A DNA stretch of 64,000 nt, taken from Lacisediminihabitans sp. GTDB taxonomy: Bacteria > Actinomycetota > Actinomycetes > Actinomycetales > Microbacteriaceae. The translations under genes were made by a program, and so were the position numbers. The notes under the pieces were generated by a model, which saw only the letters and a list, made by a program, of their open reading frames with translations, was not told the DNA's origin and made no database searches. Numbering within the stretch: position 1 is the stretch's first letter; each line of letters begins with the position of its first letter. This document shows positions 1 through 64,000 of this stretch, one piece after another. The stretch covers positions 378-64,377 of the forward strand of contig NZ_DATCQQ010000019.1 in the NCBI RefSeq assembly GCF_036569425.1, in the 5' to 3' direction.

Positions 1-478
1 CCTGGTTGAGCCCCATCCAACGCCAGGCGGGGGCGCTGAAGACCTCGCGCACAAACCAGGCGATCACGAAGTTATGGGTGATCAACAGGTCATGGCGGTC
101 CTCCCGCGCCGGCGTCAGCCACTCGGCCACGGCATCTGCCATCTGCGCCTCGCCGGCCTCGATCTCCTGGCGCGTGACCGAGCCGAAGAATGGCTCGAAG
201 GCGTGCGGCATGTCGGGGGTCGGGCCGGAGGGGATGCAGTCGAAGAGCAGCGCGGACGGCTGGGCGTCGAGGCTCGGCATGCTCGCCGTCATGATCTTCG
301 CCGTCTCTTCCGCACGCTGGAGCGGCGAATGCCACGCCCCGGTGAACGGCACGCCGCTCAGGCGATCGGCGACGAGTTTCGCCTGGCGCGCCCCGCGCGC
401 GGAGAGCGGTCCGTCCGGCAGTCCGTGCTCAGCGTCCTGCTGCTCGCCGTGCCTGACCAGATATATGAAGTGGGACAT
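1..478 (-). CDS. Histidine phosphatase (phosphoglycerate mutase-like) family protein, runs off the left edge
   Basis: Not in the ORF track; translated by hand from ATG at 478: MSHFIYLVRHGEQQD...WHSPLQRAEETA...LLITHNFVI. Contains the RHG motif, SPLxRA and the second His. Confidence 0.85.
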   Translation of the reverse strand, partial: MSHFIYLVRHGEQQDAEHGLPDGPLSARGARQAKLVADRLSGVPFTGAWHSPLQRAEETAKIMTASMPSLDAQPSALLFDCIPSGPTPDMPHAFEPFFGSVTRQEIEAGEAQMADAVAEWLTPAREDRHDLLITHNFVIAWFVREVFSAPAWRWMGLNQ

Positions 479-507
479 CGTTGTTCCTGAATTCCTTGGG
501 GTGCTGT

Positions 508-1863
508 TCACACGGCGATGGGCTCGAGCGCGAGTCCATCGAACGTCGCCGCGTCGATCGTGCCGACGGCGGCGATCGAGAGCGGTCGTGCCGCGAGCTC
601 GACGGCGAGCTCACGGACATCATGGGCGGTGACGAGCGACAGCCTGCGCAGCGACTCGTCGAGGTCGGCGAACTCGCCGAGGGTGATCTCCGAGCGGCCG
701 AGGCGCGACATCCGAGTATCGGAGTCCTCGAGCGCAAGCGCGGATGCCCCGCTCAACTGTCCGACGGCGCGGCGCATCTCGTCGTCGGTGATTCCCCCGG
801 TGGCAAGGCGCCGGAATTCGGAGAGCAGCAGTTCGGTGACCTGGGTCGCCTTGGCCGGCGAGCATCCGGCGTAGAGGCCGAACAGTCCGGCATCCGAGTA
901 GCTCGGCGAGAACGAGTAGACCGAGTACGCGAGGCCGCGCTTCTCCCGGATCTCCTGGAAGAGACGAGAGGACATTCCGCCCCCGAGCACGGAGTTGAGC
1001 ACGGCGAGCGTCGACCGGCGTTCGTCGGCGGCCGGGATGCCCGGCACGCCGAGCAGGATGTTCGCCTGTTCGATCGGGCGGTGAACCACCACGAGGGGGC
1101 TGCCGCGCTCGATCACGTCGTGGGTGGCGTCGCGCCGTTCGACGGGGGTCGCCTCGATGGAGAGGTCCCACCCCGCCGCGGTGAGCGCTCGCGTGACCCA
1201 AGCGACGAGTTCGTCGTGGTCGACAGCGCCGGCGACGGTGATCACGAGGTCGCGGGCTCGGTAGTTGGCTCGGTAGTGCTCCCAGACCGATTCGCGGGTG
1301 GCGGCCTGGATGGCCTCCGGGCTTCCCCCGATCGGCCGGCCAAGCGGATGCTCGCCGAGCACCGCCTCAAAGAATCGCTCGCTCGTGACGTCTGACGGGT
1401 CGTCGTCCGCCATCGCGAGCTCTTCGAGGATCACTCCGCGCTCGTTCTCGAACTCGATCGGGTCGATGACCGATGACGTGATCATGTCGGAGAGCACTTC
1501 CACCGCCATCGGAAGGTCCTTGTCCTGCACCTTCGCGTAGTAGCAGGTGTATTCCTTCGCGGTCATCGCATTGTGCTCGCCGCCGACGGCATCGAAGCTC
1601 ACCGCGATGTCGAGGGCGGTGCGATTCGCGGTGCCCTTGAAGAGGAGGTGCTCGAGGAAGTGGGTGCTTCCGTACGTGGCGACCACCTCGTCGCGTGAGC
1701 CGACGGCCACCCAGTAGCCGATCGTCGCGCTTCTCGCCCCGGGAACCTGTTCGCTCAGCACACGCACGCCGCTTGGCAGAACGCTGCGTCGCACGAGGGA
1801 GTCGCCGGATGCGGTGAAGGTCAGTTCGGCCTGGTCGAGGGGAAGCGGGGCTGCACCAGTCAT
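508..1863 (-). CDS. M16 family (pitrilysin/insulinase-like) zinc peptidase
   Basis: HFLEH inverted zinc motif (HxxEH), NAMTAKEYTCYY, LGGGMSSRLFQEIREKRGLAYSVYS. Confidence 0.93.
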   Translation of the reverse strand: MTGAAPLPLDQAELTFTASGDSLVRRSVLPSGVRVLSEQVPGARSATIGYWVAVGSRDEVVATYGSTHFLEHLLFKGTANRTALDIAVSFDAVGGEHNAMTAKEYTCYYAKVQDKDLPMAVEVLSDMITSSVIDPIEFENERGVILEELAMADDDPSDVTSERFFEAVLGEHPLGRPIGGSPEAIQAATRESVWEHYRANYRARDLVITVAGAVDHDELVAWVTRALTAAGWDLSIEATPVERRDATHDVIERGSPLVVVHRPIEQANILLGVPGIPAADERRSTLAVLNSVLGGGMSSRLFQEIREKRGLAYSVYSFSPSYSDAGLFGLYAGCSPAKATQVTELLLSEFRRLATGGITDDEMRRAVGQLSGASALALEDSDTRMSRLGRSEITLGEFADLDESLRRLSLVTAHDVRELAVELAARPLSIAAVGTIDAATFDGLALEPIAV

Positions 1864-2080
1864 TGCACAGAGCCTACGTCACGAGCGCCGATGGAGGGAT
1901 TCGGGGACACCCGGAGGGACCCCCGAAGAGGCCCCCGAACTGGGGTGCACCCTTCCCGAAAAAAGAGGACAAACCGACTTGTCTGTCCTCATCGCTGTGT
2001 TAGTGTGTTAAACGTCAGACGAACCACCCGAAGGTTCGTCCGACAGCTCGCCACCCGAGGCGAGCGAACCACATAATACA

Positions 2081-2101
2081 CCGCAAGCACAATGCTTGCG
2101 G
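2081..2101. promoter_or_regulatory. Perfect 9-bp inverted repeat, candidate operator upstream of the TetR gene
   Basis: CCGCAAGCA-caa-TGCTTGCGG immediately 3' of a CATAAT -10-like hexamer (2072-2077). Confidence 0.45.
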
Positions 2102-2188
2102 GGCAAAACGTCGGACCACCCCCGAGGTCCGGCCTGCTGCCGAACGGCTTGGAGGACACCTAGCCGAAAAGCCCGAGGGAGCCACGCT

Positions 2189-2815
2189 GTGCCGATTGTT
2201 GAGACTGATCCGATCGGCCAGCGCGCCCGGGTATCCCGGCCGCACCGGGTGCACCCGCCCGCACCGGCGAAGATCCGCATCCTGGAGACCGCCAACCGGC
2301 TCTTCTACGACGAGGGCATCCGCAGCGTCGGAATCGACCGGCTGATCAGCGAGTCCGGCGTCACCAAGGCCACCTTCTACAAGCATTACGGGTCGAAGGA
2401 CCGCCTCATCCTCGACTACGTCACGGCGCGCCACCAGAGCTTCGTCGCCGCTCTCAACGCGCTCGTCGAGGCCACCCCCGATCCGGCAGACGCCATTCGC
2501 GCGCACACCGCTGACGTTGTCGCGACCATCGAGGCGCCCGGGTTCCGGGGCTGCGCGTTCATCAACGCGGCCATCGAGTTCACCGACGTTCGCCACCCGG
2601 TGCGAGAACTGGTGCTCGAACACCGCGACTGGTACGCGGGCGTCATCACCGACCTCTTCAAGGCGATCGGACATCCTCTGCCCGGCGACGCCGGCGACGA
2701 GTTCGTGCTCGCCCGCGACGGCGCGCTGACCGGGGGCTACGTCGGCGATTCGATCGCCGCGGTCGCCGCCCTGCAGCGAGTTGCCGAGCGCATCCTCGCC
2801 GACAGCCGACGCTGA
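2189..2815 (+). CDS. TetR/AcrR family transcriptional regulator
   Basis: RILETANRLFYDEGIRSVGIDRLISESGVTKATFYKHYGSKD helix-turn-helix; C-terminal GCAFINAAIEF. GTG start at 2189 preferred over the ORF start at 2096. Confidence 0.92.
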   Translation: MPIVETDPIGQRARVSRPHRVHPPAPAKIRILETANRLFYDEGIRSVGIDRLISESGVTKATFYKHYGSKDRLILDYVTARHQSFVAALNALVEATPDPADAIRAHTADVVATIEAPGFRGCAFINAAIEFTDVRHPVRELVLEHRDWYAGVITDLFKAIGHPLPGDAGDEFVLARDGALTGGYVGDSIAAVAALQRVAERILADSRR

Positions 2816-2927
2816 GCGTTCTCGAGCTTCCCTCCCCGTCGGCGACCGCTGGCGTTCGTTAGTCTGGCCTTCGCTAGTCTAGGGAGCGGTCACCGCACCG
2901 GCGGCCGTCGTTCGTCGAGAGGACCCC

Positions 2928-3272
2928 ATGACCGTCACGCTCACCTGGCTGCTGATCATCACGATTCTGGCCGCGGCCCTGGCCGTCTACGACGGAATCG
3001 TCAGACTGCGGGGCAAGCGTGGCAACTCGTTCCTCGCCGTGGCAGAGCTCGTGCTGGCGGGGCTAATGCTCGTCTCCGTGTTCGTCGCCCTGCCCGTGCC
3101 GTTCACCACGTTCGTCTTCTCGCTCGTGCTCGAGGCCGTGCTCATTGCGCTCGTGATCCTGCCGGGCAAGCGTCGCGGTGGTTCGTCGACGGCCACGTTC
3201 ATCGCACTCGTGCTCAACTCGGTCGTCGTTCTCATCGCCGCCGGCTGGCTGCACATCCCGGGTCTCGGCTAA
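2928..3272 (+). CDS. Small 4-TM membrane protein, hypothetical
   Basis: GAGGA RBS before ATG; four hydrophobic segments separated by basic loops; GC3-rich codons. Confidence 0.75.
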   Translation: MTVTLTWLLIITILAAALAVYDGIVRLRGKRGNSFLAVAELVLAGLMLVSVFVALPVPFTTFVFSLVLEAVLIALVILPGKRRGGSSTATFIALVLNSVVVLIAAGWLHIPGLG

Positions 3273-3296
3273 CTGCGCCGGTCGGCCGCGGTCGGC

Positions 3297-4298
3297 TCAG
3301 ACCGAGGCGCGGTCGAGTTCGGCCAGCTGGTGGCGACTCAACTGCACGTGCGCCGCCGCAACGAGCTCGCGCACTTGGTCTGCGCCTGTCGCGCTCGCAA
3401 CGGGTGCCACGATGTCCGGCTTCGACAACAGCCAGGCGAGGGCGATCGCCCCGACGCTCACCCGCTGTTCCCAGGCCACCTGGTCCAGGGTCGCGAGCAC
3501 GCGCAGGCCGCGCTTGTTGAGGTACTGCGCGGACTCCTTGCCCCGGCTGTTGCGCGCGAGGTCGGCCCTGGTGCGGTACTTGCCGGTGAGGAAGCCGCTC
3601 GCGAGCGCGAAGCGGGGCATCACGCCGAGGCGCTGCTGGCTTGCCGCTCGCGCGAGGTCACCCTCGAATTCCTTGCGGTGCACGAGGTTGTAGTGATTCT
3701 GCAGGGCGACCATGGGCGTCACACCGAGCTGCGCCGCGATGACCCTGGCCTCGATGAGCCGGTTGCCGGAATGGTCGGACGCTCCGGAGAACCGTACCTT
3801 GCCGGCCCGGACCAGGTCGTCCACGGCGAGCAGCGTCTCCTCGAAGTCCACCGTGTGGTCGTCGATGTGCAGGTAGAGCAGGTCGATGAAGTCGGTGCCG
3901 AGCCGCTCGAGCGAGGCGTCGACTGCACGGCGAATCGCGCCGGCCGAGAGGCCCGGGTTGTCCGCGCTCTTGCCGATCTTGGTCGCGACCACCATCTCCG
4001 CCCGGTTGCGGCGGTCGCGCATCCAGTTGCCGATCATGATCTCGCTACGGCCACCCGCATAGGAGTCGGCCGTGTCGACGAAGTTGCCGCCGTGCTCGGC
4101 ATAGGCGTCGAGAATGTCTGTCGTGGTGTCGGTGTCGGCCTTCCAGCCGAAGACGTTGCCGCCGATCGCCAGCGGAAAGACACTGAGATCGGACTGGCCG
4201 AGTCGGCGGCGGGCGCGCGTCAGGACCATCGGCTGGGTATCCCCCAACGCCGATGCGCTCTCTGCGGCCTTCGCTGTGTCGGGCAATACCCGTGTCAT
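3297..4298 (-). CDS. Aldo/keto reductase
   Basis: GGNVFG, FVDTADSY, SEIMIG, VATK, SLERLGTDFIDLLYLH, LQNHYNL. Start (4298 or 4304) uncertain. Confidence 0.93.
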   Translation of the reverse strand: MTRVLPDTAKAAESASALGDTQPMVLTRARRRLGQSDLSVFPLAIGGNVFGWKADTDTTTDILDAYAEHGGNFVDTADSYAGGRSEIMIGNWMRDRRNRAEMVVATKIGKSADNPGLSAGAIRRAVDASLERLGTDFIDLLYLHIDDHTVDFEETLLAVDDLVRAGKVRFSGASDHSGNRLIEARVIAAQLGVTPMVALQNHYNLVHRKEFEGDLARAASQQRLGVMPRFALASGFLTGKYRTRADLARNSRGKESAQYLNKRGLRVLATLDQVAWEQRVSVGAIALAWLLSKPDIVAPVASATGADQVRELVAAAHVQLSRHQLAELDRASV

Positions 4299-4629
4299 TT
4301 CCACCCCCCGGTGTTATCTATCGACCGCCGGCGAAATCAGGTAACCAGCTGTCTGATTTCGACCATAGGTCAGCCGTGTGACAAACCGTGGAAGCTCGTG
4401 TGAATTGTGGGTTAAGTACCCGAATCGTTATCATTCGCGCGGCAGTTTCGGCGAAGGCTGGGAGAATCCTTGGCAGCCGCCGGGGATTCCTCGAGTTCAC
4501 TGGCAAACAGAGGGCCCGTTGCCTAGGTTCGAAGGCGTAGAGGATGCGCCAAACGCATTTGAGGAACCACCGCCCACAGCGTGCTGTGGTTTCGTCACAG
4601 TCTCGCGCCGACTCTAAACGGGCGACAGG

Positions 4630-4661
4630 AGGGCCGCCGGCTTCGGGTGCCGGGCGGCCCT
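4630..4661 (-). terminator. GC-rich hairpin downstream of the mcc/citE operon
   Basis: AGGGCCGCC...GGCGGCCCT stem about 30 bp past the citE stop codon. Confidence 0.6.
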
Positions 4662-4688
4662 TCGCCAATTCGACGGTGGAGCGGTCGT

Positions 4689-5495
4689 TCAGTGACCGGC
4701 GCGCTGAACCAGGCGCCGGGCGTGACCGAGGATCGGCCCGTCCACCATCTGCCCGTCGAAACGGAAGACCCCGGACTCGCCCTCCGCGGCCGCCAACAGT
4801 TCCCTCGCCAGCCGCAACTGCTCCTCGCCCGGGGTGTACGCCTCGCGGATCACCGCGACCTGGCTCGGATGCACGCACGCGGTCGCCGCGAATCCACTCT
4901 CGGCGGCATCCCGGGCCTCGTCGGCGAGACCGGCGAGATTCGGCAGGTCGAGGAACACCGCGTCGATCGCCGCCACGCCCGACGCCGCCGCGGCGAGGAG
5001 CACCGTCGAGCGCGCATGGCGCGCGACGTCGCGGTACCCTCCATCGGCGCGCCGGCTCGACGAGCCGGCCAGCGACACGAGGAGGTCCTCGGCGCCCCAC
5101 ATGAGCGCGACGACTCCCGGGGCGGCGGCGAGAGCCGGCGCGGCGAGAACGCCTGCCGCGGTCTCGCACAGGGCGATCACCTCGAGCCCGGCGAGGTCGT
5201 CGAGGTCCCGCACGCCCTGCGCCTTCGCGAGCATTACCGTTCGGTACGCGGTGAGCTCGAGCGCCTCCAGGTCGAGCACGAAGTCGGGTGTGGCCGCCGG
5301 GTTGAGCCGCACGATGGTGCGCTCGGGGTCGAGCGGGTTGGCGATGAGTGCCTCGCGAGCCGCCGCGCGGTTCTGCGGGGCCACCGCGTCCTCGAGGTCG
5401 ATGATCACGGCATCCGCCCGCACCTGCGCCTTCGCGAACCGGTCTGGCCGATCCGCCGGGCAGAACAGCAGCGACGGCCCCATCGTGAATGTCAC
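4689..5495 (-). CDS. citE: CitE-like HpcH/HpaI aldolase / CoA ester lyase
   Basis: SLLFCPADRP, IIDLEDAV, IVRLN, LCETAAG, WGAEDL, CVHPSQV, DGQMVD. GTG at 5495 overlaps the MaoC stop (GTGA). Confidence 0.9.
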   Translation of the reverse strand: MTFTMGPSLLFCPADRPDRFAKAQVRADAVIIDLEDAVAPQNRAAAREALIANPLDPERTIVRLNPAATPDFVLDLEALELTAYRTVMLAKAQGVRDLDDLAGLEVIALCETAAGVLAAPALAAAPGVVALMWGAEDLLVSLAGSSSRRADGGYRDVARHARSTVLLAAAASGVAAIDAVFLDLPNLAGLADEARDAAESGFAATACVHPSQVAVIREAYTPGEEQLRLARELLAAAEGESGVFRFDGQMVDGPILGHARRLVQRAGH

Positions 5496-5977
5496 CGCGA
5501 GGCTCCCTCGCACCAGACGAGCGCCGAGCGCAGCGCCGTCGCGACGACCACACCGTGCTGGTTGCGGCCGGTGTGCGCGAGGGTGACGATCCCCTGCCCC
5601 GGTCGGGATGCCGACAGCCGTTTGGCCTGAACGACGGTCTCGGAGTAGAGGGTGTCGCCATGAACGAGCGGATGCGGGAACGCGACCTCACCGAAGCCGA
5701 GGTTCGCGACGATCGTGCCCTGGGTCAGCTGGGTGACCGAGGCGCCCACGATCGTCGCGAGCGTGAACATCGAGTTGACGAGCCGTTCGCCGAACGGCTG
5801 CGTCGCGGCCCACGCCGCGTCCAGGTGAAGGGCCTGGGTGTTCATCGTGAGGGTCGTGAAGAGAACGTTGTCGGCCTCGGTCACCGTGCGGCCCGGACTG
5901 TGGCGGTAGACCACGTCGAACTCGAATTCCTCGAAGTAGAGCCCGCGCTGCTCCACGATGCGGCGTTCCTCGGTCAT
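5492..5977 (-). CDS. MaoC family (R)-specific enoyl-CoA hydratase/dehydratase
   Basis: GRTVTEADNVLFTTLTMNTQALHLDAAWA...GERLVNS hydratase-2 motif. Confidence 0.9.
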   Translation of the reverse strand: MTEERRIVEQRGLYFEEFEFDVVYRHSPGRTVTEADNVLFTTLTMNTQALHLDAAWAATQPFGERLVNSMFTLATIVGASVTQLTQGTIVANLGFGEVAFPHPLVHGDTLYSETVVQAKRLSASRPGQGIVTLAHTGRNQHGVVVATALRSALVWCEGASR

Positions 5978-6003
5978 GACGGTTCCTCCACTGCTCTCTG
6001 TTC

Positions 6004-8022
6004 CTATGACAGTACCGAGGCGACGACCTGGTCCGATCTGACCACGTCGCCCCGCGTGACGGCGAGGGTGACGGTGCCGCTCATGGTGGCGGTGACCCGG
6101 TGCTCCATCTTCATGGCCTCGACCACGAGAATGGTCTGCCCCTCCTCGACGGTGTCGCCACTGGCCACCGAGACCCCGACGACGGTGCCCGGCATGGGGG
6201 TGCGCACCTCCGGGCTTCGCGGCCCGTCGACGGCGACGGCGGCCACGAGCTGCGCCTCGCGCGAGCGAAGGCGCAGCGCCCGGGAGAAGCCGGCCCGGCC
6301 GAGCCAGATCGTCTGGCCGTCCCGCGCGAAGCGGAACGACTGCAGAACCCCGTCCAGCTCGAGAGTGAGGCCGTCGCCCGACACCTGCAGCCGCGCGCGA
6401 TGGGGCCGCCCGAGGGTGACGGTGGCGTCGCTCGGCTGCCCGACGACGGACACGTCGACGGCCGTCCCCGCCTCGGCGGCGAAGCTGTACCGGCTCGGTC
6501 GCGGCTCGCCCATCCGCCAGCCGCTATGGTGCGTCCACGGTTCCGACGCGGTGCCCACCGGCGGCGCGTCCCATCGAGCTTTGTGCTCGAGCAGCGCGGC
6601 GGCGGCGTACAGCGTGTCGTCCGGCTGCGGGAACACGAGCTCGGGCAGGCGGCGATCGATCAGTCCGGTGTCGAGGCGACCGCTCTGTACGTCCGGGTCG
6701 GCGAGCAGCAGCCGCAGGTACTCGATGTTCGTGCCGACGCCGAGAACGGTGGTGTCGGCGAGCGCCCGGTCGAGCAGGGCGAGGGCAATCGCGCGGTCCT
6801 CTCCCCACACCATGACCTTGGCGAGCAGCGGGTCGTAGTCGGCGGAGACGACCAGGCCGGGCAGCAGCGAGCTGTCCACCCGCACGCCGGCGCCGGTCGC
6901 CTCGCGCAGGGCGAGCACGCTCCCGGTGCTCGGCAGGAAGCCGCGCTCTGGGTCTTCCGCGTAGATCCTGGCCTCGATCGCGTGCCCGTGGAGCCGGATA
7001 TCACCCTGTCGCAGCGTGAGCGCCTGCCCGGCCGCGACGCGCAGTTGCCACTCGACGAGGTCCACCCCGGTGACGAGCTCGGTCACGCCGTGCTCGACCT
7101 GCAGACGGGTGTTCATCTCGATGAAGAACGCCTCGTCCTGGTCGTCGTTGCCGACGAGGAATTCGACGGTTCCCACCCCCGTGTAGCCGACGCTCCTGGC
7201 GACCGCGCAGGCGGCCTCGCCGATTCGCGCGCGGGCATCCGGGCTCAGCAGCGGCGACGGCGCCTCCTCGATCACCTTCTGGTGGCGGCGCTGGAGCGAG
7301 CATTCCCGCTCGCCCAGGTGGATGACGTTCCCGGCCCCGTCGGCGAGCACCTGAACCTCGATGTGGCGGGCCGGGGAGACGAGTCGCTCGAGGAGCAGGG
7401 TGTCGTCGCCGAAGGCGGCAACGGCGAGCCTCCGCGCCGCAGCCAGCGCCGCGGGAAGGGCGCCCGGTTCCCGCACGATCTCCATGCCCTTGCCCCCACC
7501 GCCGGCCGACGGTTTCACGAGCAGCGGATAGCCGATCGACTCGGCGGCGACGGCGAGTTGCTCGTCGCTGAGGCCCGGTTCCGCGATGCCGGGGATCACC
7601 GCGACGCCGTGCTCGGCGACGTGCTTTCTCGCCCGGATCTTGTCGCCCATGATCTCGAGCGCGTCGACCGCCGGCCCGACGAAGACGATGCCGGCGGCGG
7701 CGCACGCCGTGGCGAACTCCGCGTTCTCGGAGAGGAAGCCGTAGCCGGGATGGATGGCCCGCGCCCCGGAGGCGGTCGCTGCGGCGAGGATCGCGTCGGC
7801 GTTGAGGTAGCTCTCCCGCACGGATGCCGGCCCGATCCGCATGGCAAGGTCGGCGAGCGCGACGTGCTTCGCCCCGCGGTCCGCATCGCTGTAGACGGCG
7901 ACCGATCGGATGCCTAGCCTCCGGAGCGTGCCGATGATGCGGCAGGCGATCTCGCCGCGATTGGCGACGAGCACGGTATCGAAGGGGGCGGGGGTGACGA
8001 GTGCTGTGGTCACGGGCGTCAC
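6004..8022 (-). CDS. accA1: Acyl-CoA carboxylase alpha subunit (biotin carboxylase + BCCP), methylcrotonyl-CoA carboxylase-like
   Basis: [49 protein letters not shown] and the EAMKM biotin site. GTG at 8022 overlaps the upstream stop; the ORF track's 1122-aa call is over-extended. Confidence 0.93.
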
Positions 8023-9626
8023 ATCCTGAACAGGCCGAAGGCGGTCTCGCCGAGGGGCGCGTGTGCACACACCCCGAGGGCGAGGCCGAGCACGGTGCGA
8101 GTGTCGGCCGGGTCGATCACGCCGTCGTCCCAGAGGCGGGCGGTGGAGTAATAGGGGCTGCCCTGCGTCTCGTACTGCTCGCGGATCGGGACGGTGAAGG
8201 CCGCCTCGTCGTCGGCCGACCACTCCTCTCCTCTGGACTCGAGCTGCTCCCGGCGCACGGTCGCGAGCACCGACGCGGCCTGCGGCCCGCCCATGACCGA
8301 GATCCGGCTGGCCGGCCACATCCAGAGGAACCGGGGAGAGTACGCGCGGCCGGCCATCGAGTAGTTGCCGGCGCCGAACGACCCACCGATCACCACCGTG
8401 AGCTTCGGAACGCGCGTCGTCGCCACCGCGGTGACCATCTTCGCCCCGTGCTTGGCGATGCCTCCCGCCTCGGCATCCCGACCCACCATGAAGCCGGAGA
8501 TGTTCTGCAGGAAGACGATCGGGATGCCCCGCTGGTCGCACAGCTCGATGAAGTGCGCGCCCTTGAGCGCGGAGTCGCTGAACAGCACGCCGGCGTTGGC
8601 GATGATGCCCACCGGATGCCCGTGCAGGTGAGCGAAACCGGTGACGAGGGTCTGGCCGTACTCCTTCTTGAATTCGTGGAACTCGCTCGCGTCCACGAGC
8701 CGGGCGATCACGGCACGCACCTCGTATGGCTCGAGAACATCCGTGGGCACCGCCCCGTAGAGCTCGGTCACGTCGGCGGCGGGCTCGCGGCTCGGCAGCA
8801 CGGCCCACGCCGTAGCGGACGGCGCGGGGAGCGTCTCGATGATGTCCCGCACGATCTGAAGGGCCTGCGCGTCGTTGTCGGCAAGGTGGTCGGTGACCCC
8901 GGAGATCCTGGCGTGCACGTCTCCCCCGCCGAGTTCCTCGGCGGTCACGATCTCGCCGATCGCCGCCTTCACGAGCGGCGGGCCGCCGAGGAAGATAGTG
9001 CCCTGTCCGCGCACGATCACCGCCTCGTCGCTCATCGCCGGAACGTAGGCGCCGCCGGCAGTGCAGGAGCCGAGCACGGCGGCGATCTGCGGGATCCTGG
9101 CCGCCGACATCCTGGCCTGGTTGAAGAAGATGCGGCCGAAGTGGTCGCGGTCGGCGAAGACCTCGTCCTGCCGCGGCAGGAACGCGCCGCCCGAGTCGAC
9201 GAGGTAGACGCACGGGAGACGGTTCTCGAGCGCGATCTCCTGGGCCCTCAGGTGCTTCTTGACCGTCATCGGGTAGTAGGTGCCGCCCTTGACCGTGGCG
9301 TCGTTGCAGATCACGAGCACGTGCCGCCCGTGCACGAGGCCGATGCCGGCGATCACGCCGGCGGCGGGGCACTCGTCGTTGTACAGGCCGTTCGCGGCGA
9401 GCGGGGCGATCTCGAGGAAGGGGCTGCCCTCATCCAGCAGTCGATCGATGCGCTCGCGCGGCAGGAGCTTTCCGCGCGCGACGTGACGATCCCGGGAGGC
9501 CTGGGGGCCGCCGGCCGCGGCGACGGCGAGCCGTTCCCGGAGGTCCGCCACGAGCGCCCGCTGGGCGGCGTCGTTGCGGCGGAAGGTCGCGCTCGCCGTG
9601 TCCTGCCGGTCGCTCAGAGTCTTCAT
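8019..9626 (-). CDS. accD1: Acyl-CoA carboxylase beta (carboxyltransferase) subunit, MccB-like
   Basis: [78 protein letters not shown]. Confidence 0.93.
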
Positions 9627-9658
9627 CGACAGGTCCCTCGTGCGCCCCCGCAAATTCG

Positions 9659-9699
9659 GTTAGTGCGCGTTAACTCAAATCAGGTTAGCGTTCATTAAC
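9659..9699. promoter_or_regulatory. Two tandem 16-bp operators (GTTAG-N6-TTAAC) for the divergent TetR
   Basis: gttagtgcgcgttaac at 9659-9674 and gttagcgttcattaac at 9684-9699. They match the GTTAA-N6-TTAAC type palindrome of AccR/BkaR repressors. Confidence 0.8.
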
Positions 9700-9744
9700 T
9701 GGAATTGTCTATAGTTGTGCAGAACACGCGGAAGAGGGACACTC

Positions 9745-10341
9745 ATGGCCGATGCTCCGGCAGAGCAGGCGACCGAACGCAGCCGGGCGAAGGCGGATCG
9801 ACGCGACGCGCTGCTCACCGCGGCGGCCAGGCTCTTCGCGGCCCGCGGCTTCAACGGCGTCTCGATCGAAGACCTCGGCTCGGCCGTGGGAATCAGCGGT
9901 CCCGCTGTCTACCGTCACTTCAGCGGGAAGCAGGCCGTGCTCGCCGCCCTGCTCGTCGGCGTGAGCGAAGACCTGCTGGCCGGCGGGCTCGCGGTCGTCG
10001 ACGCCGCGGCGAACGACACGGCCGCGCTTCGCGCGCTCATCCGCTTCCACACCGACTTCGCGCTCTCGAATCCGGAGGTGATCCGCGTGCAGGATCGCGA
10101 CCTGGAGAGCCTGGCCGACGAGGACAGCCACGCGGTGCGCACCCTGCAACGCCGCTACGTCGAGCTGTGGGTGGGGGTGCTCGCCCGCCGGAATCCGCGG
10201 GAAGACACGGCCGTGCTGCGGATGCGGGCGCACGCGACGTTCGGCCTGCTCAACTCGACGCCGCACTCGAGCAGCCGGTCGCTGCCCCGCGCCACCATGC
10301 ACGACGAGCTCGAGAAGATGGCCTGGGCGCTGCTCGGTTGA
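9745..10341 (+). CDS. TetR family repressor, BkaR/AccR-like
   Basis: LLTAAARLFAARGFNGVSIEDLGSAVGISGPAVYRHF; C-terminal HATFGLLNSTPHS; divergent from accD1. Confidence 0.9.
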   Translation: MADAPAEQATERSRAKADRRDALLTAAARLFAARGFNGVSIEDLGSAVGISGPAVYRHFSGKQAVLAALLVGVSEDLLAGGLAVVDAAANDTAALRALIRFHTDFALSNPEVIRVQDRDLESLADEDSHAVRTLQRRYVELWVGVLARRNPREDTAVLRMRAHATFGLLNSTPHSSSRSLPRATMHDELEKMAWALLG

Positions 10342-10428
10342 GGGCGCGCTCCCGACGCGGCACCCATGGCCCGCCTCGTGATCCGGCAGTCGGCAGAGCG
10401 GTGTCCCCGACGTCGATAGCCTGAAGGC

Positions 10429-11010
10429 ATGGATCCGCGGAAACGTCACTCGAACCCGGGGAGGGGCAACGCTGGCCGCAGCACGAGAGGCGAACGATTC
10501 GCCGACTATGCGCCGGTTGCGGTCTCTCGGTCGAGCGCCGAAGGAGTCGGCATCGTCCGCCTCGCGCTCCCGGGTGACCTGGGCTCCATCGTTCGCCTCC
10601 AGCGGGCAGTCGGCAGAGCGGTGTCCCCGCCCGCAGCGATCGAGGCGGCTATATCCGACCCGGCGAGGCTCGTGGTGGTCGGCGAAATCGACGGCTGTGT
10701 CGCGGGGTGGGCGAAGACGCATTTCTGGCGCCGGTCTGACGGCGATGCCCCCGCCGGTCACTACCTGGGAGGCGTCACCGTGGATCCGGTCTTCCGTCGA
10801 CGTGGCCTTGGTGCGGCGCTCACCGAAGCGCGCCTCGAATGGATCTGGCAGCGCACGAGTCACGCCTGGTACATCGTCAACGCCCAGAATCGAGCGTCGA
10901 TTGCCCTGCACGAGCGGTGGGACTTTGAGGAGGTCGCGCGCGGGGAACGGTTCCACACCACTACCTTCACCGGCGGCGTCGGCGTTCTCCTGCGCGCACA
11001 GCACGGATGA
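10429..11010 (+). CDS. GNAT family N-acetyltransferase
   Basis: VTVDPVFRRRGLG acetyl-CoA motif and NRASIALHERWDF. Start uncertain. Confidence 0.85.
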   Translation: MDPRKRHSNPGRGNAGRSTRGERFADYAPVAVSRSSAEGVGIVRLALPGDLGSIVRLQRAVGRAVSPPAAIEAAISDPARLVVVGEIDGCVAGWAKTHFWRRSDGDAPAGHYLGGVTVDPVFRRRGLGAALTEARLEWIWQRTSHAWYIVNAQNRASIALHERWDFEEVARGERFHTTTFTGGVGVLLRAQHG

Positions 11011-11032
11011 CCGTGCGGCCAATCGGGCCGAC

Positions 11033-11053
11033 CGTCGCACGAATCGTGCGACG
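11033..11053. terminator. Palindromic hairpin between the convergent GNAT and HNH genes
   Basis: CGTCGCACGA-A-TCGTGCGACG perfect inverted repeat. Confidence 0.45.
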
Positions 11054-11104
11054 CAGCAGTGAGGGCGCCGCGCATCCCCTCGTGCCGTCACAGTAGGCCC
11101 AACC

Positions 11105-12424
11105 TCACTGCGCTGGCCGCGCCATCCGCACGGCCGGTGCGGTCGTGTAGCTGCGCCCGCTGGGGGCGGTCCAGGTGAGCTCGCCGGCATCGGGGCCGGC
11201 GTTCGTCTGGGTGACGCTCCAGCCGCCCACGTGTTTGAGCCTGTGGTGTTTCGGGCAGAGGTGGGCAAGGTTGTGCCAGGCGGTCGCGCCGCCGTAGTGC
11301 CAGTCCACGGTGTGGTCGAGATCGCAGCTGCCTGCGCTGCGCCCGCAGCCCGGGAACCGGCAGGTGCCGTCCCTCACCCGCAGCCAGGCCCGAAGGTCGG
11401 CGGAGATGCGGTACTTACGTCGTCCGACCGAGAGCACAGCCCCGGTTTCGGGATGGGTCAGCAGGCGGGTGAGGCTTGGCGCCTCTGCGGTGAGTTGTTT
11501 GGCCGTTTCGGGGTCGATGGGGCCGTAGCCGTCGAGATTCGCCAGCTCGTCGCCCCGCCCGAGAAGAGTCAGCACGGGCACGGTGACGAGCACTCTGGGG
11601 CGGATCCGCTTCAGCGCGGCCAGCTCACCAAGATCGTCGGAGCGGCTGTGCCCGCTTCCGTCGAGGAGCGCCTCGCCAACCAGGTCGGCGCGCAGCTGGT
11701 CAAGGGTGCGCGGTTCGTCGGTCGCCTGCAGTGCCCGCGCCGCGTCGGTGAGCCTCGAGAAGATCGCGACCGCTTGAACTGCCGGGAGGTAGGCCGAGAG
11801 CCACGCCACGCCGTCCCGACTGCCGGTGCAATCCACGCGCCTGTCCGCGACAGCCCGCGAGTGCCTGGGTGCGGCCGAGCCCGGATCGATGCTGTCCCGC
11901 AGTGCGCGCACTCGTCGATCGAAGGCGGCCGGCGTCGATTCGGCCGCGCGGGGCAATGCCAGCTGCTCGAGCTCGGCTCGGTCCTCGTCGGTGAGGGTCG
12001 CGACGTTGTCAACCATGGTCTGCGCCTGTCGGTACCCGATGTCCCCCGCACACAGCGCGGTCATCGTGGCGGGAAGGTCGTTCACGAGGGCGGCGCTCTC
12101 GGCCACCAGGGTGTCGGCCGCTCGTTCAGAGATTCGCAGGGCGCACGCCAGCTCGCTCACGAGCACCCGCCGCGCCATCCGCGCCCTAACTGCAGCGGAT
12201 CCCTCTAATGATGTCGCGTTCTCGGTGGTGAGGCTCCAGAGCCTGGCGCGCTCGATCGTCTCCGCTCGTGCCCCTGAAAGTTGGGCGATCATCCGCTCCA
12301 GCAACGCGGCGAGATCCAGAATGTCGCCGATCGTGTCGGCCATGAGAGGCCTCAGTGCCGCCATCCCGCCGGCCGCCATCCCGCCGATCGGTGCGCGATC
12401 CGGGCCACCCTGGGAGGTATCCAT
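11105..12424 (-). CDS. DUF222 + HNH endonuclease (13E12-repeat family)
   Basis: RTLDQLRADL, LDGYGPID, RLLTHPETG, RDGTCRFPGC...CDLDHTVDW..GG.T...NLAHLCPKHHRLKH. ATG at 12424 is supported by the promoter geometry. Confidence 0.9.
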   Translation of the reverse strand: MDTSQGGPDRAPIGGMAAGGMAALRPLMADTIGDILDLAALLERMIAQLSGARAETIERARLWSLTTENATSLEGSAAVRARMARRVLVSELACALRISERAADTLVAESAALVNDLPATMTALCAGDIGYRQAQTMVDNVATLTDEDRAELEQLALPRAAESTPAAFDRRVRALRDSIDPGSAAPRHSRAVADRRVDCTGSRDGVAWLSAYLPAVQAVAIFSRLTDAARALQATDEPRTLDQLRADLVGEALLDGSGHSRSDDLGELAALKRIRPRVLVTVPVLTLLGRGDELANLDGYGPIDPETAKQLTAEAPSLTRLLTHPETGAVLSVGRRKYRISADLRAWLRVRDGTCRFPGCGRSAGSCDLDHTVDWHYGGATAWHNLAHLCPKHHRLKHVGGWSVTQTNAGPDAGELTWTAPSGRSYTTAPAVRMARPAQ

Positions 12425-12430
12425 GGACCA

Positions 12431-12452
12431 ACTCAACGCCCAACCACCGACA
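12431..12452 (-). promoter_or_regulatory. PafBC (RecA-NDp)-type DNA-damage promoter, leaderless
   Basis: Minus strand reads TGTCGG-N10-TTGAGT-N6-ATG; one mismatch to TGTCGG-N10-TA-N3-T. Confidence 0.65.
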
Positions 12453-12502
12453 TTTAAGGGCCTCCAAACGAGCGAAATCCCGGCATCTGCGAGGCTGTAG
12501 CC

Positions 12503-13012
12503 GTGACTCGCACCGACCCGTCCACGATCGCCGACGAACGCGCGACCCTCGAACAGTTTCTCGACTACCAGCGCGCGACGCTGCTGCTCAAGGCGGAGGG
12601 CCTCGACCGGGAGCAACTCGACCGGCGCCTGCCGAGTTCCGGGCTGACCCTGGCCGGCCTGCTCAAGCACCTCGCCTACGTGGAGGACAGCTGGATGCAG
12701 GAGTCGTTCCTGGGCCGCCCGCCGGCCGAGCCGTGGGCGAGTGCGCCCTGGCAGGACGACCGGGACTGGGAGTTCCACTCCGCGCCCGACGACGATCCAG
12801 GCTACCTGCGCACCCTCTACGAGGCCGCCTGCGCCCGCTCCCGGGCGGTGGCCACGGCCGCGGGACTCGACGACCTGTCCGTCGAACTGTCCCGCAGCGG
12901 CGAGCGCTACAGCCTCCGCTGGATCCTCGTGCACCTCATCGAGGAGACCGCCCGCCACAACGGGCACGCCGACCTGCTGCGGGAGTCGATCGACGGCGTG
13001 GTGGGCGAGTAG
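12503..13012 (+). CDS. DinB/DUF664 family (thiol S-transferase-like) protein
   Basis: ERATLEQFLDYQRATL, LLKHLAYVEDSW, RWILVHLIEETARHNGHADLLRESIDG. Confidence 0.9.
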   Translation: MTRTDPSTIADERATLEQFLDYQRATLLLKAEGLDREQLDRRLPSSGLTLAGLLKHLAYVEDSWMQESFLGRPPAEPWASAPWQDDRDWEFHSAPDDDPGYLRTLYEAACARSRAVATAAGLDDLSVELSRSGERYSLRWILVHLIEETARHNGHADLLRESIDGVVGE

Positions 13013-13015
13013 CGA

Positions 13016-14308
13016 TCACACCATCGTCAGCAGCATCCCCGGGTCGGAGAGGATGGTGCCCACATCGGCGAGGAATCGCGAGGCCTCGGACCCGTCAACG
13101 AGTCGATGGTCGAACGACAGGCTCAGGGTCATCACGTGCCGCAGCGCAACGACATCGTGGTGCTCCCACGGCGCGCGGCGCACGGCCCCCATCGCGAGGA
13201 TCGCCGCCTCCCCCTGGTTGAGGATCGGCGTTCCGGCGTCGACGCCGAAGACGCCGATGTTGGTGATCGAGATCGTGCCTCCGCCGAGCTCGGCCGGCGT
13301 ACTCTTGCCCTCCCTGGCCCGCTCAACGAGCGCGGTGAGCGCACGGGCGAGCGACACGAGGTCGAGGCCGTGCGCATCCTTGATGTTCGGCACCATGAGG
13401 CCGCGCGGAGTCGCCGCAGCGATGCCGAGGTTGATGTAGCCGAACTGGACGATCTCGTCGGCCTTCTCGTCCCAGTGCGAGTTGACGACGGGGGTGCGCG
13501 CCGCGGCCAGGCAGACGGCCTTCGCCACGACCGTGAGCATGGTGAGCCGCTCTCCACGAAAGGCGCTCGACGCCTTGAGCCGCTCGAGGAGCTCCATCGA
13601 CGGCGTCACGTCGATCGTGAGGAACTCGGTCGCGTGCGGGGCCGTGAAGGCGCTGGCGACCATGGCCTGGGCGGTGAGCTTGCGCACGCCCTGGATCGGC
13701 GTGCGGGTTTCGCGCGCCACCGTCGCGGGTGGGACGGCCGAGCCGCGTTTGCGCACGTCATCCCGGGTGATCAGCCCGCCCGTTCCCGACCCGGTGACCG
13801 TGTCGAGGTCCACCCCGAGGTCGCTCGCGAGCTTGCGCAGGGGCGGGGACGGGCGGTGAGAACGCGAGTCGTGGGCGGTGTCCGCCCGCTCGAGCCAGCC
13901 GGCCGAGCGTGCCCGGCGCTGGGGACGACCTCCCTCGACCTTTGGCCCGTAGCCGACGAGTACCACCTCTCGCAGAACGGGAGCCTCGGCACCCTGAGCC
14001 GGCGCCTCCGCCGACGCCTCCACCGGCACTTCCGCCGACGCCACCACCAGCACCTCCGCCGACGCCACCACCTCGAAGCCCACGAGCGGCGCGCCCACCT
14101 GCACCACCTGCCCGGGCTGGGCGTACAGCGCGCCGATCACCCCGGCGAAGGGCGACGGCAGCTCCACAAGCGCCTTCGCCGTCTCCACCTCGGCGATGAT
14201 CTGGTTGAGTTCCACGGTGTCGCCGACGGCCACGCGCCAGGCGACGACCTCGGATTCGGTGAGACCCTCCCCGAGGTCGGGGAGGCGGAAGTCCTTGAGT
14301 TCGCTCAC
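13016..14308 (-). CDS. bkdC: 2-oxo-acid dehydrogenase E2 (dihydrolipoamide acyltransferase), BkdC-like
   Basis: FRLPDLGEGLTE, VETAKA lipoyl site, SPPLRKLA E3-binding domain, FDHRLVDG catalytic motif; GTG at 14308. Confidence 0.9.
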   Translation of the reverse strand: MSELKDFRLPDLGEGLTESEVVAWRVAVGDTVELNQIIAEVETAKALVELPSPFAGVIGALYAQPGQVVQVGAPLVGFEVVASAEVLVVASAEVPVEASAEAPAQGAEAPVLREVVLVGYGPKVEGGRPQRRARSAGWLERADTAHDSRSHRPSPPLRKLASDLGVDLDTVTGSGTGGLITRDDVRKRGSAVPPATVARETRTPIQGVRKLTAQAMVASAFTAPHATEFLTIDVTPSMELLERLKASSAFRGERLTMLTVVAKAVCLAAARTPVVNSHWDEKADEIVQFGYINLGIAAATPRGLMVPNIKDAHGLDLVSLARALTALVERAREGKSTPAELGGGTISITNIGVFGVDAGTPILNQGEAAILAMGAVRRAPWEHHDVVALRHVMTLSLSFDHRLVDGSEASRFLADVGTILSDPGMLLTMV

Positions 14309-15330
14309 TTGGCCGCGCTCCAACCGGTGAGGGAGTTGCGTCTGCCGAGCACTCTGTCGACGGCGTCGAGGATGCGATCGAGATCGGGAAGGAAGTGGTC
14401 TTCGAGCGACGCGGCCGGGTACGGCACGTCGAATCCGGTGACTCGGGCAGGCGCCGCCTCGAGAAAGTCGAAGCAGCGTTCGGTGACGCTCGCGGTGATC
14501 TCCGCCCCGAGGCCCCCGGACTGCGCGGCCTCGTGGGTGACGACGAGCCGACCCGTCTTCCGCACCGACGCCTCGATCGTCCCATGGTCGATCGGGGAGA
14601 GCGAACGCAGGTCGATGACCTCGATCGAGACTCCGTCGTCCGAGGCCGCGATCGCCGCGTCGAGCGCGGTCATCACGAGCGGTCCGTAGGCCACGAGGGT
14701 GACATCCGTGCCCTCTCGCACGACCCGCGCGCTCTCGAGCGGCAGCGGGTGGGCGAGCTCCTGGTCGACCGGGCCCTTGGCCCAATAGCGCCGTTTCGGT
14801 TCGAAGAACAGCACCGGGTCGTCGCTCGCGATCGCGAGCCTGATCAGGTCGTATGCATCCTGGGGAGTGGAGCAGCTCACCACCCGCAGCCCGGCCGTGT
14901 GGGCGAAGTACGCCTCCGGCGACTCCGAGTGGTGCTCGACGGCGCCGATGCCGCCGCCGAACGGCACGCGGATGGTGATCGGCATCTTCACCGCTCCCCC
15001 CGTGCGGTAGTGCAGCTTGGCAACCTGGGCCACTATCTGGTCGAAGCCGGGATAGATGAACCCGTCGAACTGGATCTCGCACACCGGTCGGAACCCGCGG
15101 AAGGCCAGCCCGATCGCCGTGCCGATGATGCCGGACTCCGCGAGGGGCGTGTCGACGATGCGGCGCGGACCGAAGTCGTCGAGCATCCCGTCCGTGACCC
15201 GGAATACTCCCCCGAGCTTTCCGATGTCCTCGCCGAGCAGCATCACGCGATCGTCTTCGGCGACGGCGCGACGCAGGCCGGCGTTCAACGCCTTGCCGAG
15301 GGTGAGCTCGGTGGTCGTGGTGGTGCTCAC
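14305..15330 (-). CDS. bkdB: 2-oxo-acid dehydrogenase E1 beta subunit
   Basis: GEDIGKLGGVFRVTDG, DTPLAESGIIG, EIQFDGF, EHHSESPE, FFEPK. Confidence 0.92.
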   Translation of the reverse strand: MSTTTTTELTLGKALNAGLRRAVAEDDRVMLLGEDIGKLGGVFRVTDGMLDDFGPRRIVDTPLAESGIIGTAIGLAFRGFRPVCEIQFDGFIYPGFDQIVAQVAKLHYRTGGAVKMPITIRVPFGGGIGAVEHHSESPEAYFAHTAGLRVVSCSTPQDAYDLIRLAIASDDPVLFFEPKRRYWAKGPVDQELAHPLPLESARVVREGTDVTLVAYGPLVMTALDAAIAASDDGVSIEVIDLRSLSPIDHGTIEASVRKTGRLVVTHEAAQSGGLGAEITASVTERCFDFLEAAPARVTGFDVPYPAASLEDHFLPDLDRILDAVDRVLGRRNSLTGWSAAK

Positions 15331-16451
15331 TCCGCCGCCTCCTCGAACATCGCGAGGTAGGCCGCGTACTGGCTCTTCTGCCGCTCGAGCCCCGAATGGG
15401 CCGAGCTGTACACGTTGTCGAACACGGTGAGGGCATGCGGCGGGTCGAGGGCGAGACAGGCGGCGCGCAGTTCGTGGGCCACCTCATCCGCCTTCGCCTT
15501 CACCGACGCCTCGAACTCCTCGGTGAGCAGGCCCTCGTGCTCGAGGTAGGCGCCCAAGCGGTGGATCGGATCCTTCGCCGCCCACCGCTCGAGCTCGGCC
15601 GGATCGCGATACCGGGTGGGGTCGTCGGATGTCGTGTGCGGCCCCATGCGGTAGGTCACGGCCTCGATGAAGGTGGGTCCGCCCCCGCTCCGGGCGCGGT
15701 CGAGCGCGATCCTCGTCGCGGCCATCACCGCGAGCACGTCGTTGCCGTCCACGCGCAGGCTCGGGATGCCGAAGCCGGGTGCGCGGTCCGCGATCGACCG
15801 GTGGGCCTGGAGCGCGACCGGCTCCGAAATGGCCCACTGGTTGTTCTGGCAGAAGAACACCACCGGTGCCTGGAAACTGGCGGCGAACACCATCGCCTCG
15901 CTCACGTCGCCCTCGCTCGTCGCCCCGTCACCGAAGTAGGCAACGGCGACGGAGTCGACCCCGTCCTGCAGGCAGCCCAGCGCGTAGCCGGTGGCGTGCA
16001 GCGTCTGCGCTCCGATGATCACGGCCGGGGTCGCCATCCCCACGTCGAAGGGGTTCCAGCCGCTGAGCGCGGTGCCGCGCCACACGGCGAGCAACTTGCC
16101 CACCGGCACCCCGCGGCAGTAGGCCACGGCGTTCTCGCGATAACTGGAGAAGACGAAGTCGTCGCCGCGGAGCGCCCGGGCCGAGCCGATCTGCGCGGCC
16201 TCCTGCCCGAGCAGCGGCGGCCACAGGCCGAGCTCGCCCTGGCGCTGCAGTGCCGTCGCCTCGGTGTCGATTCGGCGCACGACGACCATGTCTTCGTAGA
16301 GGGAGCGGAGTTGCTCGCCGGAGACGTCGGCAACCCACTGGTCGAACTCCGGATCGGGGACTCGGTCGCCGTCGGGGTTCAACAGTTGTACGAGCAGCTC
16401 GGTGCTGCGGATTTCACTGCGGATGTCACTGGATGCGGATGGACGCAACAA
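15327..16451 (-). CDS. bkdA: 2-oxo-acid dehydrogenase E1 alpha subunit
   Basis: LQRQGELGLW, GQEAAQIG, YFGDGATSEGD...QNNQWAIS TPP motif, YRMGPHTTSDDPTRYR. bkd versus pdh is inferred from proximity to the mcc operon; start uncertain. Confidence 0.88.
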   Translation of the reverse strand: MLRPSASSDIRSEIRSTELLVQLLNPDGDRVPDPEFDQWVADVSGEQLRSLYEDMVVVRRIDTEATALQRQGELGLWPPLLGQEAAQIGSARALRGDDFVFSSYRENAVAYCRGVPVGKLLAVWRGTALSGWNPFDVGMATPAVIIGAQTLHATGYALGCLQDGVDSVAVAYFGDGATSEGDVSEAMVFAASFQAPVVFFCQNNQWAISEPVALQAHRSIADRAPGFGIPSLRVDGNDVLAVMAATRIALDRARSGGGPTFIEAVTYRMGPHTTSDDPTRYRDPAELERWAAKDPIHRLGAYLEHEGLLTEEFEASVKAKADEVAHELRAACLALDPPHALTVFDNVYSSAHSGLERQKSQYAAYLAMFEEAAE

Positions 16452-16626
16452 TGGGCCTCACGATCTGGATGCACCGCGGCGGGTTAGCCACTGGTGTATC
16501 CCTCTCCAACAGGCATCGGCTTGTGACCGGCGTCTGCGCTCCGGCGACATTGCCGGGAGTGATTCGAGGCTACGGCTGAATGCTGGGAATCACAATGACC
16601 GCCACGGCCCGTGGCTCAACCTCAAA

Positions 16627-16666
16627 GAAGAAGCCCGCCCCGCCGGTGGGCGGGACGGGCTTCTTC
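16627..16666 (-). terminator. Intrinsic terminator hairpin of pnp
   Basis: GAAGAAGCCCG...CGGGCTTCTTC stem 11 bp past the pnp stop codon. Confidence 0.8.
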
Positions 16667-16677
16667 GTGGGGTGCGA

Positions 16678-18954
16678 CTAGATCGCGGGAACCGGCTCGT
16701 CCTCGGTGGAGGAGACGATCTCGGCGTCGTCGGCCTCGACCGGCGAGAGCGACAGCTTTCCGCGGTCGTCGATCTTGGTGATCTCCACCTGGATCTTCTG
16801 GCCGACGGCGAGCACGTCTTCGACGTTCTCGACGCGCTTGCCACCGGCGAGCTTACGGACCTCGCTGATGTGCAGCAGGCCGTCCTTGCCGGGGGTGAGC
16901 GAGACGAACGCGCCGAAAGTCGCAATCTTGACGACGGTTCCGAGGAACCGCTCGCCGACCTCGGGGTTCAGCGGGTTCGCGATGGCGTTGACCGCCGCGC
17001 GAGCCGCCTCGGCGGACGGACCATCGACGGCGCCGATGTAGACGGTTCCGTCATCCTCGATCGAGATGTCGGCTCCGGTGTCGTCCTGGATCTGGTTGAT
17101 CGTCTTGCCCTTCGGGCCGATCAGCTCGCCGATCTTGTCGATCGGGATCTGCACCGAGATCACGCGAGGCGCGGTCGGCGCCATCTCATCCGGGGAGTCG
17201 ATCGCGGCGTTCAGCACGGCGAGGATCGCGGTGCGAGCCTCCTTCGCCTGCTTGAGCGCGCCATCGAGAACCGACGACGGCAGGCCGGCGAGCTTCGTGT
17301 CGAGCTGGATCGCCGTGACGAACTCCGACGTGCCGGCCACCTTGAAGTCCATGTCGCCGAGGGCGTCTTCCGCGCCGAGGATGTCGGTGAGCGCCGCGTA
17401 GCGCGTCACTCCGTCGACCTCGTCGGAGATGAGCCCCATCGCGATGCCCGCGACCGGCGCGCGCAGCGGCACACCGGCGTTGAGCAGCGAGAGGGTGGAG
17501 GCGCAGACGGAACCCATCGACGTCGAGCCGTTGGAGCCGAGAGCCTCCGACACCTGGCGGATCGCGTACGGGAACTCCTCGCGCGGCGGCAGAACCGGCA
17601 CGAGGGCGCGCTCGGCGAGGAAGCCGTGCCCGATCTCGCGACGCTTCGGCGAACCGACACGGCCGGTCTCACCGGTCGAGTATGGCGGGAAGTTGTAGTG
17701 GTGCAGGTAGCGCTTCTTCTTCACCGGAGCGAGCGAGTCGATCTGCTGCTCCATCTTGAGCATGTTCAGCGTGGTGACGCCCAGGATCTGGGTCTCGCCG
17801 CGCTGGAAGATCGCCGAACCGTGAACGCGAGGAATGACCTGCACCTCGGCGTCGAGGGCGCGGATGTCGCTGAGTCCTCGGCCGTCGATGCGGATGCCCT
17901 CGGTGAGCACGCGCGTGCGCATGACCTTCTTGCTGACCGACTTGTACGCCGCGGAGACCTCGGAGAGAGCGGATGCCGGGAGGCGGTCCGCCTCGACCTC
18001 CGAGGCGATGTGTCCCTTGACGCGATCCTTGAGGGCGTCGTCGGCGTTCTGGCGCTCGACCTTGTCGGCGATCTGGTACACGCCCTTGAGGTCGTCGTAC
18101 GCGAGACCGGCGACGGAGTCGTAGGTGGCCTGGGCGTACGGCGGGAACAGCGGGAAGTCCTGGATCGGCTTGGCGGCCTGGGCCGCGACCTCGAGCTGGG
18201 CCTTGATGAGCTGCTTGAGGAACGGCTTCGCCGCCTCGAGGCCCTGGGCGACGACGGTCTCGTCCGGCTTGGTCGCGCCGGCCTTGATGAGGTCCCAGCT
18301 GCCTTCGGTGGCTTCGGCCTCGACCATCATGATCGCGACATCCTCTTCACCGTTGTCGTTGGTGGTGAGGCGGCCGGCGACGGTGAGGTCGAACACGGCC
18401 TCTTCGAGCTGCGAGTACTTCGGGAATGCAACCCACTGATCTGCGCCGTTGGATCCGGGGATGAGGGCGAGACGGATGCCGCCGATGGGCCCGTAGAACG
18501 GCAGACCGGAGATCTGCGTGCTCAGCGAAGCCGCGTTGATGGCGAGGGCGTCATAGAACTCGTCCGGCGCGATGGCCAGGACGGTGATCACGATCTGCAC
18601 CTCGTTGCGCAGGCCTTCGACGAAGGTCGGGCGCAGCGGGCGGTCGATCAGGCGGCAGACGAGGATCGCCTCGGTGGACGGGCGTCCCTCGCGACGGAAG
18701 AACGAGCCGGGGATCTTGCCGGCGGCGTAGCTGCGCTCTTCGACATCCACCGTGAGGGGGAAGAAGTCGAAGCCCTCGCGCGGGTGCTTGCCAGCGCTGG
18801 TGGCGCTGAGGATCATGGTCTCTTCGTCGAGGTAGGCAGCGACTGCTCCCTGGGCCTGCTGGGCGAGACGACCGGTTTCGAAGCGCACGGTGCGCGTGCC
18901 GAACTTACCGTTGTCGAGAACGGCTTCGGCGAATTTGATTTCTGGACCCTCCAT
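16678..18954 (-). CDS. pnp: Polyribonucleotide nucleotidyltransferase (PNPase)
   Basis: [52 protein letters not shown], plus KH and S1 domains. Confidence 0.98.
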
Positions 18955-19112
18955 TGGGGGGTTTCTCCTTTGTTTTACGTCGTCTCCCCGTATGGGAGGC
19001 GACTCGTCAAGGAGCAGGAGATAAGCAGAAAGGGGCGCACGGGCCACATCATCGATCGATGGGTGCCCGCTGTCGCTTTGGCGGCGTGTCCGGAGTCTTC
19101 ACTCGCGAACAC

Positions 19113-19205
19113 AGCTCTGGTCAACAGTAGAAAGGCGCTGAACCCGGGCCTCAACAGACGAGACTCGAACCTCGAGTTCAGAACGTCACCACTACTGACC
19201 AGCTT
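19113..19205 (-). ncRNA. Structured pnp 5' leader, probably the Actino-pnp motif
   Basis: In the ~315-nt leader (TAGCAT -10 at 19276-19281), GGUCAGUAG pairs with CUACUG-UU-GACC. Position and the ggu..guagugg opening resemble Actino-pnp; no covariance search was run. Confidence 0.5.
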
Positions 19206-19341
19206 CTTGCCGGCCTGCTCCGTGGTTGCCGGCATCCGTCCCTGAGAGCGAACGACACACCAGACAACCTCGTCAATGCTATCAGGCCGCCTTCGTGCGG
19301 CCTAGCTTCCGGCCGGGCGGGCGCGTCGCCGCTCGCCCGGC

Positions 19342-19745
19342 GTGGGCGAGGACATCTCGAGGCTCGCCGAATCGTCCCCCATGCCGCCGCCGGGCGAGCT
19401 GGTCGGTGTGCTGATGAGGGGCATGCTGGGCGAGGTGGGCTCCCCGGCGATTCTCGTGCAACTGTGGGGTGAGGCGGTGACGGATCCGCAACTGCGCGCC
19501 CTCGCTGCCGGCGTCTTCGACCGGCTGGTCTCGGCCTACCGGGTCTACATCTCTCTCCGGCGGCTCCCTCCGGCAGCAACGGGAACACGGACTCGACCCG
19601 GCGGCCGCCGACGCGATCGCCCACGAACAGGCGCCACTGTTTCTGGCCGCGAGCCAGGGCTTCATCCTGCAGTCCGCGATCTTCGACGACTTCGACCCCC
19701 ACCTCTTCCTCGAGCGCGTGACGGGCCACCTCCCCGCTGAGTCCG
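19342..19745 (+). pseudogene. TetR-family C-terminal relic (HTH missing, frameshift near 19560)
   Basis: ILVQLWGEAVTDPQLRALA in one frame continues as EHGLDPAAADAIAHEQAPLFLAASQGFILQSAIFDDFDP in another; no HTH upstream. Confidence 0.65.
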
Positions 19746-19782
19746 TACCCGGCCCACCCGCGTCATCCGTCCCCAACACGCG

Positions 19783-19867
19783 TTTCTCCGGAGGTTTCGC
19801 GAAATTCCACCGGAAAGTGGTCAATTTCGCCCGATTCGGGCTTGCAGAGCAAAAACCTCCGGAGAAA
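19783..19867. repeat. 85-bp palindromic element with 15-bp terminal inverted repeats
   Basis: TTTCTCCGGAGGTTT (19783-19797) and AAACCTCCGGAGAAA (19853-19867) around an AT-richer core. Confidence 0.7.
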
Positions 19868-20019
19868 GGCATGTCGAGAGGCGCGCGTGGAGCGCGGATG
19901 GGGCCCGGCGAGCATGGGAGTCTGCGCCCGATTGCCGCCAGGGTTCGCCAATTCGACCGCATTCTGCCTAGGCTGAAAGGGCTGGTCACACAAAGCCGTC
20001 TGGGAAGCATGGCTGACAG

Positions 20020-21087
20020 GTGAGGGTGGGGACAGTGAAGCAATACGGTACGAGATCGATGCTGCTGGGGATCGCCTGCGCCCTCGTGCTCGTGGGGATC
20101 GCGCTCGCGGTGATCACCCACGCCTCGCCGGGGAAGACTCCGGCGGCACGCACACCGAGCCCGACGCCCACGACGAGCGCCTCCCCCGCCACGGCGAGTC
20201 CCTCACCGTCCGCCGATTCCGACGTGTTCCCCGGCGGGCTCTACGTCGAGGCCGGCACGAACGCCGACGACGCCGCCAACCGGCTCGTGCAGGAGGGGCA
20301 GAAGAGCGCGGCGGCGCTCGTGAGCCGCATCTCGACCCAGCCGACCGCGATCTGGCTCGGCGAGTGGACCACCGGGCCGGCCCTCACCAAGCTGCTCGCA
20401 CAGCACGTTGCGGCGGCGAAGGCGGAGGGCACCACCCTCGTGTTCGTTACCTACGCCATCCCCAATCGGGATTGCGGCGGGTATTCGAGGGGCGGCCTCA
20501 GCTACGACAACTACCTGGACTGGAATCGCACGATCGCGACCACCCTCGCCGGCACGAAGTCCGTCGTGCTTGTGGAGCCCGACTCGCTATCCATGCTCTC
20601 GAGCGCGAAATGCGGAACCGAGGCCATCAAGCGGATACCGCTGATCAACGAAGCCGTCGACATCCTCGCCGGCGCCGGACTCACCACCTACCTCGACGGC
20701 GGGAATTCGCGCTGGCACTCCTCCCAGACCCAGGCGAAGGTGCTCAAAGAGGCCGGGATCGACCACGCGCACGGATTCTTCACCAACGTCTCCAACTTCA
20801 ACACCGTCCAGCAGGAGCGCGACTACGCGGGCAAGCTCTCCGGACTCGTCGGCGACAAGCACTACGTGGTCGACGTCTCCCGCAGCGGCAAGGGCTGGAA
20901 GGGCGACTGGTGCAACCCCAAGGGCGCCGGCCTCGGGCCGAACCCGCACGCCACGCCCAACGACGGCCGCCTCGACGCCGAGCTGTGGGTCAAGCACCCT
21001 GGCGTGAGCGATGGCACCTGCAACGGCGGGCCGGCCGCCGGCATGTGGTGGGAGCAGTACGCGCTCGACCTTGTTCGCAACGGCTGA
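20020..21087 (+). CDS. Glycoside hydrolase family 6 (endoglucanase-like), copy 1
   Basis: N-terminal TM/signal and P/T/S linker; QPTAIW, YAIPNRDCGGYS, VEPDSL (catalytic acid), YLDGG, NVSN, WVKHPGxSDG. Confidence 0.92.
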   Translation: MRVGTVKQYGTRSMLLGIACALVLVGIALAVITHASPGKTPAARTPSPTPTTSASPATASPSPSADSDVFPGGLYVEAGTNADDAANRLVQEGQKSAAALVSRISTQPTAIWLGEWTTGPALTKLLAQHVAAAKAEGTTLVFVTYAIPNRDCGGYSRGGLSYDNYLDWNRTIATTLAGTKSVVLVEPDSLSMLSSAKCGTEAIKRIPLINEAVDILAGAGLTTYLDGGNSRWHSSQTQAKVLKEAGIDHAHGFFTNVSNFNTVQQERDYAGKLSGLVGDKHYVVDVSRSGKGWKGDWCNPKGAGLGPNPHATPNDGRLDAELWVKHPGVSDGTCNGGPAAGMWWEQYALDLVRNG

Positions 21088-21204
21088 TCCGGTCGCTCGG
21101 CGCCCGAGACGCCGCCCGAACGGGGGCGAGACGCGCCGGCCACGTCGTGCTTAGCTGACCGCACACCCGATATCACACGTCATTGACGACTCATCGGGGG
21201 AACC

Positions 21205-22179
21205 GTGCACTTCAGAAGCAGAATCGCGCCGCTGGCAATCGCCGCGGCACTCATCGGGGCGGTCTGCGGCAGCCCGCTCGCCGCGTCGGCGGATGACCCG
21301 TCGGGTCCGGCGGTGTTCCCGGGCGGCCTGTACCACGAGGCGAAGACCCAGGCCTCGATCGAGGAAGACAGGCTCCGCGCCTCCGGCAACACGGAATCGG
21401 CCGACCTCGTGCACGCCATCGCGTCGCAACCCACCGCGGTCTGGCTCGGCGACTGGTTCAGCGACGACCTGCTCAGGCGGGTCATCGCCCGTCATGTCGC
21501 CGCCGCGAAGGACCAGGGGACGACGCTCGTGTTCGTCACCTACGCGATCCCCAACCGGGACTGCGGCGGCTATTCGGCAGGCGGCTTCGATGCGAGCCAG
21601 TATCTCGACTGGAATCGAACGATCGCCGACTCCCTCGCCGGGACAAGGGCCGTCGTGCTCGTCGAGCCCGATTCGCTCTCGATGCTCTCGAGCGCCAAGT
21701 GCGACGGGGAGGCCGCGAGGCGGCTGCCGCTCATCGGACAGGCCGTCGACATTCTGAACGGCGCGGGACTCACCGCCTATCTCGACGGGGGAAACTCGCG
21801 CTGGCTCTCCCCCGCTGTGCAGGCGGGCTGGCTCACCAAGGCCGGCATCGCGAGGGCGAACGGGTTCTACACGAACGTGTCCAACTTCAATCCGGAGCAG
21901 GCCGAACGCGACTACGCCGGGCGCGTCTCGTCCCGGGTCGGCTGGAAGCACTTCGTGATCGACACGTCGCGCAACGGCGCGGGCTGGACCGGCACCTGGT
22001 GCAACCCGCCTGGGGCGGCGCTCGGCCAGGGCCCGGGCGTCGTCTCCGGCACCGGAAAGCTCGACGCGCTGCTCTGGGTCAAGCACCCCGGCGCGAGCGA
22101 TGGCACCTGCAACGGCGGACCGGCGGCCGGAGCGTGGTTCGAGAGCGCCGCCCTCGACATGGTGCGCAAGCGGGGCTGA
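21205..22179 (+). CDS. Glycoside hydrolase family 6, copy 2
   Basis: Signal peptide ending ASA; the same GH6 motifs (YAIPNRDCGGYS, VEPDSL, WVKHPGASDG). Confidence 0.92.
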   Translation: MHFRSRIAPLAIAAALIGAVCGSPLAASADDPSGPAVFPGGLYHEAKTQASIEEDRLRASGNTESADLVHAIASQPTAVWLGDWFSDDLLRRVIARHVAAAKDQGTTLVFVTYAIPNRDCGGYSAGGFDASQYLDWNRTIADSLAGTRAVVLVEPDSLSMLSSAKCDGEAARRLPLIGQAVDILNGAGLTAYLDGGNSRWLSPAVQAGWLTKAGIARANGFYTNVSNFNPEQAERDYAGRVSSRVGWKHFVIDTSRNGAGWTGTWCNPPGAALGQGPGVVSGTGKLDALLWVKHPGASDGTCNGGPAAGAWFESAALDMVRKRG

Positions 22180-22194
22180 TCGGGCTCGGTGATG

Positions 22195-22629
22195 TCACGC
22201 ACGCTGCCGACGGACGCGTCGCGCGGCAGGCACGGTGATCACGAGCGCCGCAAGCACGCCGACGAGGGTGCCGAGAGAGTTGGCCGCGATGTCGCGCAGG
22301 TCTGACACCCGGCCCGGGATGAAGAGCTGCGCGCCCTCGATCGCGAGGGTGAGTACGACTCCGGCGCCCACGCCGAGAGGCCAGAGCCGTCGGCCGAATA
22401 GCAGCAGGAAGAAGACCCCGATCGGGATGAACATGGCGACGTTCGCGAGGAACTCCACCCGGGAGTAGGTGAGCCAGCTCGTGAGCTCGTGACCGGAAAA
22501 AAACCGCAGCAGCCGCCACAGCCACGCGTCGTTGTTGGACCCGATCGGCTGCGGGCCGAGCGTCACCCAGCCGACGAACGCGAGATAGGCGAGCGTCACC
22601 ATGGTCAGGAGCGGATGGCGGCGAAACAT
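22195..22629 (-). CDS. VanZ family membrane protein
   Basis: EFLANVAMFIPIG, IEGAQLFIPGRVSDLRDIAANSLG. Confidence 0.9.
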   Translation of the reverse strand: MFRRHPLLTMVTLAYLAFVGWVTLGPQPIGSNNDAWLWRLLRFFSGHELTSWLTYSRVEFLANVAMFIPIGVFFLLLFGRRLWPLGVGAGVVLTLAIEGAQLFIPGRVSDLRDIAANSLGTLVGVLAALVITVPAARRVRRQRA

Positions 22630-22666
22630 CCCTCCATCATGCCCGGCGATCCTGAACGACAGCGCC

Positions 22667-23299
22667 TCACTCCTCGATCCAGGGCGGCAGCGCCGGGCAC
22701 CGCTCGATCACCGGGCTCGACCCACTGCGGCCCACCCGATAGGTGACCCGGTTGTACGGGCTCCAGTGGTTACCGCGGTAGTACCCGAAGATGAAGGCGG
22801 CGCGGGCCGGCGTCTCGGGAACGGCGAGGCCGAACCCCCTCAGGCACGGCTGCAGGAATCCCACGTAGTAGTCGTACAGCGCGCCGAGTTGCGAGGGGCT
22901 GAGGTGGGAGTTGAAGACCGCTTTACGCGGGTACTCGACGTCGCACGCGTACTCCGCCACGTCGATGGCCGCGCGGTCCTGGCCGTCCGTCTCGACTCCG
23001 ATCGAACCGTCCGGCGACGCTCTCACGCCCAGCAGTCCCCGAGACTGCAGGCATCGCGTCATCAGGCGCACCCAGGTGCCCCCGCTCGCGATGTGCACGA
23101 TGTTCGCTGTCGGCCTCACGGCCTCGGGATGCAGGTGGGCGACGATTGCCCAGTTCAGGTCGAAGTGGCCCTGGATCTCGGTCATCCGCTGCCGGTAGCT
23201 CAGCGGAGTGGGAGGCGTCACCGGGCTCGCGCACCCGCACAGCACGGCAGGCAGAACGGTGACGACAATTGCGAGCAGGCACCTCACCTTCGTGGCCAC
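22667..23299 (-). CDS. Hypothetical 4-Cys lipoprotein (paralog A of a four-member family)
   Basis: Lipobox LCGC; CL..G, YAC, LYDYY...PCL, WSPY and ERCP motifs shared with the genes at 30950-32925. Confidence 0.8.
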   Translation of the reverse strand: MATKVRCLLAIVVTVLPAVLCGCASPVTPPTPLSYRQRMTEIQGHFDLNWAIVAHLHPEAVRPTANIVHIASGGTWVRLMTRCLQSRGLLGVRASPDGSIGVETDGQDRAAIDVAEYACDVEYPRKAVFNSHLSPSQLGALYDYYVGFLQPCLRGFGLAVPETPARAAFIFGYYRGNHWSPYNRVTYRVGRSGSSPVIERCPALPPWIEE

Positions 23300-23407
23300 G
23301 CGTCAATTCTGCCACCGGGGGTGCGACGAGGCCCAGGTGGCCGGGCAGTCACGAGAGGGGACCTTCGGCACTCCGCCGAGTCGGCCGGAGACCTAGCCTC
23401 GCCATAC

Positions 23408-23461
23408 GCTCTCGAGACAGGCGCTCTCGAGGTACTTGCTCCCGAGGCACACGCTCTCGAG
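23408..23461 (+). repeat. Four GCTCYCGAG units at an exact 15-bp period
   Basis: Units start at 23408, 23423, 23438 and 23453. Confidence 0.8.
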
Positions 23462-23476
23462 GCAGAGGGGCACGAG

Positions 23477-24214
23477 ATGAATCGTCGAGGTCGCTCCGGC
23501 GCCGTCGCGCTGCTCGCCCCGCTGCTGCTCCTGCTTGCCGGCTGCGTGCAGCCGGCGCCCGCGCCGAGCGCCAGCGCGACCCAGGGGCCGAGCCCTGCGC
23601 CGTCGAGCTCATCGGCGCCGGACAGCGACGAGACCGCCCAGCCCCGGAGCGGGGACCACGTCATCGCGTCGACGATCGGTTGCGACTGGCGAGTGCCAGC
23701 GCCGACCGCCGTGTGCTCGGCGAGCCACCCGGTGACGCCGCCCATCGCCTCACCGCCCGTGCCGCCCGTTCCATACCTGTACGCGATCGGCGAGGGCACG
23801 CATCCGAACGACTCACCGCCATACGACCAGCTGAGCTTTCGCTTCACGGGCGGATTCCCCAGCTACACGATTGACTACGTGAGCCAGCTCTCGATGGACG
23901 GCAGCGGCGACCCGGTTCCCCTTCCCGGGGCGGGATCCATCCTGAGCGTGGTCTTCCGAGATGCTCAGGCTCACGACGAGAACGGCCGGTCGACGGTCGT
24001 CAGTAAACCGCCGACGGCCATCGGCCACAAGGCCATCTCGCGCTGGGCCCCAGCGGGCGACTTCGAGGGAACGCTCACCTTCGGCATCGGCATCGGCGGG
24101 TCGGCCGACGCGGGCGTCCGCGTTCCGCTCCGCGTCTACGAGGTCGAGAAGATCGAGCTGGGCCAGCACCTGTACGTGGTCGCCATCCAGGTGGACCACA
24201 GCCGCTGGCGCTGA
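23477..24214 (+). CDS. Lipoprotein with actinobacterial AMIN-like domain
   Basis: Lipobox LAGC, P/S/A linker, then YDQLSFRF.G..PSY.I.YV..L..DGSG.PV...G...L.V.F..AQAH...GDFEG..TFGIG. Confidence 0.75.
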   Translation: MNRRGRSGAVALLAPLLLLLAGCVQPAPAPSASATQGPSPAPSSSSAPDSDETAQPRSGDHVIASTIGCDWRVPAPTAVCSASHPVTPPIASPPVPPVPYLYAIGEGTHPNDSPPYDQLSFRFTGGFPSYTIDYVSQLSMDGSGDPVPLPGAGSILSVVFRDAQAHDENGRSTVVSKPPTAIGHKAISRWAPAGDFEGTLTFGIGIGGSADAGVRVPLRVYEVEKIELGQHLYVVAIQVDHSRWR

Positions 24215-24226
24215 CCCCCCGATCCG

Positions 24227-24892
24227 CTACTGCGCTCCGTACGCCCCGATCGGGCTGAAACCGGCCGGCAGCGCGAACGGATCCTGCACCCGGCTCGACC
24301 GGTCGGAGTCGCGAACCTGGGCGGCGAGCTCGCCCGCCGCCCGCTCGATGCGCTCGGGAAGGGAACTGGTGGCGGCATCCGCCCCAGTGCCCCAGTCGCT
24401 CGACGCCGCGTAGACAGCGGTCGGAACGGTCGACGCGTGCAGGTAACTGAACAGCGGCCGGATCGCGTAATCGAGGGCGAGCGAATGACGCTCGCTGCCC
24501 CCGGTGGCCGCGATGAGCACCGGCATGTCGGCGAGCGACTGCGGGTCGAGCACGTCGATGAACGACTTGAACAGCCCGCTATAGCTCGTGGTGAAGATGG
24601 GCGTGACGGCGATCAGTCCGTCGGCGGTCGTCACCGACTCGATGACCGCCTCGAGCTTGTGGTTGGCGAAGCCCGTGAGCATGTTGTTGGTCACATCCTG
24701 GGCCGTGTCGCGAAGCTCGACGACGTCGACCGTCGCATCGACGCCCTGCTCAGCGAGCCGCCGAACGGTCGCCTGCGCGATCCGGTCGGCGAGCAGTCGA
24801 GTGGACGACGGCTGGCTCAGCCCCGCCGAGATCACCGCGATGCGGCGCGTGACCCGCGTTTCCCCGGAGCTCTTGCTCTCAAACCCGGTCAT
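24227..24892 (-). CDS. NAD(P)H-dependent FMN reductase (CE1759-like)
   Basis: SAGLSQPSSTRLLADR, TPIFTTSYSGLFKSFID, ATGGSERHSLAL. Confidence 0.9.
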   Translation of the reverse strand: MTGFESKSSGETRVTRRIAVISAGLSQPSSTRLLADRIAQATVRRLAEQGVDATVDVVELRDTAQDVTNNMLTGFANHKLEAVIESVTTADGLIAVTPIFTTSYSGLFKSFIDVLDPQSLADMPVLIAATGGSERHSLALDYAIRPLFSYLHASTVPTAVYAASSDWGTGADAATSSLPERIERAAGELAAQVRDSDRSSRVQDPFALPAGFSPIGAYGAQ

Positions 24893-26025
24893 GACCGCAC
24901 CTCACTCGTCGAAAGGGCGGAAGCCTCAGGAGAAGCGGCTGTTGCAGCAGCAGCGTCGCGGGCCGCGACGAGCGCCTCGTGCGTCGGGCCGTCAGGCACG
25001 TTCGCCGGGCGGTTCGTGGCGAACTCCTTGCGGAGCGCCGGCACGACCTCTCCACCGAGGATGTCGAGCTGCTCGAGCACTGTCTTGAGCGGGAGTCCGG
25101 CGTGGTCCATGAGGAAGAGCTGGCGCTGGTAGTCCCCGAAGTGCTCGCGCATGCCGGCGTAGCGGTCAATCACCTGCTGTGGGCTCCCGACGGTGAGCGG
25201 CGTCTGCTCGGTGAACTCCTCGAGCGACGGGCCGTGGCCATAGACGGGCGCCTCGTCGAAGTACGGCCGGAACTCGTTGACGGCGTCCTGCGAGTTCTTG
25301 CGCATGAACGCCTGCCCGCCGAGCCCGACGATCGCCTCGCTCGCCGTGCCGTGCCCGTAGTGCTCGAAGCGCTCGCGGTAGTAGCCGATGAGGCGCATGT
25401 AGTGCTCCTTCGGCCAGAAGATGTTGTTGGCGAAGAAGCCGTCGCCGTAGTACGCGGCCTGCTCGGCGATCTCGGGGCTGCGGATGGAGCCGTGCCAGAC
25501 GAAGGGCGGCACGCCGTCGAGCGGGCGCGGGGTCGACTGGAAGCCCTGGAGGGGCGTGCGGAACTTGCCCTGCCAGTCGACGTAGTCCTCCCGCCACAGG
25601 CGATGCAGCAAGGCGTAGTTCTCGATCGCGAGCGGGATGCCCTCGCGGATGTCCTTGCCGAACCACGGGTAGACCGGCCCGGTGTTGCCGCGACCCATCA
25701 TGAGGTCGACGCGGCCGTCGGCGATGTTCTGCAGCATCGCGTAGTCCTCGGCGATCTTCACCGGGTCGTTGGTCGTGATGAGAGTCGTGGAGGTGGAGAG
25801 GATGATGCGGTCGGTCTTGGCCGCGATGTAGCCGAGCATGGTGGTCGGGCTCGACGGCACGAACGGCGGGTTGTGGTGCTCGCCGAGCGCGAAGACGTCC
25901 AGGCCGACCTCTTCCATCTTCTGGGCGATGGTCAGGATGTTCTTGATGCGCTCGTGCTCGGAGGGAGTCGAACCGTTGGTGGGATCCGTCGTGAGGTCTC
26001 CGACGGTGAAGATTCCGAATTGCAT
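24889..26025 (-). CDS. Luciferase-like (LLM class) flavin-dependent monooxygenase (CE1758-like)
   Basis: MQFGIFTVGD, GEHHNPPFVPSSP, TTNDPVKIAEDYA, GRGNTGPVYPWFG, WHGSIRSPEIAEQAA. Confidence 0.93.
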   Translation of the reverse strand: MQFGIFTVGDLTTDPTNGSTPSEHERIKNILTIAQKMEEVGLDVFALGEHHNPPFVPSSPTTMLGYIAAKTDRIILSTSTTLITTNDPVKIAEDYAMLQNIADGRVDLMMGRGNTGPVYPWFGKDIREGIPLAIENYALLHRLWREDYVDWQGKFRTPLQGFQSTPRPLDGVPPFVWHGSIRSPEIAEQAAYYGDGFFANNIFWPKEHYMRLIGYYRERFEHYGHGTASEAIVGLGGQAFMRKNSQDAVNEFRPYFDEAPVYGHGPSLEEFTEQTPLTVGSPQQVIDRYAGMREHFGDYQRQLFLMDHAGLPLKTVLEQLDILGGEVVPALRKEFATNRPANVPDGPTHEALVAARDAAAATAASPEASALSTSEVRS

Positions 26026-26096
26026 GCTGCTGTCCAGTCCTGTTCTCGCGCGCGGAGGTCATCCGCTTTCCATGCATTTGCATGAATAGCCTACTC

Positions 26097-26122
26097 AACG
26101 GGGTACCGGGGAAGGTTATTCC
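26097..26122 (-). promoter_or_regulatory. SigH/SigR-type ECF promoter of the LLM-FMN reductase operon
   Basis: Minus strand reads GGAAT-N18-GTT exactly; a CATGCA-tt-TGCATG palindrome lies just downstream (26071-26084). Confidence 0.7.
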
Positions 26123-26164
26123 CGGCACCCGTCGGCGGCGCGAATCGCGACCTAGACGCCGATT

Positions 26165-27007
26165 TTAGGACGCGAGCGGGCCGAATGCCGAGGCCAGGGC
26201 GACGATCGATCTGGCCCGCGCGAGCATGGGCAGGTAGCTGCCGTCCCTCGCGTCACCGCTCGCCGTGCGGTCGAGCATCCCGGCAGCCCACTCGCGCTCG
26301 TCGGCCGAGGGGCTCAGCGCGTCGTTGATCAGCGCCGCGTGGTCGCCGCGCAGGGTGAGCTTGCCGGTGAGCCCCATGGTGCGGGAGTGCCGGGCGGCCG
26401 TCGTCAGGGCGTCCGCCGATTCGGTGATGGTCGGACCGTCGATCGCACCCGGGATGCCGGCGGCTGCGCTCGCCACGACGAGCCGCGACCGCGCGTAGGC
26501 GAGAGCGAGGGGGTCGTCCCCGACGCCGGTGTCCCGGCGGAAGTCGCCGGAACCGAACGCGAGCCGGAAGGTGCCGGGCGAGGCAGCGATGTCCGCCGCC
26601 GCCTCGAGGCCGCGCGCGCTCTCGACCAGGGCGACGATGCGCGTGCCGGTCGGCAGCCCGGCGGCAGTCGCCTCGATCTGCTCCGCCGACTCGACCTTGG
26701 CGAGCATGACCCCGCGGAGGCCGGTGATCCCGCCGACCGCGCCGAGGTCCGCGCTCCACTCGCCCGAGGTGGCGTCGTTTACGCGCACCCAGGCCGAACC
26801 GGTGGCGAGCCACCGAGCCGCGGCCTCCCGAGCCGCCGACTTTTGCGCCGCCGGCACCGCATCCTCGAGATCGATGACAACGGAATCCGCGAGCGTTCCC
26901 CGCGCCTCGTCCAGGCGCAGGGCCGAGACGAGCTGCCACGATCGCGCCAGCCGCGCGGGCACCACCCTTTCGGTGGTGCCCGCAGGGCCGCCGAGCGATA
27001 GGGTCAT
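26165..27007 (-). CDS. Second CitE-like CoA ester lyase
   Basis: VIDLEDAV, WVRVN, VMLAKVES, LVESARG, RLAFGSGDFRRD, IDGPT; ATGA overlap with the transporter gene. Confidence 0.85.
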   Translation of the reverse strand: MTLSLGGPAGTTERVVPARLARSWQLVSALRLDEARGTLADSVVIDLEDAVPAAQKSAAREAAARWLATGSAWVRVNDATSGEWSADLGAVGGITGLRGVMLAKVESAEQIEATAAGLPTGTRIVALVESARGLEAAADIAASPGTFRLAFGSGDFRRDTGVGDDPLALAYARSRLVVASAAAGIPGAIDGPTITESADALTTAARHSRTMGLTGKLTLRGDHAALINDALSPSADEREWAAGMLDRTASGDARDGSYLPMLARARSIVALASAFGPLAS

Positions 27008-28383
27008 CGACCGGTCCGGTCGGCGACGGCCTTCGTGCCGGCGCTCGCGTCAACGATCGCCTCGAGTTCCGCTGTCGTCGACGCCGGCTCGTGTCCGCCG
27101 CCAACCATCGACGCCTCGTCGAACGGTCGCTTGCCCGCGAGCACGAGCCGAACCTGCTCTGCGTCGATCTGGCGGGTCCAGCGGCCGATCAGCACCGTCG
27201 CCACCGCGTTCCCGGTGAAGTTGGTCACGGCGCGCGCCTCGGACATGAAGCGGTCGATGCCCACGATCACGCCGACGCCGTTGACCAGGTCCGGTCGGTA
27301 GGTCTGCAGGCCGCCGGCGAGAGTCGCGAGTCCCGCCCCGGTCACTCCCGCAGCGCCCTTGGAGGCGATGATCATGAACGCGAGCAGACCGATCTGCTCG
27401 CCGAGGGCCAGCGGAGTGCCCATCGCGTTCGCGATGAAGAGCGACGCCATCGTGAGGTAGATCGCGGTGCCGTCGAGGTTGAACGAGTAGCCGGTGGGAA
27501 CCGTGATTCCCACGACCGACTTCGACACGCCGAGGTGCTCCATCTTGGCGATGAGCCTCGGCAACGCCGCCTCGGACGACGAGGTGCCGACGATGAGCAG
27601 GTACTCCTTGCCGAGGTACTTCATGAGGGAGAAGATGTTGACGCCCGTCACGAGACGCAGCAGGCCGCCGAGAATCACCACGACGAAGATCGTGCAGGTG
27701 ATGTAGAAGCCGACCATGAGGGTCGCGAGGCTCACGAGCGCGCCGGCGCCGGTGTTGCCGACCACCGCCGCGATGGCACCGAATGCGCCGATCGGCGCCA
27801 GCCAGAGCACCATGCCCAGAACTCGGAAGACCACGGCCTGCATGCTCTTCACCGCCGCGAGCACCGGCGTGCCGCGGGAGCCGAGACCCTGGAGCGCGAA
27901 GCCGACGAGCAGGGCGACGAGCAGCACCTGCAGGATGCTTCCGGAGACGAACGACGAGAAGAGCGTCGTCGGGATGATGCCGAGGATGAAGTCGGTGGTG
28001 GTGACCGGCTCCCCCACCGCGGTGTATTTCGATGCGGCGATGTTGAGACCGTCGCCGGGGTGCAGGATGTTGCCGACGACGAGCCCGATCCCGAGCGCGA
28101 AGGTCGACATGATCATGAAGTAGCCGATCGCCAGCCCGCCGATCTTGCCGACGGTGGCCGCCTTGGCGATCGACCCGACGCCGATCACGATCGTGCAGAA
28201 GATCACCGGGGCGATCATCATCTTGATGAGGAAGACGAATCCCTTGCCGACCGGGTCGAGGGTCTTGGCGAACTCCGGGGCGGCGAGGCCGACGATTGCG
28301 CCGGCAACGACGGCCACGATCACCGCGATGTAGAGGTAGTGGTTTCGGTCCATGCGCCGAAGGGCGCCCAGCTTCTGTGCCAT
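27004..28383 (-). CDS. dctA: Cation:dicarboxylate symporter (DctA-like, DAACS family)
   Basis: LIKMMIAPVIFCTIV, GTSSSEAALP, PTGYSFNLDGT, SKGAAGVTG, GIDRFMSEARA. Confidence 0.9.
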   Translation of the reverse strand: MAQKLGALRRMDRNHYLYIAVIVAVVAGAIVGLAAPEFAKTLDPVGKGFVFLIKMMIAPVIFCTIVIGVGSIAKAATVGKIGGLAIGYFMIMSTFALGIGLVVGNILHPGDGLNIAASKYTAVGEPVTTTDFILGIIPTTLFSSFVSGSILQVLLVALLVGFALQGLGSRGTPVLAAVKSMQAVVFRVLGMVLWLAPIGAFGAIAAVVGNTGAGALVSLATLMVGFYITCTIFVVVILGGLLRLVTGVNIFSLMKYLGKEYLLIVGTSSSEAALPRLIAKMEHLGVSKSVVGITVPTGYSFNLDGTAIYLTMASLFIANAMGTPLALGEQIGLLAFMIIASKGAAGVTGAGLATLAGGLQTYRPDLVNGVGVIVGIDRFMSEARAVTNFTGNAVATVLIGRWTRQIDAEQVRLVLAGKRPFDEASMVGGGHEPASTTAELEAIVDASAGTKAVADRTGR

Positions 28384-28538
28384 GTTCTTGTCCTATTCAA
28401 TCGGAACGTCTTTGTGCCCGACCACGGTTCGTGGCGATGGCGTTAGCCTTGTCCCTCGGGTGACGCGGTACTACTTGTGGTCATACTGATCACGGCACGG
28501 ATCGATCGACACGGTCCGGCGAACACGGCGAGGTGGGC

Positions 28539-30260
28539 ATGGTGCGACTGGCGAATCGGTGGAGCATTGCGAGTCGCGTCTTCGCCGTGCAGCTCGCGGC
28601 CGTGATCGTGCTGAGCGGCTGCCTCACCCTCGTGCTGTGGCTCAGCCTGCGCGACTCGGCAGACGAGAACGCCGGTCGGGTGACCCTCGCCGTCGCGACC
28701 ACCCTCGCGACAGACCCGACGGTGATTTCCGGCGTGCGGTCCGCCGATCCGAGCGCCGAACTGCAGCCTTTCGCGCTGCGGGTGATGCGATCGACCGGTG
28801 TCGACTTCGTGACGATCATGGACCCCACCGGCACGCGCTTCACGCATCCAAACCCCGCCGAGATCGGCAAGAAGTTCATCGGCACGATCTCCCTCGCCCA
28901 GCACGGCAAGCCGCTGACCGAGACCTACACGGGCACCCTCGGCCCATCGGTGCGCTCGGTGGTCCCCGTGCTTCTCGACGGCACGGTGATCGGGATCGTG
29001 TCGGCGGGCGAGACCGTCACCAATGTGGCGGCGTCCCTCGCCCCGCGCATCCCGTTCATGATCGGGGCGGCCGCGCTGCTCGTGGTCGTCGGCAGCATCG
29101 GAGCCTTCGTCGCCCGGCGGCTTCTGAGCCGCGTGACCGGCTCGATGCGGCCCTCCGAGCTGTCGCGCATGGTCGACTACTACGAGTCGGTGCTTCACTC
29201 GGTGCGCGAGGGGCTCATCCTCGCCGATGCCACCGGACGGGTGGTGCTCTACAACGACGAGGCCGCCGAGCTGCTCGACCTCCCGCCGGCCACGAACGAC
29301 CTGCAGCCCCAGACGGCGGCGGAGCTCGACCTGCCTCCGACGATCGCCGCCCTGGTGGCGAGCGGCGGGCGGGCGGTCGAGGAGTCGCACGTCGCCGGCC
29401 ACCGGGTGCTTGTGGTGAACCAGGAGCCGGCGACACCGCCCGGCGGCTCGGCCCGCGCGTCGGTCGGCACGCTGATGACGCTGCGCGACCGCACCGAGGT
29501 GCAGCGGCTCTCCGGCGAGCTCGAGTCGGTTCGCACGCTGAGCGACGCCCTCCGATCGCAGACCCACGAGTACGCCAATCGACTGCACACGGTCGTCTCT
29601 CTGCTCGAGCTCGGCCGCACGAGAGACGCGATCGACCTCATCGCCCACCAGGTGCAGCTCAGCCAGTCGCTCGCGGATGACGTCGTCGGCGCGGTCAATG
29701 AGCCCGCCCTCGCCGCGCTGCTGCTCGGCAAGGCCGCCCAGGCCGGCGAACGCGGCATCGAGCTGCGCCTCGAGATCGGGCAGGACCTCGCCCCCTCGGC
29801 CATGGACCCGGCGGATCTCGTCTCGGTGGTCGGCAACCTCGTCGACAACGCGATGGATGCCGCGGTCGCCGGCTCCGCGCCGCCGTGGGTGAGGGTGGCC
29901 CTCGGCACCAATCACGAGCACGGCTGCGTGGAGCTCACCGTGACCGACAGCGGACGCGGGGTCGAGAACGCCATCGGCGAGCGCATCTTCTCCCCCGGTT
30001 TCTCCACCAAACCGGGCGGTGCCACCGGGCGGGGCTTCGGGCTCGCGGTCGTTCGGCAGGTGCTGCAGATCCACGGCGGCAGCATCGAGCTGCTGCCGGG
30101 CTCGACCACCGAGTTCCGCGCCCGATGGCCGATCGCAGCGGTGCCGAACGCACCCGGGCCGAACGCACCCCGGCCGAACGCACCCGGGCCGATCGCAGCG
30201 GTGCCGAACGCAGCTGTGCCGAACGCACCAGGGCCGAACGACGATTCGGTCGGCTCGTGA
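28539..30260 (+). CDS. CitA/DcuS-type sensor histidine kinase
   Basis: Two TM segments with a Cache-like domain, a PAS domain, LRSQTHEYANRLH, GNLVDNA, DSGRG, GFSTK and GFGL. Confidence 0.93.
   Translation: MVRLANRWSIASRVFAVQLAAVIVLSGCLTLVLWLSLRDSADENAGRVTLAVATTLATDPTVISGVRSADPSAELQPFALRVMRSTGVDFVTIMDPTGTRFTHPNPAEIGKKFIGTISLAQHGKPLTETYTGTLGPSVRSVVPVLLDGTVIGIVSAGETVTNVAASLAPRIPFMIGAAALLVVVGSIGAFVARRLLSRVTGSMRPSELSRMVDYYESVLHSVREGLILADATGRVVLYNDEAAELLDLPPATNDLQPQTAAELDLPPTIAALVASGGRAVEESHVAGHRVLVVNQEPATPPGGSARASVGTLMTLRDRTEVQRLSGELESVRTLSDALRSQTHEYANRLHTVVSLLELGRTRDAIDLIAHQVQLSQSLADDVVGAVNEPALAALLLGKAAQAGERGIELRLEIGQDLAPSAMDPADLVSVVGNLVDNAMDAAVAGSAPPWVRVALGTNHEHGCVELTVTDSGRGVENAIGERIFSPGFSTKPGGATGRGFGLAVVRQVLQIHGGSIELLPGSTTEFRARWPIAAVPNAPGPNAPRPNAPGPIAAVPNAAVPNAPGPNDDSVGS
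30128..30240 (+). repeat. 15-bp VNTR (8 units) in the kinase 3' end
   Basis: GCCGA(A/T)CGCA... every 15 bp from 30128 to 30233; encodes PIAAV/PNAPG pentapeptides. Confidence 0.9.
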
Positions 30261-30946
30261 TCCGCACCCTCGTCGTCGAGGACGACGCCCTCACCGCCGA
30301 GGCCCATGCCGCCTACCTCGGCCGCATCGACGGCTTCGAGGTGGCGGGCGTCGTCGCCTCCCTCACCGAGGCACTCGCGGCGATCAGGGGAACCGCCGGT
30401 GGCGGCCCGATCGATCTCGTGCTGCTCGACATGAACCTGCCGGACGGCCGCGGAATCGACCTCGCCCGCCGGCTCCGCGCGGCGGGGGTCGCCGTGGACA
30501 TCATCGCGATCACCGCGGTGCGAGACATCGAGGTGGTGCACACCGCCATCTCGGTCGGCATCGTGCAGTACCTGATCAAGCCGTTCACTTTCGCCACCTT
30601 CGCCGCCAAGCTCGGAACCTACCTCGACTATCGGCGGCGGCTCGAGGCGGCGTCGTCCTCCTCGGCCACTCAGTCTGACGTCGACGGGATGATCGCGTCC
30701 CTGCGCTCGCCGGTCGACCTCCCGATTCCCAAGGGGCTCGCCGGCGCAACCCTCGAGGCGGTGCTCGATCATGTGCGGGGTGCGGATCGGGCACTCTCCG
30801 CCGCGGAGGTGGCCGAGCCGCTCCACCTCTCGAGGGTGACCGCTCGCCGCTATCTCGAGCACCTCGCCGAGGCCGGCCAGGTCACCCGCTCCCCGCGATA
30901 CGGCACCCCCGGCAGGCCGGAACTCGAGTACCGCTGGGCTGGCTGA
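30257..30946 (+). CDS. CitB/DcuR-type response regulator
   Basis: LVVEDD, LVLLDMNLPDG, YLIKPF, C-terminal winged HTH SRVTARRYLEHL...YGTPGRP; GTGA overlap with the kinase. Confidence 0.93.
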   Translation: MIRTLVVEDDALTAEAHAAYLGRIDGFEVAGVVASLTEALAAIRGTAGGGPIDLVLLDMNLPDGRGIDLARRLRAAGVAVDIIAITAVRDIEVVHTAISVGIVQYLIKPFTFATFAAKLGTYLDYRRRLEAASSSSATQSDVDGMIASLRSPVDLPIPKGLAGATLEAVLDHVRGADRALSAAEVAEPLHLSRVTARRYLEHLAEAGQVTRSPRYGTPGRPELEYRWAG

Positions 30947-30949
30947 GTC

Positions 30950-31600
30950 TCAGCGGGTGGTCGCCAGCCACGACGGCACGGGCGGGCAGCGTTGCTCGAA
31001 GTAGTCGATCGTGGCATCCGGAAGGCCGCCGAGCCACACCTGTTCGTACGGATTCCAGAAGCGACCCTGGCTGTCGCCGGAGATGAAAGCGGCGCGCCCG
31101 GGCGGCTCGGGAGAGGGCAGCCCGGAGGCGAGCAGGCACGGTCGCACAAAGCCGACGAAGTAGGAGCGAAGCGCCCGGTAGTCGTGCTGCGGCAGGCCCG
31201 AGCTGAACGAGCTGACCGGAGCGAACTGCGCCGCGCAGGTGTAGTTCGATATGGCCACCTCGAGCGCGGTCTGGCCGAACGTGGAGCTGACGCTGTAGCT
31301 GGACCCGTCACCGGACAACCGGGCCTCGAAACCGGCGGCGCGCAGGCAGCCCACCCGGGATCGCAGCCAGTTCCAGTCGCTCACGACTCGCGTCGCCCGC
31401 ACCCGGGGGCGCAGCGCCTCCGGGTAGCCATGGGCCACGGACGCCCAGGCGGCGTCGATATAGGTCTGACGCACGCGATGCAGGTCGCCCGCGCTCACCG
31501 GCGACCGCGCGGCCACCGGGGCGCAGCCGGCGAGCGCGGCGGCCACCAGCGCGGCAGCCACCAACAGCGCGCCGAGCGGTGCACGACGCCGGCCGGTCAT
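30950..31600 (-). CDS. Hypothetical 4-Cys lipoprotein (paralog B)
   Basis: Lipobox LAGC; GCLRAAGF, YTC, YFVGFVRPCL, WNPY, EQRCPPVPSWL. Confidence 0.8.
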   Translation of the reverse strand: MTGRRRAPLGALLVAAALVAAALAGCAPVAARSPVSAGDLHRVRQTYIDAAWASVAHGYPEALRPRVRATRVVSDWNWLRSRVGCLRAAGFEARLSGDGSSYSVSSTFGQTALEVAISNYTCAAQFAPVSSFSSGLPQHDYRALRSYFVGFVRPCLLASGLPSPEPPGRAAFISGDSQGRFWNPYEQVWLGGLPDATIDYFEQRCPPVPSWLATTR

Positions 31601-32247
31601 CCGCTGCCCAGGTTGAGCCAGACGGGCACCGGCGGGCAGCGTTGCTCAAGGTAGTCGAGCCGGCTGGCCGGGATGCCGCTCGTCCAGATCACCTGGTATG
31701 GATTCCAGCCCGCGAGCCCGGCGAGGCTCTCGACCGCCGATCGATCGGGAGAGGCAGGCGAGGGTGCACCGGCGAGCAGGAGGCACGGCCGCACCACGTT
31801 GAGGTAGTACCCGTAAAGCGACGCGGACTGCCGCGGCCCCAGGCGCGCAGCGACCGCGGACTCCGCCGGATGGCTCCCCTCGCAGCTGTACAGCGCTACC
31901 GCGTACTCCAGCGGCGTCTTTCCGCGGCCGTTGCGGTACTCGACGCCGCCGACCGACTGGACGGCGACGAACCCGAGCCGGTGCAGGCAGCCGATCACGG
32001 CCGCCGGCCAGTCGTGGTCGGGCACGGTGGGGGCGATCACGACACGCGGCCGCAGCGCCTCCGGGTACTGATCGGCCACCGGCTGCCAGCGGGCATCCAG
32101 AATATCGGTTCGAATGCTCTCCCGCTCCGCCTGGCTGATGGGCGAGCCCGCCGGCCCTCCTGCGCACCCCGCGAGCAGCAGCACGGATGCCGCGAGCGCC
32201 ACGCCGCGCGGGAACCAGCCGCGAAAGACCATGCTCCAGTCTCGCAT
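31597..32247 (-). CDS. Hypothetical 4-Cys lipoprotein (paralog C)
   Basis: Lipobox LAGC; GCLHRLGF, YSC, LYGYY...RPCL, WNPY, EQRCPPVPVWL. Confidence 0.8.
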   Translation of the reverse strand: MRDWSMVFRGWFPRGVALAASVLLLAGCAGGPAGSPISQAERESIRTDILDARWQPVADQYPEALRPRVVIAPTVPDHDWPAAVIGCLHRLGFVAVQSVGGVEYRNGRGKTPLEYAVALYSCEGSHPAESAVAARLGPRQSASLYGYYLNVVRPCLLLAGAPSPASPDRSAVESLAGLAGWNPYQVIWTSGIPASRLDYLEQRCPPVPVWLNLGSG

Positions 32248-32292
32248 TGGTTCAGTATCGTCTCGGGGCGGGCGTGCCGAACAGGGGCGCCG

Positions 32293-32925
32293 TCACCGCC
32301 CGAGGTCGAGCCACGGCGGCACGGGAGGGCAGCGCTGCTCGAGGTAATGGACGACCGGGTCCGGCAGCGCCTGCCAGGCCAGGTCGAACGGGTGCCAGAT
32401 CGGTTTGCTCACGGCGCTCGTGACGAACGCGAACCAGTCGGGCGGAGGGCTCGACGGCGCCCCGGCCACGAGCAGACACGGGCGCACCGACCCCACGTAG
32501 TAGCGGTAGAGGGCGTCGAGCTGGGGGCGATTGAGGTATCGCGTCACCTCGGTCGCCGTCGGGGTGGTCGAATCGCACACGTAGCGGGAGACCGCCACCC
32601 GGGTGGCCGAGAAGTCAGGCGGGGCGGTGTAGGTGAGTCCGTCGCGCAGCACAATGGCGTTGAAACCCCGATCACGGAGGCAGGCGACCATCGTGCCGGC
32701 CCAGGCCTCGTCGGGGATCGTTCGCGTGATCACGACAACGGGCTGTTCGGTGCCCGGGAACTCGCCGGCCACCGTCGACCAGTTCGAGTTGAGAATCTCG
32801 ACACCGATCCGGTGCCGGTCCTTGGGTGAGACGACCTCCCTGGTGGAGGCGGTGGCACACCCAGCGAGAAGTACAGCGCTGGCCAGAAGCGCCAGCGTCG
32901 CGGCCCATCGGCGAGACCGTGCCAT
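32293..32925 (-). CDS. Hypothetical 4-Cys lipoprotein (paralog D)
   Basis: Lipobox LAGC; ACLRDRGF, YVC, LYRYYVGSVRPCL, WHPF, EQRCPPVPPWL. Confidence 0.8.
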   Translation of the reverse strand: MARSRRWAATLALLASAVLLAGCATASTREVVSPKDRHRIGVEILNSNWSTVAGEFPGTEQPVVVITRTIPDEAWAGTMVACLRDRGFNAIVLRDGLTYTAPPDFSATRVAVSRYVCDSTTPTATEVTRYLNRPQLDALYRYYVGSVRPCLLVAGAPSSPPPDWFAFVTSAVSKPIWHPFDLAWQALPDPVVHYLEQRCPPVPPWLDLGR

Positions 32926-32989
32926 CTGGCAATTCTCCCACCGTCCGGCCCGTGTGGCGGAGCCGGAATGCCCTAGCGGGTCTGTTCCA

Positions 32990-33415
32990 TCACCGGGTCT
33001 GGCCCATCAGAAGATCCACCCGCAGGCCGTCGCGGGTCTTCACGACCTTCGCGGGAATCCGCGCCTTCACGCCGCGCTTCTCCAGGCGACTGAGGGCCTC
33101 ATCCACCACCGACTCGAGACCGCGGGGAACCGTGCCGACGACGCCGGTGACCCGGCCGCCCGCGAACAGCCGGATGACGAGAGGCGCGTCGGTGCGCTCG
33201 TCCTCTGGGTTCCGCCGCGAGATGGCGGTCTCGATGCCCTCTGCGCCGCTCTCCAGCACCTTCGCGATCTCGTCCTGGTGCGGGTTGCTGTTCGCCAGGC
33301 GCAGGGTGACACGGCCATTCGAGGGAATCAGGTCGTACTTGTAACTGCTGAACGATCCGGCCCCCCGATCACCTTTGGGCAGGGAGGTGTCTTCGTCGCG
33401 ATTCCAGAAAGCCAT
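32990..33415 (-). CDS. Conserved hypothetical protein, possibly HIRAN-like
   Basis: Coherent codon usage; a beta-rich segment ending VVGTVPRGLESVV resembles the HIRAN xGYxP motif (weak). Confidence 0.65.
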   Translation of the reverse strand: MAFWNRDEDTSLPKGDRGAGSFSSYKYDLIPSNGRVTLRLANSNPHQDEIAKVLESGAEGIETAISRRNPEDERTDAPLVIRLFAGGRVTGVVGTVPRGLESVVDEALSRLEKRGVKARIPAKVVKTRDGLRVDLLMGQTR

Positions 33416-33492
33416 GTCACGATGCTATCCACTGCCGGCCGCCGCTCTGCCCACTGGCCCCGCTCGCGTGGCCACCCTGTGGCCGATGCCCG

Positions 33493-33578
33493 TTCCGAAA
33501 TCCATGCATCGCTCGCGACACGCCGGCTTGCCGCGCCCGACACGCCGTAGGCCCACACGGATTGCATGGATTTCGGAA
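33493..33578. repeat. Palindromic REP/MITE-like element, copy 1
   Basis: TTCCGAAATCCATGCA...TGCATGGATTTCGGAA 16-bp terminal inverted repeats; two internal CGACACGCCG. Confidence 0.85.
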
Positions 33579-33657
33579 TGGGCCACGGGTGGGCGGAACG
33601 GGACGGGTGTCCGGCAAGGGCGGGGCGGGCGGATGCCGCACCGCCCACCACGTCGGG

Positions 33658-34140
33658 CTAGGCGGCTTCTTCCGCCGAATACCGGCTCGATCGGCCGCCG
33701 TACATGCGGCGACGAAGCTGCCCGGGGGCGTGCTCCGTGCGGGCCGGGGCATCGATCACCGCGTCATCCGCGACGACGGCGTCCGGCTCGATGCGGGCAC
33801 CGCTCGCGATCTGCACGTTGCTGCCGATCCGGGAGTGGCTGCCCAGTCTGGCGCCGCTGCCCACCTGGCTGTCGCGCCCTACGTGCACGTTCTGGCCGAC
33901 GAACACTCGCTCGCCTATCGTTACACCCTGGTCGATCCAACTCCCGGCGCCGATCGACGAACCGTCGCCGACGCGCGCGTCTGCCTCCACATAGGCCGTC
34001 GACGAGACGAATGCGCCCGGCTGCACGCGCGCCCGGGGCGAAACCAGTCCGCTGCCGTTGGCGTGGCGCCGATACTTCACAACCGTCCCGGTGGAGTCTT
34101 CGACTTCTTCATTCACTCTTCCCACTGGGACCTCCTTCAC
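33658..34140 (-). CDS. Hexapeptide-repeat (left-handed beta-helix) protein
   Basis: Repeated [VI]GxxxxI hexapeptides (VGDGSSIGAGSWIDQGVTIGERVFVGQNVHVGRDSQVGSGARLG). Start uncertain. Confidence 0.8.
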   Translation of the reverse strand: MKEVPVGRVNEEVEDSTGTVVKYRRHANGSGLVSPRARVQPGAFVSSTAYVEADARVGDGSSIGAGSWIDQGVTIGERVFVGQNVHVGRDSQVGSGARLGSHSRIGSNVQIASGARIEPDAVVADDAVIDAPARTEHAPGQLRRRMYGGRSSRYSAEEAA

Positions 34141-34232
34141 TGTTCGAGGTGCGACCGCACGATCTCCGCACGGTCATCACCTGATCAATTCAACGTCTGA
34201 CGGGGGCTTTTGATTCCTTCGCGCGAGATGCG

Positions 34233-34263
34233 AAAAGGCCCGCCCCGGGTAGGGGCGGGCCTT
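34233..34263 (-). terminator. Intrinsic terminator of rpsO
   Basis: AAGGCCCGCCCC-gggta-GGGGCGGGCCTT stem with a U-run on the minus strand. Confidence 0.85.
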
Positions 34264-34300
34264 CGAGCCAGATCGCGATCCGGTGCGACCAGGTCGAAAC

Positions 34301-34570
34301 CTAGCGGCGCAGGCCGAGACGCTCGATGAGCGTGCGGTAACGCGAGATGTCGATGTCCTGCAGGTAGCCCAGCAGGCGACGACGCTGGCCAACAAGCAGA
34401 AGCAGGCCACGACGCGAGTGGTGGTCATGCTTGTGCTCTTTCAAGTGCTCGGTGAGATCCTTGATGCGCGCGGTCAGCATTGCGACCTGCACCTCGGGGC
34501 TACCGGTGTCACCTGGATGGGTGGCGTACTCGTCGATAATCGTCTTCTTGGCATCTGGTGCTAATGGCAT
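34301..34570 (-). CDS. rpsO: 30S ribosomal protein S15
   Basis: [16 protein letters not shown]...[29 protein letters not shown]...LGLRR. Confidence 0.99.
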
Positions 34571-34665
34571 AGATGGCCCCTCTCACTCGTTGCGCGGTGC
34601 CCGTCACTGGATGTGCGAGCTCTCTTTGTCCGCGGCCGTTCGACGGCAACCTTGCGAGTTTAGCA
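34571..34665 (-). promoter_or_regulatory. rpsO promoter (TG-n-TAAACT) and ~80-nt leader, candidate S15 autoregulatory RNA
   Basis: Extended -10 at 34657-34665; the leader contains complementary CCGCGG/CCGCG segments. S15 leaders are known in actinobacteria, but no model was run. Confidence 0.45.
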
Positions 34666-34714
34666 TCCCGGGGACACCCCGCTCCCCGGCGCCCAGTCAC
34701 GGTCAACGAGACGG

Positions 34715-35227
34715 CTAACCCCCGATCGCGACGAGCGCCTCGTTGTGCTTGAGGAATCCGGGCTTCCAGGGCGGGTCGAACCTGGCGAAGTACAGGCTCC
34801 CCCACCGGGTGCAGTCCGGCGCGCTCCACCGCCTCGAGCGGCGCCGTCCCGTTCTCCTCGAACTTCGCCTCGCTCCAGCCCCCGCCGAAACGGCGAGCGG
34901 CCACATCGTGAGCGGGCACGCCCCTGGTGCTCGCCTGGGCATCCGTCGGCACCGGCACCGACGCGATGTCCGTGTCGTCGGGCAGCACGAAGCTCACGGT
35001 GTGTGCGTTCTCGGCGATCGGCTCCTGGAGCACTGGGGCCGTCATGGGGATCCGCGCGGAGGAGGCGATTCGCCCGCTGATGTAGCCGATCAGGGGGCGG
35101 AAACCGAGGTTGCCGGCGCGCAGGAAGTCGCCCTGCGCACTCACCTCACGAGAACGTAGTCCGGATAGTGGCGCAACTCGAAGCCGTCGTAGTGGCGGAT
35201 CACCTCATACGCCTGCTGCTCGGTCAT
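34715..35227 (-). pseudogene. SOUL heme-binding protein gene with two frameshifts
   Basis: MTEQQAYEV...FELRHYP hits TGA at 35141-35143; the middle (GFRPLIGYISG..IPMTAPV) is in another frame; the end (ARFDPPWKPGFLKHNE) is back in the start frame after a G5 run at 34799-34803. Confidence 0.8.
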
Positions 35228-35325
35228 AGCGGCGATTGTAGGCCACACCACTGGGCAATCCCCTTACCGGAAAAGGAGGGGCGACGACCCGCCTCACCCG
35301 AAGAGACAGGCCGCCGCGCTCTCAG

Positions 35326-36381
35326 TCACGCGTTGATGATCACCTTGAGCGCCTTGGTCTCAGCCGCGCGACCGAAGACGTCATACGCCTCGAGGATGTT
35401 GTCGAGCGTGAAGGTGTGGCTCACGAAGTTCTCCGCCACGATCTTCTTCTGCGCGACGAGCTTGAGCAGGGTGCCGAGCGTGTTGGTGTTCACGAGGCCC
35501 ATGCTGATGTTGATGTTGGAGATCCAGAGGTCCTGCAGCGCGAGCTCCACCGGATGGCCGTGCACCCCGACATTGGCGACGTGGCCGGCCGGCCGCACGA
35601 TGTCGACACACATCGTGAACGTCTGCGGGATTCCGACGGCCTCGATCGCGACGTCGACGCCGAGCCCGTCGGTGAGGGCGAGCACCTGCTCCTTCCAGTC
35701 GGCGGAGGTCGAGACCACGCCATCCGTCGCCCCGAACTTCTTCGCCTGTTCGACGCGGTTCGCGTCGACGTCGATCGCGATGATCCGGGACGGGCCGTAG
35801 AGCCCCGCGGTAGCGATCGCGGCGAGACCGACCGGTCCGGCGCCGATGACGGCGACGACGTCGCCCGGCTTCACCTGGCCGTACTTCACGCCGATCTCGT
35901 AGCCGGTGGGCAGAATGTCGGAGAGCACGGTGCCCTGTTGCGGCGTGACGCCGGCAGGCAGGAGGTAGACCGAGGTCTCCGCATACGGCACACGCACGTA
36001 CTCAGCCTGGGTGCCGTCGATGAGGTGGCCGAAGATCCAGCCGATGCCGGAGCGCCCCTCGTCGCCAAGGCAGTGCGAGAAGACGCCCTGCTTGCAGTAG
36101 TCGCAGTGCCCGCACGCGGAGATGCAGGAGAGAATCACCTGGTCACCGACCTTGAGGCTGGTCACGGCCGAGCCGACCTCGGTGATCGTGCCGACGCCCT
36201 CGTGGCCGAGGATCCGGCCGGGAGTCACCGCCGGCACGTCACCCTTGAGGATGTGCAGGTCGGTGCCGCAGATCGTGGTGGTGACCATCTTCACGATGAT
36301 GTCGGTGGGCTCCTTGAGCACCGGATCCGGCACGTCTTCCCACGATTTCTGGCCGGGCCCCTTGTATACGAGCGCCTTCAT
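35326..36381 (-). CDS. Zinc-dependent alcohol dehydrogenase (MDR family)
   Basis: MKALVYKGPG, ICGTDLH, GHEGVG, CGHCDYCKQGVFSHC, GAGPVG. The ORF track is over-extended upstream. Confidence 0.95.
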   Translation of the reverse strand: MKALVYKGPGQKSWEDVPDPVLKEPTDIIVKMVTTTICGTDLHILKGDVPAVTPGRILGHEGVGTITEVGSAVTSLKVGDQVILSCISACGHCDYCKQGVFSHCLGDEGRSGIGWIFGHLIDGTQAEYVRVPYAETSVYLLPAGVTPQQGTVLSDILPTGYEIGVKYGQVKPGDVVAVIGAGPVGLAAIATAGLYGPSRIIAIDVDANRVEQAKKFGATDGVVSTSADWKEQVLALTDGLGVDVAIEAVGIPQTFTMCVDIVRPAGHVANVGVHGHPVELALQDLWISNINISMGLVNTNTLGTLLKLVAQKKIVAENFVSHTFTLDNILEAYDVFGRAAETKALKVIINA

Positions 36382-36435
36382 GATGTCCCTTCGAGCCGTC
36401 AGTTCGACGCTACGGGGGCAGACCGCCCGAGGGAA

Positions 36436-36471
36436 GGGACCTTCGGCCCTCCCTTCGGGGCCGAACGGACT
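36436..36471 (-). promoter_or_regulatory. Tandem DosR/OsdR-like boxes upstream of the alcohol dehydrogenase
   Basis: GGGACCTTCGGCCC at 36436-36449 and GGGCCGAACGGACT at 36458-36471, 22 bp apart. Confidence 0.55.
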
Positions 36472-36497
36472 CGCCGGGCCCAGATCAACGCGAGAAC

Positions 36498-37457
36498 CTA
36501 GATCAGACGGACCAGTCCGGCGAGCAGGTCGAGGATGCCAGGAAGCAGGAGGTCGAAGGTCAGGATGAAGGTCGCGATGACGCCCAGGAGCCAGATCACC
36601 GATCGGGTCTTCGCGGAATCCACCTGCCGGCGCAGTTCCTCGAAACCCTGCAGGTACGGTCCGTTCTCGTCGTTCACGAAGGGCTGCGTGTGCCAGGTGG
36701 TCGGCTCCTCGGCGAACATCGAGAAATGCGCGACGGCCCTCGCCGACAGGATGTTCGGTCGAGCGAGGAGCCAGCGCCGCAGTCGGCTGGAGGCCAGCAC
36801 CGTGACGGTGGGGCGCTTGCGTCCGACCGTGATCGACGCCGGGTTGACGACGACGACGAGCGGCGTGACGGTCACCGGCCGACCCGTCACGCCGCTCAAG
36901 AGCTGGGACGCCCGCTCGGCCTCGTGCAGGGCCACCCGCAGGTGGTCGTGCTTCTGGCCGGCGACTATGAAGGTGCTGCCGGCGACGAAGACCCTGCGGT
37001 CGGCGTGGTTCCTGGTGCTCACGGTGAAGATGCCTGCCGGGCCGAGCACGATGTGGTCGATGTCCGCCCGACCGGAGCCGACCGGGACGGCGTGCAACAC
37101 GGTCCATCCGGCGCCGAGCTGCGAGAGCACCCGCGCCACCTCGATTTCGCCGAGGGCGCCGTGGTACCAGCTCCTGGCGGCCGGATCGAGTGGGCTTCGC
37201 CCGAGAACACGAGCGAGAGTCCCGAGCGGCGCGGCCTTCTGCTGCACAGCGAGGCACTCGCGGATCACGGAGTACGCCGGTCCCCTCGAGCGGAGCGACA
37301 GCGGTGGCCCAACCGGCGGCGGCTGGTCCGGGAGCGGCCGGGCCGGCGTTGACTGAACAGGCGCGGGTCGAACCGGGGCGGGTGGCGCGACGGACTCCAC
37401 GTGATCCCGTTCTGCCAGGTCTGTCATCGCTCCCCCAAGCTCCGATACATCGACCAT
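36498..37457 (-). CDS. NERD (nuclease-related) domain protein with C-terminal TM, paralog 1
   Basis: WYHGALGEIEVARVLSQLGAGWTVLHAVP...DIDHIVLGPAGIFTVSTRNH. Confidence 0.85.
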   Translation of the reverse strand: MVDVSELGGAMTDLAERDHVESVAPPAPVRPAPVQSTPARPLPDQPPPVGPPLSLRSRGPAYSVIRECLAVQQKAAPLGTLARVLGRSPLDPAARSWYHGALGEIEVARVLSQLGAGWTVLHAVPVGSGRADIDHIVLGPAGIFTVSTRNHADRRVFVAGSTFIVAGQKHDHLRVALHEAERASQLLSGVTGRPVTVTPLVVVVNPASITVGRKRPTVTVLASSRLRRWLLARPNILSARAVAHFSMFAEEPTTWHTQPFVNDENGPYLQGFEELRRQVDSAKTRSVIWLLGVIATFILTFDLLLPGILDLLAGLVRLI

Positions 37458-37567
37458 AGGCGTCGTCGCGAGACGGCGGCAGCCCCAGAACGGGTGCGGC
37501 CGGCCGCCGACCGTGCACGCTCGCGGCGGTGCCGGGCAGTGCGTGCCGGGGACGACCCCAGCACGCA

Positions 37568-37636
37568 GCGATCGATTGAGGGCGATCGATTGAGGGCGAT
37601 CACGTCAACCCCAGTGAGTCAGCCCCAGTGAGTCAG
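37568..37636. repeat. Two adjacent 14-bp tandem duplications
   Basis: GCGATCGATTGAGG x2.4 (37568-37601) and CCCCAGTGAGTCAG x2 (37609-37636). Confidence 0.9.
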
Positions 37637-38262
37637 CGCAGGGCGTTCCAGGTTGAGCACTCTTCGGCGACCGTCGAGAGGTAGTCGACCGCCTGAGTCG
37701 AATGCACGACCGTGCTTTCGACGAGCGAGCGAACGAGGATGTCGGCCGGCAACACCCGGACTCGTCGTGCAGCGTCGCCACCGAATCTCAGGTCGACGGG
37801 GTCGAGCAGGGCGACGACCGGCGTCACCGCGACCGGGACACCGGCGAGGTCGGACATGATGGTCTCCGCGCGGTCCGCGCACCGGCGCGCGACTCGAACG
37901 TGATCGGTCGGGCGCCCGTTGATCCACAGGACCCTCTCGTCCACCCACACGTTGCCGCCGGTCGGGCGCGCTGCAGTGATGGTGAAGACGCCGGGAGGGC
38001 CGACGACCACGAAATCCGCGCCGAGCTCGGCGAGCGCGTCCCATGCGCGCAGGATGGTCCAGCCGTCACCGAGCTGGGCGAGAAGGGCAGCGACCTCGAC
38101 CTCGACGGGAGGACGACGGCGCCAGCCGCGGGGCCGAGCAGATGTGCCGCGGAGGAGTCCCCACGACGCGGGAAGCACGTCGCGTAGGAGTTGTGAGCCA
38201 CGATCGGACGGTGAGGCGCCCACTGTCGACTCTGCGCCTTCACGCGAGGTGACACTCGTCAT
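37633..38262 (-). CDS. NERD-like protein, paralog 2 (degenerate)
   Basis: EVEVAALLAQLGDGWTIL...ADFVVVGPPGVFTI...VWVDERVLWING. Confidence 0.75.
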   Translation of the reverse strand: MTSVTSREGAESTVGASPSDRGSQLLRDVLPASWGLLRGTSARPRGWRRRPPVEVEVAALLAQLGDGWTILRAWDALAELGADFVVVGPPGVFTITAARPTGGNVWVDERVLWINGRPTDHVRVARRCADRAETIMSDLAGVPVAVTPVVALLDPVDLRFGGDAARRVRVLPADILVRSLVESTVVHSTQAVDYLSTVAEECSTWNALR

Positions 38263-38397
38263 GCGCTCCCCCTCAAGTGGCCTGTCCAGAATGGCCTGTC
38301 CCGAACCTAAGCGAGCGTCACCCACCGGGGAAGCCCCCAAAGGAGGGCTGTTCGGCTCTTCGGTGCGCGTGCAGACTCCGAGAATACCGTTGGCGGG

Positions 38398-39168
38398 GTG
38401 AACCCCCGACGCGCCGAGCCCATCTATCGCACAGCCATTGTGGCCGGCACCGCCCTCTTCAGGGTGCTGCACGTGAGGCGAATCGAGTCCGGCCTCGACA
38501 ACCTTCCGGCAACGGGAGGTGCCGTGCTTGCGATGACGCACTTCGGCTACCTGGAATTCGCCCTCATCGAATGGGTGACCTGGCTGCACAACCGCCGCCG
38601 CATCCGCTTCCTCACCAAGAAGAGCGTCTTCGAGCGGCCAGTCCTGGGATTCGTGATGCGCGGGATGCACCACATCGCGGTGGACATGTCGGCCGGCGCG
38701 GACGCGTACGCGAGCGCCGTGGCCGCCCTGCGCGACGGGGAGCTCATCGGCGTGTTCCCCGAGGCCGGTGTGAGTGCCTCCTTCACGGTCCGCGAGCTCA
38801 AGACGGGAGCCGCGCGGTTGGCGGCGGAGGCGGGCGTGCCCGTCATTCCGGTCGCGGTCTGGGGAGGGCAGCGGCTCCTCACCAAGAATCGCCGGATCCG
38901 CCTGCGCGACCGGTTCGGCGTTACGGTGAGCTGCGCCGTGGGTAGCCCGATCGTGGTCGACGCAACGGATGACGTGCGCGCGGTGACCGAGCGCCTGAGG
39001 CAGACGATGCAGGGCCTCGTCGACCGCCTCCAGGCCGAGTACCCGGTGGACGGCGCCGGCGCCTGGTGGCAGCCGCTGGCGCTCGGGGGCACCGCCCCGA
39101 GCCCCCAGGAGGCCGCTCGGGCCGACGCGGAACGGGACAGGAAACGCGGCGGGGGCGCTCCGCGCTGA
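38398..39168 (+). CDS. plsC: 1-acyl-sn-glycerol-3-phosphate (lysophospholipid) acyltransferase
   Basis: THFGYLE (HxxxxD/E), FLTKKSVF, VFPEAG, KTGAARLA, PVIPVAVWG. Confidence 0.88.
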   Translation: MNPRRAEPIYRTAIVAGTALFRVLHVRRIESGLDNLPATGGAVLAMTHFGYLEFALIEWVTWLHNRRRIRFLTKKSVFERPVLGFVMRGMHHIAVDMSAGADAYASAVAALRDGELIGVFPEAGVSASFTVRELKTGAARLAAEAGVPVIPVAVWGGQRLLTKNRRIRLRDRFGVTVSCAVGSPIVVDATDDVRAVTERLRQTMQGLVDRLQAEYPVDGAGAWWQPLALGGTAPSPQEAARADAERDRKRGGGAPR

Positions 39169-39350
39169 CGGCATCCGCTGCTGGGAGCGCTCCCGATGCA
39201 CCAGCGTGTCTTTGTTCCATCGAATCGGCTCAGAAAAGTGGACTTTTGCACTGTTGCGCGGAGAGCCCGAGGACTACCGTGTCAGTTAGTCGACGTGTCC
39301 AGATCATCGCACGGGGCGCCTGACTGCGAACCTGAATAGAGGATGTAGTC

Positions 39351-39494
39351 ATGACGCCGCTCCACTACCTCACACCGGGGTCTCGCTCAGCGTCTCTCGA
39401 GCGTCCCGGCGGGGAGAGCACCCGGTCGTCCGCGTCGACGCGCGCGCCGTCGAGCCTGCCCCTCGACCCCTGGTCGTTCCCGCCGACTGGATAA
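39351..39494 (+). CDS. Possible 47-aa small ORF
   Basis: AGAGGA RBS 7 nt before ATG; MTPLHYLTPG...PWSFPPTG. No homology recognised. Confidence 0.25.
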   Translation: MTPLHYLTPGSRSASLERPGGESTRSSASTRAPSSLPLDPWSFPPTG

Positions 39495-39576
39495 GGCTCG
39501 GCTGCGGTTGGGGCCACCACCCTTTGCTACCCGAGAAGATCGTGGTAGCCCCAACCGACATCCGGCCAGGCGGGCA

Positions 39577-39620
39577 CAAAACGCGGCCCCTGGTGTAACC
39601 AACCCACACCAGGGGCCGCG
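39577..39620 (-). terminator. 15-bp perfect hairpin with a minus-strand U-tract
   Basis: CGCGGCCCCTGGTGT-N9-ACACCAGGGGCCGCG preceded by CAAAA on the plus strand. Confidence 0.65.
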
Positions 39621-39733
39621 GCACGCCCGCCCGCCGGCCTCCGAGGGGATTCGGGACCTTGGGCCCTTCACCCCGCAGAGGGTCAACGGTGTGATGGGCC
39701 TACAGCGAACGCGCATCACCAGGGAGGAACACC

Positions 39734-40186
39734 GTGACATTCACCCAGTCCGTTCAAACGGTCTTTCGCAAGTACGCGGAGTTCACCGGTCGAGCCTCGC
39801 GGTCCGAGTTCTGGTGGTTCGTGCTCTTCAGCGCAATCGGCCACGCCGCCCTGAACGCCTTCAACGTGTTCACGCCCCAGGGCACCCTCTACCTCGGGGC
39901 GAGCATGTCGGGAGTCTTCGGAATCATCACTTTCCTGCCGAGCCTCGCGGTGACGGTGCGGAGGCTGAGGGATGCGGGCCACGGCTGGGCAGACCTATTC
40001 TGGATCCTGCTACCGATCGTCGGCCTCATCGTGCTCGTCGTGCACCTGTGCGACCCGAGCCGCACCGACATCGTGGTAACGCCCCAGCCGAGCGCGCCGG
40101 CCGACGCCTCGGCCCGACCGGCACCGGGCAGCACCGGGCAGCACCGGGCAGCACCGACCGGCACTGACCAGCACCGACCGGCATGA
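39734..40186 (+). CDS. DUF805 domain membrane protein
   Basis: FRKYAEFTGRASRSEFWWF...PSLAVTVRRLRDAG; GGAGG RBS. Confidence 0.92.
   Translation: MTFTQSVQTVFRKYAEFTGRASRSEFWWFVLFSAIGHAALNAFNVFTPQGTLYLGASMSGVFGIITFLPSLAVTVRRLRDAGHGWADLFWILLPIVGLIVLVVHLCDPSRTDIVVTPQPSAPADASARPAPGSTGQHRAAPTGTDQHRPA
40111..40183 (+). repeat. 10-bp tandem repeat (about 7 units) in the DUF805 3' end
   Basis: GCACCGGGCA x3, then GCACCGACCG / GCACTGACCA / GCACCGACCG. Confidence 0.9.
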
Positions 40187-40217
40187 CAACCGGGTAACCA
40201 CGGAACAGGAGAACGCA

Positions 40218-40799
40218 ATGACCAATTCGGTGAACAATCCGACGGACCCGTTCGCCGGCTACCCCGTCGGCATGATCAAGATCCATCGTGGCGAGCTTGT
40301 GGCCGTCGCCGTGATCGGACTCATCCTCGGAATAATCGGCCTGGTCTGGCCCCAGGCGACGCTGTTCACCGTGGCCATCCTCTTCGGCATCTATCTGATC
40401 GCGTCGGGTATCTTCCGCATCACGGTGGCCTTCGTGGCCGATCAGTTGAGCACCGGGCTGCGCTGGTTCACCGGCATCGTGGGCCTCCTGGTGGTCGCCG
40501 CCGGTGTCATCTGCCTGGCCAATCCCTTCCGCTCCCTCATCGTGCTCGCCTTCGTGATCGGCGTCGGCTGGATCGCGGAGGGCGCCGTCGACATCATCGG
40601 CGCGGTGCGCGGCACCGGCAATCCCCGGTGGCTCGGTTGGCTGAGCGGCATTCTCTCCATCATCGCCGGCATCATCATGTTCGTGCTGCCCGCCCTCGCG
40701 ATCAGCGCGTTCGTGGCGATCGCCTCGATCCTGCTGATCATCGTGAGCATCTCGACCCTGTTCACCCTGCCGCGCGCGCGGGAGTCGGCAACCGCCTAG
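40218..40799 (+). CDS. HdeD/DUF308 family membrane protein
   Basis: GLILGIIGLVWPQATLFTVAILFGIYLIASG repeated architecture, six TM segments. Confidence 0.88.
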   Translation: MTNSVNNPTDPFAGYPVGMIKIHRGELVAVAVIGLILGIIGLVWPQATLFTVAILFGIYLIASGIFRITVAFVADQLSTGLRWFTGIVGLLVVAAGVICLANPFRSLIVLAFVIGVGWIAEGAVDIIGAVRGTGNPRWLGWLSGILSIIAGIIMFVLPALAISAFVAIASILLIIVSISTLFTLPRARESATA

Positions 40800-40816
40800 G
40801 GCCGCGGGTTCCCGCC

Positions 40817-42268
40817 TCAGTCCCTCGCCAGCGCGGGAGCCGACGTTGCGCCGAATTCGTCCCGGAGGGCGGTCAGCGCCGCGTAGTAGCCCGCGAGCCC
40901 GTGCACGCCGGGGCCCGGGGAGGTGGATGACGAACAGAGATAGATTCCCCTCGCCGGGGTGCGCCACGGCGTGGCCGAGAACACCGGACGCGCCACGAGC
41001 TGGGCGATGGTCACATCCCCGCTCGCAATGTCTCCCCCCACGTAATTGGGGTCGTAGGCCTCCACCTGCACGGCGGTGCTGCTCGCGCTCGCGAGCACGA
41101 CATCCCGGAACCCCGGGGCATGGCTCTCGATCGCGGCCGTGATCGCCTCGGTGCGGTCCACGGCGGAGCCACGGGGCACGTGCGTGTACGCCCACAGCAC
41201 GTGCGAGCCGGCCGGCGCCCGCGACTCGTCGAACGGGGTCGGCTGGGAGACGAGCACGTACGGATTGCCGGGGTGGCGGCCGGCAGCGACCTCGCCCTCC
41301 GAGCGGGCGATGTCCTGCCTCGACCCCCCGAGATGGAGAGTGCCGGCGCCCGCGAGATCCGGATGGCGCCACGGCACGGGGCCGGAGAGGGCGAAGTCGA
41401 CTTTGGCGACCGCGTTTCCATATCGATAGCGGTCGAGCGCGCGCCGGTAGCGTTCGGGCAGCCGCTCCCCCGCGATGGTCGCCAGAGCCCTCGCGCTCGT
41501 GTCGAAGAGCACCACCCGTGCCGGCGGGAGATCCCCGAGGCGTGCGATCTCGGTGCCGGTGACGATCTGCCCGCCGTGGGCGACCAGGTCGGCCGCCATC
41601 GCGTCGATGATCGACTGGCTGCCCCCGATCGGGATGGGCCAGCCCTGCGCGTGGGCCGTCGTGCCGAGAACGAGCCCGGCGGCCGCCGTCGCGAGGCTCG
41701 GCATCGGCCGAACGGCGTGCGCGAAGACGCCCGTGAGCATGGCGGGCGCCACGTCATCCAGAAAGCGGGAATTCCAACCGCGGCCGCCCTGCTCCAGCAC
41801 GCGGAGTCCGAGCCGCGCGACGGTGAGCGGATGCCGGGGAACCTGCAGCACCGGCGAGCCGCTGAACTGCGCCACGTCGTTCGCGCGCCGCACGAGGGGC
41901 CCGAAGAGTCGCCTCCACGCCGGGCCGTCACGCCCGAGTCCATCCGCCGTGCGGTCGAGGTCGCGCCAGGCGATGCCCGCTCGACCGTCGGCGAGCGGAT
42001 GGGCGTAGGAGATCTCCGGAACGACCAGTCGGATCCGTTCCCGCAGTTCGAACCGATGGAAGAATCCGGAGGCCAGGGCCAGCGGATGCACGGCAGAGCA
42101 CACGTCATGGTGGAACCCGGGCAGCGTCAAGTCGCTCGTCCGCGCACCGCCTCCGATGGTCGGGCCGCGCTCGTAGACCCGCACCGAGAGTCCGGCCCGC
42201 GCGAGCGTCACCGCCGCGGCCATCCCGTTCGGCCCGGAGCCCACCACTATCGCGTCGACGGCGTCCAT
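40817..42268 (-). CDS. FAD-dependent oxidoreductase, phytoene dehydrogenase-like (P49)
   Basis: VVGSGPNG, GGGART, HDVCSAVHP, NYVGGDI, YLCSSSTSPGPGVHG. Confidence 0.92.
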   Translation of the reverse strand: MDAVDAIVVGSGPNGMAAAVTLARAGLSVRVYERGPTIGGGARTSDLTLPGFHHDVCSAVHPLALASGFFHRFELRERIRLVVPEISYAHPLADGRAGIAWRDLDRTADGLGRDGPAWRRLFGPLVRRANDVAQFSGSPVLQVPRHPLTVARLGLRVLEQGGRGWNSRFLDDVAPAMLTGVFAHAVRPMPSLATAAAGLVLGTTAHAQGWPIPIGGSQSIIDAMAADLVAHGGQIVTGTEIARLGDLPPARVVLFDTSARALATIAGERLPERYRRALDRYRYGNAVAKVDFALSGPVPWRHPDLAGAGTLHLGGSRQDIARSEGEVAAGRHPGNPYVLVSQPTPFDESRAPAGSHVLWAYTHVPRGSAVDRTEAITAAIESHAPGFRDVVLASASSTAVQVEAYDPNYVGGDIASGDVTIAQLVARPVFSATPWRTPARGIYLCSSSTSPGPGVHGLAGYYAALTALRDEFGATSAPALARD

Positions 42269-42314
42269 GCCTCCACCCTGCCCCCGACGGCCGCGACACG
42301 CGAGGGGCGCGCCG

Positions 42315-42614
42315 CTAACGCGTCAGCCGCGACATGATCCAGGCGAGCAGGTAGGAGCGGCTGTCTCCGTCGTCGATGCGGTCCTCGTTGAGGCTCGCGC
42401 TCTGCTCGAGGGCCGACGCAGCCTCGGCCGGGCCCTGCAGGGCGCTGTACATCAGCAGGTAGTCGCCGAACAGCACGTCGAAGCCGGAGGGCGCCGCTTC
42501 GGCGAGGCTCGCCCGGATGCGCCCGGGGTCGCTCGCGAAGTAGGTGGAGACGGGGCTCATCGGCAAGACCAGGATGCCGAGCATGGCACTCGGCTCGGCA
42601 CTGAAGAACGTGGC
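42315..42614 (-). pseudogene. C-terminal relic of a probable GH81 endo-beta-1,3-glucanase
   Basis: FSAEPSAMLGILVLPMSP...FGDYLLMYSAL...IDDGDSRSYLLAWI resembles the GH81 C-terminus; no plausible start or upstream domain. Confidence 0.6.
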
Positions 42615-42706
42615 TGCCCGAAACGCCAGGCGGCCGCCGACTGCTGTCGCGCGGAGGCGGATTGCTGGTACACACTTGAATCGGTATCCGCAACGAAAGG
42701 CAGCAC

Positions 42707-43411
42707 GTGATTCGAGCAGCAGCAGACGGTTCGGCGCTAGGCAACCCCGGGCCGGCCGGCTGGGCGTGGTACGTCGACGACGACTGCTGGGCGGCAGGAG
42801 GCTGGAAGCACGCCACCAACAACCAGGCCGAGCTGATGGCCGCACTCCAGCTGTTCCGGGCGACCGCGCACCTCGACGACGACCTTCTCGTGCTCTGCGA
42901 CAGCCAGTACGTGATCAACTGCATCACCAAGTGGATGCCGGGCTGGAAGAAGAAGGGCTGGCGCAAGGCCGACGGCAAGCCGGTGATGAACGTCGAACTG
43001 CTCAAGGAGATCGACGAGGCGCTCGTCGGCCGCCGCTACCTCTTCGAATGGGTGAAGGGGCACGACAACCATCCGCTCAACGAGGCGGCGGATTCCCGCG
43101 CGCGGGCGGTGTCCGAGGCCTTCCAGCGCGGCCGGTCCATTCCGAGCGGACCGGGGTGGGTGCGCGACGGGGATGCCGTCGCGGCCCGCGCCCAGGACGT
43201 GGCGTGGACCCCGGGCGGGCGGGCGACCGCCGAACCGGCCCTCCCCGCGCCGGCCCTCTTCGCCTTCGCCTTCGACGAGCCCGCCGAGGCCGACGAGGCC
43301 GACGACACGACTCTCATCCTTCGCCTGAGCCCCGACGAGGTCAGCCGGCTCGAGGCGAGGGCGTCGTCGCGCGGCCTGACCCTGGAGCAGGCGATCAAGA
43401 GCCTCATCTGA
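42707..43411 (+). CDS. rnhA: Ribonuclease HI with C-terminal extension
   Basis: ADGSALGNPGPAGW, TNNQAEL, CDSQYVI, W...GW, WVKGH, NEAAD: all four catalytic acidic residues present. Confidence 0.93.
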   Translation: MIRAAADGSALGNPGPAGWAWYVDDDCWAAGGWKHATNNQAELMAALQLFRATAHLDDDLLVLCDSQYVINCITKWMPGWKKKGWRKADGKPVMNVELLKEIDEALVGRRYLFEWVKGHDNHPLNEAADSRARAVSEAFQRGRSIPSGPGWVRDGDAVAARAQDVAWTPGGRATAEPALPAPALFAFAFDEPAEADEADDTTLILRLSPDEVSRLEARASSRGLTLEQAIKSLI

Positions 43412-43495
43412 CCGGACGCCGTTCGGGCGACCTCGGCAGGAGGCCGCCCGGACGCCGGCGTGGGCCGGCGTGAGTCAAGGGGCGGGCCAGCGTGG

Positions 43496-44770
43496 TCAGA
43501 GGGCGGGGCCGTCGGCGAGCGTGACGCTCGCGGTGTGGCTCGCCCCAGCGGCATCCGTCCAGGCGATCGATACGGTGGCTCCCGGGGAATGGGCGGCGAT
43601 CGCCGCACTGAGATCCGATGCGGAGGCGACCGGCGTCGAACCGAGGGCCGTGATGGTGTCGCCCGCCACGAGGCCGAGCGTGGCAGCCGGCGTTCCGGAG
43701 AGCACGCCACCGACCGTGGCCCCGGTGACCGAGCCCTGCGCGAGCTGCACCCCGAGGAACGCCGGGTAGCCGATCGTGACGGTCGCGCTGGCCCGGCCGG
43801 ACTCGATCTGGCGTGCGATGCCGAGCGCCGAGGAGATGGGGATCGCGTAGCCGACGACAGACCGGCTGCCGGAGGATGCCGCGGTAACGACACCGATGAC
43901 CTCGCCCTGGGCGTCGAGCAGTGGGCCGCCCGAGTCGCCGGAGACGACATCCGAGTCCACCTCGATCAGGTTGGTGAGGCTCTCCGACGAGTCGGCCGAT
44001 TCGTCCTGCACGGTGATCGACTGTCCGGTCGCCGCCACGGTGCCGGTGGCGGTGACGAGGTTGCCCGTGCCCTCGGCGTTTCCGACCGAGGAGATGGCGT
44101 CTCCGTCCGAGACCGACTGGCCGGCGTCGTAGGTCGCCGTCTGCAGCCCGGACGCTCCGGCGAGCTTCAGCACGGCGATGTCGTCGGTCGCGTCCGTGCC
44201 GACGACCGCGGCCCGGTAGGAGACGCCGGTCGACTCGACGGTGACCTCGATGCTCGTGGCGCCCGCAATGACGTGGTTGTTGGTGAGGATGAGTCCACTC
44301 GAGGTCATGATGGTGCCGGTGCCGGCGGCCTGACTGTTCTGGTCGAAGTCGAGCACGGCGACGATCGTCACGACGCCGACCTTCTCGGCCGCGGTGGCCG
44401 TCACAGCGCCGGTCGTAACGCTCGCCCGTTGTGTCGTTCCGCCGACATCCGATCCCTGACGCCCGTCGCCGGGAACGACGCGCTGGTCGGGAAGGACGGC
44501 CCGGCCGGCCGAGGTGCTCGCTGACTTCGCCGTCGAGGAAGAGACGGCGGCCACGATGGCGACTCCCCCTCCTCCCACGGCGAGCAGAATCGTCGCGGCC
44601 ACCGCCCCGACGATCAGCCCGCGGTGGCGGCGCGGCGGCGTGCCCTCGGTCGGCGGTGGGTAGATCGGTGGGATGACGGCCGGTGGGATGCCGATCGGTG
44701 GGATGCCGGCCGGTGGGATGCCGGCCGCCTGGCCCGTATTCGTCTGGCCTGTGTCGAAGATGTCCATCAT
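43496..44770 (-). CDS. S1C (HtrA/PepD-like) serine protease with PDZ domain
   Basis: Pro-rich N-terminus, one TM, TNNHV / DDIAV / GDSGGP triad and a C-terminal PDZ. Confidence 0.92.
   Translation of the reverse strand: MMDIFDTGQTNTGQAAGIPPAGIPPIGIPPAVIPPIYPPPTEGTPPRRHRGLIVGAVAATILLAVGGGGVAIVAAVSSSTAKSASTSAGRAVLPDQRVVPGDGRQGSDVGGTTQRASVTTGAVTATAAEKVGVVTIVAVLDFDQNSQAAGTGTIMTSSGLILTNNHVIAGATSIEVTVESTGVSYRAAVVGTDATDDIAVLKLAGASGLQTATYDAGQSVSDGDAISSVGNAEGTGNLVTATGTVAATGQSITVQDESADSSESLTNLIEVDSDVVSGDSGGPLLDAQGEVIGVVTAASSGSRSVVGYAIPISSALGIARQIESGRASATVTIGYPAFLGVQLAQGSVTGATVGGVLSGTPAATLGLVAGDTITALGSTPVASASDLSAAIAAHSPGATVSIAWTDAAGASHTASVTLADGPAL
44666..44727 (-). repeat. 15-bp tandem repeat (4 units) encoding GIPPx
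   Basis: CGGTGGGATG at 44666, 44681, 44696 and 44711. Confidence 0.85.
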
Positions 44771-44861
44771 TCGCGCCCTTCTCGGTGTGCCTTCTGGTAG
44801 GACACTCCTCCCGCGCGCTCGGCGTGCCCTATGGCCCGGATCGGAGCCGGTCGTGCGAAGG

Positions 44862-44879
44862 GTATGAATCCGCTGGGAA
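44862..44879 (-). promoter_or_regulatory. 11-bp-period direct repeat (MprA/OmpR-type box) upstream of the HtrA-like protease
   Basis: Minus strand reads TTCCCAG-cgga-TTCATAC; MprA binds tandem hexamer repeats at pepD in mycobacteria. Confidence 0.4.
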
Positions 44880-44994
44880 GGGCCGCGCCGAGCGGGACAG
44901 CACTCGGTGCACCGGCAGGGAGTCGTCATCCTGCCGTGCGAAACTGTGGATGGCCGCGAACGACGGCACCACTCTCGATCCCGGAGGAACACGC

Positions 44995-46179
44995 ATGACC
45001 GGCTCCCTCGTGCTCGACGTGATTCTCGGACTGCTGCTCGTCGCATACACCGTGCACGGCTTCCGCGCCGGCTTCGTGCTGAGCATCACGGGAATCGCCG
45101 GCTTCATCGCCGGGGCCGTCGTGGGCTTCTTCGCGATTCCGCTCATCGCCTCGTGGGTCACCTCCTCCCAGTGGCGTCTGCCGCTCATCCTGCTCGCCGT
45201 CGTCGTTCTTATCGGCCTCGGTCAGGCCGCCGGGACCGTGATCGGCAGGGTCCTGCGCCGGGGCGTGGACAGGACGCCACTGCGCATGCTGGACCGGGTC
45301 TTCGGGGCCGGCGTCACCCTCGTCGTGGCGGCGGTCGTCACGTCGATGCTCGCCTTCGGCATCGGCTCCCTCGGCGTGCCGTTCGTGTCGAGTGCGATCT
45401 CCTCCTCGGCGGTCGTGCAGACGATCGACCGGGTGACCCCGGACCCGGTGAAGGCCCTCGAGGCCCAGGTGCGCGGGCTCGTCGCCCAGGATGGCTTGCC
45501 CCGGCTGTTCGAGGCCATCGGCTCCAACTCGAACCTCCCGGTGCCGGCCGTCGGTGCCGGGACCGCCGCGCAGCAGGCCGCGGCGGCGTCGGTGGTGAAG
45601 ATCGTCGGCAACGCCTACCAGTGCGGCCAGAACCAGTCCGGCAGCGGTTACGTCGCCGCCAAGGGACGCATCATCACCAACGCCCACGTCGTGGCGGGGG
45701 TGACCGAGCCGGTGGTGCAAACGCCGTCCGGCGGGTCGTACACCGGTCGCGTCGTCTTCTTCGACGGGGTGCACGACATCGCGGTGATAGCGGTCGACGG
45801 GCTCACCACCAAGGTGCTGCCGCTCGGTGCGAACCTCGGCCAGGGCGACACCGCGGTGTTCGACGGCTATCCACTCGGCGGGCCGTTCAGCTCGGCGCCC
45901 GCCGCCGTGCGAGGCGTCAACACCGTGCAGGTGCCGGACATCTACGGGTCGAACCCCGCGCCGCGCGAGGTGTACTACCTCTCTGCCAACGTGCAGGAGG
46001 GCAACTCCGGCGGGCCGGTGATCGACGCGGGCGGACGGGTCGCCGGCGTCATCTTCGCGAAATCGGCGACGACCGATCGCCTCGGATTCGCCATGACCAC
46101 GGGCGACCTGACACCCGTCGTGGCGAAGGCGCCGTCGCTCGTCTCGGCCGTCTCATCCGGGCACTGCACTCGCGGCTGA
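44995..46179 (+). CDS. marP: MarP family serine protease (CvpA-like TM domain + trypsin)
   Basis: LRMLDRVFGA, CGQNQSGSG, TNAHVVAG, HDIAV, GNSGGP, C-terminal GHC. Confidence 0.88.
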   Translation: MTGSLVLDVILGLLLVAYTVHGFRAGFVLSITGIAGFIAGAVVGFFAIPLIASWVTSSQWRLPLILLAVVVLIGLGQAAGTVIGRVLRRGVDRTPLRMLDRVFGAGVTLVVAAVVTSMLAFGIGSLGVPFVSSAISSSAVVQTIDRVTPDPVKALEAQVRGLVAQDGLPRLFEAIGSNSNLPVPAVGAGTAAQQAAAASVVKIVGNAYQCGQNQSGSGYVAAKGRIITNAHVVAGVTEPVVQTPSGGSYTGRVVFFDGVHDIAVIAVDGLTTKVLPLGANLGQGDTAVFDGYPLGGPFSSAPAAVRGVNTVQVPDIYGSNPAPREVYYLSANVQEGNSGGPVIDAGGRVAGVIFAKSATTDRLGFAMTTGDLTPVVAKAPSLVSAVSSGHCTRG

Positions 46180-46238
46180 GTTCCGCGTTCGGGCCAGGAA
46201 CAGGGCTCCGGCCTCGGCCACTGGGCCTGTCCGGTGGA

Positions 46239-46539
46239 TCAGCCGATCTGTTCGGCCAGAGCGACGATGACGCCCGCGGGGCCTACATCCTCTGCGTCAG
46301 CCCGGGGTGAGGACGCAGAACTCGTTGCCTTCCGTGTCGGTGAGGACCCTCCATGACACATCGCCCTGGCCGATGTCGGCGTCGGTGGCGCCCAGAGCCC
46401 GCAACCGGGCTGCCTCTGCCGCCTGGTCGTCACCGGGGTATGGCCTCAGGTCGAGATGGACACGGGTCCGCACGGTCTTCAGGTCGGGAGTGCGAAGGAA
46501 CTCCAGGTACGGCCCGACAGCCTGGGCCGAGCGCAGTGC
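46239..46539 (-). pseudogene. VOC/glyoxalase relic(s) without a start codon
   Basis: 46297-46539 reads GPYLEFLRTPDLKTVRTRVHLDLRP...DTEGNEFCVLTPG*. 46239-46290 reads GPAGVIVALAEQIG*, resembling the end of a second VOC family. Confidence 0.7.
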
Positions 46540-46540
46540 T

Positions 46541-47296
46541 CTAGTCCGCGGCGAGGTTCTCGTCGAGGATCGCGAGCACGCTGGTCCACGCGTCGGCCGC
46601 GGCCTCTTCGCGGTACGCGAGCGGGTTGGTGTCGTTGAAGAAGGCGTGCCCGGCCCCCTCGTAGACCGTGGAGGAGAAGTCGACGCCCGCCGACTGCATC
46701 GCCGAGGTCACCTCGGGCAGCGACTCCATCAGGGACGGGTCGTTCTCCCCGTAGAAGGCCCGCACCGTGCCCGTGATCCTCGGCACAACCGAGAGGTCGG
46801 GCGGCGAACCGTAGAACGGCACCGCCACGCGGATGCGGGCGTCGGCGGCCGCGAGGGCGAAGCTGTAGCTGCCGCCGAAACAGAAGCCCATGACTCCGAT
46901 GCGACCGTTGATCCCCGGCTGTTCGGCGAGAAAGTCGACGCAGTCGATGAGGGCGGCGATCGCCCACTCGGCATATTCCGGTGCGCGCAGCGGGGCGAAG
47001 GCGTCGCGAAGCCGCGGCTGGCCCTCGGTGCGCACCCGCTCATCCGGACTCGTCATGATGGAATTGAGCTCGAGCCCGATCTGCGGACGGACGCCGACCC
47101 GGCTGAGGATGTCGGGGGCGATCACGAGGTAGCCCTCCGCGGCGAGGCGGTCCGCGATCCCGGTGATGTGGCCGACGAGGCCCCAGATCTCGTGGATCAG
47201 CACAATCGCGCCCGTCGGCCTTCCGCCCGGGGCGAGGGTGGGGCGGGCGAGATAGGCCTCGAACGCTCCGCCGTCGAGCGAGATCGTTTCGGTCAT
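46541..47296 (-). CDS. Dienelactone hydrolase family protein
   Basis: IHEIWGL, GFCFGG nucleophile elbow, GENDP, YEGAGHAFFND. Confidence 0.93.
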   Translation of the reverse strand: MTETISLDGGAFEAYLARPTLAPGGRPTGAIVLIHEIWGLVGHITGIADRLAAEGYLVIAPDILSRVGVRPQIGLELNSIMTSPDERVRTEGQPRLRDAFAPLRAPEYAEWAIAALIDCVDFLAEQPGINGRIGVMGFCFGGSYSFALAAADARIRVAVPFYGSPPDLSVVPRITGTVRAFYGENDPSLMESLPEVTSAMQSAGVDFSSTVYEGAGHAFFNDTNPLAYREEAAADAWTSVLAILDENLAAD

Positions 47297-47343
47297 CGTC
47301 CGAGTCTGTCACGACCCCGCCTGGCCTGGGATACGGTGGGCCG

Positions 47344-48141
47344 ATGAACGGGAAGCCCACCGCGCGCCGTCCGATAGCACTCATCACCGGCGCCACGGCC
47401 GGTATCGGCGCCGAATTCGCGCGGCAGCTCGCCGCCGACGGCCATGACCTCGTGCTCGTCGCCCGGAACGAGGCGCGGCTCGATCAGAGGGCCGCCGAGC
47501 TGAGGCTCGAGTTCGGCGTGCGCGTGGAGGTGCTGGTCGCCGACCTCGGGCAGGCGGACGCCCTGGCGAGGGTCGAGGCGCGGGCGGCGGTCGCCGAACC
47601 GGCCGACGATTCGGCCGGGCCCATCACGCTGCTGGTCAACAATGCCGGGTTCGGCCTGCGCAGGCCTTTCGACGAGAGCGACGTCGACGACGAGCAGCGT
47701 CTGCTCGACGTGCTCGTCACGGCGCCGATGCGGCTGAGCCACGCGGCGCTCGCCCAGATGCTGCCGCACGGCGCCGGCACCATCGTCAACATCGCGAGCG
47801 TGGCCGGCTACGCCCCGCGGGGCAGCTACGGCGCCGCCAAGGCATGGCTGCTGAGCTTCAGCCGCTGGGCGAACATCGCCTACCGTTCGCGCGGCGTCTC
47901 GGTGACCGCGGTCGCCCCCGGCCTGGTGCACACCGAGTTCCACGAGCGAATGAGGGTGAGCGGCGCGTCCGTGCCGCGGTTCCTCTGGCTTGACGCCGAA
48001 CAGGTCGTGCGGCTGGCCCTCGCCGATGTTCGTCGCGGGAGGGCCGTGTCGATCCCCACCCTGCGGTACAAGCTGGTCGTGGCTCTCGCACGCCTCCTGC
48101 CGAAGCGACTCGCCGCCAAGGGGGAACTGCGGGAGCTGTAG
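47344..48141 (+). CDS. Short-chain dehydrogenase/reductase
   Basis: ITGATAGIG, LVNNAGFG, NIAS, YGAAK. Confidence 0.93.
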   Translation: MNGKPTARRPIALITGATAGIGAEFARQLAADGHDLVLVARNEARLDQRAAELRLEFGVRVEVLVADLGQADALARVEARAAVAEPADDSAGPITLLVNNAGFGLRRPFDESDVDDEQRLLDVLVTAPMRLSHAALAQMLPHGAGTIVNIASVAGYAPRGSYGAAKAWLLSFSRWANIAYRSRGVSVTAVAPGLVHTEFHERMRVSGASVPRFLWLDAEQVVRLALADVRRGRAVSIPTLRYKLVVALARLLPKRLAAKGELREL

Positions 48142-48156
48142 GGTCGGATCCGCCTC

Positions 48157-49056
48157 TCAGAGCGGGAAGTCCGCCGGGAACGCGAGATGCACGCCGAACG
48201 CGGAGAGGCCGCCGAAACGCACGAACAGCAGTCCGTAGCTGAGCGCGATCCCGACCACGACCCAGGACAGCCGTCGACGCCGTGCCCTGACGACCGCCCG
48301 ACGCAGCGTCTCGAACTCGCCGAGCAGCGACGGCAACGCCGTCGGCGGCTCGACGCCGAGCGGCCAGGTGGCCGGGTCGGCCGCCGCGGCGGCGAAGAGT
48401 CGCACCGACGATGGCGCGAGCAGGCGCGGAAGGTCGCGCAGCCAGCGCGAGAAGTCGCTCGAGTGGATGGCCTCCGCCGCCCGAGGGTGGGCGCGAATCT
48501 CGAGGTCGGCCGGTTCGACCACGACGATGGCCGGCGTCACCGGCGCCGGGGTGCCGGCCGACGCGCCGACCAGTTCGGCGACGAGCCGGGCATCCGCCTC
48601 GGCGTCCGGGATGGTCGAGCGCAGCTGGTCTTCGACGAGGAAGGTCCGCTCCCCCACCCACACGCGTTGGCCGACCGGATAGGCCATGCTGACCGCGATG
48701 AGGCCGGGTGGTCCAACGAGGAGGTACTCGAGCCGCGGCCGCTCCCGCGAGATCGGCACCGAACTCACCACCAGCCAGTCGTCACCGAGACCGGCGAGCG
48801 CCTCCGCGATGCGCAGTTCGGCGATGGCGGCCCGATACCAGCGCGCCGACGCCCTCGCCACCGGGTCGACGCCGAAGAACCGGGCGAACGCGGAACGCGG
48901 AGTCGCCTCGGACTGCCGCCGGACCACCTCACGCACCGCCGCGAACACCGGGACTCCCGAGTCGACCGAACCCGTGTCCGCGCCTTGCGGCGGGCCAACG
49001 GGCGAGTCCTCGACGATGATGATTCCGTCCCCCAACGGTTGTGCGTGTTCCTCCAC
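48157..49056 (-). CDS. NERD-like protein with C-terminal TM, paralog 3 (degenerate)
   Basis: WYRAAIAELRIAEALAGLGDDWLVVSSVP...LEYLLVGPPGLIAV. Start uncertain (the ORF extends to 49179). Confidence 0.72.
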   Translation of the reverse strand: MEEHAQPLGDGIIIVEDSPVGPPQGADTGSVDSGVPVFAAVREVVRRQSEATPRSAFARFFGVDPVARASARWYRAAIAELRIAEALAGLGDDWLVVSSVPISRERPRLEYLLVGPPGLIAVSMAYPVGQRVWVGERTFLVEDQLRSTIPDAEADARLVAELVGASAGTPAPVTPAIVVVEPADLEIRAHPRAAEAIHSSDFSRWLRDLPRLLAPSSVRLFAAAAADPATWPLGVEPPTALPSLLGEFETLRRAVVRARRRRLSWVVVGIALSYGLLFVRFGGLSAFGVHLAFPADFPL

Positions 49057-49224
49057 GGTAGCGACAGCCCGGCGTTCGCGAACTCCCCAGAACGGGGTGG
49101 CGACACGCGCGGGATAGCGCGGGCGGGCGGAAAACACTTGCAATCCCGGCGCCCGAGGGGCAGGGTGGAACCAGATCAACTCGTCGCCCGGAAGAGCCGC
49201 ACAGTGTGCCGCACCGGGCGATGA

Positions 49225-49288
49225 GTCTGTGGGGGCAGCGTCTGTGCGGGGGCAGCGTCTGTGTGGGGCCGAGTCTGTGTGGGGCAGT
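49225..49288. repeat. Four imperfect 15-17-bp tandem units
   Basis: GTCTGTG(n)GGGGCAGC at 49225, 49240, 49257 and 49273. Confidence 0.8.
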
Positions 49289-49303
49289 GGGATAGCGCCG
49301 GTC

Positions 49304-49537
49304 TCAGTTCCTCCGGAGCGTGAGGGCCAGCCTCGGGCAGAGCGCGACGGCGTCCTTGGCCGCCTCGAGCTGGGACGCGGCGAGTGGGACGTCGCCGCCC
49401 GAGCCGTCGCGGGCGAGAGGGTAGCCCCATTCGTCCCGCGCCAGGCGCTCCGGCAGCAGTTCGGTGCACAACCCCCGACCGTCGCACAGCGTCCAGTCGA
49501 TGTGCAGGGTGGCCGCCGGGCCGCGCTCCCGGCTCAT
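49304..49537 (-). CDS. Ferredoxin, [3Fe-4S]-type
   Basis: IDWTLCDGRGLC...CP (three Cys); ATGA overlap with the upstream gene. Confidence 0.88.
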   Translation of the reverse strand: MSRERGPAATLHIDWTLCDGRGLCTELLPERLARDEWGYPLARDGSGGDVPLAASQLEAAKDAVALCPRLALTLRRN

Positions 49538-50787
49538 GCCGCCACCCCGGCGCGCGCCCGCCTGTCGGCGAGGCATCCGCCGGCCAGGTGCGCCTTGACC
49601 TCCCCAGAGAAGACCGTGAGGGCGCTCAGCACGATTCGGGTGGTGCCGTCCGGATGGTGGCAGCTCCCCCGGCCGCTCACGAGCGCGGCCAGCCGACGGA
49701 TCTCGGCGGGGAGCCCGGTATCGCGGCTTCCGCCGGCGAGCTTCTCGAGCACCTCGGCCATCCTCGGCAACCCGTTCGCGCACGGGCCACACTGCCGAGC
49801 CGACTGCGCGGCGAGATAGCCGGCGATGGCCGCCGATACCCTGAGGCCGCAGGATCCCGAGTCGAGCAGAACGAGGATTCCCGCTCCGGGCGTCGCGCCG
49901 AACGGGGCGAGGTCGTGCCGGGCGAGCGGCGTGTCCAGGCGCTCGGCCGGCAGCCACGCGCCGTGGTAGCCGCCGACGAGCACCGCGGCGAGATTGTCTG
50001 TGCTTCCGCCGGCCGCCCGCACGAGGCCCGCGATCGTCATGCCGCCCGCAACCTCGCGCACGGTCGGCGCGAGGGCGCTTCCGCTCACCGTGACGAGCCT
50101 CGTGCCCGGTTCGTCTTCTGTGCCGAGCCGTCGGAACCATTCCGCCCCGAAACGCGCGATGAGCGCCACCTGCGCGAGAGTCTCCACGTTGTTGAGCAGG
50201 GTGGGCCGGCCGCCGAGTCCCGAGCTGCTCAAACGGTGCGTCTTGTCCCGGGGCAGCGCCGGTCCACCCTCCAGGGAGCGGATCACGGCCGACGCCTCAC
50301 CGGAGAGGAACGCCTCAGGCACCTCGCGGAGCCGGATGGCCGCGGCATCGGTCCGCTCCGCGATGGCCCGCGCGACGTACGGCAGGCTGGCCGCCGTCGT
50401 CACAAGGTAGAGCTCCCGCGCCCCGATGGTGCGACCGGCGAGAAGAAGGCCGTCGATCACCAGGTGTGGGGCGGCTCGAAGAAGGGTGGCATCCTTGGCG
50501 CTCCTCGGCTCGCCCTCCGCCCCGTTCGCGACGACCACCGCCGCACCGGCACGCGACCGCGGGTCCTGGCCGCTTCCGGCCGCAGCGAACTTGCGCCAGG
50601 CCGGGAACGCCGCGCCTCCCCGGCCCTGGAGCCCAGACGTCTGGAGTTCGTCGATGAGGTGCGACGCCGGTCGCCCGTTCGGCACGGGACCGAAGGTGGC
50701 GAGGTGGCTCGCCAGGTCGGGAGCCGGCGCGGCAAAGAGCCTCCCTGCCCCCTGTGGCGGTCGTACTTCGCCCACTGTTCCGGTCAT
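49534..50787 (-). CDS. NuoF/HoxF-like flavoprotein (51-kDa FMN/NADH-binding subunit homolog)
   Basis: SGLQGRGGAAFP, NGAEGEP..AKD, FLSGEASA, NNVETLA, QCGPCANG...GSCHHPDG. Confidence 0.88.
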   Translation of the reverse strand: MTGTVGEVRPPQGAGRLFAAPAPDLASHLATFGPVPNGRPASHLIDELQTSGLQGRGGAAFPAWRKFAAAGSGQDPRSRAGAAVVVANGAEGEPRSAKDATLLRAAPHLVIDGLLLAGRTIGARELYLVTTAASLPYVARAIAERTDAAAIRLREVPEAFLSGEASAVIRSLEGGPALPRDKTHRLSSSGLGGRPTLLNNVETLAQVALIARFGAEWFRRLGTEDEPGTRLVTVSGSALAPTVREVAGGMTIAGLVRAAGGSTDNLAAVLVGGYHGAWLPAERLDTPLARHDLAPFGATPGAGILVLLDSGSCGLRVSAAIAGYLAAQSARQCGPCANGLPRMAEVLEKLAGGSRDTGLPAEIRRLAALVSGRGSCHHPDGTTRIVLSALTVFSGEVKAHLAGGCLADRRARAGVAA

Positions 50788-51341
50788 CGTGCCTCTCCCT
50801 TCCGCGTGTTCCCGAATTCGATGAAGTTCGCCGAGACCCGCCAGGCGACCGCGACCGCCACGAGCACGACGCTCGCGAGCGCGAGGGCGAGAAACCAGAC
50901 GGACGTTCCGTCCGTGCCGTTGCCGATCGAGTGCGCGAGGGCAACGGGCCACAGCGCGTAGGTGAACCAGTGCACAACGCGGAAGACGCGTCGGCCGATC
51001 CAGCGCCTCAGCAGGCTCGTGACGATGATGGCGAGCAGCAGGTCCAGCGCAACGGTGCCGAGACCGAGCCAGAACGGCTTGGCGGCGCCCAGAAACGGTA
51101 CGAAGAAATCCACCACTCTGAGCTGGGCGTACGAGTCGAAGAAGAGGGAGACGATGTGGATCAGGAGAAAGACGCTCGCCAGCAGCGAGGCGTTGCGGTG
51201 CACGAGGGTCACCGAGAATCGCGGCAACCCGAGGAGCGGGTGCCCGGAGCGGGTCACGATTCCGAGCACGACCGACACCGTCAAGAGCAGCAGCGCGACG
51301 ACGCCGGTCCCGCGACCGAGCGCCCAGAGTGCCTCGTTCAC
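50784..51341 (-). CDS. Ferric-reductase-like transmembrane (di-heme b) protein lacking cytosolic FAD/NAD domains
   Basis: Five TM segments; four His in VHRN, IHIV, VHWF and AHSI; GTGA overlap. Confidence 0.85.
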   Translation of the reverse strand: MNEALWALGRGTGVVALLLLTVSVVLGIVTRSGHPLLGLPRFSVTLVHRNASLLASVFLLIHIVSLFFDSYAQLRVVDFFVPFLGAAKPFWLGLGTVALDLLLAIIVTSLLRRWIGRRVFRVVHWFTYALWPVALAHSIGNGTDGTSVWFLALALASVVLVAVAVAWRVSANFIEFGNTRKGEAR

Positions 51342-52267
51342 GGCGCGACCCCCTCGGTGCCCGGCTCCTCGGCCGGCCACCCGCCGAGCGTGACGACGCG
51401 CGCCTCGCGGTCCACGAGACGGGCGGGCAGGCCGCGGTCCCGCACCAGATCGAGCGCGCGGTGTCCGCGGACGATGCACGCCGTGCTCACCGTGTTGGCC
51501 TCGACGCAGCTGCGCGCCGAGACGGTGGCGCTCCGCCAGACCGGCTCTGCAGGTCGTCCGAGCCGCGGATCGAGGATGTGGTGCATCCGTTCGCCTGAGC
51601 GGGTCCACTGGCGCTTCTGCGTGCTCGACGTCGCCAGGGCGAATCCCGCAGCGAGCGTGACGGTGGCGCGGGGGTCAGCCGGCAGGTCCTGCACGAGCAC
51701 GACCCAGCCGCCGTCCGGGGACGGTCCGGCGGTCGCGATGTCGCCGCCGAGGCTCACGAGCACCCCGGTGGGCAGCTCTGCGGCGATGCGGGCGGCCGCG
51801 AGATCGGCGGCGAACGCCTTCGCCGTCGCGCCGAGGTCGAGGGCGAGGTCCGGCGGCACCGTCAGACGGCGTCCGTCGAGCACGACCCTGCGCCAGCCAG
51901 GCACTATCGCCACTCGAGTGACGGTGGTGCCGAACGCGCGGTCGGTGACGAGGGCGATGTCGCGGTCGTAGCCGAGCGAGGCGAGCTCGTTGCCGAGCGT
52001 CGGGTCGACGTCGCCGTCGGTGAGCTCGGCGGCGCGAAGGGCCTCGCGCACGAGCGCCGCGAGCATCCCGCTCACCTCGACGCCGTTCGGCAACTCCGGG
52101 GAAAGCCGGGCGAGCTCCGAGTCGGGGCGAAAGCGGCTGCACGCCGCGTCGACCTGGTCGAGCACCAGCCTCGTGATCTCCACCGCGCGCTCGAGCTGGT
52201 GCACCTCCGTGACGACCACGCGGGCCGTCGTGCTCCATACCGGCCAGTCGGCCGCATCGCCCGGCAC
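51338..52267 (-). CDS. apbE: ApbE family FAD:protein FMN transferase, no signal peptide
   Basis: SRFRPDSEL, T.GDVDPTLG, DLGATAKAFAAD, SLGGDI, ATSS, HHILDPRLG, ANTVSTA. Confidence 0.9.
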   Translation of the reverse strand: MPGDAADWPVWSTTARVVVTEVHQLERAVEITRLVLDQVDAACSRFRPDSELARLSPELPNGVEVSGMLAALVREALRAAELTDGDVDPTLGNELASLGYDRDIALVTDRAFGTTVTRVAIVPGWRRVVLDGRRLTVPPDLALDLGATAKAFAADLAAARIAAELPTGVLVSLGGDIATAGPSPDGGWVVLVQDLPADPRATVTLAAGFALATSSTQKRQWTRSGERMHHILDPRLGRPAEPVWRSATVSARSCVEANTVSTACIVRGHRALDLVRDRGLPARLVDREARVVTLGGWPAEEPGTEGVAP

Positions 52268-52268
52268 G

Positions 52269-52508
52269 TCAGGAGCCGGTCGTCTGGGCCTGGCTGCTGC
52301 CTGCCGAGCTCGAGCCGACCGCCGAACTCGAGGTCGAGCCGCTCGACGTCGTGCCGCTCGAAGTCGTGCTGCCCGCGGTCGAAGCGGTCGTCGCCGTTCC
52401 CGCGGACCAGACGACTCCGCCGACCGCCGCCGTGCCGATCACGCCGGCGACGGTCAGCGCCGCGGTGAGCGCCCGCGTGCGACGCTTGCCCAGTTCTCGT
52501 ACGTTCAT
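52269..52508 (-). CDS. 79-aa exported or membrane-anchored Ser/Thr/Gly-rich micro-protein
   Basis: AGGAG RBS; basic N-terminus (KRR), hydrophobic helix, S/T/G tail ending AQTTGS; stop 1 nt before the apbE start. Confidence 0.8.
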   Translation of the reverse strand: MNVRELGKRRTRALTAALTVAGVIGTAAVGGVVWSAGTATTASTAGSTTSSGTTSSGSTSSSAVGSSSAGSSQAQTTGS

Positions 52509-52565
52509 GACTCCCGCTCCTTCTCCATCACGTTTCTCGCGATAAGGAGAGTGTCGAGCCGGCGC

Positions 52566-52583
52566 CTAAGCGCTTCCTATGAG
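52566..52583 (-). promoter_or_regulatory. 11-bp-period direct repeat upstream of the apbE operon
   Basis: Minus strand reads CTCATAG-gaag-CGCTTAG; the spacing is typical of OmpR/PhoB-family boxes. Confidence 0.35.
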
Positions 52584-52615
52584 CGCCCTGTGGGCCGACT
52601 CAGAGCATGAGGGTC

Positions 52616-53266
52616 TCAGAGCATGAGATTCGCGGCGAGGAACTCGTTCACGTCGTCGAGCTCTTCGCGCGAGATGGAGTGCCCGATGCCCGAATAGACC
52701 CGGGTCGTGAGAGTCGAGTGGGCCGGAAGCCAGGCGGCGGTGCGCTCGACCGCCGACTGAGGGATGACCGGGTCTGCGGCATCCCGCCCCCAGAAAACGG
52801 GCGGTCGCAGCGCCTGGAGCCGCTCGTCGGCCGGGGCCTCGCCCTGGACGACGAAACCGGCGAGGTTCACGGAGGCGGCGAACCGCTCGGGGGCGTGCCG
52901 CGCCAGGTGCAAGGCCATGGCCCCGCCCTGCGAGAAGCCGAGCACGCCGACCGGGCCGGTCGCGAGCACGGTGTCGAGCCATTCGAGCAACGCGGAGACC
53001 GCAGCGTCCGCCGCGACCAGGCTCGGGAGGCCGGGTTCACCGACCGGGAACCAGGTGAACCCGTCGCCGAGGGCGAGGGGAGCGCGAACCGAGGCGATCA
53101 CCGCGCGAGGCGGAAGGAGCGGCGCGAGGGCGAACAGGTCGTTCTCGTGCGACCCTCGGCCGTGGAGGAGCACCAGCAGCGGCCGGGACGCAAGCGCCTC
53201 CGCTCGTTCCGCCTCGGCGACCGACCAGACGACGGCGGACGGGTCGATGGCGAGACTGGACGACAT
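52616..53266 (-). CDS. Phospholipase/carboxylesterase (alpha/beta hydrolase)
   Basis: LLHGRGS, GFSQGG, DPVIP, GHSI triad. Confidence 0.92.
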   Translation of the reverse strand: MSSSLAIDPSAVVWSVAEAERAEALASRPLLVLLHGRGSHENDLFALAPLLPPRAVIASVRAPLALGDGFTWFPVGEPGLPSLVAADAAVSALLEWLDTVLATGPVGVLGFSQGGAMALHLARHAPERFAASVNLAGFVVQGEAPADERLQALRPPVFWGRDAADPVIPQSAVERTAAWLPAHSTLTTRVYSGIGHSISREELDDVNEFLAANLML

Positions 53267-53474
53267 GACTACAGCCTAGGCGGAGCCTTCGGGCGATCCG
53301 CGTGCCCCTCGGGCAAACCGATTCGGCCGGGGCCCCGAACCATCAGTGGCCACGGGGATGCGTCGGCGGCCGCCGGGGGTGGCGAACAGCCGCCGACGCA
53401 GGCCGAATCCCGCATGGCTGGGGCGTCGTCGGGGCGGCTGCTGTGGTTACCAGCCCTCCCGGCGGCGCATGGGG

Positions 53475-54620
53475 CTAGTCGATCTCCGGCCCGAGAATCG
53501 CATTCGCGACGGTTGAGTGCACGGAGTCGTCGTTGCTGGGGTGGAAGCCGCCGGCGAGCACGTCGCGGTACAGCCGCCCCAGCTCGCTCGACGTCGAGAA
53601 TGCGGCGCCGCCGGCGACGGAGACGGCCTGGTCCACGACGTAGCGGGCGTTGCGGGTGGCCCGCCACTTGAGCCCGACGAGCGCACGGAACCACTGGTCG
53701 CCGCGGTCGACGAGCGCGTCGATGTCCTCCGCCAGGGACTCCAGTTGCGGCCAGAGCGCGTCCTGCGCGAGCGCGGCATCCGCGATCTTCCACCGGGTGG
53801 CCGGGTCACGGTCCTTCGTCGTTCCGCTGCGGGCGGAGACGCGCGACCGGGCGGCGGAGACGGCGAGTTCGAGGGCACGCTCGCCGATGCCGAGGTACAC
53901 GGCGGAGACGAGGATCTCGAAGTTGGCGAAGATGGCGAAGATGAGCGGATCCGCATTCGGGCCGGGAGGAAGCCGTCGCACGATGCGGTCGGCGGCCGCG
54001 ACGACCCCGTCGAGCCTGGTGCTGTTGCTCTGGCTCGCCCGCATGCCGATGGTGTCCCAGTCGTCGAGGATCGTGATGCCCGCCGCATCGCGGGTCACGA
54101 AGGCATGCACGAGCTTCGGCGCGTCAGCCGAGACGGTGTCGAGACCGAAGAGCCCCAGCCTCGTCCAGGCCGGCGAGAGGCTCGTGAAGATCTTGGTGCC
54201 GGTGAAGGCGTAGCCTCCGCCCGGAAGCGGCCGGGCATCCGTCGTGCTCCCGAAGAGCACGAGGTCGTTGCCCGCCTCGCTGATCGCGAACGCGAACAGC
54301 TCGCCCGCCGCTGCCTCGGTGAGCACGAACTCGAGCGAGTCGTCCCCCCGATCGCGCAGCATCGTCGCGATGCCCGTCCAGACCAGGTGCATGTTCACGG
54401 CGAGCGCCGTCGCGGGCGCGGCCTTCGCGAGCCTCGCCTGCTCGTGGGCGAGTTCGACGAGCGTGAGGCCCGCGCCGCCGAGCTCCACCGGCACGAGGGC
54501 GGCGAGGTAGCCGGCGGCCCTGAGCTCGTCGAGGTCTTCGGAGAAGAACCGGTTGTCGCGGTCGTAGCCGGCCGCCCGGTCGTGGATGCGGGCGAGCAGG
54601 GCATCGTCGAGAATCGTCAC
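53475..54620 (-). CDS. Acyl-CoA dehydrogenase-fold flavoprotein (monooxygenase-like)
   Basis: YDRDNRFF, ALAVNMH, FAISE, GTKIFTSLSP, WDTIGMRASQSNST, RLYRDVLAGGFHP. Confidence 0.88.
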   Translation of the reverse strand: MTILDDALLARIHDRAAGYDRDNRFFSEDLDELRAAGYLAALVPVELGGAGLTLVELAHEQARLAKAAPATALAVNMHLVWTGIATMLRDRGDDSLEFVLTEAAAGELFAFAISEAGNDLVLFGSTTDARPLPGGGYAFTGTKIFTSLSPAWTRLGLFGLDTVSADAPKLVHAFVTRDAAGITILDDWDTIGMRASQSNSTRLDGVVAAADRIVRRLPPGPNADPLIFAIFANFEILVSAVYLGIGERALELAVSAARSRVSARSGTTKDRDPATRWKIADAALAQDALWPQLESLAEDIDALVDRGDQWFRALVGLKWRATRNARYVVDQAVSVAGGAAFSTSSELGRLYRDVLAGGFHPSNDDSVHSTVANAILGPEID

Positions 54621-54674
54621 CGCTCAAGCATGGCACCGCCCGCTCGTCGTCGCGCCGGCCGGGAGCGCGCAAGA

Positions 54675-56009
54675 ATGGATCGAGTGAGCGCACCCCTCGA
54701 CACCGCGCCGCACACGCGGTCGCACCTGATCGACCTCGCCCCGCTGCTGCAGAGCCCGGCCTTCGCCACTCTCTGGATCGGCAACTCGATCTCGGGCATC
54801 GGCGCGCAGATGACGATCGTTGCCGTCGGGCTGCACATCTATCAGATCACCGGGTCGACCTTCGCCGTCTCCCTCGTCGGCGCGTTCGCGCTGCTGCCGA
54901 TGATCGTGTTCGGACTCTACGGCGGAATGCTCGCCGACGCCTTCGACCGGCGGCTCGTGCTGCTCGTCGCCGCGATCGTCGCATGGGCGTCCACGATCAC
55001 CCTCGCCGCGCTCGCCTGGACGGGGGTGGAGATCGTCTGGCCCTTCTACCTGCTCACCACCGTGAACGCGGTCGCCGCGACCGTGATCGGCACGGTGCGG
55101 TCGGCCGTGCTTCCGCGCCTCCTCCCGCCCACGCTGCTGCCGGCGGCCGCCGCGCTCTCCGGAGCGAGTTTCGGGGTCATGGTCACCGTCGGTCCGGCCA
55201 TCGCCGGGGTGCTCGTGGCCACCGTCGGCTTCGGCTGGACGTACACCGTGGATGTCGTGCTGTTCCTGAGCGCCTTCCTCGGAATCGCTGCGCTCCCCCG
55301 CCTCGCGCCGGAGGGCGACATCCACCGCCCGGGACTGGAGTCGCTCAGGTACGGACTCGCCTTCCTGCGCACCGCCCCGAACATCCGGATGTCCTTCTTC
55401 GTCGACATCATCGCGATGACCTTCGGTCAACCGCGCGTGCTGTTCCCCGCGGCCGGGGCGCTCGTGCTCGGGGGCGGGCCGGTCACCGTCGGCGTGCTCA
55501 CCGCGGCCGGGGCGCTCGGCGCACTGCTCAGCAGCCTGCTTTCTGGCCGCGTTGGCCACCGGCGCTGGCACGGTCGCGAAATCAGGAACGCGATCCTCGC
55601 CTACGGCGCCTTCATCGTCGGCTTCGGTGCGGTGCTCGCCGTCCTGGGCCTCGGACTCTTCGACCAGGTTCCCGGTTCGGTCGGCAGCCCGAACATCGCC
55701 GCGATCGTCGTGGCGGCGGTCATGCTCGCCGGCGCGGGAGCGGCGGACAACGTGAGCAGCATCTTCCGCCAGACGATGCTGCAGACCGCGGTTCCGGACA
55801 ACATGCGCGGCAGGCTGCAGGGGGTCTTCACCGTCGTCGTCACCGGCGGTCCTCGGATCGGCGACATCTTCGTCGGCATCGTCGCGGCGATCGGGGCACT
55901 CTGGCTGCCGCCGCTTCTCGGCGGCCTGCTCATCCTGAGCCTGCTCCTGCTCGTCACTCGGCTTCAGCGGGGCTTCCTCCGCTACGACGCGTTCGCCCCG
56001 ACCCCCTGA
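54675..56009 (+). CDS. MFS transporter (EntS-like)
   Basis: About 12 TM segments; GMLADAFDRR motif A; MRGRLQG. Confidence 0.92.
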   Translation: MDRVSAPLDTAPHTRSHLIDLAPLLQSPAFATLWIGNSISGIGAQMTIVAVGLHIYQITGSTFAVSLVGAFALLPMIVFGLYGGMLADAFDRRLVLLVAAIVAWASTITLAALAWTGVEIVWPFYLLTTVNAVAATVIGTVRSAVLPRLLPPTLLPAAAALSGASFGVMVTVGPAIAGVLVATVGFGWTYTVDVVLFLSAFLGIAALPRLAPEGDIHRPGLESLRYGLAFLRTAPNIRMSFFVDIIAMTFGQPRVLFPAAGALVLGGGPVTVGVLTAAGALGALLSSLLSGRVGHRRWHGREIRNAILAYGAFIVGFGAVLAVLGLGLFDQVPGSVGSPNIAAIVVAAVMLAGAGAADNVSSIFRQTMLQTAVPDNMRGRLQGVFTVVVTGGPRIGDIFVGIVAAIGALWLPPLLGGLLILSLLLLVTRLQRGFLRYDAFAPTP

Positions 56010-56042
56010 GTGGTTGCCCCGCCCTGGCCCTTCCTGTTTCTC

Positions 56043-56152
56043 CCTTCCGAAATCCATGCATTCCTGGGCAACACGCCGCTCAACTGCGCACCTGGCAGCG
56101 TGTCGCGGAGAATCGCATGGATTTCGGAAGGTCAATGGATTTCGGAAGGTCA
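56043..56152. repeat. Palindromic element copy 2 plus an 18-bp tandem duplication
   Basis: CCTTCCGAAATCCATGC (56043-56059) pairs with GCATGGATTTCGGAAGG (56115-56131); ATGGATTTCGGAAGGTCA x2 at 56117-56152. Confidence 0.85.
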
Positions 56153-58387
56153 GCCGAGCGCGATGCCCGCCGGCAGGTCCCCGTCCGCCACGAGGTACAG
56201 CCGCTGGGTCGCGCGGGTCATCGCCACGTAGAGGGCGCCGGCGCCGCGCTCCGAGGCCGCGACGATTCCCGCCGGGTCGACGACGATCACCGAATCGAAC
56301 TCGAGTCCCTTCGCGTCCTGCGGGGTCATCAGCGCGATGTCGCGCGTGAGTCCCTGGGCTCCGAGTCCCACGGCCGCCCCGAATTCCTCGGCGAGCCGGA
56401 CGCCGAGCTCGTCGATGCCGGTCTCCGGAACGATCACGACGAGGGTTCCCCCCGCGTCCAGGTCCCGTTCCCGGCGCACCGCTTCCACAGCGTCGGTGAG
56501 CACCTCGATGGGCCACTCGCTCGCCCGCACCGCCCTCGACGGCGTCACCGGCAGGCCGTGGGCGACCGCCATCGACTCGGCCGATGCCGCGATCTGGCTC
56601 GGTGTGCGGTAGTTGACGGTGAGCTCCTCGAGCCTCCACCGGTCGCCCTCCGCCGAACCTGCGAGCAGCGGGTCGAGCGCCGTCAGCCAGCTCGACGATG
56701 CGGCGGCCGACGCGGCCTGGGCGATGTCGCCGACGATGGTGAACGAGCGGAGCGGGCCTCGCCGCAGCAGGAGCTTCCACTGCATCGGCGAGAGCTCCTG
56801 GGCCTCGTCGACCACGACGTGGCCGTATGTCCAAGTGCGGTCCACCGCCGCTCGCTCCGCCGTCGTGGCGCGGTCGCCGAGCTCGGCGAAGTTGTCTGCG
56901 AGGTCCTTCGCGTTCACCTGACCCTTCACATCCATGTTCTGGATGGCGGCCTCCGCGTTCTCGATGTCGCGCTTGCGCTGCTGCTTTTGTTCGCGCTTCT
57001 GCGCGGCGTCGACCAGGTTGTATTCGCCGAGGTGCTCGGCCGCCTCGTCGAGGAGGGGGATGTCGGCGATCGTGAACTCCGCATCCCGAGCGCGCCTCAG
57101 CAGGGTGCGCTGCTCGGCGGTCCAGCGCGGCGTCAGCTCGGCGAGCCACTGCGGGCGAGCGTAGAGGTCCTGCAGGAGCTTCTGCGGCGTGAGCGGCAGC
57201 CAGGCCGTGTTGAGCGCCACCCGCACGTCTTCCGCCGAGCGCAGGTCCTCCCGAAGCATGGGGAGGTCCGATTCGTCCATCGAGTTGCCGTTGGCCTTGA
57301 GTTGCGCGAGCCATTCGCGGGAGAGCGCACCGAGGGCGTTCTTCACGAAGGTGACGCGGGCCTCGTTGTACGGCTTGCCGCCCTCCCGCGCGCGGTTCAT
57401 CGCGTTCTGGATGAGCTGCGGGTCGAGGGTGAGCCGGTCGCCGTTCACGTCGAGCTCCTGCGGCTCGGACGGCACGCGCTGACGCGACTTCACCGCGCGG
57501 GCGATGAGCCCGGCCATGAACGCCTTGCCCTTGAGCGCTGCGACGGCCGGCGCATCCTCCCGCGTCGCCTCGACTCCGGGATACAGCTGCCCAACGCTCG
57601 CGAGCACGACGCCGGTCTCACCGAGCGACGGCAGCACGGCCTCGATGTACTGCAGGAACGAGCGAGATGGCCCGACGATGAGCACTCCCGAGTTCTTGAG
57701 TCGGTCGCGGTGCGAGTAGAGCAGGTACGCGGCCCGGTGCAGCGCGACGGCGGTCTTACCGGTGCCGGGCCCGCCCTGCACCACCAGCACACCGCCCAGG
57801 TCGGAGCGGATGATGCGGTCCTGCTCGGCCTGGATCGTCGCGACGATGTCCGACATCCGCCCGGTGCGCTGCGCGGTGAGCGCCGCCAGCAGCGCGCCCT
57901 CGCCCTGCAACTCTGTCGTGTCGCTTTCGAGCAGGGTCGCGTCGAAGATCTCGTCCTCGATGCGGATAACATTGCGGGCCTTGGAGAGCAGGTGGCGCCT
58001 GGCCCTCGCCCCGAGCGGCGTCGCCGCGGTCGCCTGGTAGAAGGCGCTGGCCTGTGGCACCCGCCAGTCGAGCAGGATCGGTTGCAGGTCCTTGTCGCGC
58101 AGGCCGATCCGGCCGATGTAGCGCAGCACGTCGTCGCCGTCTTCGTCGTTCGGTTCGAGTTCGAGCCTGCCGAAGGCGAGGCGCTCGTCCACCTCGCGCA
58201 GCTGCACGATCCGGTCCTCGTAGATGCGCGCGAAGGTGTCGCGTTCGGAGCGCCCCTGGTGGTTGCCCCCTACATCCAGCAGCCTCACCGCGTCGAGTTG
58301 CAGCTCGGCCTCGCGTTTGAGCGCGTCAAGCCTCGCGTAGAGACTTCCGACGTATTCCTGTTCGCGTTGCAGCTCGTGATCGACCAC
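56150..58387 (-). CDS. helD: HelD family RNA-polymerase-associated SF1 helicase-like ATPase
   Basis: RLAFGR, YIGRIGL, LDWRVP, QGGPGTGKT, VDEAQE, GDIAQ, NYRT, KGLEFD, LYVAMTRA. Confidence 0.9.
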   Translation of the reverse strand: MVDHELQREQEYVGSLYARLDALKREAELQLDAVRLLDVGGNHQGRSERDTFARIYEDRIVQLREVDERLAFGRLELEPNDEDGDDVLRYIGRIGLRDKDLQPILLDWRVPQASAFYQATAATPLGARARRHLLSKARNVIRIEDEIFDATLLESDTTELQGEGALLAALTAQRTGRMSDIVATIQAEQDRIIRSDLGGVLVVQGGPGTGKTAVALHRAAYLLYSHRDRLKNSGVLIVGPSRSFLQYIEAVLPSLGETGVVLASVGQLYPGVEATREDAPAVAALKGKAFMAGLIARAVKSRQRVPSEPQELDVNGDRLTLDPQLIQNAMNRAREGGKPYNEARVTFVKNALGALSREWLAQLKANGNSMDESDLPMLREDLRSAEDVRVALNTAWLPLTPQKLLQDLYARPQWLAELTPRWTAEQRTLLRRARDAEFTIADIPLLDEAAEHLGEYNLVDAAQKREQKQQRKRDIENAEAAIQNMDVKGQVNAKDLADNFAELGDRATTAERAAVDRTWTYGHVVVDEAQELSPMQWKLLLRRGPLRSFTIVGDIAQAASAAASSSWLTALDPLLAGSAEGDRWRLEELTVNYRTPSQIAASAESMAVAHGLPVTPSRAVRASEWPIEVLTDAVEAVRRERDLDAGGTLVVIVPETGIDELGVRLAEEFGAAVGLGAQGLTRDIALMTPQDAKGLEFDSVIVVDPAGIVAASERGAGALYVAMTRATQRLYLVADGDLPAGIALG

Positions 58388-58483
58388 TCAAACACCCCTC
58401 AAATCCAGCGTTCAAGTTTAGTCGCTTCCCGGGATGCAACCCGACCGTTCTGAGCCGGAGCGCTCGGTGTTCGCTCTCGGCCA

Positions 58484-58571
58484 CTTCCGAAATCCATGCA
58501 ATTCGTCGCCGTGGTCGGCGTGTCTGTGTCATCGGAGGCGTGTCGCCTTCAGATTGCATGGATTTCGGAAG
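58484..58571. repeat. Palindromic element copy 3
   Basis: CTTCCGAAATCCATGCAAT...ATTGCATGGATTTCGGAAG 19-bp terminal inverted repeats; two internal GGCGTGTC (opposite orientation to copy 1). Confidence 0.85.
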
Positions 58572-58601
58572 GGGCGGAAGGGGCGGGCGGATGCGCGGCG
58601 G

Positions 58602-59801
58602 TCAGGCTGGCGACGGGAGGGCGACGAGCGCCCGGCGGTCGGCGGTGAGCTCGGCGAGCAGGTCAGACTCGTCGAGTTGCGCGCCGATCGATCCCCGGCC
58701 CGAGATGACTCGCTGTCGCGCGAAGGCGAGCCGGGTGGCGGTCCGCACGAATCGGGCGTACCGCGGCTTCAGACCGAAGCGCGACGCCCACGCGATCGCC
58801 TGCCGTCGGCCGGCCGCCGTCGAGAGCAGGTTGACCTCGGTCGGGGTGAACCAGCCGACGGCCGCGTATTCCGCCAGCCGCTCCCTGGTGAGGTTCTGCT
58901 CGTGCCGTCTCAGCCGGGCGACCCCGACAATCGCGAGCACGAACAGGGGAACCTGCACGAGGAAGTAGTAGCGGAACCAGTCTGTTGCCCAGAAGCCTGC
59001 GCTATTCCAGAACGCATGCAGCAGGACCGCCGGGATGAGGCCCGCGATGAAGTAGCCGATGGCGCCGAGACCGCTCGTGCGGCGGGCGGCGAGACCGAGG
59101 GCCAGGCCGGTGCAGGCCGTGAACATCACGTGCGCGAACGGCGAGAGGATGGCGCGCAGCAGGAATGTCTGCACGATGTCGCTGCCGAAGCCGCGGTCCT
59201 CGATGATCGCGAGGCCGAAGTACTGCAGGTTCTCGGTGAACGCGAACCCGATGGCGATCATCGCCCCGTAGACCACTCCGTCGACCGGCCCGTCGAAGGT
59301 GCGCCGCATCGCCCAGAAGACGAGCAGGATGCCGAGCCCCTTCGCGAGCTCCTCCACCACCGGAGCCTGGAAGACCGCGGCGAAGAACTCGGAGCCGGCC
59401 GACTTCGGAATCCCGGCCGCGGCCTCGTAGTACTGCGTGATGCCCGAGAAGACGAGCGCGATCGCGATGGATGCCGCGGCCCCCCAGAGGAAGGCGAAGA
59501 GCAGGGCGCCGCGTGGCTCCGGTTCCCAGCGGTCGATCCAGCGGACGCCGAGCAGCACGATCACGAGCGGGATGCTCGCCAGGAGGAGGGAGACGGCGAG
59601 CGTGCCCGGACCGAGCACGCGCACGAGGTAGCCCGCGACCACCACGAGCAGCGCCGAGAGCAGCACGAATCCCGCGACGGCGAGCACGATCGTCCCGGCT
59701 CCCCGGCGCACCGGGCGCGGCGCCGGCGCCGGCCCCGGCACGACTGCAACGGGCTCGTCGCTCGGCGTAACCCCCTGGCGACCGTACGACGGCTCAGACA
59801 T
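58602..59801 (-). CDS. PrsW family intramembrane metalloprotease
   Basis: RWEPEP, APVVEELAKG, GFAFTEN, HVMFT, LHAFWN. Confidence 0.92.
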   Translation of the reverse strand: MSEPSYGRQGVTPSDEPVAVVPGPAPAPRPVRRGAGTIVLAVAGFVLLSALLVVVAGYLVRVLGPGTLAVSLLLASIPLVIVLLGVRWIDRWEPEPRGALLFAFLWGAAASIAIALVFSGITQYYEAAAGIPKSAGSEFFAAVFQAPVVEELAKGLGILLVFWAMRRTFDGPVDGVVYGAMIAIGFAFTENLQYFGLAIIEDRGFGSDIVQTFLLRAILSPFAHVMFTACTGLALGLAARRTSGLGAIGYFIAGLIPAVLLHAFWNSAGFWATDWFRYYFLVQVPLFVLAIVGVARLRRHEQNLTRERLAEYAAVGWFTPTEVNLLSTAAGRRQAIAWASRFGLKPRYARFVRTATRLAFARQRVISGRGSIGAQLDESDLLAELTADRRALVALPSPA

Positions 59802-60333
59802 CCCGACCCGGGCGGCGGTAGGCGGCGAGAGCGGGGTCGAGAGGCACCCGGCCCACGGTGGCGATGAGGTTGACGGCGATCATCTGCCCGGCGAAGGCGA
59901 GCACGGTGAGGCGGCGCTCCGGGCTGAAGGCGGCCTCGAGCCGCCCATAGAAGGCGTCAGGGATGCCGTGGGGGCTGCGCACGATCAGTCGGCCCCAGTC
60001 GATGAGCAACTGCTCGGTCTCCGTGACCTCCGGTCGGTCCGGGTCGTCCCCCGAGTCGACCAGCAGCTTGCGGAACGCGAGCGAGCACACCTCGCAGTCG
60101 TTCTCGTCCGAGATCGCGTAGGAGAAGAGCGACACGGCCCGCTCACCGATCCAGGGGGCGATCTCCTCCCTGAGGGCGTACCACTGGAGGTACGCCGCGA
60201 AACTCGCCGGGTTCGCGAGAAGCGTCGACTCGAGCGCGGTGATGGGCGAGGCGTCGAACTCGAGGCGTCGTTCGACGGCGGAGCGCGCCTCTGGCGGCAG
60301 TTCGTCGCGCGTGGTCATCGGCAGGAAGGTCAT
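59794..60333 (-). CDS. AhpD/carboxymuconolactone-decarboxylase-like protein
   Basis: ISDENDCEVCS (CxxC) in an all-helical context. Confidence 0.75.
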   Translation of the reverse strand: MTFLPMTTRDELPPEARSAVERRLEFDASPITALESTLLANPASFAAYLQWYALREEIAPWIGERAVSLFSYAISDENDCEVCSLAFRKLLVDSGDDPDRPEVTETEQLLIDWGRLIVRSPHGIPDAFYGRLEAAFSPERRLTVLAFAGQMIAVNLIATVGRVPLDPALAAYRRPGRDV

Positions 60334-60372
60334 GCGAACAGCCTAGGGAGTCGCCGCGCCAGGCGCGCAACG

Positions 60373-61755
60373 TTACGATTCTGGCGCGAAGACCTTGCCC
60401 GGGTTGAGGATGCCGCGCGGGTCGAACACGCGCTTGATCTGCCGCTGGATGCCGAGCTGCGCTTCGCCGAGCTCGTCGCCCAGCCAGCGTCGTTTGAGGA
60501 TGCCCACCCCGTGCTCGCCGGTGAGGGTGCCGCCGAGGCGCAGCGCGGTGACGAAGAGCTCGTCGGCCGCGGCCCAGATGTGATCCGGCACCCCGCCGCC
60601 CTCCTGCGCCCGGTAGACGAAGTTCGGGTGCAGGTTGCCGTCTCCGGCGTGCGCGACGGTCGGAATCTCGATGCCGTACCGGTCGCCGATGTCCGCGATC
60701 GCGGCGAAGATCTGCGGGAGGGCCGAGCGTGGCACGGCGACGTCCTCGATCAGCACGGTCCCCCGGGCCTCGAGCGCTGGGTGGAAGGCGCGCCGGATGG
60801 CGAAGAGCCGTTCGCCCTCGTCGCGATCGGTCGTGATCTCGGCGTCTCCGCCGTGCGAACGAATGATCTCGATCGCCGCCTGCGCCTCGGCCGCGCTCGC
60901 CGCTCCATCCGTCTGCACGAGCAGCCAGGAGTCGCCTCGCGCGGAGAGGTCGAGCGAGAGGTGCGCGTCGATCGCTCGCAGCGCCGCCGCATCGAGCAGC
61001 TCGAGGGCGGCCGGGCGCAGACCGGCCGCGGTGATTGCGGCGGAGGCCGCCGCGGCCGCGGCGATGCTCGGGAAGAAGGCGCCGATCGTGGCGACCGGCC
61101 CGCTGGGCAGGGCACGCAGCTTCACGGTCGCCTCGACGATCACGCCGAGCGTGCCCTCCGATCCGACCATCAGCGCCGTGAGGTCGAGGCCAGTGACGCC
61201 CTTCACGCTGCGGTGGCCGAGGGAGAGCAGCGTGCCGTCGGCGAGCACCACCTTGAGGCCGAGCACCGCCTCGCGCGTCACCCCGTACTTCGCGCAGAGC
61301 AGGCCGCCGGCGTTGGTGGCGATGTTGCCGCCCACGGTGGAGATCGCCTTGCTCGCCGGATCCGGGGCGAACCATAGTCCGTGGGTCGCGAGCACGTCGT
61401 TGAGGTCGGAGTTGATGATCCCGGGTTCGATCACCGCGAGTTCGTCGGCGGCGGAGATCTCGAGGATGCGGTCCATCGCGAGGGTGGAGAGCACGATCTC
61501 GCCGGCACTCGCGATCGCCCCGCCGGCGAGACCGGTACCGGCGCCCCTCGGAACGACCGGGATGCCGTGGTCGTTCGCGATGCGCAGCGTCGCCTGCACG
61601 TCCTCCACGCCGCGCGCCGTCACGAGCGCCAGCGGGAGGGACCGCGAGTCGTGGCCGGACTTGTCGGTGGTGAGCGCCGCCAGTCGCGCCTGGTCGGTCG
61701 TGAGGGCCGTGCCGAGCGCGGAGCGCAGCGCCGCGATGGCATCCTGCGCGCTCAT
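60373..61755 (-). CDS. FAD-linked oxidase (GlcD / D-2-hydroxyacid dehydrogenase-like)
   Basis: PRGAGTGLAGG, FAPDPAS, GGNIATNAGG, HAGDGNLHP, GEHGVG, NPGK. Confidence 0.92.
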   Translation of the reverse strand: MSAQDAIAALRSALGTALTTDQARLAALTTDKSGHDSRSLPLALVTARGVEDVQATLRIANDHGIPVVPRGAGTGLAGGAIASAGEIVLSTLAMDRILEISAADELAVIEPGIINSDLNDVLATHGLWFAPDPASKAISTVGGNIATNAGGLLCAKYGVTREAVLGLKVVLADGTLLSLGHRSVKGVTGLDLTALMVGSEGTLGVIVEATVKLRALPSGPVATIGAFFPSIAAAAAASAAITAAGLRPAALELLDAAALRAIDAHLSLDLSARGDSWLLVQTDGAASAAEAQAAIEIIRSHGGDAEITTDRDEGERLFAIRRAFHPALEARGTVLIEDVAVPRSALPQIFAAIADIGDRYGIEIPTVAHAGDGNLHPNFVYRAQEGGGVPDHIWAAADELFVTALRLGGTLTGEHGVGILKRRWLGDELGEAQLGIQRQIKRVFDPRGILNPGKVFAPES

Positions 61756-62669
61756 CGGCCCGCCCCGTCGATTGCGGCACGGAACGGGATGGAGGGCACC
61801 GCGCCGATCGACTGCACTGACAGGGCGGCGGCCGCGGTCGCGAACCGTGCGGCGTCCTCATACTCCCGACCGTCCGCGATCGCGGCGGCGAACGCCCCGC
61901 AGAAGGTGTCGCCCGCACCGGTCGTGTCCACGGCGGTGACGCGGGGCGCCGTCACACGCACGAGTTCCGTGCCGCGTTCGTAGAGCACAGCACCCGCCGC
62001 GCCGAGGGTGACCACCACGCGACCGACGAGCGAGGCGAGCGTCGCCGAGGCGACATCCAGCCGGTCGGATCCGCCGATCGCGCACGCCTCGTGTTCGTTC
62101 ACGATCAGGTAGTCGAGGCTCGCGATCAGCTCGCGCGGCAGCTCACGGGCGGGGGCCGCATTGAGCATCACGGTCGTGCCGAGGGCGCGGGCCGCCTCGG
62201 CGACCTCCGCGACCCGATCGAGCGGCAGCTCGAGTTGCATGAGCACGACGCTCGCCGCCCCGATCGCCGCCCGGTCGGCCGAGTCGACCGGCCGGAAGGA
62301 GCCGTTGGCTCCCGAGGCGACGATGATCGTGTTCTCGCCGAAGCCGTCGACGACGATGAAGGCCTGGCCGGTCGGCTCGTCGGTGCGCCGAACGAGGTGA
62401 TCGGCGATCGACTCCTCGCGAATGGTGCCGGCGAGCGCGTCGCCGTCCTCGTCGCGGCCGAGAGCGCCGATGAACGTCGTGGCCGCTCCTGCCCGGGCGG
62501 CGGCCACCGCCTGGTTGAGCCCCTTGCCTCCCGCGTACTTGGCGGCCGACTTCGCGAGGATCGTCTCGCCGGGCTGCGGGATGCGTTCGACGGTGAACAC
62601 GATGTCCCGGTTCACGCTCCCCACCACGGTCACTCCGGAGTGGGAAGTCGTCGTTGAATCGCTTGACAT
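61752..62669 (-). CDS. rbsK: Ribokinase (PfkB family)
   Basis: VGSVNRD, GGKGLNQAVAAAR, NAAP, NEHE, VDTTGAGDTF. Confidence 0.9.
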   Translation of the reverse strand: MSSDSTTTSHSGVTVVGSVNRDIVFTVERIPQPGETILAKSAAKYAGGKGLNQAVAAARAGAATTFIGALGRDEDGDALAGTIREESIADHLVRRTDEPTGQAFIVVDGFGENTIIVASGANGSFRPVDSADRAAIGAASVVLMQLELPLDRVAEVAEAARALGTTVMLNAAPARELPRELIASLDYLIVNEHEACAIGGSDRLDVASATLASLVGRVVVTLGAAGAVLYERGTELVRVTAPRVTAVDTTGAGDTFCGAFAAAIADGREYEDAARFATAAAALSVQSIGAVPSIPFRAAIDGAGR

Positions 62670-62714
62670 GCTCCCACAGTAGCCTCGCCGCGGTGTCCGA
62701 TTTCCGCTAGTCAA

Positions 62715-62736
62715 TGTCGGGCGCCCGTGTGAGAGT
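62715..62736 (+). promoter_or_regulatory. PafBC-type DNA-damage promoter, leaderless
   Basis: TGTCGG-N10-GAGAGT-N6-ATG, the same geometry as at 12431-12452. Confidence 0.65.
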
Positions 62737-62742
62737 GGAGCA

Positions 62743-64000
62743 ATGACCTCCACACCTCCGGCCGCTGTCCGGGCCAGGGACCCGCTGTTCGCCGAGCGCT
62801 ACCGGGCAATGTCGTCCCGCGACTCGCGCTTCGATGGGCAGTTCATCACCGGGGTGCATTCCACCGGCATCTACTGCCGCCCGAGCTGCCCGGCGATAAC
62901 GCCGAAGCCGTCGAACGTCACCTTCTACCGCACGGCCGCCGCGGCGCACGAGGCCGGGCTTCGCGCCTGCAAGCGCTGCCTGCCCGATGCCGTGCCCGGG
63001 TCGCCGGAGTGGAACATCCGCGATGACGTGGCCTCTCGCGCGATGCGGCTCATCGCCGACGGCACCGTCGAGCGTCACGGCGTGCCCGGCCTCGCCGCCC
63101 GGCTCGGCTACACGCCGCGGCACCTCGGCCGCGTGCTCGTGAGCGAGCTGGGGGCCGGTCCCCTCGCCCTCGCCCGCGCGCACCGGGCCCAGACGGCCCG
63201 CACGCTCCTCGTGAGCACCGACTTGGCGGTGGCAGACGTCGCGTTCGCGGCCGGCTTCGCGAGCATCCGCCAATTCAACGACACGATGCTCGCAGTGTAC
63301 GAGTCGACGCCCACGGCGCTGCGGGCGCGCGGCCGCGGCGGGACCGAGCGCCACCGCCAGGTCGCCACCGCGACGGAGCCCACGAACATCACGCTGAGGC
63401 TGCCGGCCAGGGCCCCGTTCGACGGCGCCGGCCTGATGCGCTTTCTCGCGGATCACGCGGTCGCCGGCATCGAGACCGGAGACGCCGGGCGGTTCTGTCG
63501 TTCGGTGCGGCTTCCGCACGGGGTCGCCGAGGTCGAGCTGAGCCTCGACGGGCCGACGGCTGTGCTCTGCACCGCGAGGCTCGAGAACATCGCCGACCTG
63601 TCCACTCTCGTCTCCCGGGTGCGTCGGCTGCTCGATCTCGACGCCGACTCCGAGGCGATTGATTCGTCGCTCGCGCGCGATCCGGTGCTGGCGCCTCTTG
63701 TCCTCGCTCGCCCCGGGTTGCGGCTGCCGGGCAGCCTCGACGCCGAGGAGGCCCTCTTCCGCACGATGATCGGGCAGCAGATCTCGGTCGCCGCGGCGCG
63801 CACGGTGCTCGCCAGGCTCGCGCGGGAGCTGTCCGACGCTCCCGGGCTCTTCCCGACCACGGCGACGATCGCCGAGCACGGGGGCGAGGCGCTCCGCGGG
63901 CCGTCCTCCCGGGTGGCGAGCGTTCTCGGCGTCGCCCGGGCGATCGCGAGCGGATCGCTCGCGCTCGACGTGGGGATGACCACCGAGGAGTTCACCGCGC
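62743..64000 (+). CDS. alkA: Ada (Zn-binding + AraC HTH)-AlkA DNA-3-methyladenine glycosylase, runs off the right edge
   Basis: Not in the ORF track; translated by hand: RDSRFDGQF...TGIYCRPSCPA...RACKRCLP, HTH with FASIRQFNDT, AlkA_N, IGQQISVAAAR. Confidence 0.93.
   Translation, partial: MTSTPPAAVRARDPLFAERYRAMSSRDSRFDGQFITGVHSTGIYCRPSCPAITPKPSNVTFYRTAAAAHEAGLRACKRCLPDAVPGSPEWNIRDDVASRAMRLIADGTVERHGVPGLAARLGYTPRHLGRVLVSELGAGPLALARAHRAQTARTLLVSTDLAVADVAFAAGFASIRQFNDTMLAVYESTPTALRARGRGGTERHRQVATATEPTNITLRLPARAPFDGAGLMRFLADHAVAGIETGDAGRFCRSVRLPHGVAEVELSLDGPTAVLCTARLENIADLSTLVSRVRRLLDLDADSEAIDSSLARDPVLAPLVLARPGLRLPGSLDAEEALFRTMIGQQISVAAARTVLARLARELSDAPGLFPTTATIAEHGGEALRGPSSRVASVLGVARAIASGSLALDVGMTTEEFTA

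Follow-up and report, generated by a model that had tools for sequence, protein, structure and literature searches.

A candidate natural flavin-tag peptide encoded beside a signal-less ApbE in a translationally coupled electron-transfer operon of Lacisediminihabitans sp.

The window analysed here is a 64,000-nucleotide stretch of a Lacisediminihabitans sp. genome. On its minus strand, running from position 52508 to 49304, lie five translationally coupled genes coding in order for a 79-aa peptide, an ApbE, an MsrQ-like membrane cytochrome, a NuoF-like protein and a ferredoxin. The features, in window coordinates, are as follows.

52517..52522, minus strand: strong Shine-Dalgarno sequence, AAGGAG, 8 nt ahead of the peptide ATG, read from the sequence
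52269..52508, minus strand: gene for the 79-aa peptide, with a basic N-region (KRRTR), a single hydrophobic helix and a 46-residue Ser/Thr/Gly-rich tail; proposed domain-less flavinylation substrate
52272..52292, minus strand: last seven residues, Q-A-Q-T-T-G-S, then the TGA stop; proposed motif for flavin attachment, with the terminal Ser as proposed FMN acceptor
51338..52267, minus strand: ApbE-family FAD:protein FMN transferase (PF02424), 309 aa, lacking both lipobox and signal peptide
50784..51341, minus strand: MsrQ-like (ferric-reductase-type) membrane cytochrome b (PF01794), 185 aa, with a GTG start that shares bases with the ApbE stop (GTGA)
49534..50787, minus strand: 417-aa NuoF-like flavo-iron-sulfur protein, NAD(P)H-oxidising; its start overlaps the end of the MsrQ-like gene in ATGA
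49304..49537, minus strand: single-cluster ferredoxin (Fer4_15), 77 aa; its start overlaps the end of the NuoF-like gene in ATGA

The open reading frame at 52508..52269 (minus strand) encodes MNVRELGKRRTRALTAALTVAGVIGTAAVGGVVWSAGTATTASTAGSTTSSGTTSSGSTSSSAVGSSSAGSSQAQTTGS (79 aa), and the AAGGAG that precedes it supports genuine translation of this small product. The peptide matches no Pfam family at E <= 0.01, including none of the recognised flavinylated domains (FMN_bind, NqrB/RnfD, DUF2271, DUF3570, FMN_red and Flavodoxin_4), and its single NCBIfam match is a spurious, low-complexity one that falls far under the cut-off. A protein homology search with the peptide returned no matches, since the query is short and of low complexity. 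The first-pass annotation had described a KRR segment, a hydrophobic helix and a Ser/Thr/Gly tail ending in QAQTTGS, with only look-alikes of the [ST]GA[ST] flavinylation motif, and the translated frame bears this out: SSGT, SSGS and TTGS are present and [ST]GA[ST] occurs nowhere. Relative to the exact D-x-x-[ST]-G-A-[ST] consensus (PMC12052999), QAQTTGS has T-G replacing G-A and Gln in place of Asp, the first-position Asp having been described as 'strictly conserved'. Across the whole assembly just three open reading frames combine a transmembrane helix, a low-complexity tail and an ending of the [ST][STGA][GA]S type, and two of these three directly precede an ApbE.

The ApbE start codon lies one base past the TGA of the peptide gene. 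The enzyme matches PF02424 over profile positions 15 to 258 of 266 (E 3.8e-49, 168 bits against a cut-off of 25.6), and its relatives in the PDB include 6NXI (E 3.5e-23) and 1VRM (E 3.2e-22). It opens directly with the catalytic domain and lacks both signal peptide and lipobox, as first reported from the sequence. We looked for an overlooked upstream start that might supply a signal peptide and found none: the in-frame upstream stretch contains no ATG, GTG or TTG and is Arg/Pro-rich with no hydrophobic core, so that a signal peptide is impossible whichever start is used. Orthologous ApbE proteins begin within a few codons of a conserved DWxxWS strand. The catalytic centre of ApbE has just three conserved residues, Ser241, His257 and Asp285 in Vibrio cholerae numbering (PMC12052999); S214 and H230 align to the first two and are invariant in all 107 of the ApbE copies scored, and at the third position the conserved Asp is replaced by N258, as it is by Asn in 97 of 98 members of the clade. 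Because Asn takes the place of a catalytic-centre Asp, this clade could have altered activity, or none. There is no covariation of Asn258 with GS as opposed to GAS peptide endings, the loci with GAS peptides also carrying Asn. About 4% of the Actinomycetota species in an even sample carry an ApbE of this clade, spanning many genera and several classes, and a scan across the collection put the confirmed relatives at 574 or more.

The three downstream genes encode recognisable redox proteins. The MsrQ-like protein scores 39.1 bits against PF01794 (cut-off 28), and its four histidines, arranged as Hx13H (H48/H62) and Hx12H (H124/H137) pairs, are invariant in 66 of 66 orthologs. The NuoF-like protein matches Complex1_51K (E 1.3e-27), NADH_4Fe-4S (E 2.4e-15) and, weakly, SLBB, and has five conserved cysteines (313, 333, 336, 376 and 405); it is not a NuoF of Complex I, since its TIGR01959 score is far under the cut-off. 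The ferredoxin matches Fer4_15 (E 1.7e-10), with three cysteines (C-x5-C ... C-P) conserved in 67 to 69 orthologs. The cassette is complete in about 62 of 80 loci examined, and in some Curtobacterium loci the peptide and ApbE genes stand by themselves, apart from the MsrQ-like, NuoF-like and ferredoxin genes. All-against-all clustering of the flanking frames in 80 loci revealed a sensor kinase in 29 and otherwise lineage-specific neighbours; no additional partner, for example a terminal reductase or an iron transporter, is conserved. The assembly comes from a metagenome bin of soil or permafrost origin, and searches for the sequence in sequencing runs gave DNA matches, in soil, permafrost and peat metagenomes, and no RNA runs.

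Comparison of related loci reveals what is conserved in the peptide. In 87 of 97 of them, a frame encoding a transmembrane segment plus linker runs right up to the ApbE start and closes with [HQD]-[AG]-x-[ST]-[SGT]-G-S-stop, and the gap between the two genes is -4, -1 or +1 nt in 80 of the 87. The orthologous peptides range from 74 to 183 aa and vary freely in length and sequence outside the N-terminal anchor segment and the C-terminal motif. The first-pass annotation had suggested a logo of the C-termini of upstream frames from homologous operons; with the last residue numbered 0, the logo from the 87 orthologs has His, Gln or Asp at -6, Ala or Gly at -5, Ser or Thr at -3 (100%), Ser, Gly, Thr or Ala at -2, Gly (83) or Ala (4) at -1, and Ser at 0 without exception. 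This motif keeps the register of canonical D-x-x-[ST]-G-A-[ST], and a true [ST]GAS ending is present in four orthologs of the main set (L086, L109, L110 and L119) and at one further locus of the phylum sample; endings with the textbook [ST]GA[ST] at the extreme C-terminus read QAQSGAS, QVTSGAS, QATTGAS and SASGAS, and one further ortholog (L102) ends in SAAS. The pattern is repeated in an even draw of 400 Actinomycetota genomes, in which 16 have an ApbE of this clade and 14 of those 16 loci have the upstream peptide, mostly ending in VTSGGS. Among other frames of at least 45 aa in the related loci, [ST][STGA][GA]S endings occur at a background rate of about 0.2% (about 23 of 10,960). Such a peptide is lacking beside ApbE at about 10% of the clade loci, most of them in mycobacteria.

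The codons used point to the level at which the motif is maintained. Glycine is encoded by all four GGN codons, serine always by TCN and never by AGY, and the frame of ApbE relative to the peptide is -1 in 50 loci and +1 in 35, from which we conclude that the motif is neither a recoding signal nor a ribosome-binding-site artefact. We also considered its retention as a by-product of overlap with the ribosome-binding site or start codon and rejected this, as such overlap constrains no base of the Ser codon but the third, and that in the TC[AG]TGA class of loci alone; the TCC-TGA-n-ATG class has no overlap of start and stop at all. Judged by these patterns, the motif is under selection at the amino-acid level.

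Other ApbE and FMN_bind genes of the same genome provide a further comparison. The lack of an FMN_bind gene in the window, remarked on in the first pass, extends to the whole of its contig (C19), on which PF04205 has no match at E <= 1. In the rest of the assembly, FMN_bind genes are present on three other contigs (C70, C58 and C3), so the ApbE described here is not strictly deprived of a canonical candidate. Those on C58 and C3 carry SGAT or GGAT and have no ApbE adjacent. The C70 protein has a short basic N-terminus, a transmembrane helix and a Ser/Thr/Gly linker like those of the 79-aa peptide, followed by an FMN_bind domain with VSGAT, and the ApbE encoded beside it retains Asp at the position of Asp285. 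An ApbE of a second clade, on C16, is preceded by an anchored peptide with ...STGGS-GG, and ApbE proteins of that type have Glu at the same position.

The likely disposition of the peptide in the membrane is less straightforward. In all 87 peptides the charge bias is that of an N-in/C-out protein, with a median net charge of +4 for the N-region against -1 past the helix. AxA-type cleavage-like sites follow the helix in 56 of 87 orthologs, which is weak evidence in so Ala-rich a sequence. The first-pass proposal of export by the Tat pathway does not fare well: the window peptide reads KRRTRAL, a twin arginine followed by two hydrophobic residues (RRx##) is present in only 22 of the 87, and orthologs from the same genus have GKRLALRV, GKHKARQV or KKLASN with no twin arginine. 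Tat export is therefore unsupported, as the twin arginine is not conserved. With the tail predicted to be outside and an ApbE that has no export signal, there is a predicted topology conflict that counts against the peptide as a substrate. How a cytoplasmic ApbE could serve a tail predicted to be extracellular is a concrete mechanistic question, and one that arises for the canonical FMN_bind proteins of this genome too.

We consider it reasonably likely, from the sequence comparisons, that the peptide is a natural C-terminal 'flavin tag', a putative ApbE substrate within a translationally coupled transmembrane electron-transfer operon, and three other explanations were weighed against this. 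The peptide might instead be a membrane anchor, an assembly factor or a small subunit of the MsrQ-like complex, its C-terminus serving in docking, O-glycosylation or processing, while ApbE acts on the FMN_bind proteins of C58 and C3. The lack of an ApbE gene next to either of these, with their SGAT or GGAT sequences, fits such an arrangement, as does the inexact motif of the window peptide, and S/T-rich extracytoplasmic linkers are commonly glycosylated in Actinobacteria. This explanation does not sit well with a tail conserved solely in a heptapeptide that matches the ApbE motif in exact register, with canonical SGAS or TGAS in some orthologs, nor with the persistence of the peptide-ApbE pair at loci from which the MsrQ-like, NuoF-like and ferredoxin genes are missing, nor with the anchored peptide that likewise precedes the second ApbE clade on C16, and we regard it as unlikely. 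The alternative of a cytoplasmic tail, with the peptide either N-out/C-in or uninserted, has the attraction that no topology conflict would arise, ApbE, FAD, the NuoF-like protein and the ferredoxin all being located in the cytoplasm. The tethered FMN would then relay electrons from the NuoF-like protein and ferredoxin to the inner MsrQ-like heme, much as the FAD of NADPH oxidase does or as Fre feeds MsrQ, and heme pairs of NOX type are indeed present in the Hx13H and Hx12H spacing. It is contradicted by the positive-inside rule, the N side being the more positive in every ortholog, by the C70 FMN_bind paralog, which shares the anchor and linker and belongs to a family modelled as extracytosolic in MsrQ-like systems, and weakly by the AxA-type sites; we think it very unlikely.

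The remaining explanation is that peptide and ApbE constitute one protein, a signal-anchor and linker joined to an ApbE outside the cell, which has been split by a sequencing error or is joined by programmed frameshifting. The window does contain UCC-UGA-C-GUG, at which a +1 shift would give an ApbE fusion, and we take this sequence to have a superficial resemblance to the prfB site. The genes are split in 87 of 97 genomes, however, the frame relation is not constant, the starts overlap or abut the stop (TC[AG]TGA, TGATG, TGAnATG) as in ordinary translational coupling, and a fusion would leave the conserved ...GS ending unexplained. Frameshift, read-through fusion and sequencing error were accordingly rejected on the varying frame relation and the overlap of start codons with the stop, and we view a single protein as extremely improbable.

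Returning to the peptide as an ApbE substrate, its observed basis is the gene order, the coupling, the signal-less ApbE, the phylum-wide motif strictly adjoining one ApbE clade, and the conserved heme and Fe-S ligands. The first-pass idea of a micro-protein that is a non-canonical ApbE substrate thus gains from the C-terminal motif conserved in homologous operons and loses its Tat component. The 79-aa product probably serves an electron-export operon driven by NADH as a domain-less flavin carrier that has not been described before, a minimal peptide standing in for the usual FMN_bind protein in a system of the 'MsrQ-like, NuoF-like' type and consisting of a membrane-targeting helix, a disordered Ser/Thr/Gly linker and QAQTTGS-COOH, a putative register-conserved variant of the ApbE recognition motif. 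A plausible scenario is that ApbE transfers FMN from FAD to the hydroxyl of the terminal Ser, probably in the cytoplasm where FAD is available, and that the peptide would then insert N-in/C-out, or be exported and perhaps cleaved, not generally by way of Tat. Electrons would pass from NAD(P)H through the FMN and Fe-S centres of the NuoF-like protein to the ferredoxin, across the two b hemes of the MsrQ-like protein and on to the tethered FMN outside and its acceptor, a path that we infer from domain content and from the published model for MsrQ-like systems. A more elaborate proposal, which we hold to be rather unlikely, is of a phylum-wide, unnamed class of flavopeptides in which FMN is esterified to the C-terminal Ser in the cytoplasm by the signal-less Asn-variant ApbE; these would be exported pre-loaded, which would offer bacteria that have no periplasm a way round the problem of FAD supply. 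At least in the lineages with AxA sites they would be cut from their leader and set free as an electron shuttle, diffusible or spanning the wall, that a split NOX-like NADH:heme b module feeds.

The operon class itself is already catalogued, and it is the peptide substrate that is undescribed in the literature searched. As in the actinobacterial MsrQ-like clusters (Meheust et al. 2021; Huang et al. 2024), apbE lies beside a six-helix, four-histidine cytochrome b of PF01794, and as in their NuoF-like variant a NuoF-like cytosolic NAD(P)H module takes the place of the commoner fused NAD-binding domain (PF00175); 31 MsrQ-like flavinylation clusters with NuoF-like (PF10589) proteins have been counted (Meheust et al. 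2021, eLife 10:e66878, PMC8238504). An FMN_bind gene is described as typical of MsrQ-like clusters, in which electrons are proposed to leave cytosolic NAD(P)H for a flavin outside the cytosol (Meheust et al. 2021, PMC8238504), whereas here that gene is replaced by a domain-less peptide with a terminal motif. Neither Meheust et al. 2021 (PMC8238504) nor Huang et al. 2024 (bioRxiv 2024.03.13.584918) mentions a small peptide with such a terminal motif, and full-text searching of the literature found no description of a peptide substrate of this kind.

The peptide resembles canonical ApbE substrates (NqrC, RnfG, NosR, PplA and other FMN_bind, DUF2271 and DUF3570 proteins) in its last-position Ser/Thr acceptor, the Ser or Thr at -3, the small residues at -2 and -1, the polar residue at -6, and a gene that directly adjoins apbE. 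It differs from them in that the proposed acceptor is the very last residue, within [HQD][AG]x[ST][SGT]GS, and in that there is no folded flavin-binding domain, the remainder being anchor and disordered linker. To our knowledge, the known targets of ApbE flavinylation are all either folded flavin-binding domains or flavoprotein extensions. Precedents exist for several of the features proposed. A seven-residue ApbE motif is sufficient for modification and functional at a C-terminus, with G to A or A to V changes leaving about 50% flavinylation (PMC12052999), and the engineered seven-residue 'Flavin-tag' (Tong et al. 2021, reviewed in PMC12052999) works best at a protein terminus; unlike that artificial tag, the peptide appears to be a natural one with no cargo domain. 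The unstructured C-terminal extensions of FMN_red proteins are proven ApbE targets (Huang et al. 2024, bioRxiv 2024.03.13.584918) and similarly place the motif on a disordered segment, although there the attached flavin returns to a flavin pocket that the protein already has. The ApbE of Klebsiella pneumoniae, which like the one here has neither signal peptide nor lipobox, acts in the cytoplasm to flavinylate a soluble NADH:fumarate reductase (PMC12052999); its substrate is a soluble cytoplasmic FMN_bind enzyme, whereas the presumed substrate here appears to be exported or membrane-anchored, and the ApbE itself has Asn at the Asp285 position.

Genomes with 'orphan' apbE genes imply substrates that are yet to be identified (Meheust et al. 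2021, PMC8238504). If the peptide is modified as proposed, it would represent a new class of ApbE substrate, a domain-less disordered peptide whose tail is conserved only in its C-terminal attachment heptapeptide. With it the engineered Flavin-tag would have a counterpart in nature, and the extracytosolic flavin missing from MsrQ-like systems of the NuoF-like variant would be accounted for.

The operon consists of five minus-strand ORFs that, as read from the window, are tightly packed without intergenic space.

52508..52269, minus strand: the peptide, 79 aa, with AAGGAG 8 nt 5' of its ATG
52267..51338, minus strand: ApbE, 309 aa (PF02424, E 3.8e-49), with a GTG start 1 base past the TGA of the peptide gene
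51341..50784, minus strand: MsrQ-like membrane cytochrome b (Ferric_reduct; PF01794, 39.1 bits), 185 aa, with a GTGA overlap with the ApbE stop
50787..49534, minus strand: NuoF-like NAD(P)H-oxidising module, 417 aa (Complex1_51K, SLBB, NADH_4Fe-4S), with an ATGA overlap
49537..49304, minus strand: ferredoxin (Fer4_15), 77 aa, with an ATGA overlap

The operon class is already known, being the NuoF-like variant of the MsrQ-like system; Meheust et al. 2021 listed actinobacterial MsrQ-like flavinylation clusters, a NuoF-like protein being present in 31, and put forward a model of electron export driven by NAD(P)H. Their screen discarded any ApbE or FMN_bind gene for which no signal peptide was predicted, and a small peptide is mentioned neither there nor in Huang et al. 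2024.

The window peptide, MNVRELGKRRTRALTAALTVAGVIGTAAVGGVVWSAGTATT...SSQAQTTGS, matches no Pfam or NCBIfam family. The first-pass annotation had described this peptide, the signal-less ApbE and the lack of an FMN_bind gene in the window, and all of these details are confirmed by ORF, frame and PF04205 checks. The ApbE frame stays open 5' of its start but contains no ATG, GTG or TTG, and the upstream in-frame translation is Arg/Pro-rich with no hydrophobic core; this rules out both a signal peptide and a lipobox for ApbE. There is no FMN_bind (PF04205) gene on the window's contig, and the matches in the assembly are on contigs C70, C58 and C3 only.

The annotation had further proposed that the peptide is itself the flavinylation substrate, to be examined by a logo of the C-termini of the upstream small ORFs. 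Loci were taken from 41 related genomes within this genus and order (17 loci) and from an ApbE-alignment scan with one genome per species (80 loci, L032-L111, including Cryobacterium, Subtercola, Curtobacterium, Gryllotalpicola, Arthrobacter, Actinoplanes, Kutzneria, Nocardioides, Nocardia, Mycobacterium, Pseudonocardia and Streptomyces); the scan gave at least 574 confirmed relatives. At 87/97 related loci, the ORF that terminates at the ApbE start codes for a single hydrophobic helix and a low-complexity tail. The orthologous peptides range from 74 to 183 aa, and their tails (26% Ser, 17% Thr, 14% Gly and 11% Ala) are mutually unalignable save for the final seven residues, which form a conserved heptapeptide.

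Residues at the C-terminal positions of the 87 orthologous peptides
Position -6: H 32, Q 27, D 9
Position -5: A 56, G 17
Position -4: T, S, Q, R
Position -3: S 57, T 30
Position -2: S 34, G 25, T 15, A 6
Position -1: G 83, A 4
Position 0: S 87

The register is that of the canonical ApbE motif D-x-x-[ST]-G-A-[ST], in which the last residue is the FMN acceptor (PMC12052999). Three orthologs of the main set carry the textbook form at the extreme C-terminus, namely QAQSGAS in Actinocrispum and QVTSGAS and QATTGAS in Streptomyces, and a fourth ends in VATSAAS. Outside Microbacteriaceae the commonest ending is [ST]SGGS, one Ala-to-Gly change from SGAS. A mycobacterial subfamily (loci L076, L082 and L104; Mycobacterium/Mycolicibacterium) is longer, at 156 to 170 aa, and Pro-rich, with a common extended tail ...R(R/N)LTPTTV(x)APNYSPH(I/V)T(I/V)SRGS.

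Among the 11,042 stop-to-stop frames of at least 45 aa in the 80 loci, 96 end in [ST][STGA][GA]S, and the background of this ending is roughly 0.2%, because about 73 of the 96 matches are the peptide site itself. All four Gly codons (GGG, GGC, GGA and GGT) are used in the motif. The terminal Ser codon is always TCN and never AGY, which fits strict purifying selection on Ser, since a change from one Ser codon family to the other has to pass through a different amino acid. At the junction, the peptide stop and the ApbE start overlap or lie next to each other, as TC[AG]TGA in 42 loci, TGATG in 7, and TGAnATG or TGAnGTG in 31; in the TC[AG]TGA class the overlap constrains only the wobble position of that Ser codon, and the +1 class imposes no constraint. 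A conserved frameshift or peptide-ApbE fusion is excluded by the varying frame of ApbE relative to the peptide, which is -1 in 50 loci and +1 in 35. Independent replication came from 400 genomes sampled evenly across the phylum, in which the clade ApbE (E <= 1e-45) is present in 16, each in a different genus (16 of 249) and spread over several classes; the upstream ORF ends in [ST][GSA][GA]S in 14 of these 16 carriers, mostly as VTSGGS or AVSGGS, with one SASGAS.

The cassette of peptide, ApbE, MsrQ-like, NuoF-like and ferredoxin genes is collinear and intact in about 62 of the 80 loci. Some Curtobacterium genomes retain just the peptide-ApbE pair, and at another locus: five loci (L055, L062, L065, L093 and L095) have a two-gene module of ApbE and a peptide ending in DATTTGS, lacking the MsrQ-like, NuoF-like and ferredoxin genes and lying directly 3' of a gene for a cytosolic FMN_red (NADPH-dependent FMN reductase); the full cassette is present at other Curtobacterium loci (L059 and L099). 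In the mycobacterial loci L060, L072, L077, L089 and L101, ApbE and ferredoxin are present and the adjacent peptide is missing.

The upstream neighbour of the operon in the window is an Abhydrolase_2 esterase gene (52616-53266, minus strand), and the sensor kinase seen at related loci is absent from the window. A HisKA/HATPase_c sensor kinase, in either orientation, is found just upstream in 29 of the 80 related loci, about 1 to 2 kb 5' of the peptide gene (e.g. L096 3292-5715 and L077 3997-6248), accompanied in L077 by a response regulator. This kinase could regulate the system.

The redox partners have conserved cofactor ligands. In the MsrQ-like protein, H48/H62 and H124/H137 are invariant in 66/66 orthologs and correspond to the Hx13H and Hx12H pairs known from the bis-heme superfamily of ferric reductases and NOX enzymes. 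The NuoF-like protein (49534-50787, minus strand) retains the GRGGAAFP flavin/NADH region, and its TIGR01959 score is far under the cut-off, so it is not a Complex I subunit. Its N3 cluster motif CxxCxxC lacks the first Cys, reading QSARQCGPC, and orthologs share five other Cys (313, 333, 336, 376 and 405), pointing to a rearranged set of Fe-S ligands in which C313 or C405 probably substitutes for the missing Cys. The ferredoxin has three conserved Cys.

From these sequence comparisons, it is probable that ApbE flavinylates the peptide on its terminal Ser and that the peptide belongs to the MsrQ-like/NuoF-like system. A plausible scenario is that ApbE esterifies FMN to Ser79 in the cytoplasm and that the tail ends up outside; electrons would pass from NAD(P)H through the NuoF-like protein, ferredoxin and hemes b to the tethered FMN, a possible shuttle, and on to an acceptor. 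The comparative evidence favours the substrate proposal of the first-pass annotation but not its suggested Tat export, since RR-x-hydrophobic-hydrophobic occurs in only 22/87 peptides and Tat is therefore not general. Alternatively, the tail could remain inside and relay electrons to the inner heme, as would fit the location of ApbE; this contradicts the charge bias of the peptides, in which the segment N-terminal to the helix has a median net charge of +4, compared with -1 for the segment following it, and is the more positive of the two in 87/87. AxA-like sites past the helix in 56/87 peptides leave open cleavage and release.

A weak point of the substrate reading lies in the enzyme. S214 and H230 align with Ser241 and His257 (the general base) of V. 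cholerae ApbE (6NXI), and N258 (window 51494-51496, minus strand) takes the position of Asp285, the third conserved catalytic-centre residue there. This position is Asn in 97/98 clade members, Glu in the clade of the contig C16 ApbE and Asp in the C70 ApbE. In other phosphotransferases Asn can still serve as a Mg2+ ligand, and N258 is thus read as clade-specific variation rather than inactivation.

Several elements of the proposed system have precedents: ApbE without a signal peptide is known in Klebsiella; engineered Flavin-tags show that a bare heptapeptide is sufficient; and ApbE has been proven to act on disordered C-terminal extensions of FMN_red. A natural domain-less protein with a terminal flavinylation-like heptapeptide as the sole conserved feature of its tail was not found in the literature searched. 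The window peptide resembles a canonical actinobacterial FMN_bind protein from which the domain has been deleted, keeping anchor, linker and attachment site.

The three ApbE genes of the assembly, with the tail motif and the residue at the Asp285 position
C70: MsrQ-like/FNR fusion, then TM + S/T/G linker + FMN_bind protein, then ApbE without signal peptide; canonical VSGAT; Asp
C16: 139-aa TM + Ala/Pro-rich linker protein, ApbE, MsrQ-like/FNR/2Fe-2S fusion; ...VHGSTGGSGG; Glu
C19 (window): peptide, ApbE without signal peptide, MsrQ-like, NuoF-like, ferredoxin; ...QAQTTGS; Asn

A scan of all 35,133 frames of the assembly for a TM, low-complexity tail and end motif gave three real candidates: the window peptide and the following two.

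C16:14268-14912 (locus L005 2393-2812), minus strand: peptide locus directly 5' of the second ApbE
C26:103978-104253, plus strand: orphan peptide of the same family, 91 aa, MSIRSQGRELAASV...GQHAQSSGS

The orphan is closely similar to ApbE-adjacent peptides of other species in the genus (L016, L017 and L019). No ApbE, MsrQ-like or NuoF-like gene lies near it, and this genome carries a single cassette; the orphan represents either a remnant or an additional substrate served in trans. The C16-type tail is kept in relatives (L026 to L031) as ...[HN][GA][ST]TGGSGG, including NGSTGGSGG, and as HAVTSGSGG and ATTGGSGH. With two residues after the Ser, it looks like a second, independent family of tail-motif peptide plus ApbE. 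The C70 ApbE (locus L001 1745-2515, plus strand) begins straight at the catalytic domain (MRHVFFTMGTAVSV...), so that here too an ApbE lacking a signal peptide accompanies a canonical substrate that seems to be exported; the arrangement therefore reflects a wider pattern in this organism and not a peculiarity of the operon.
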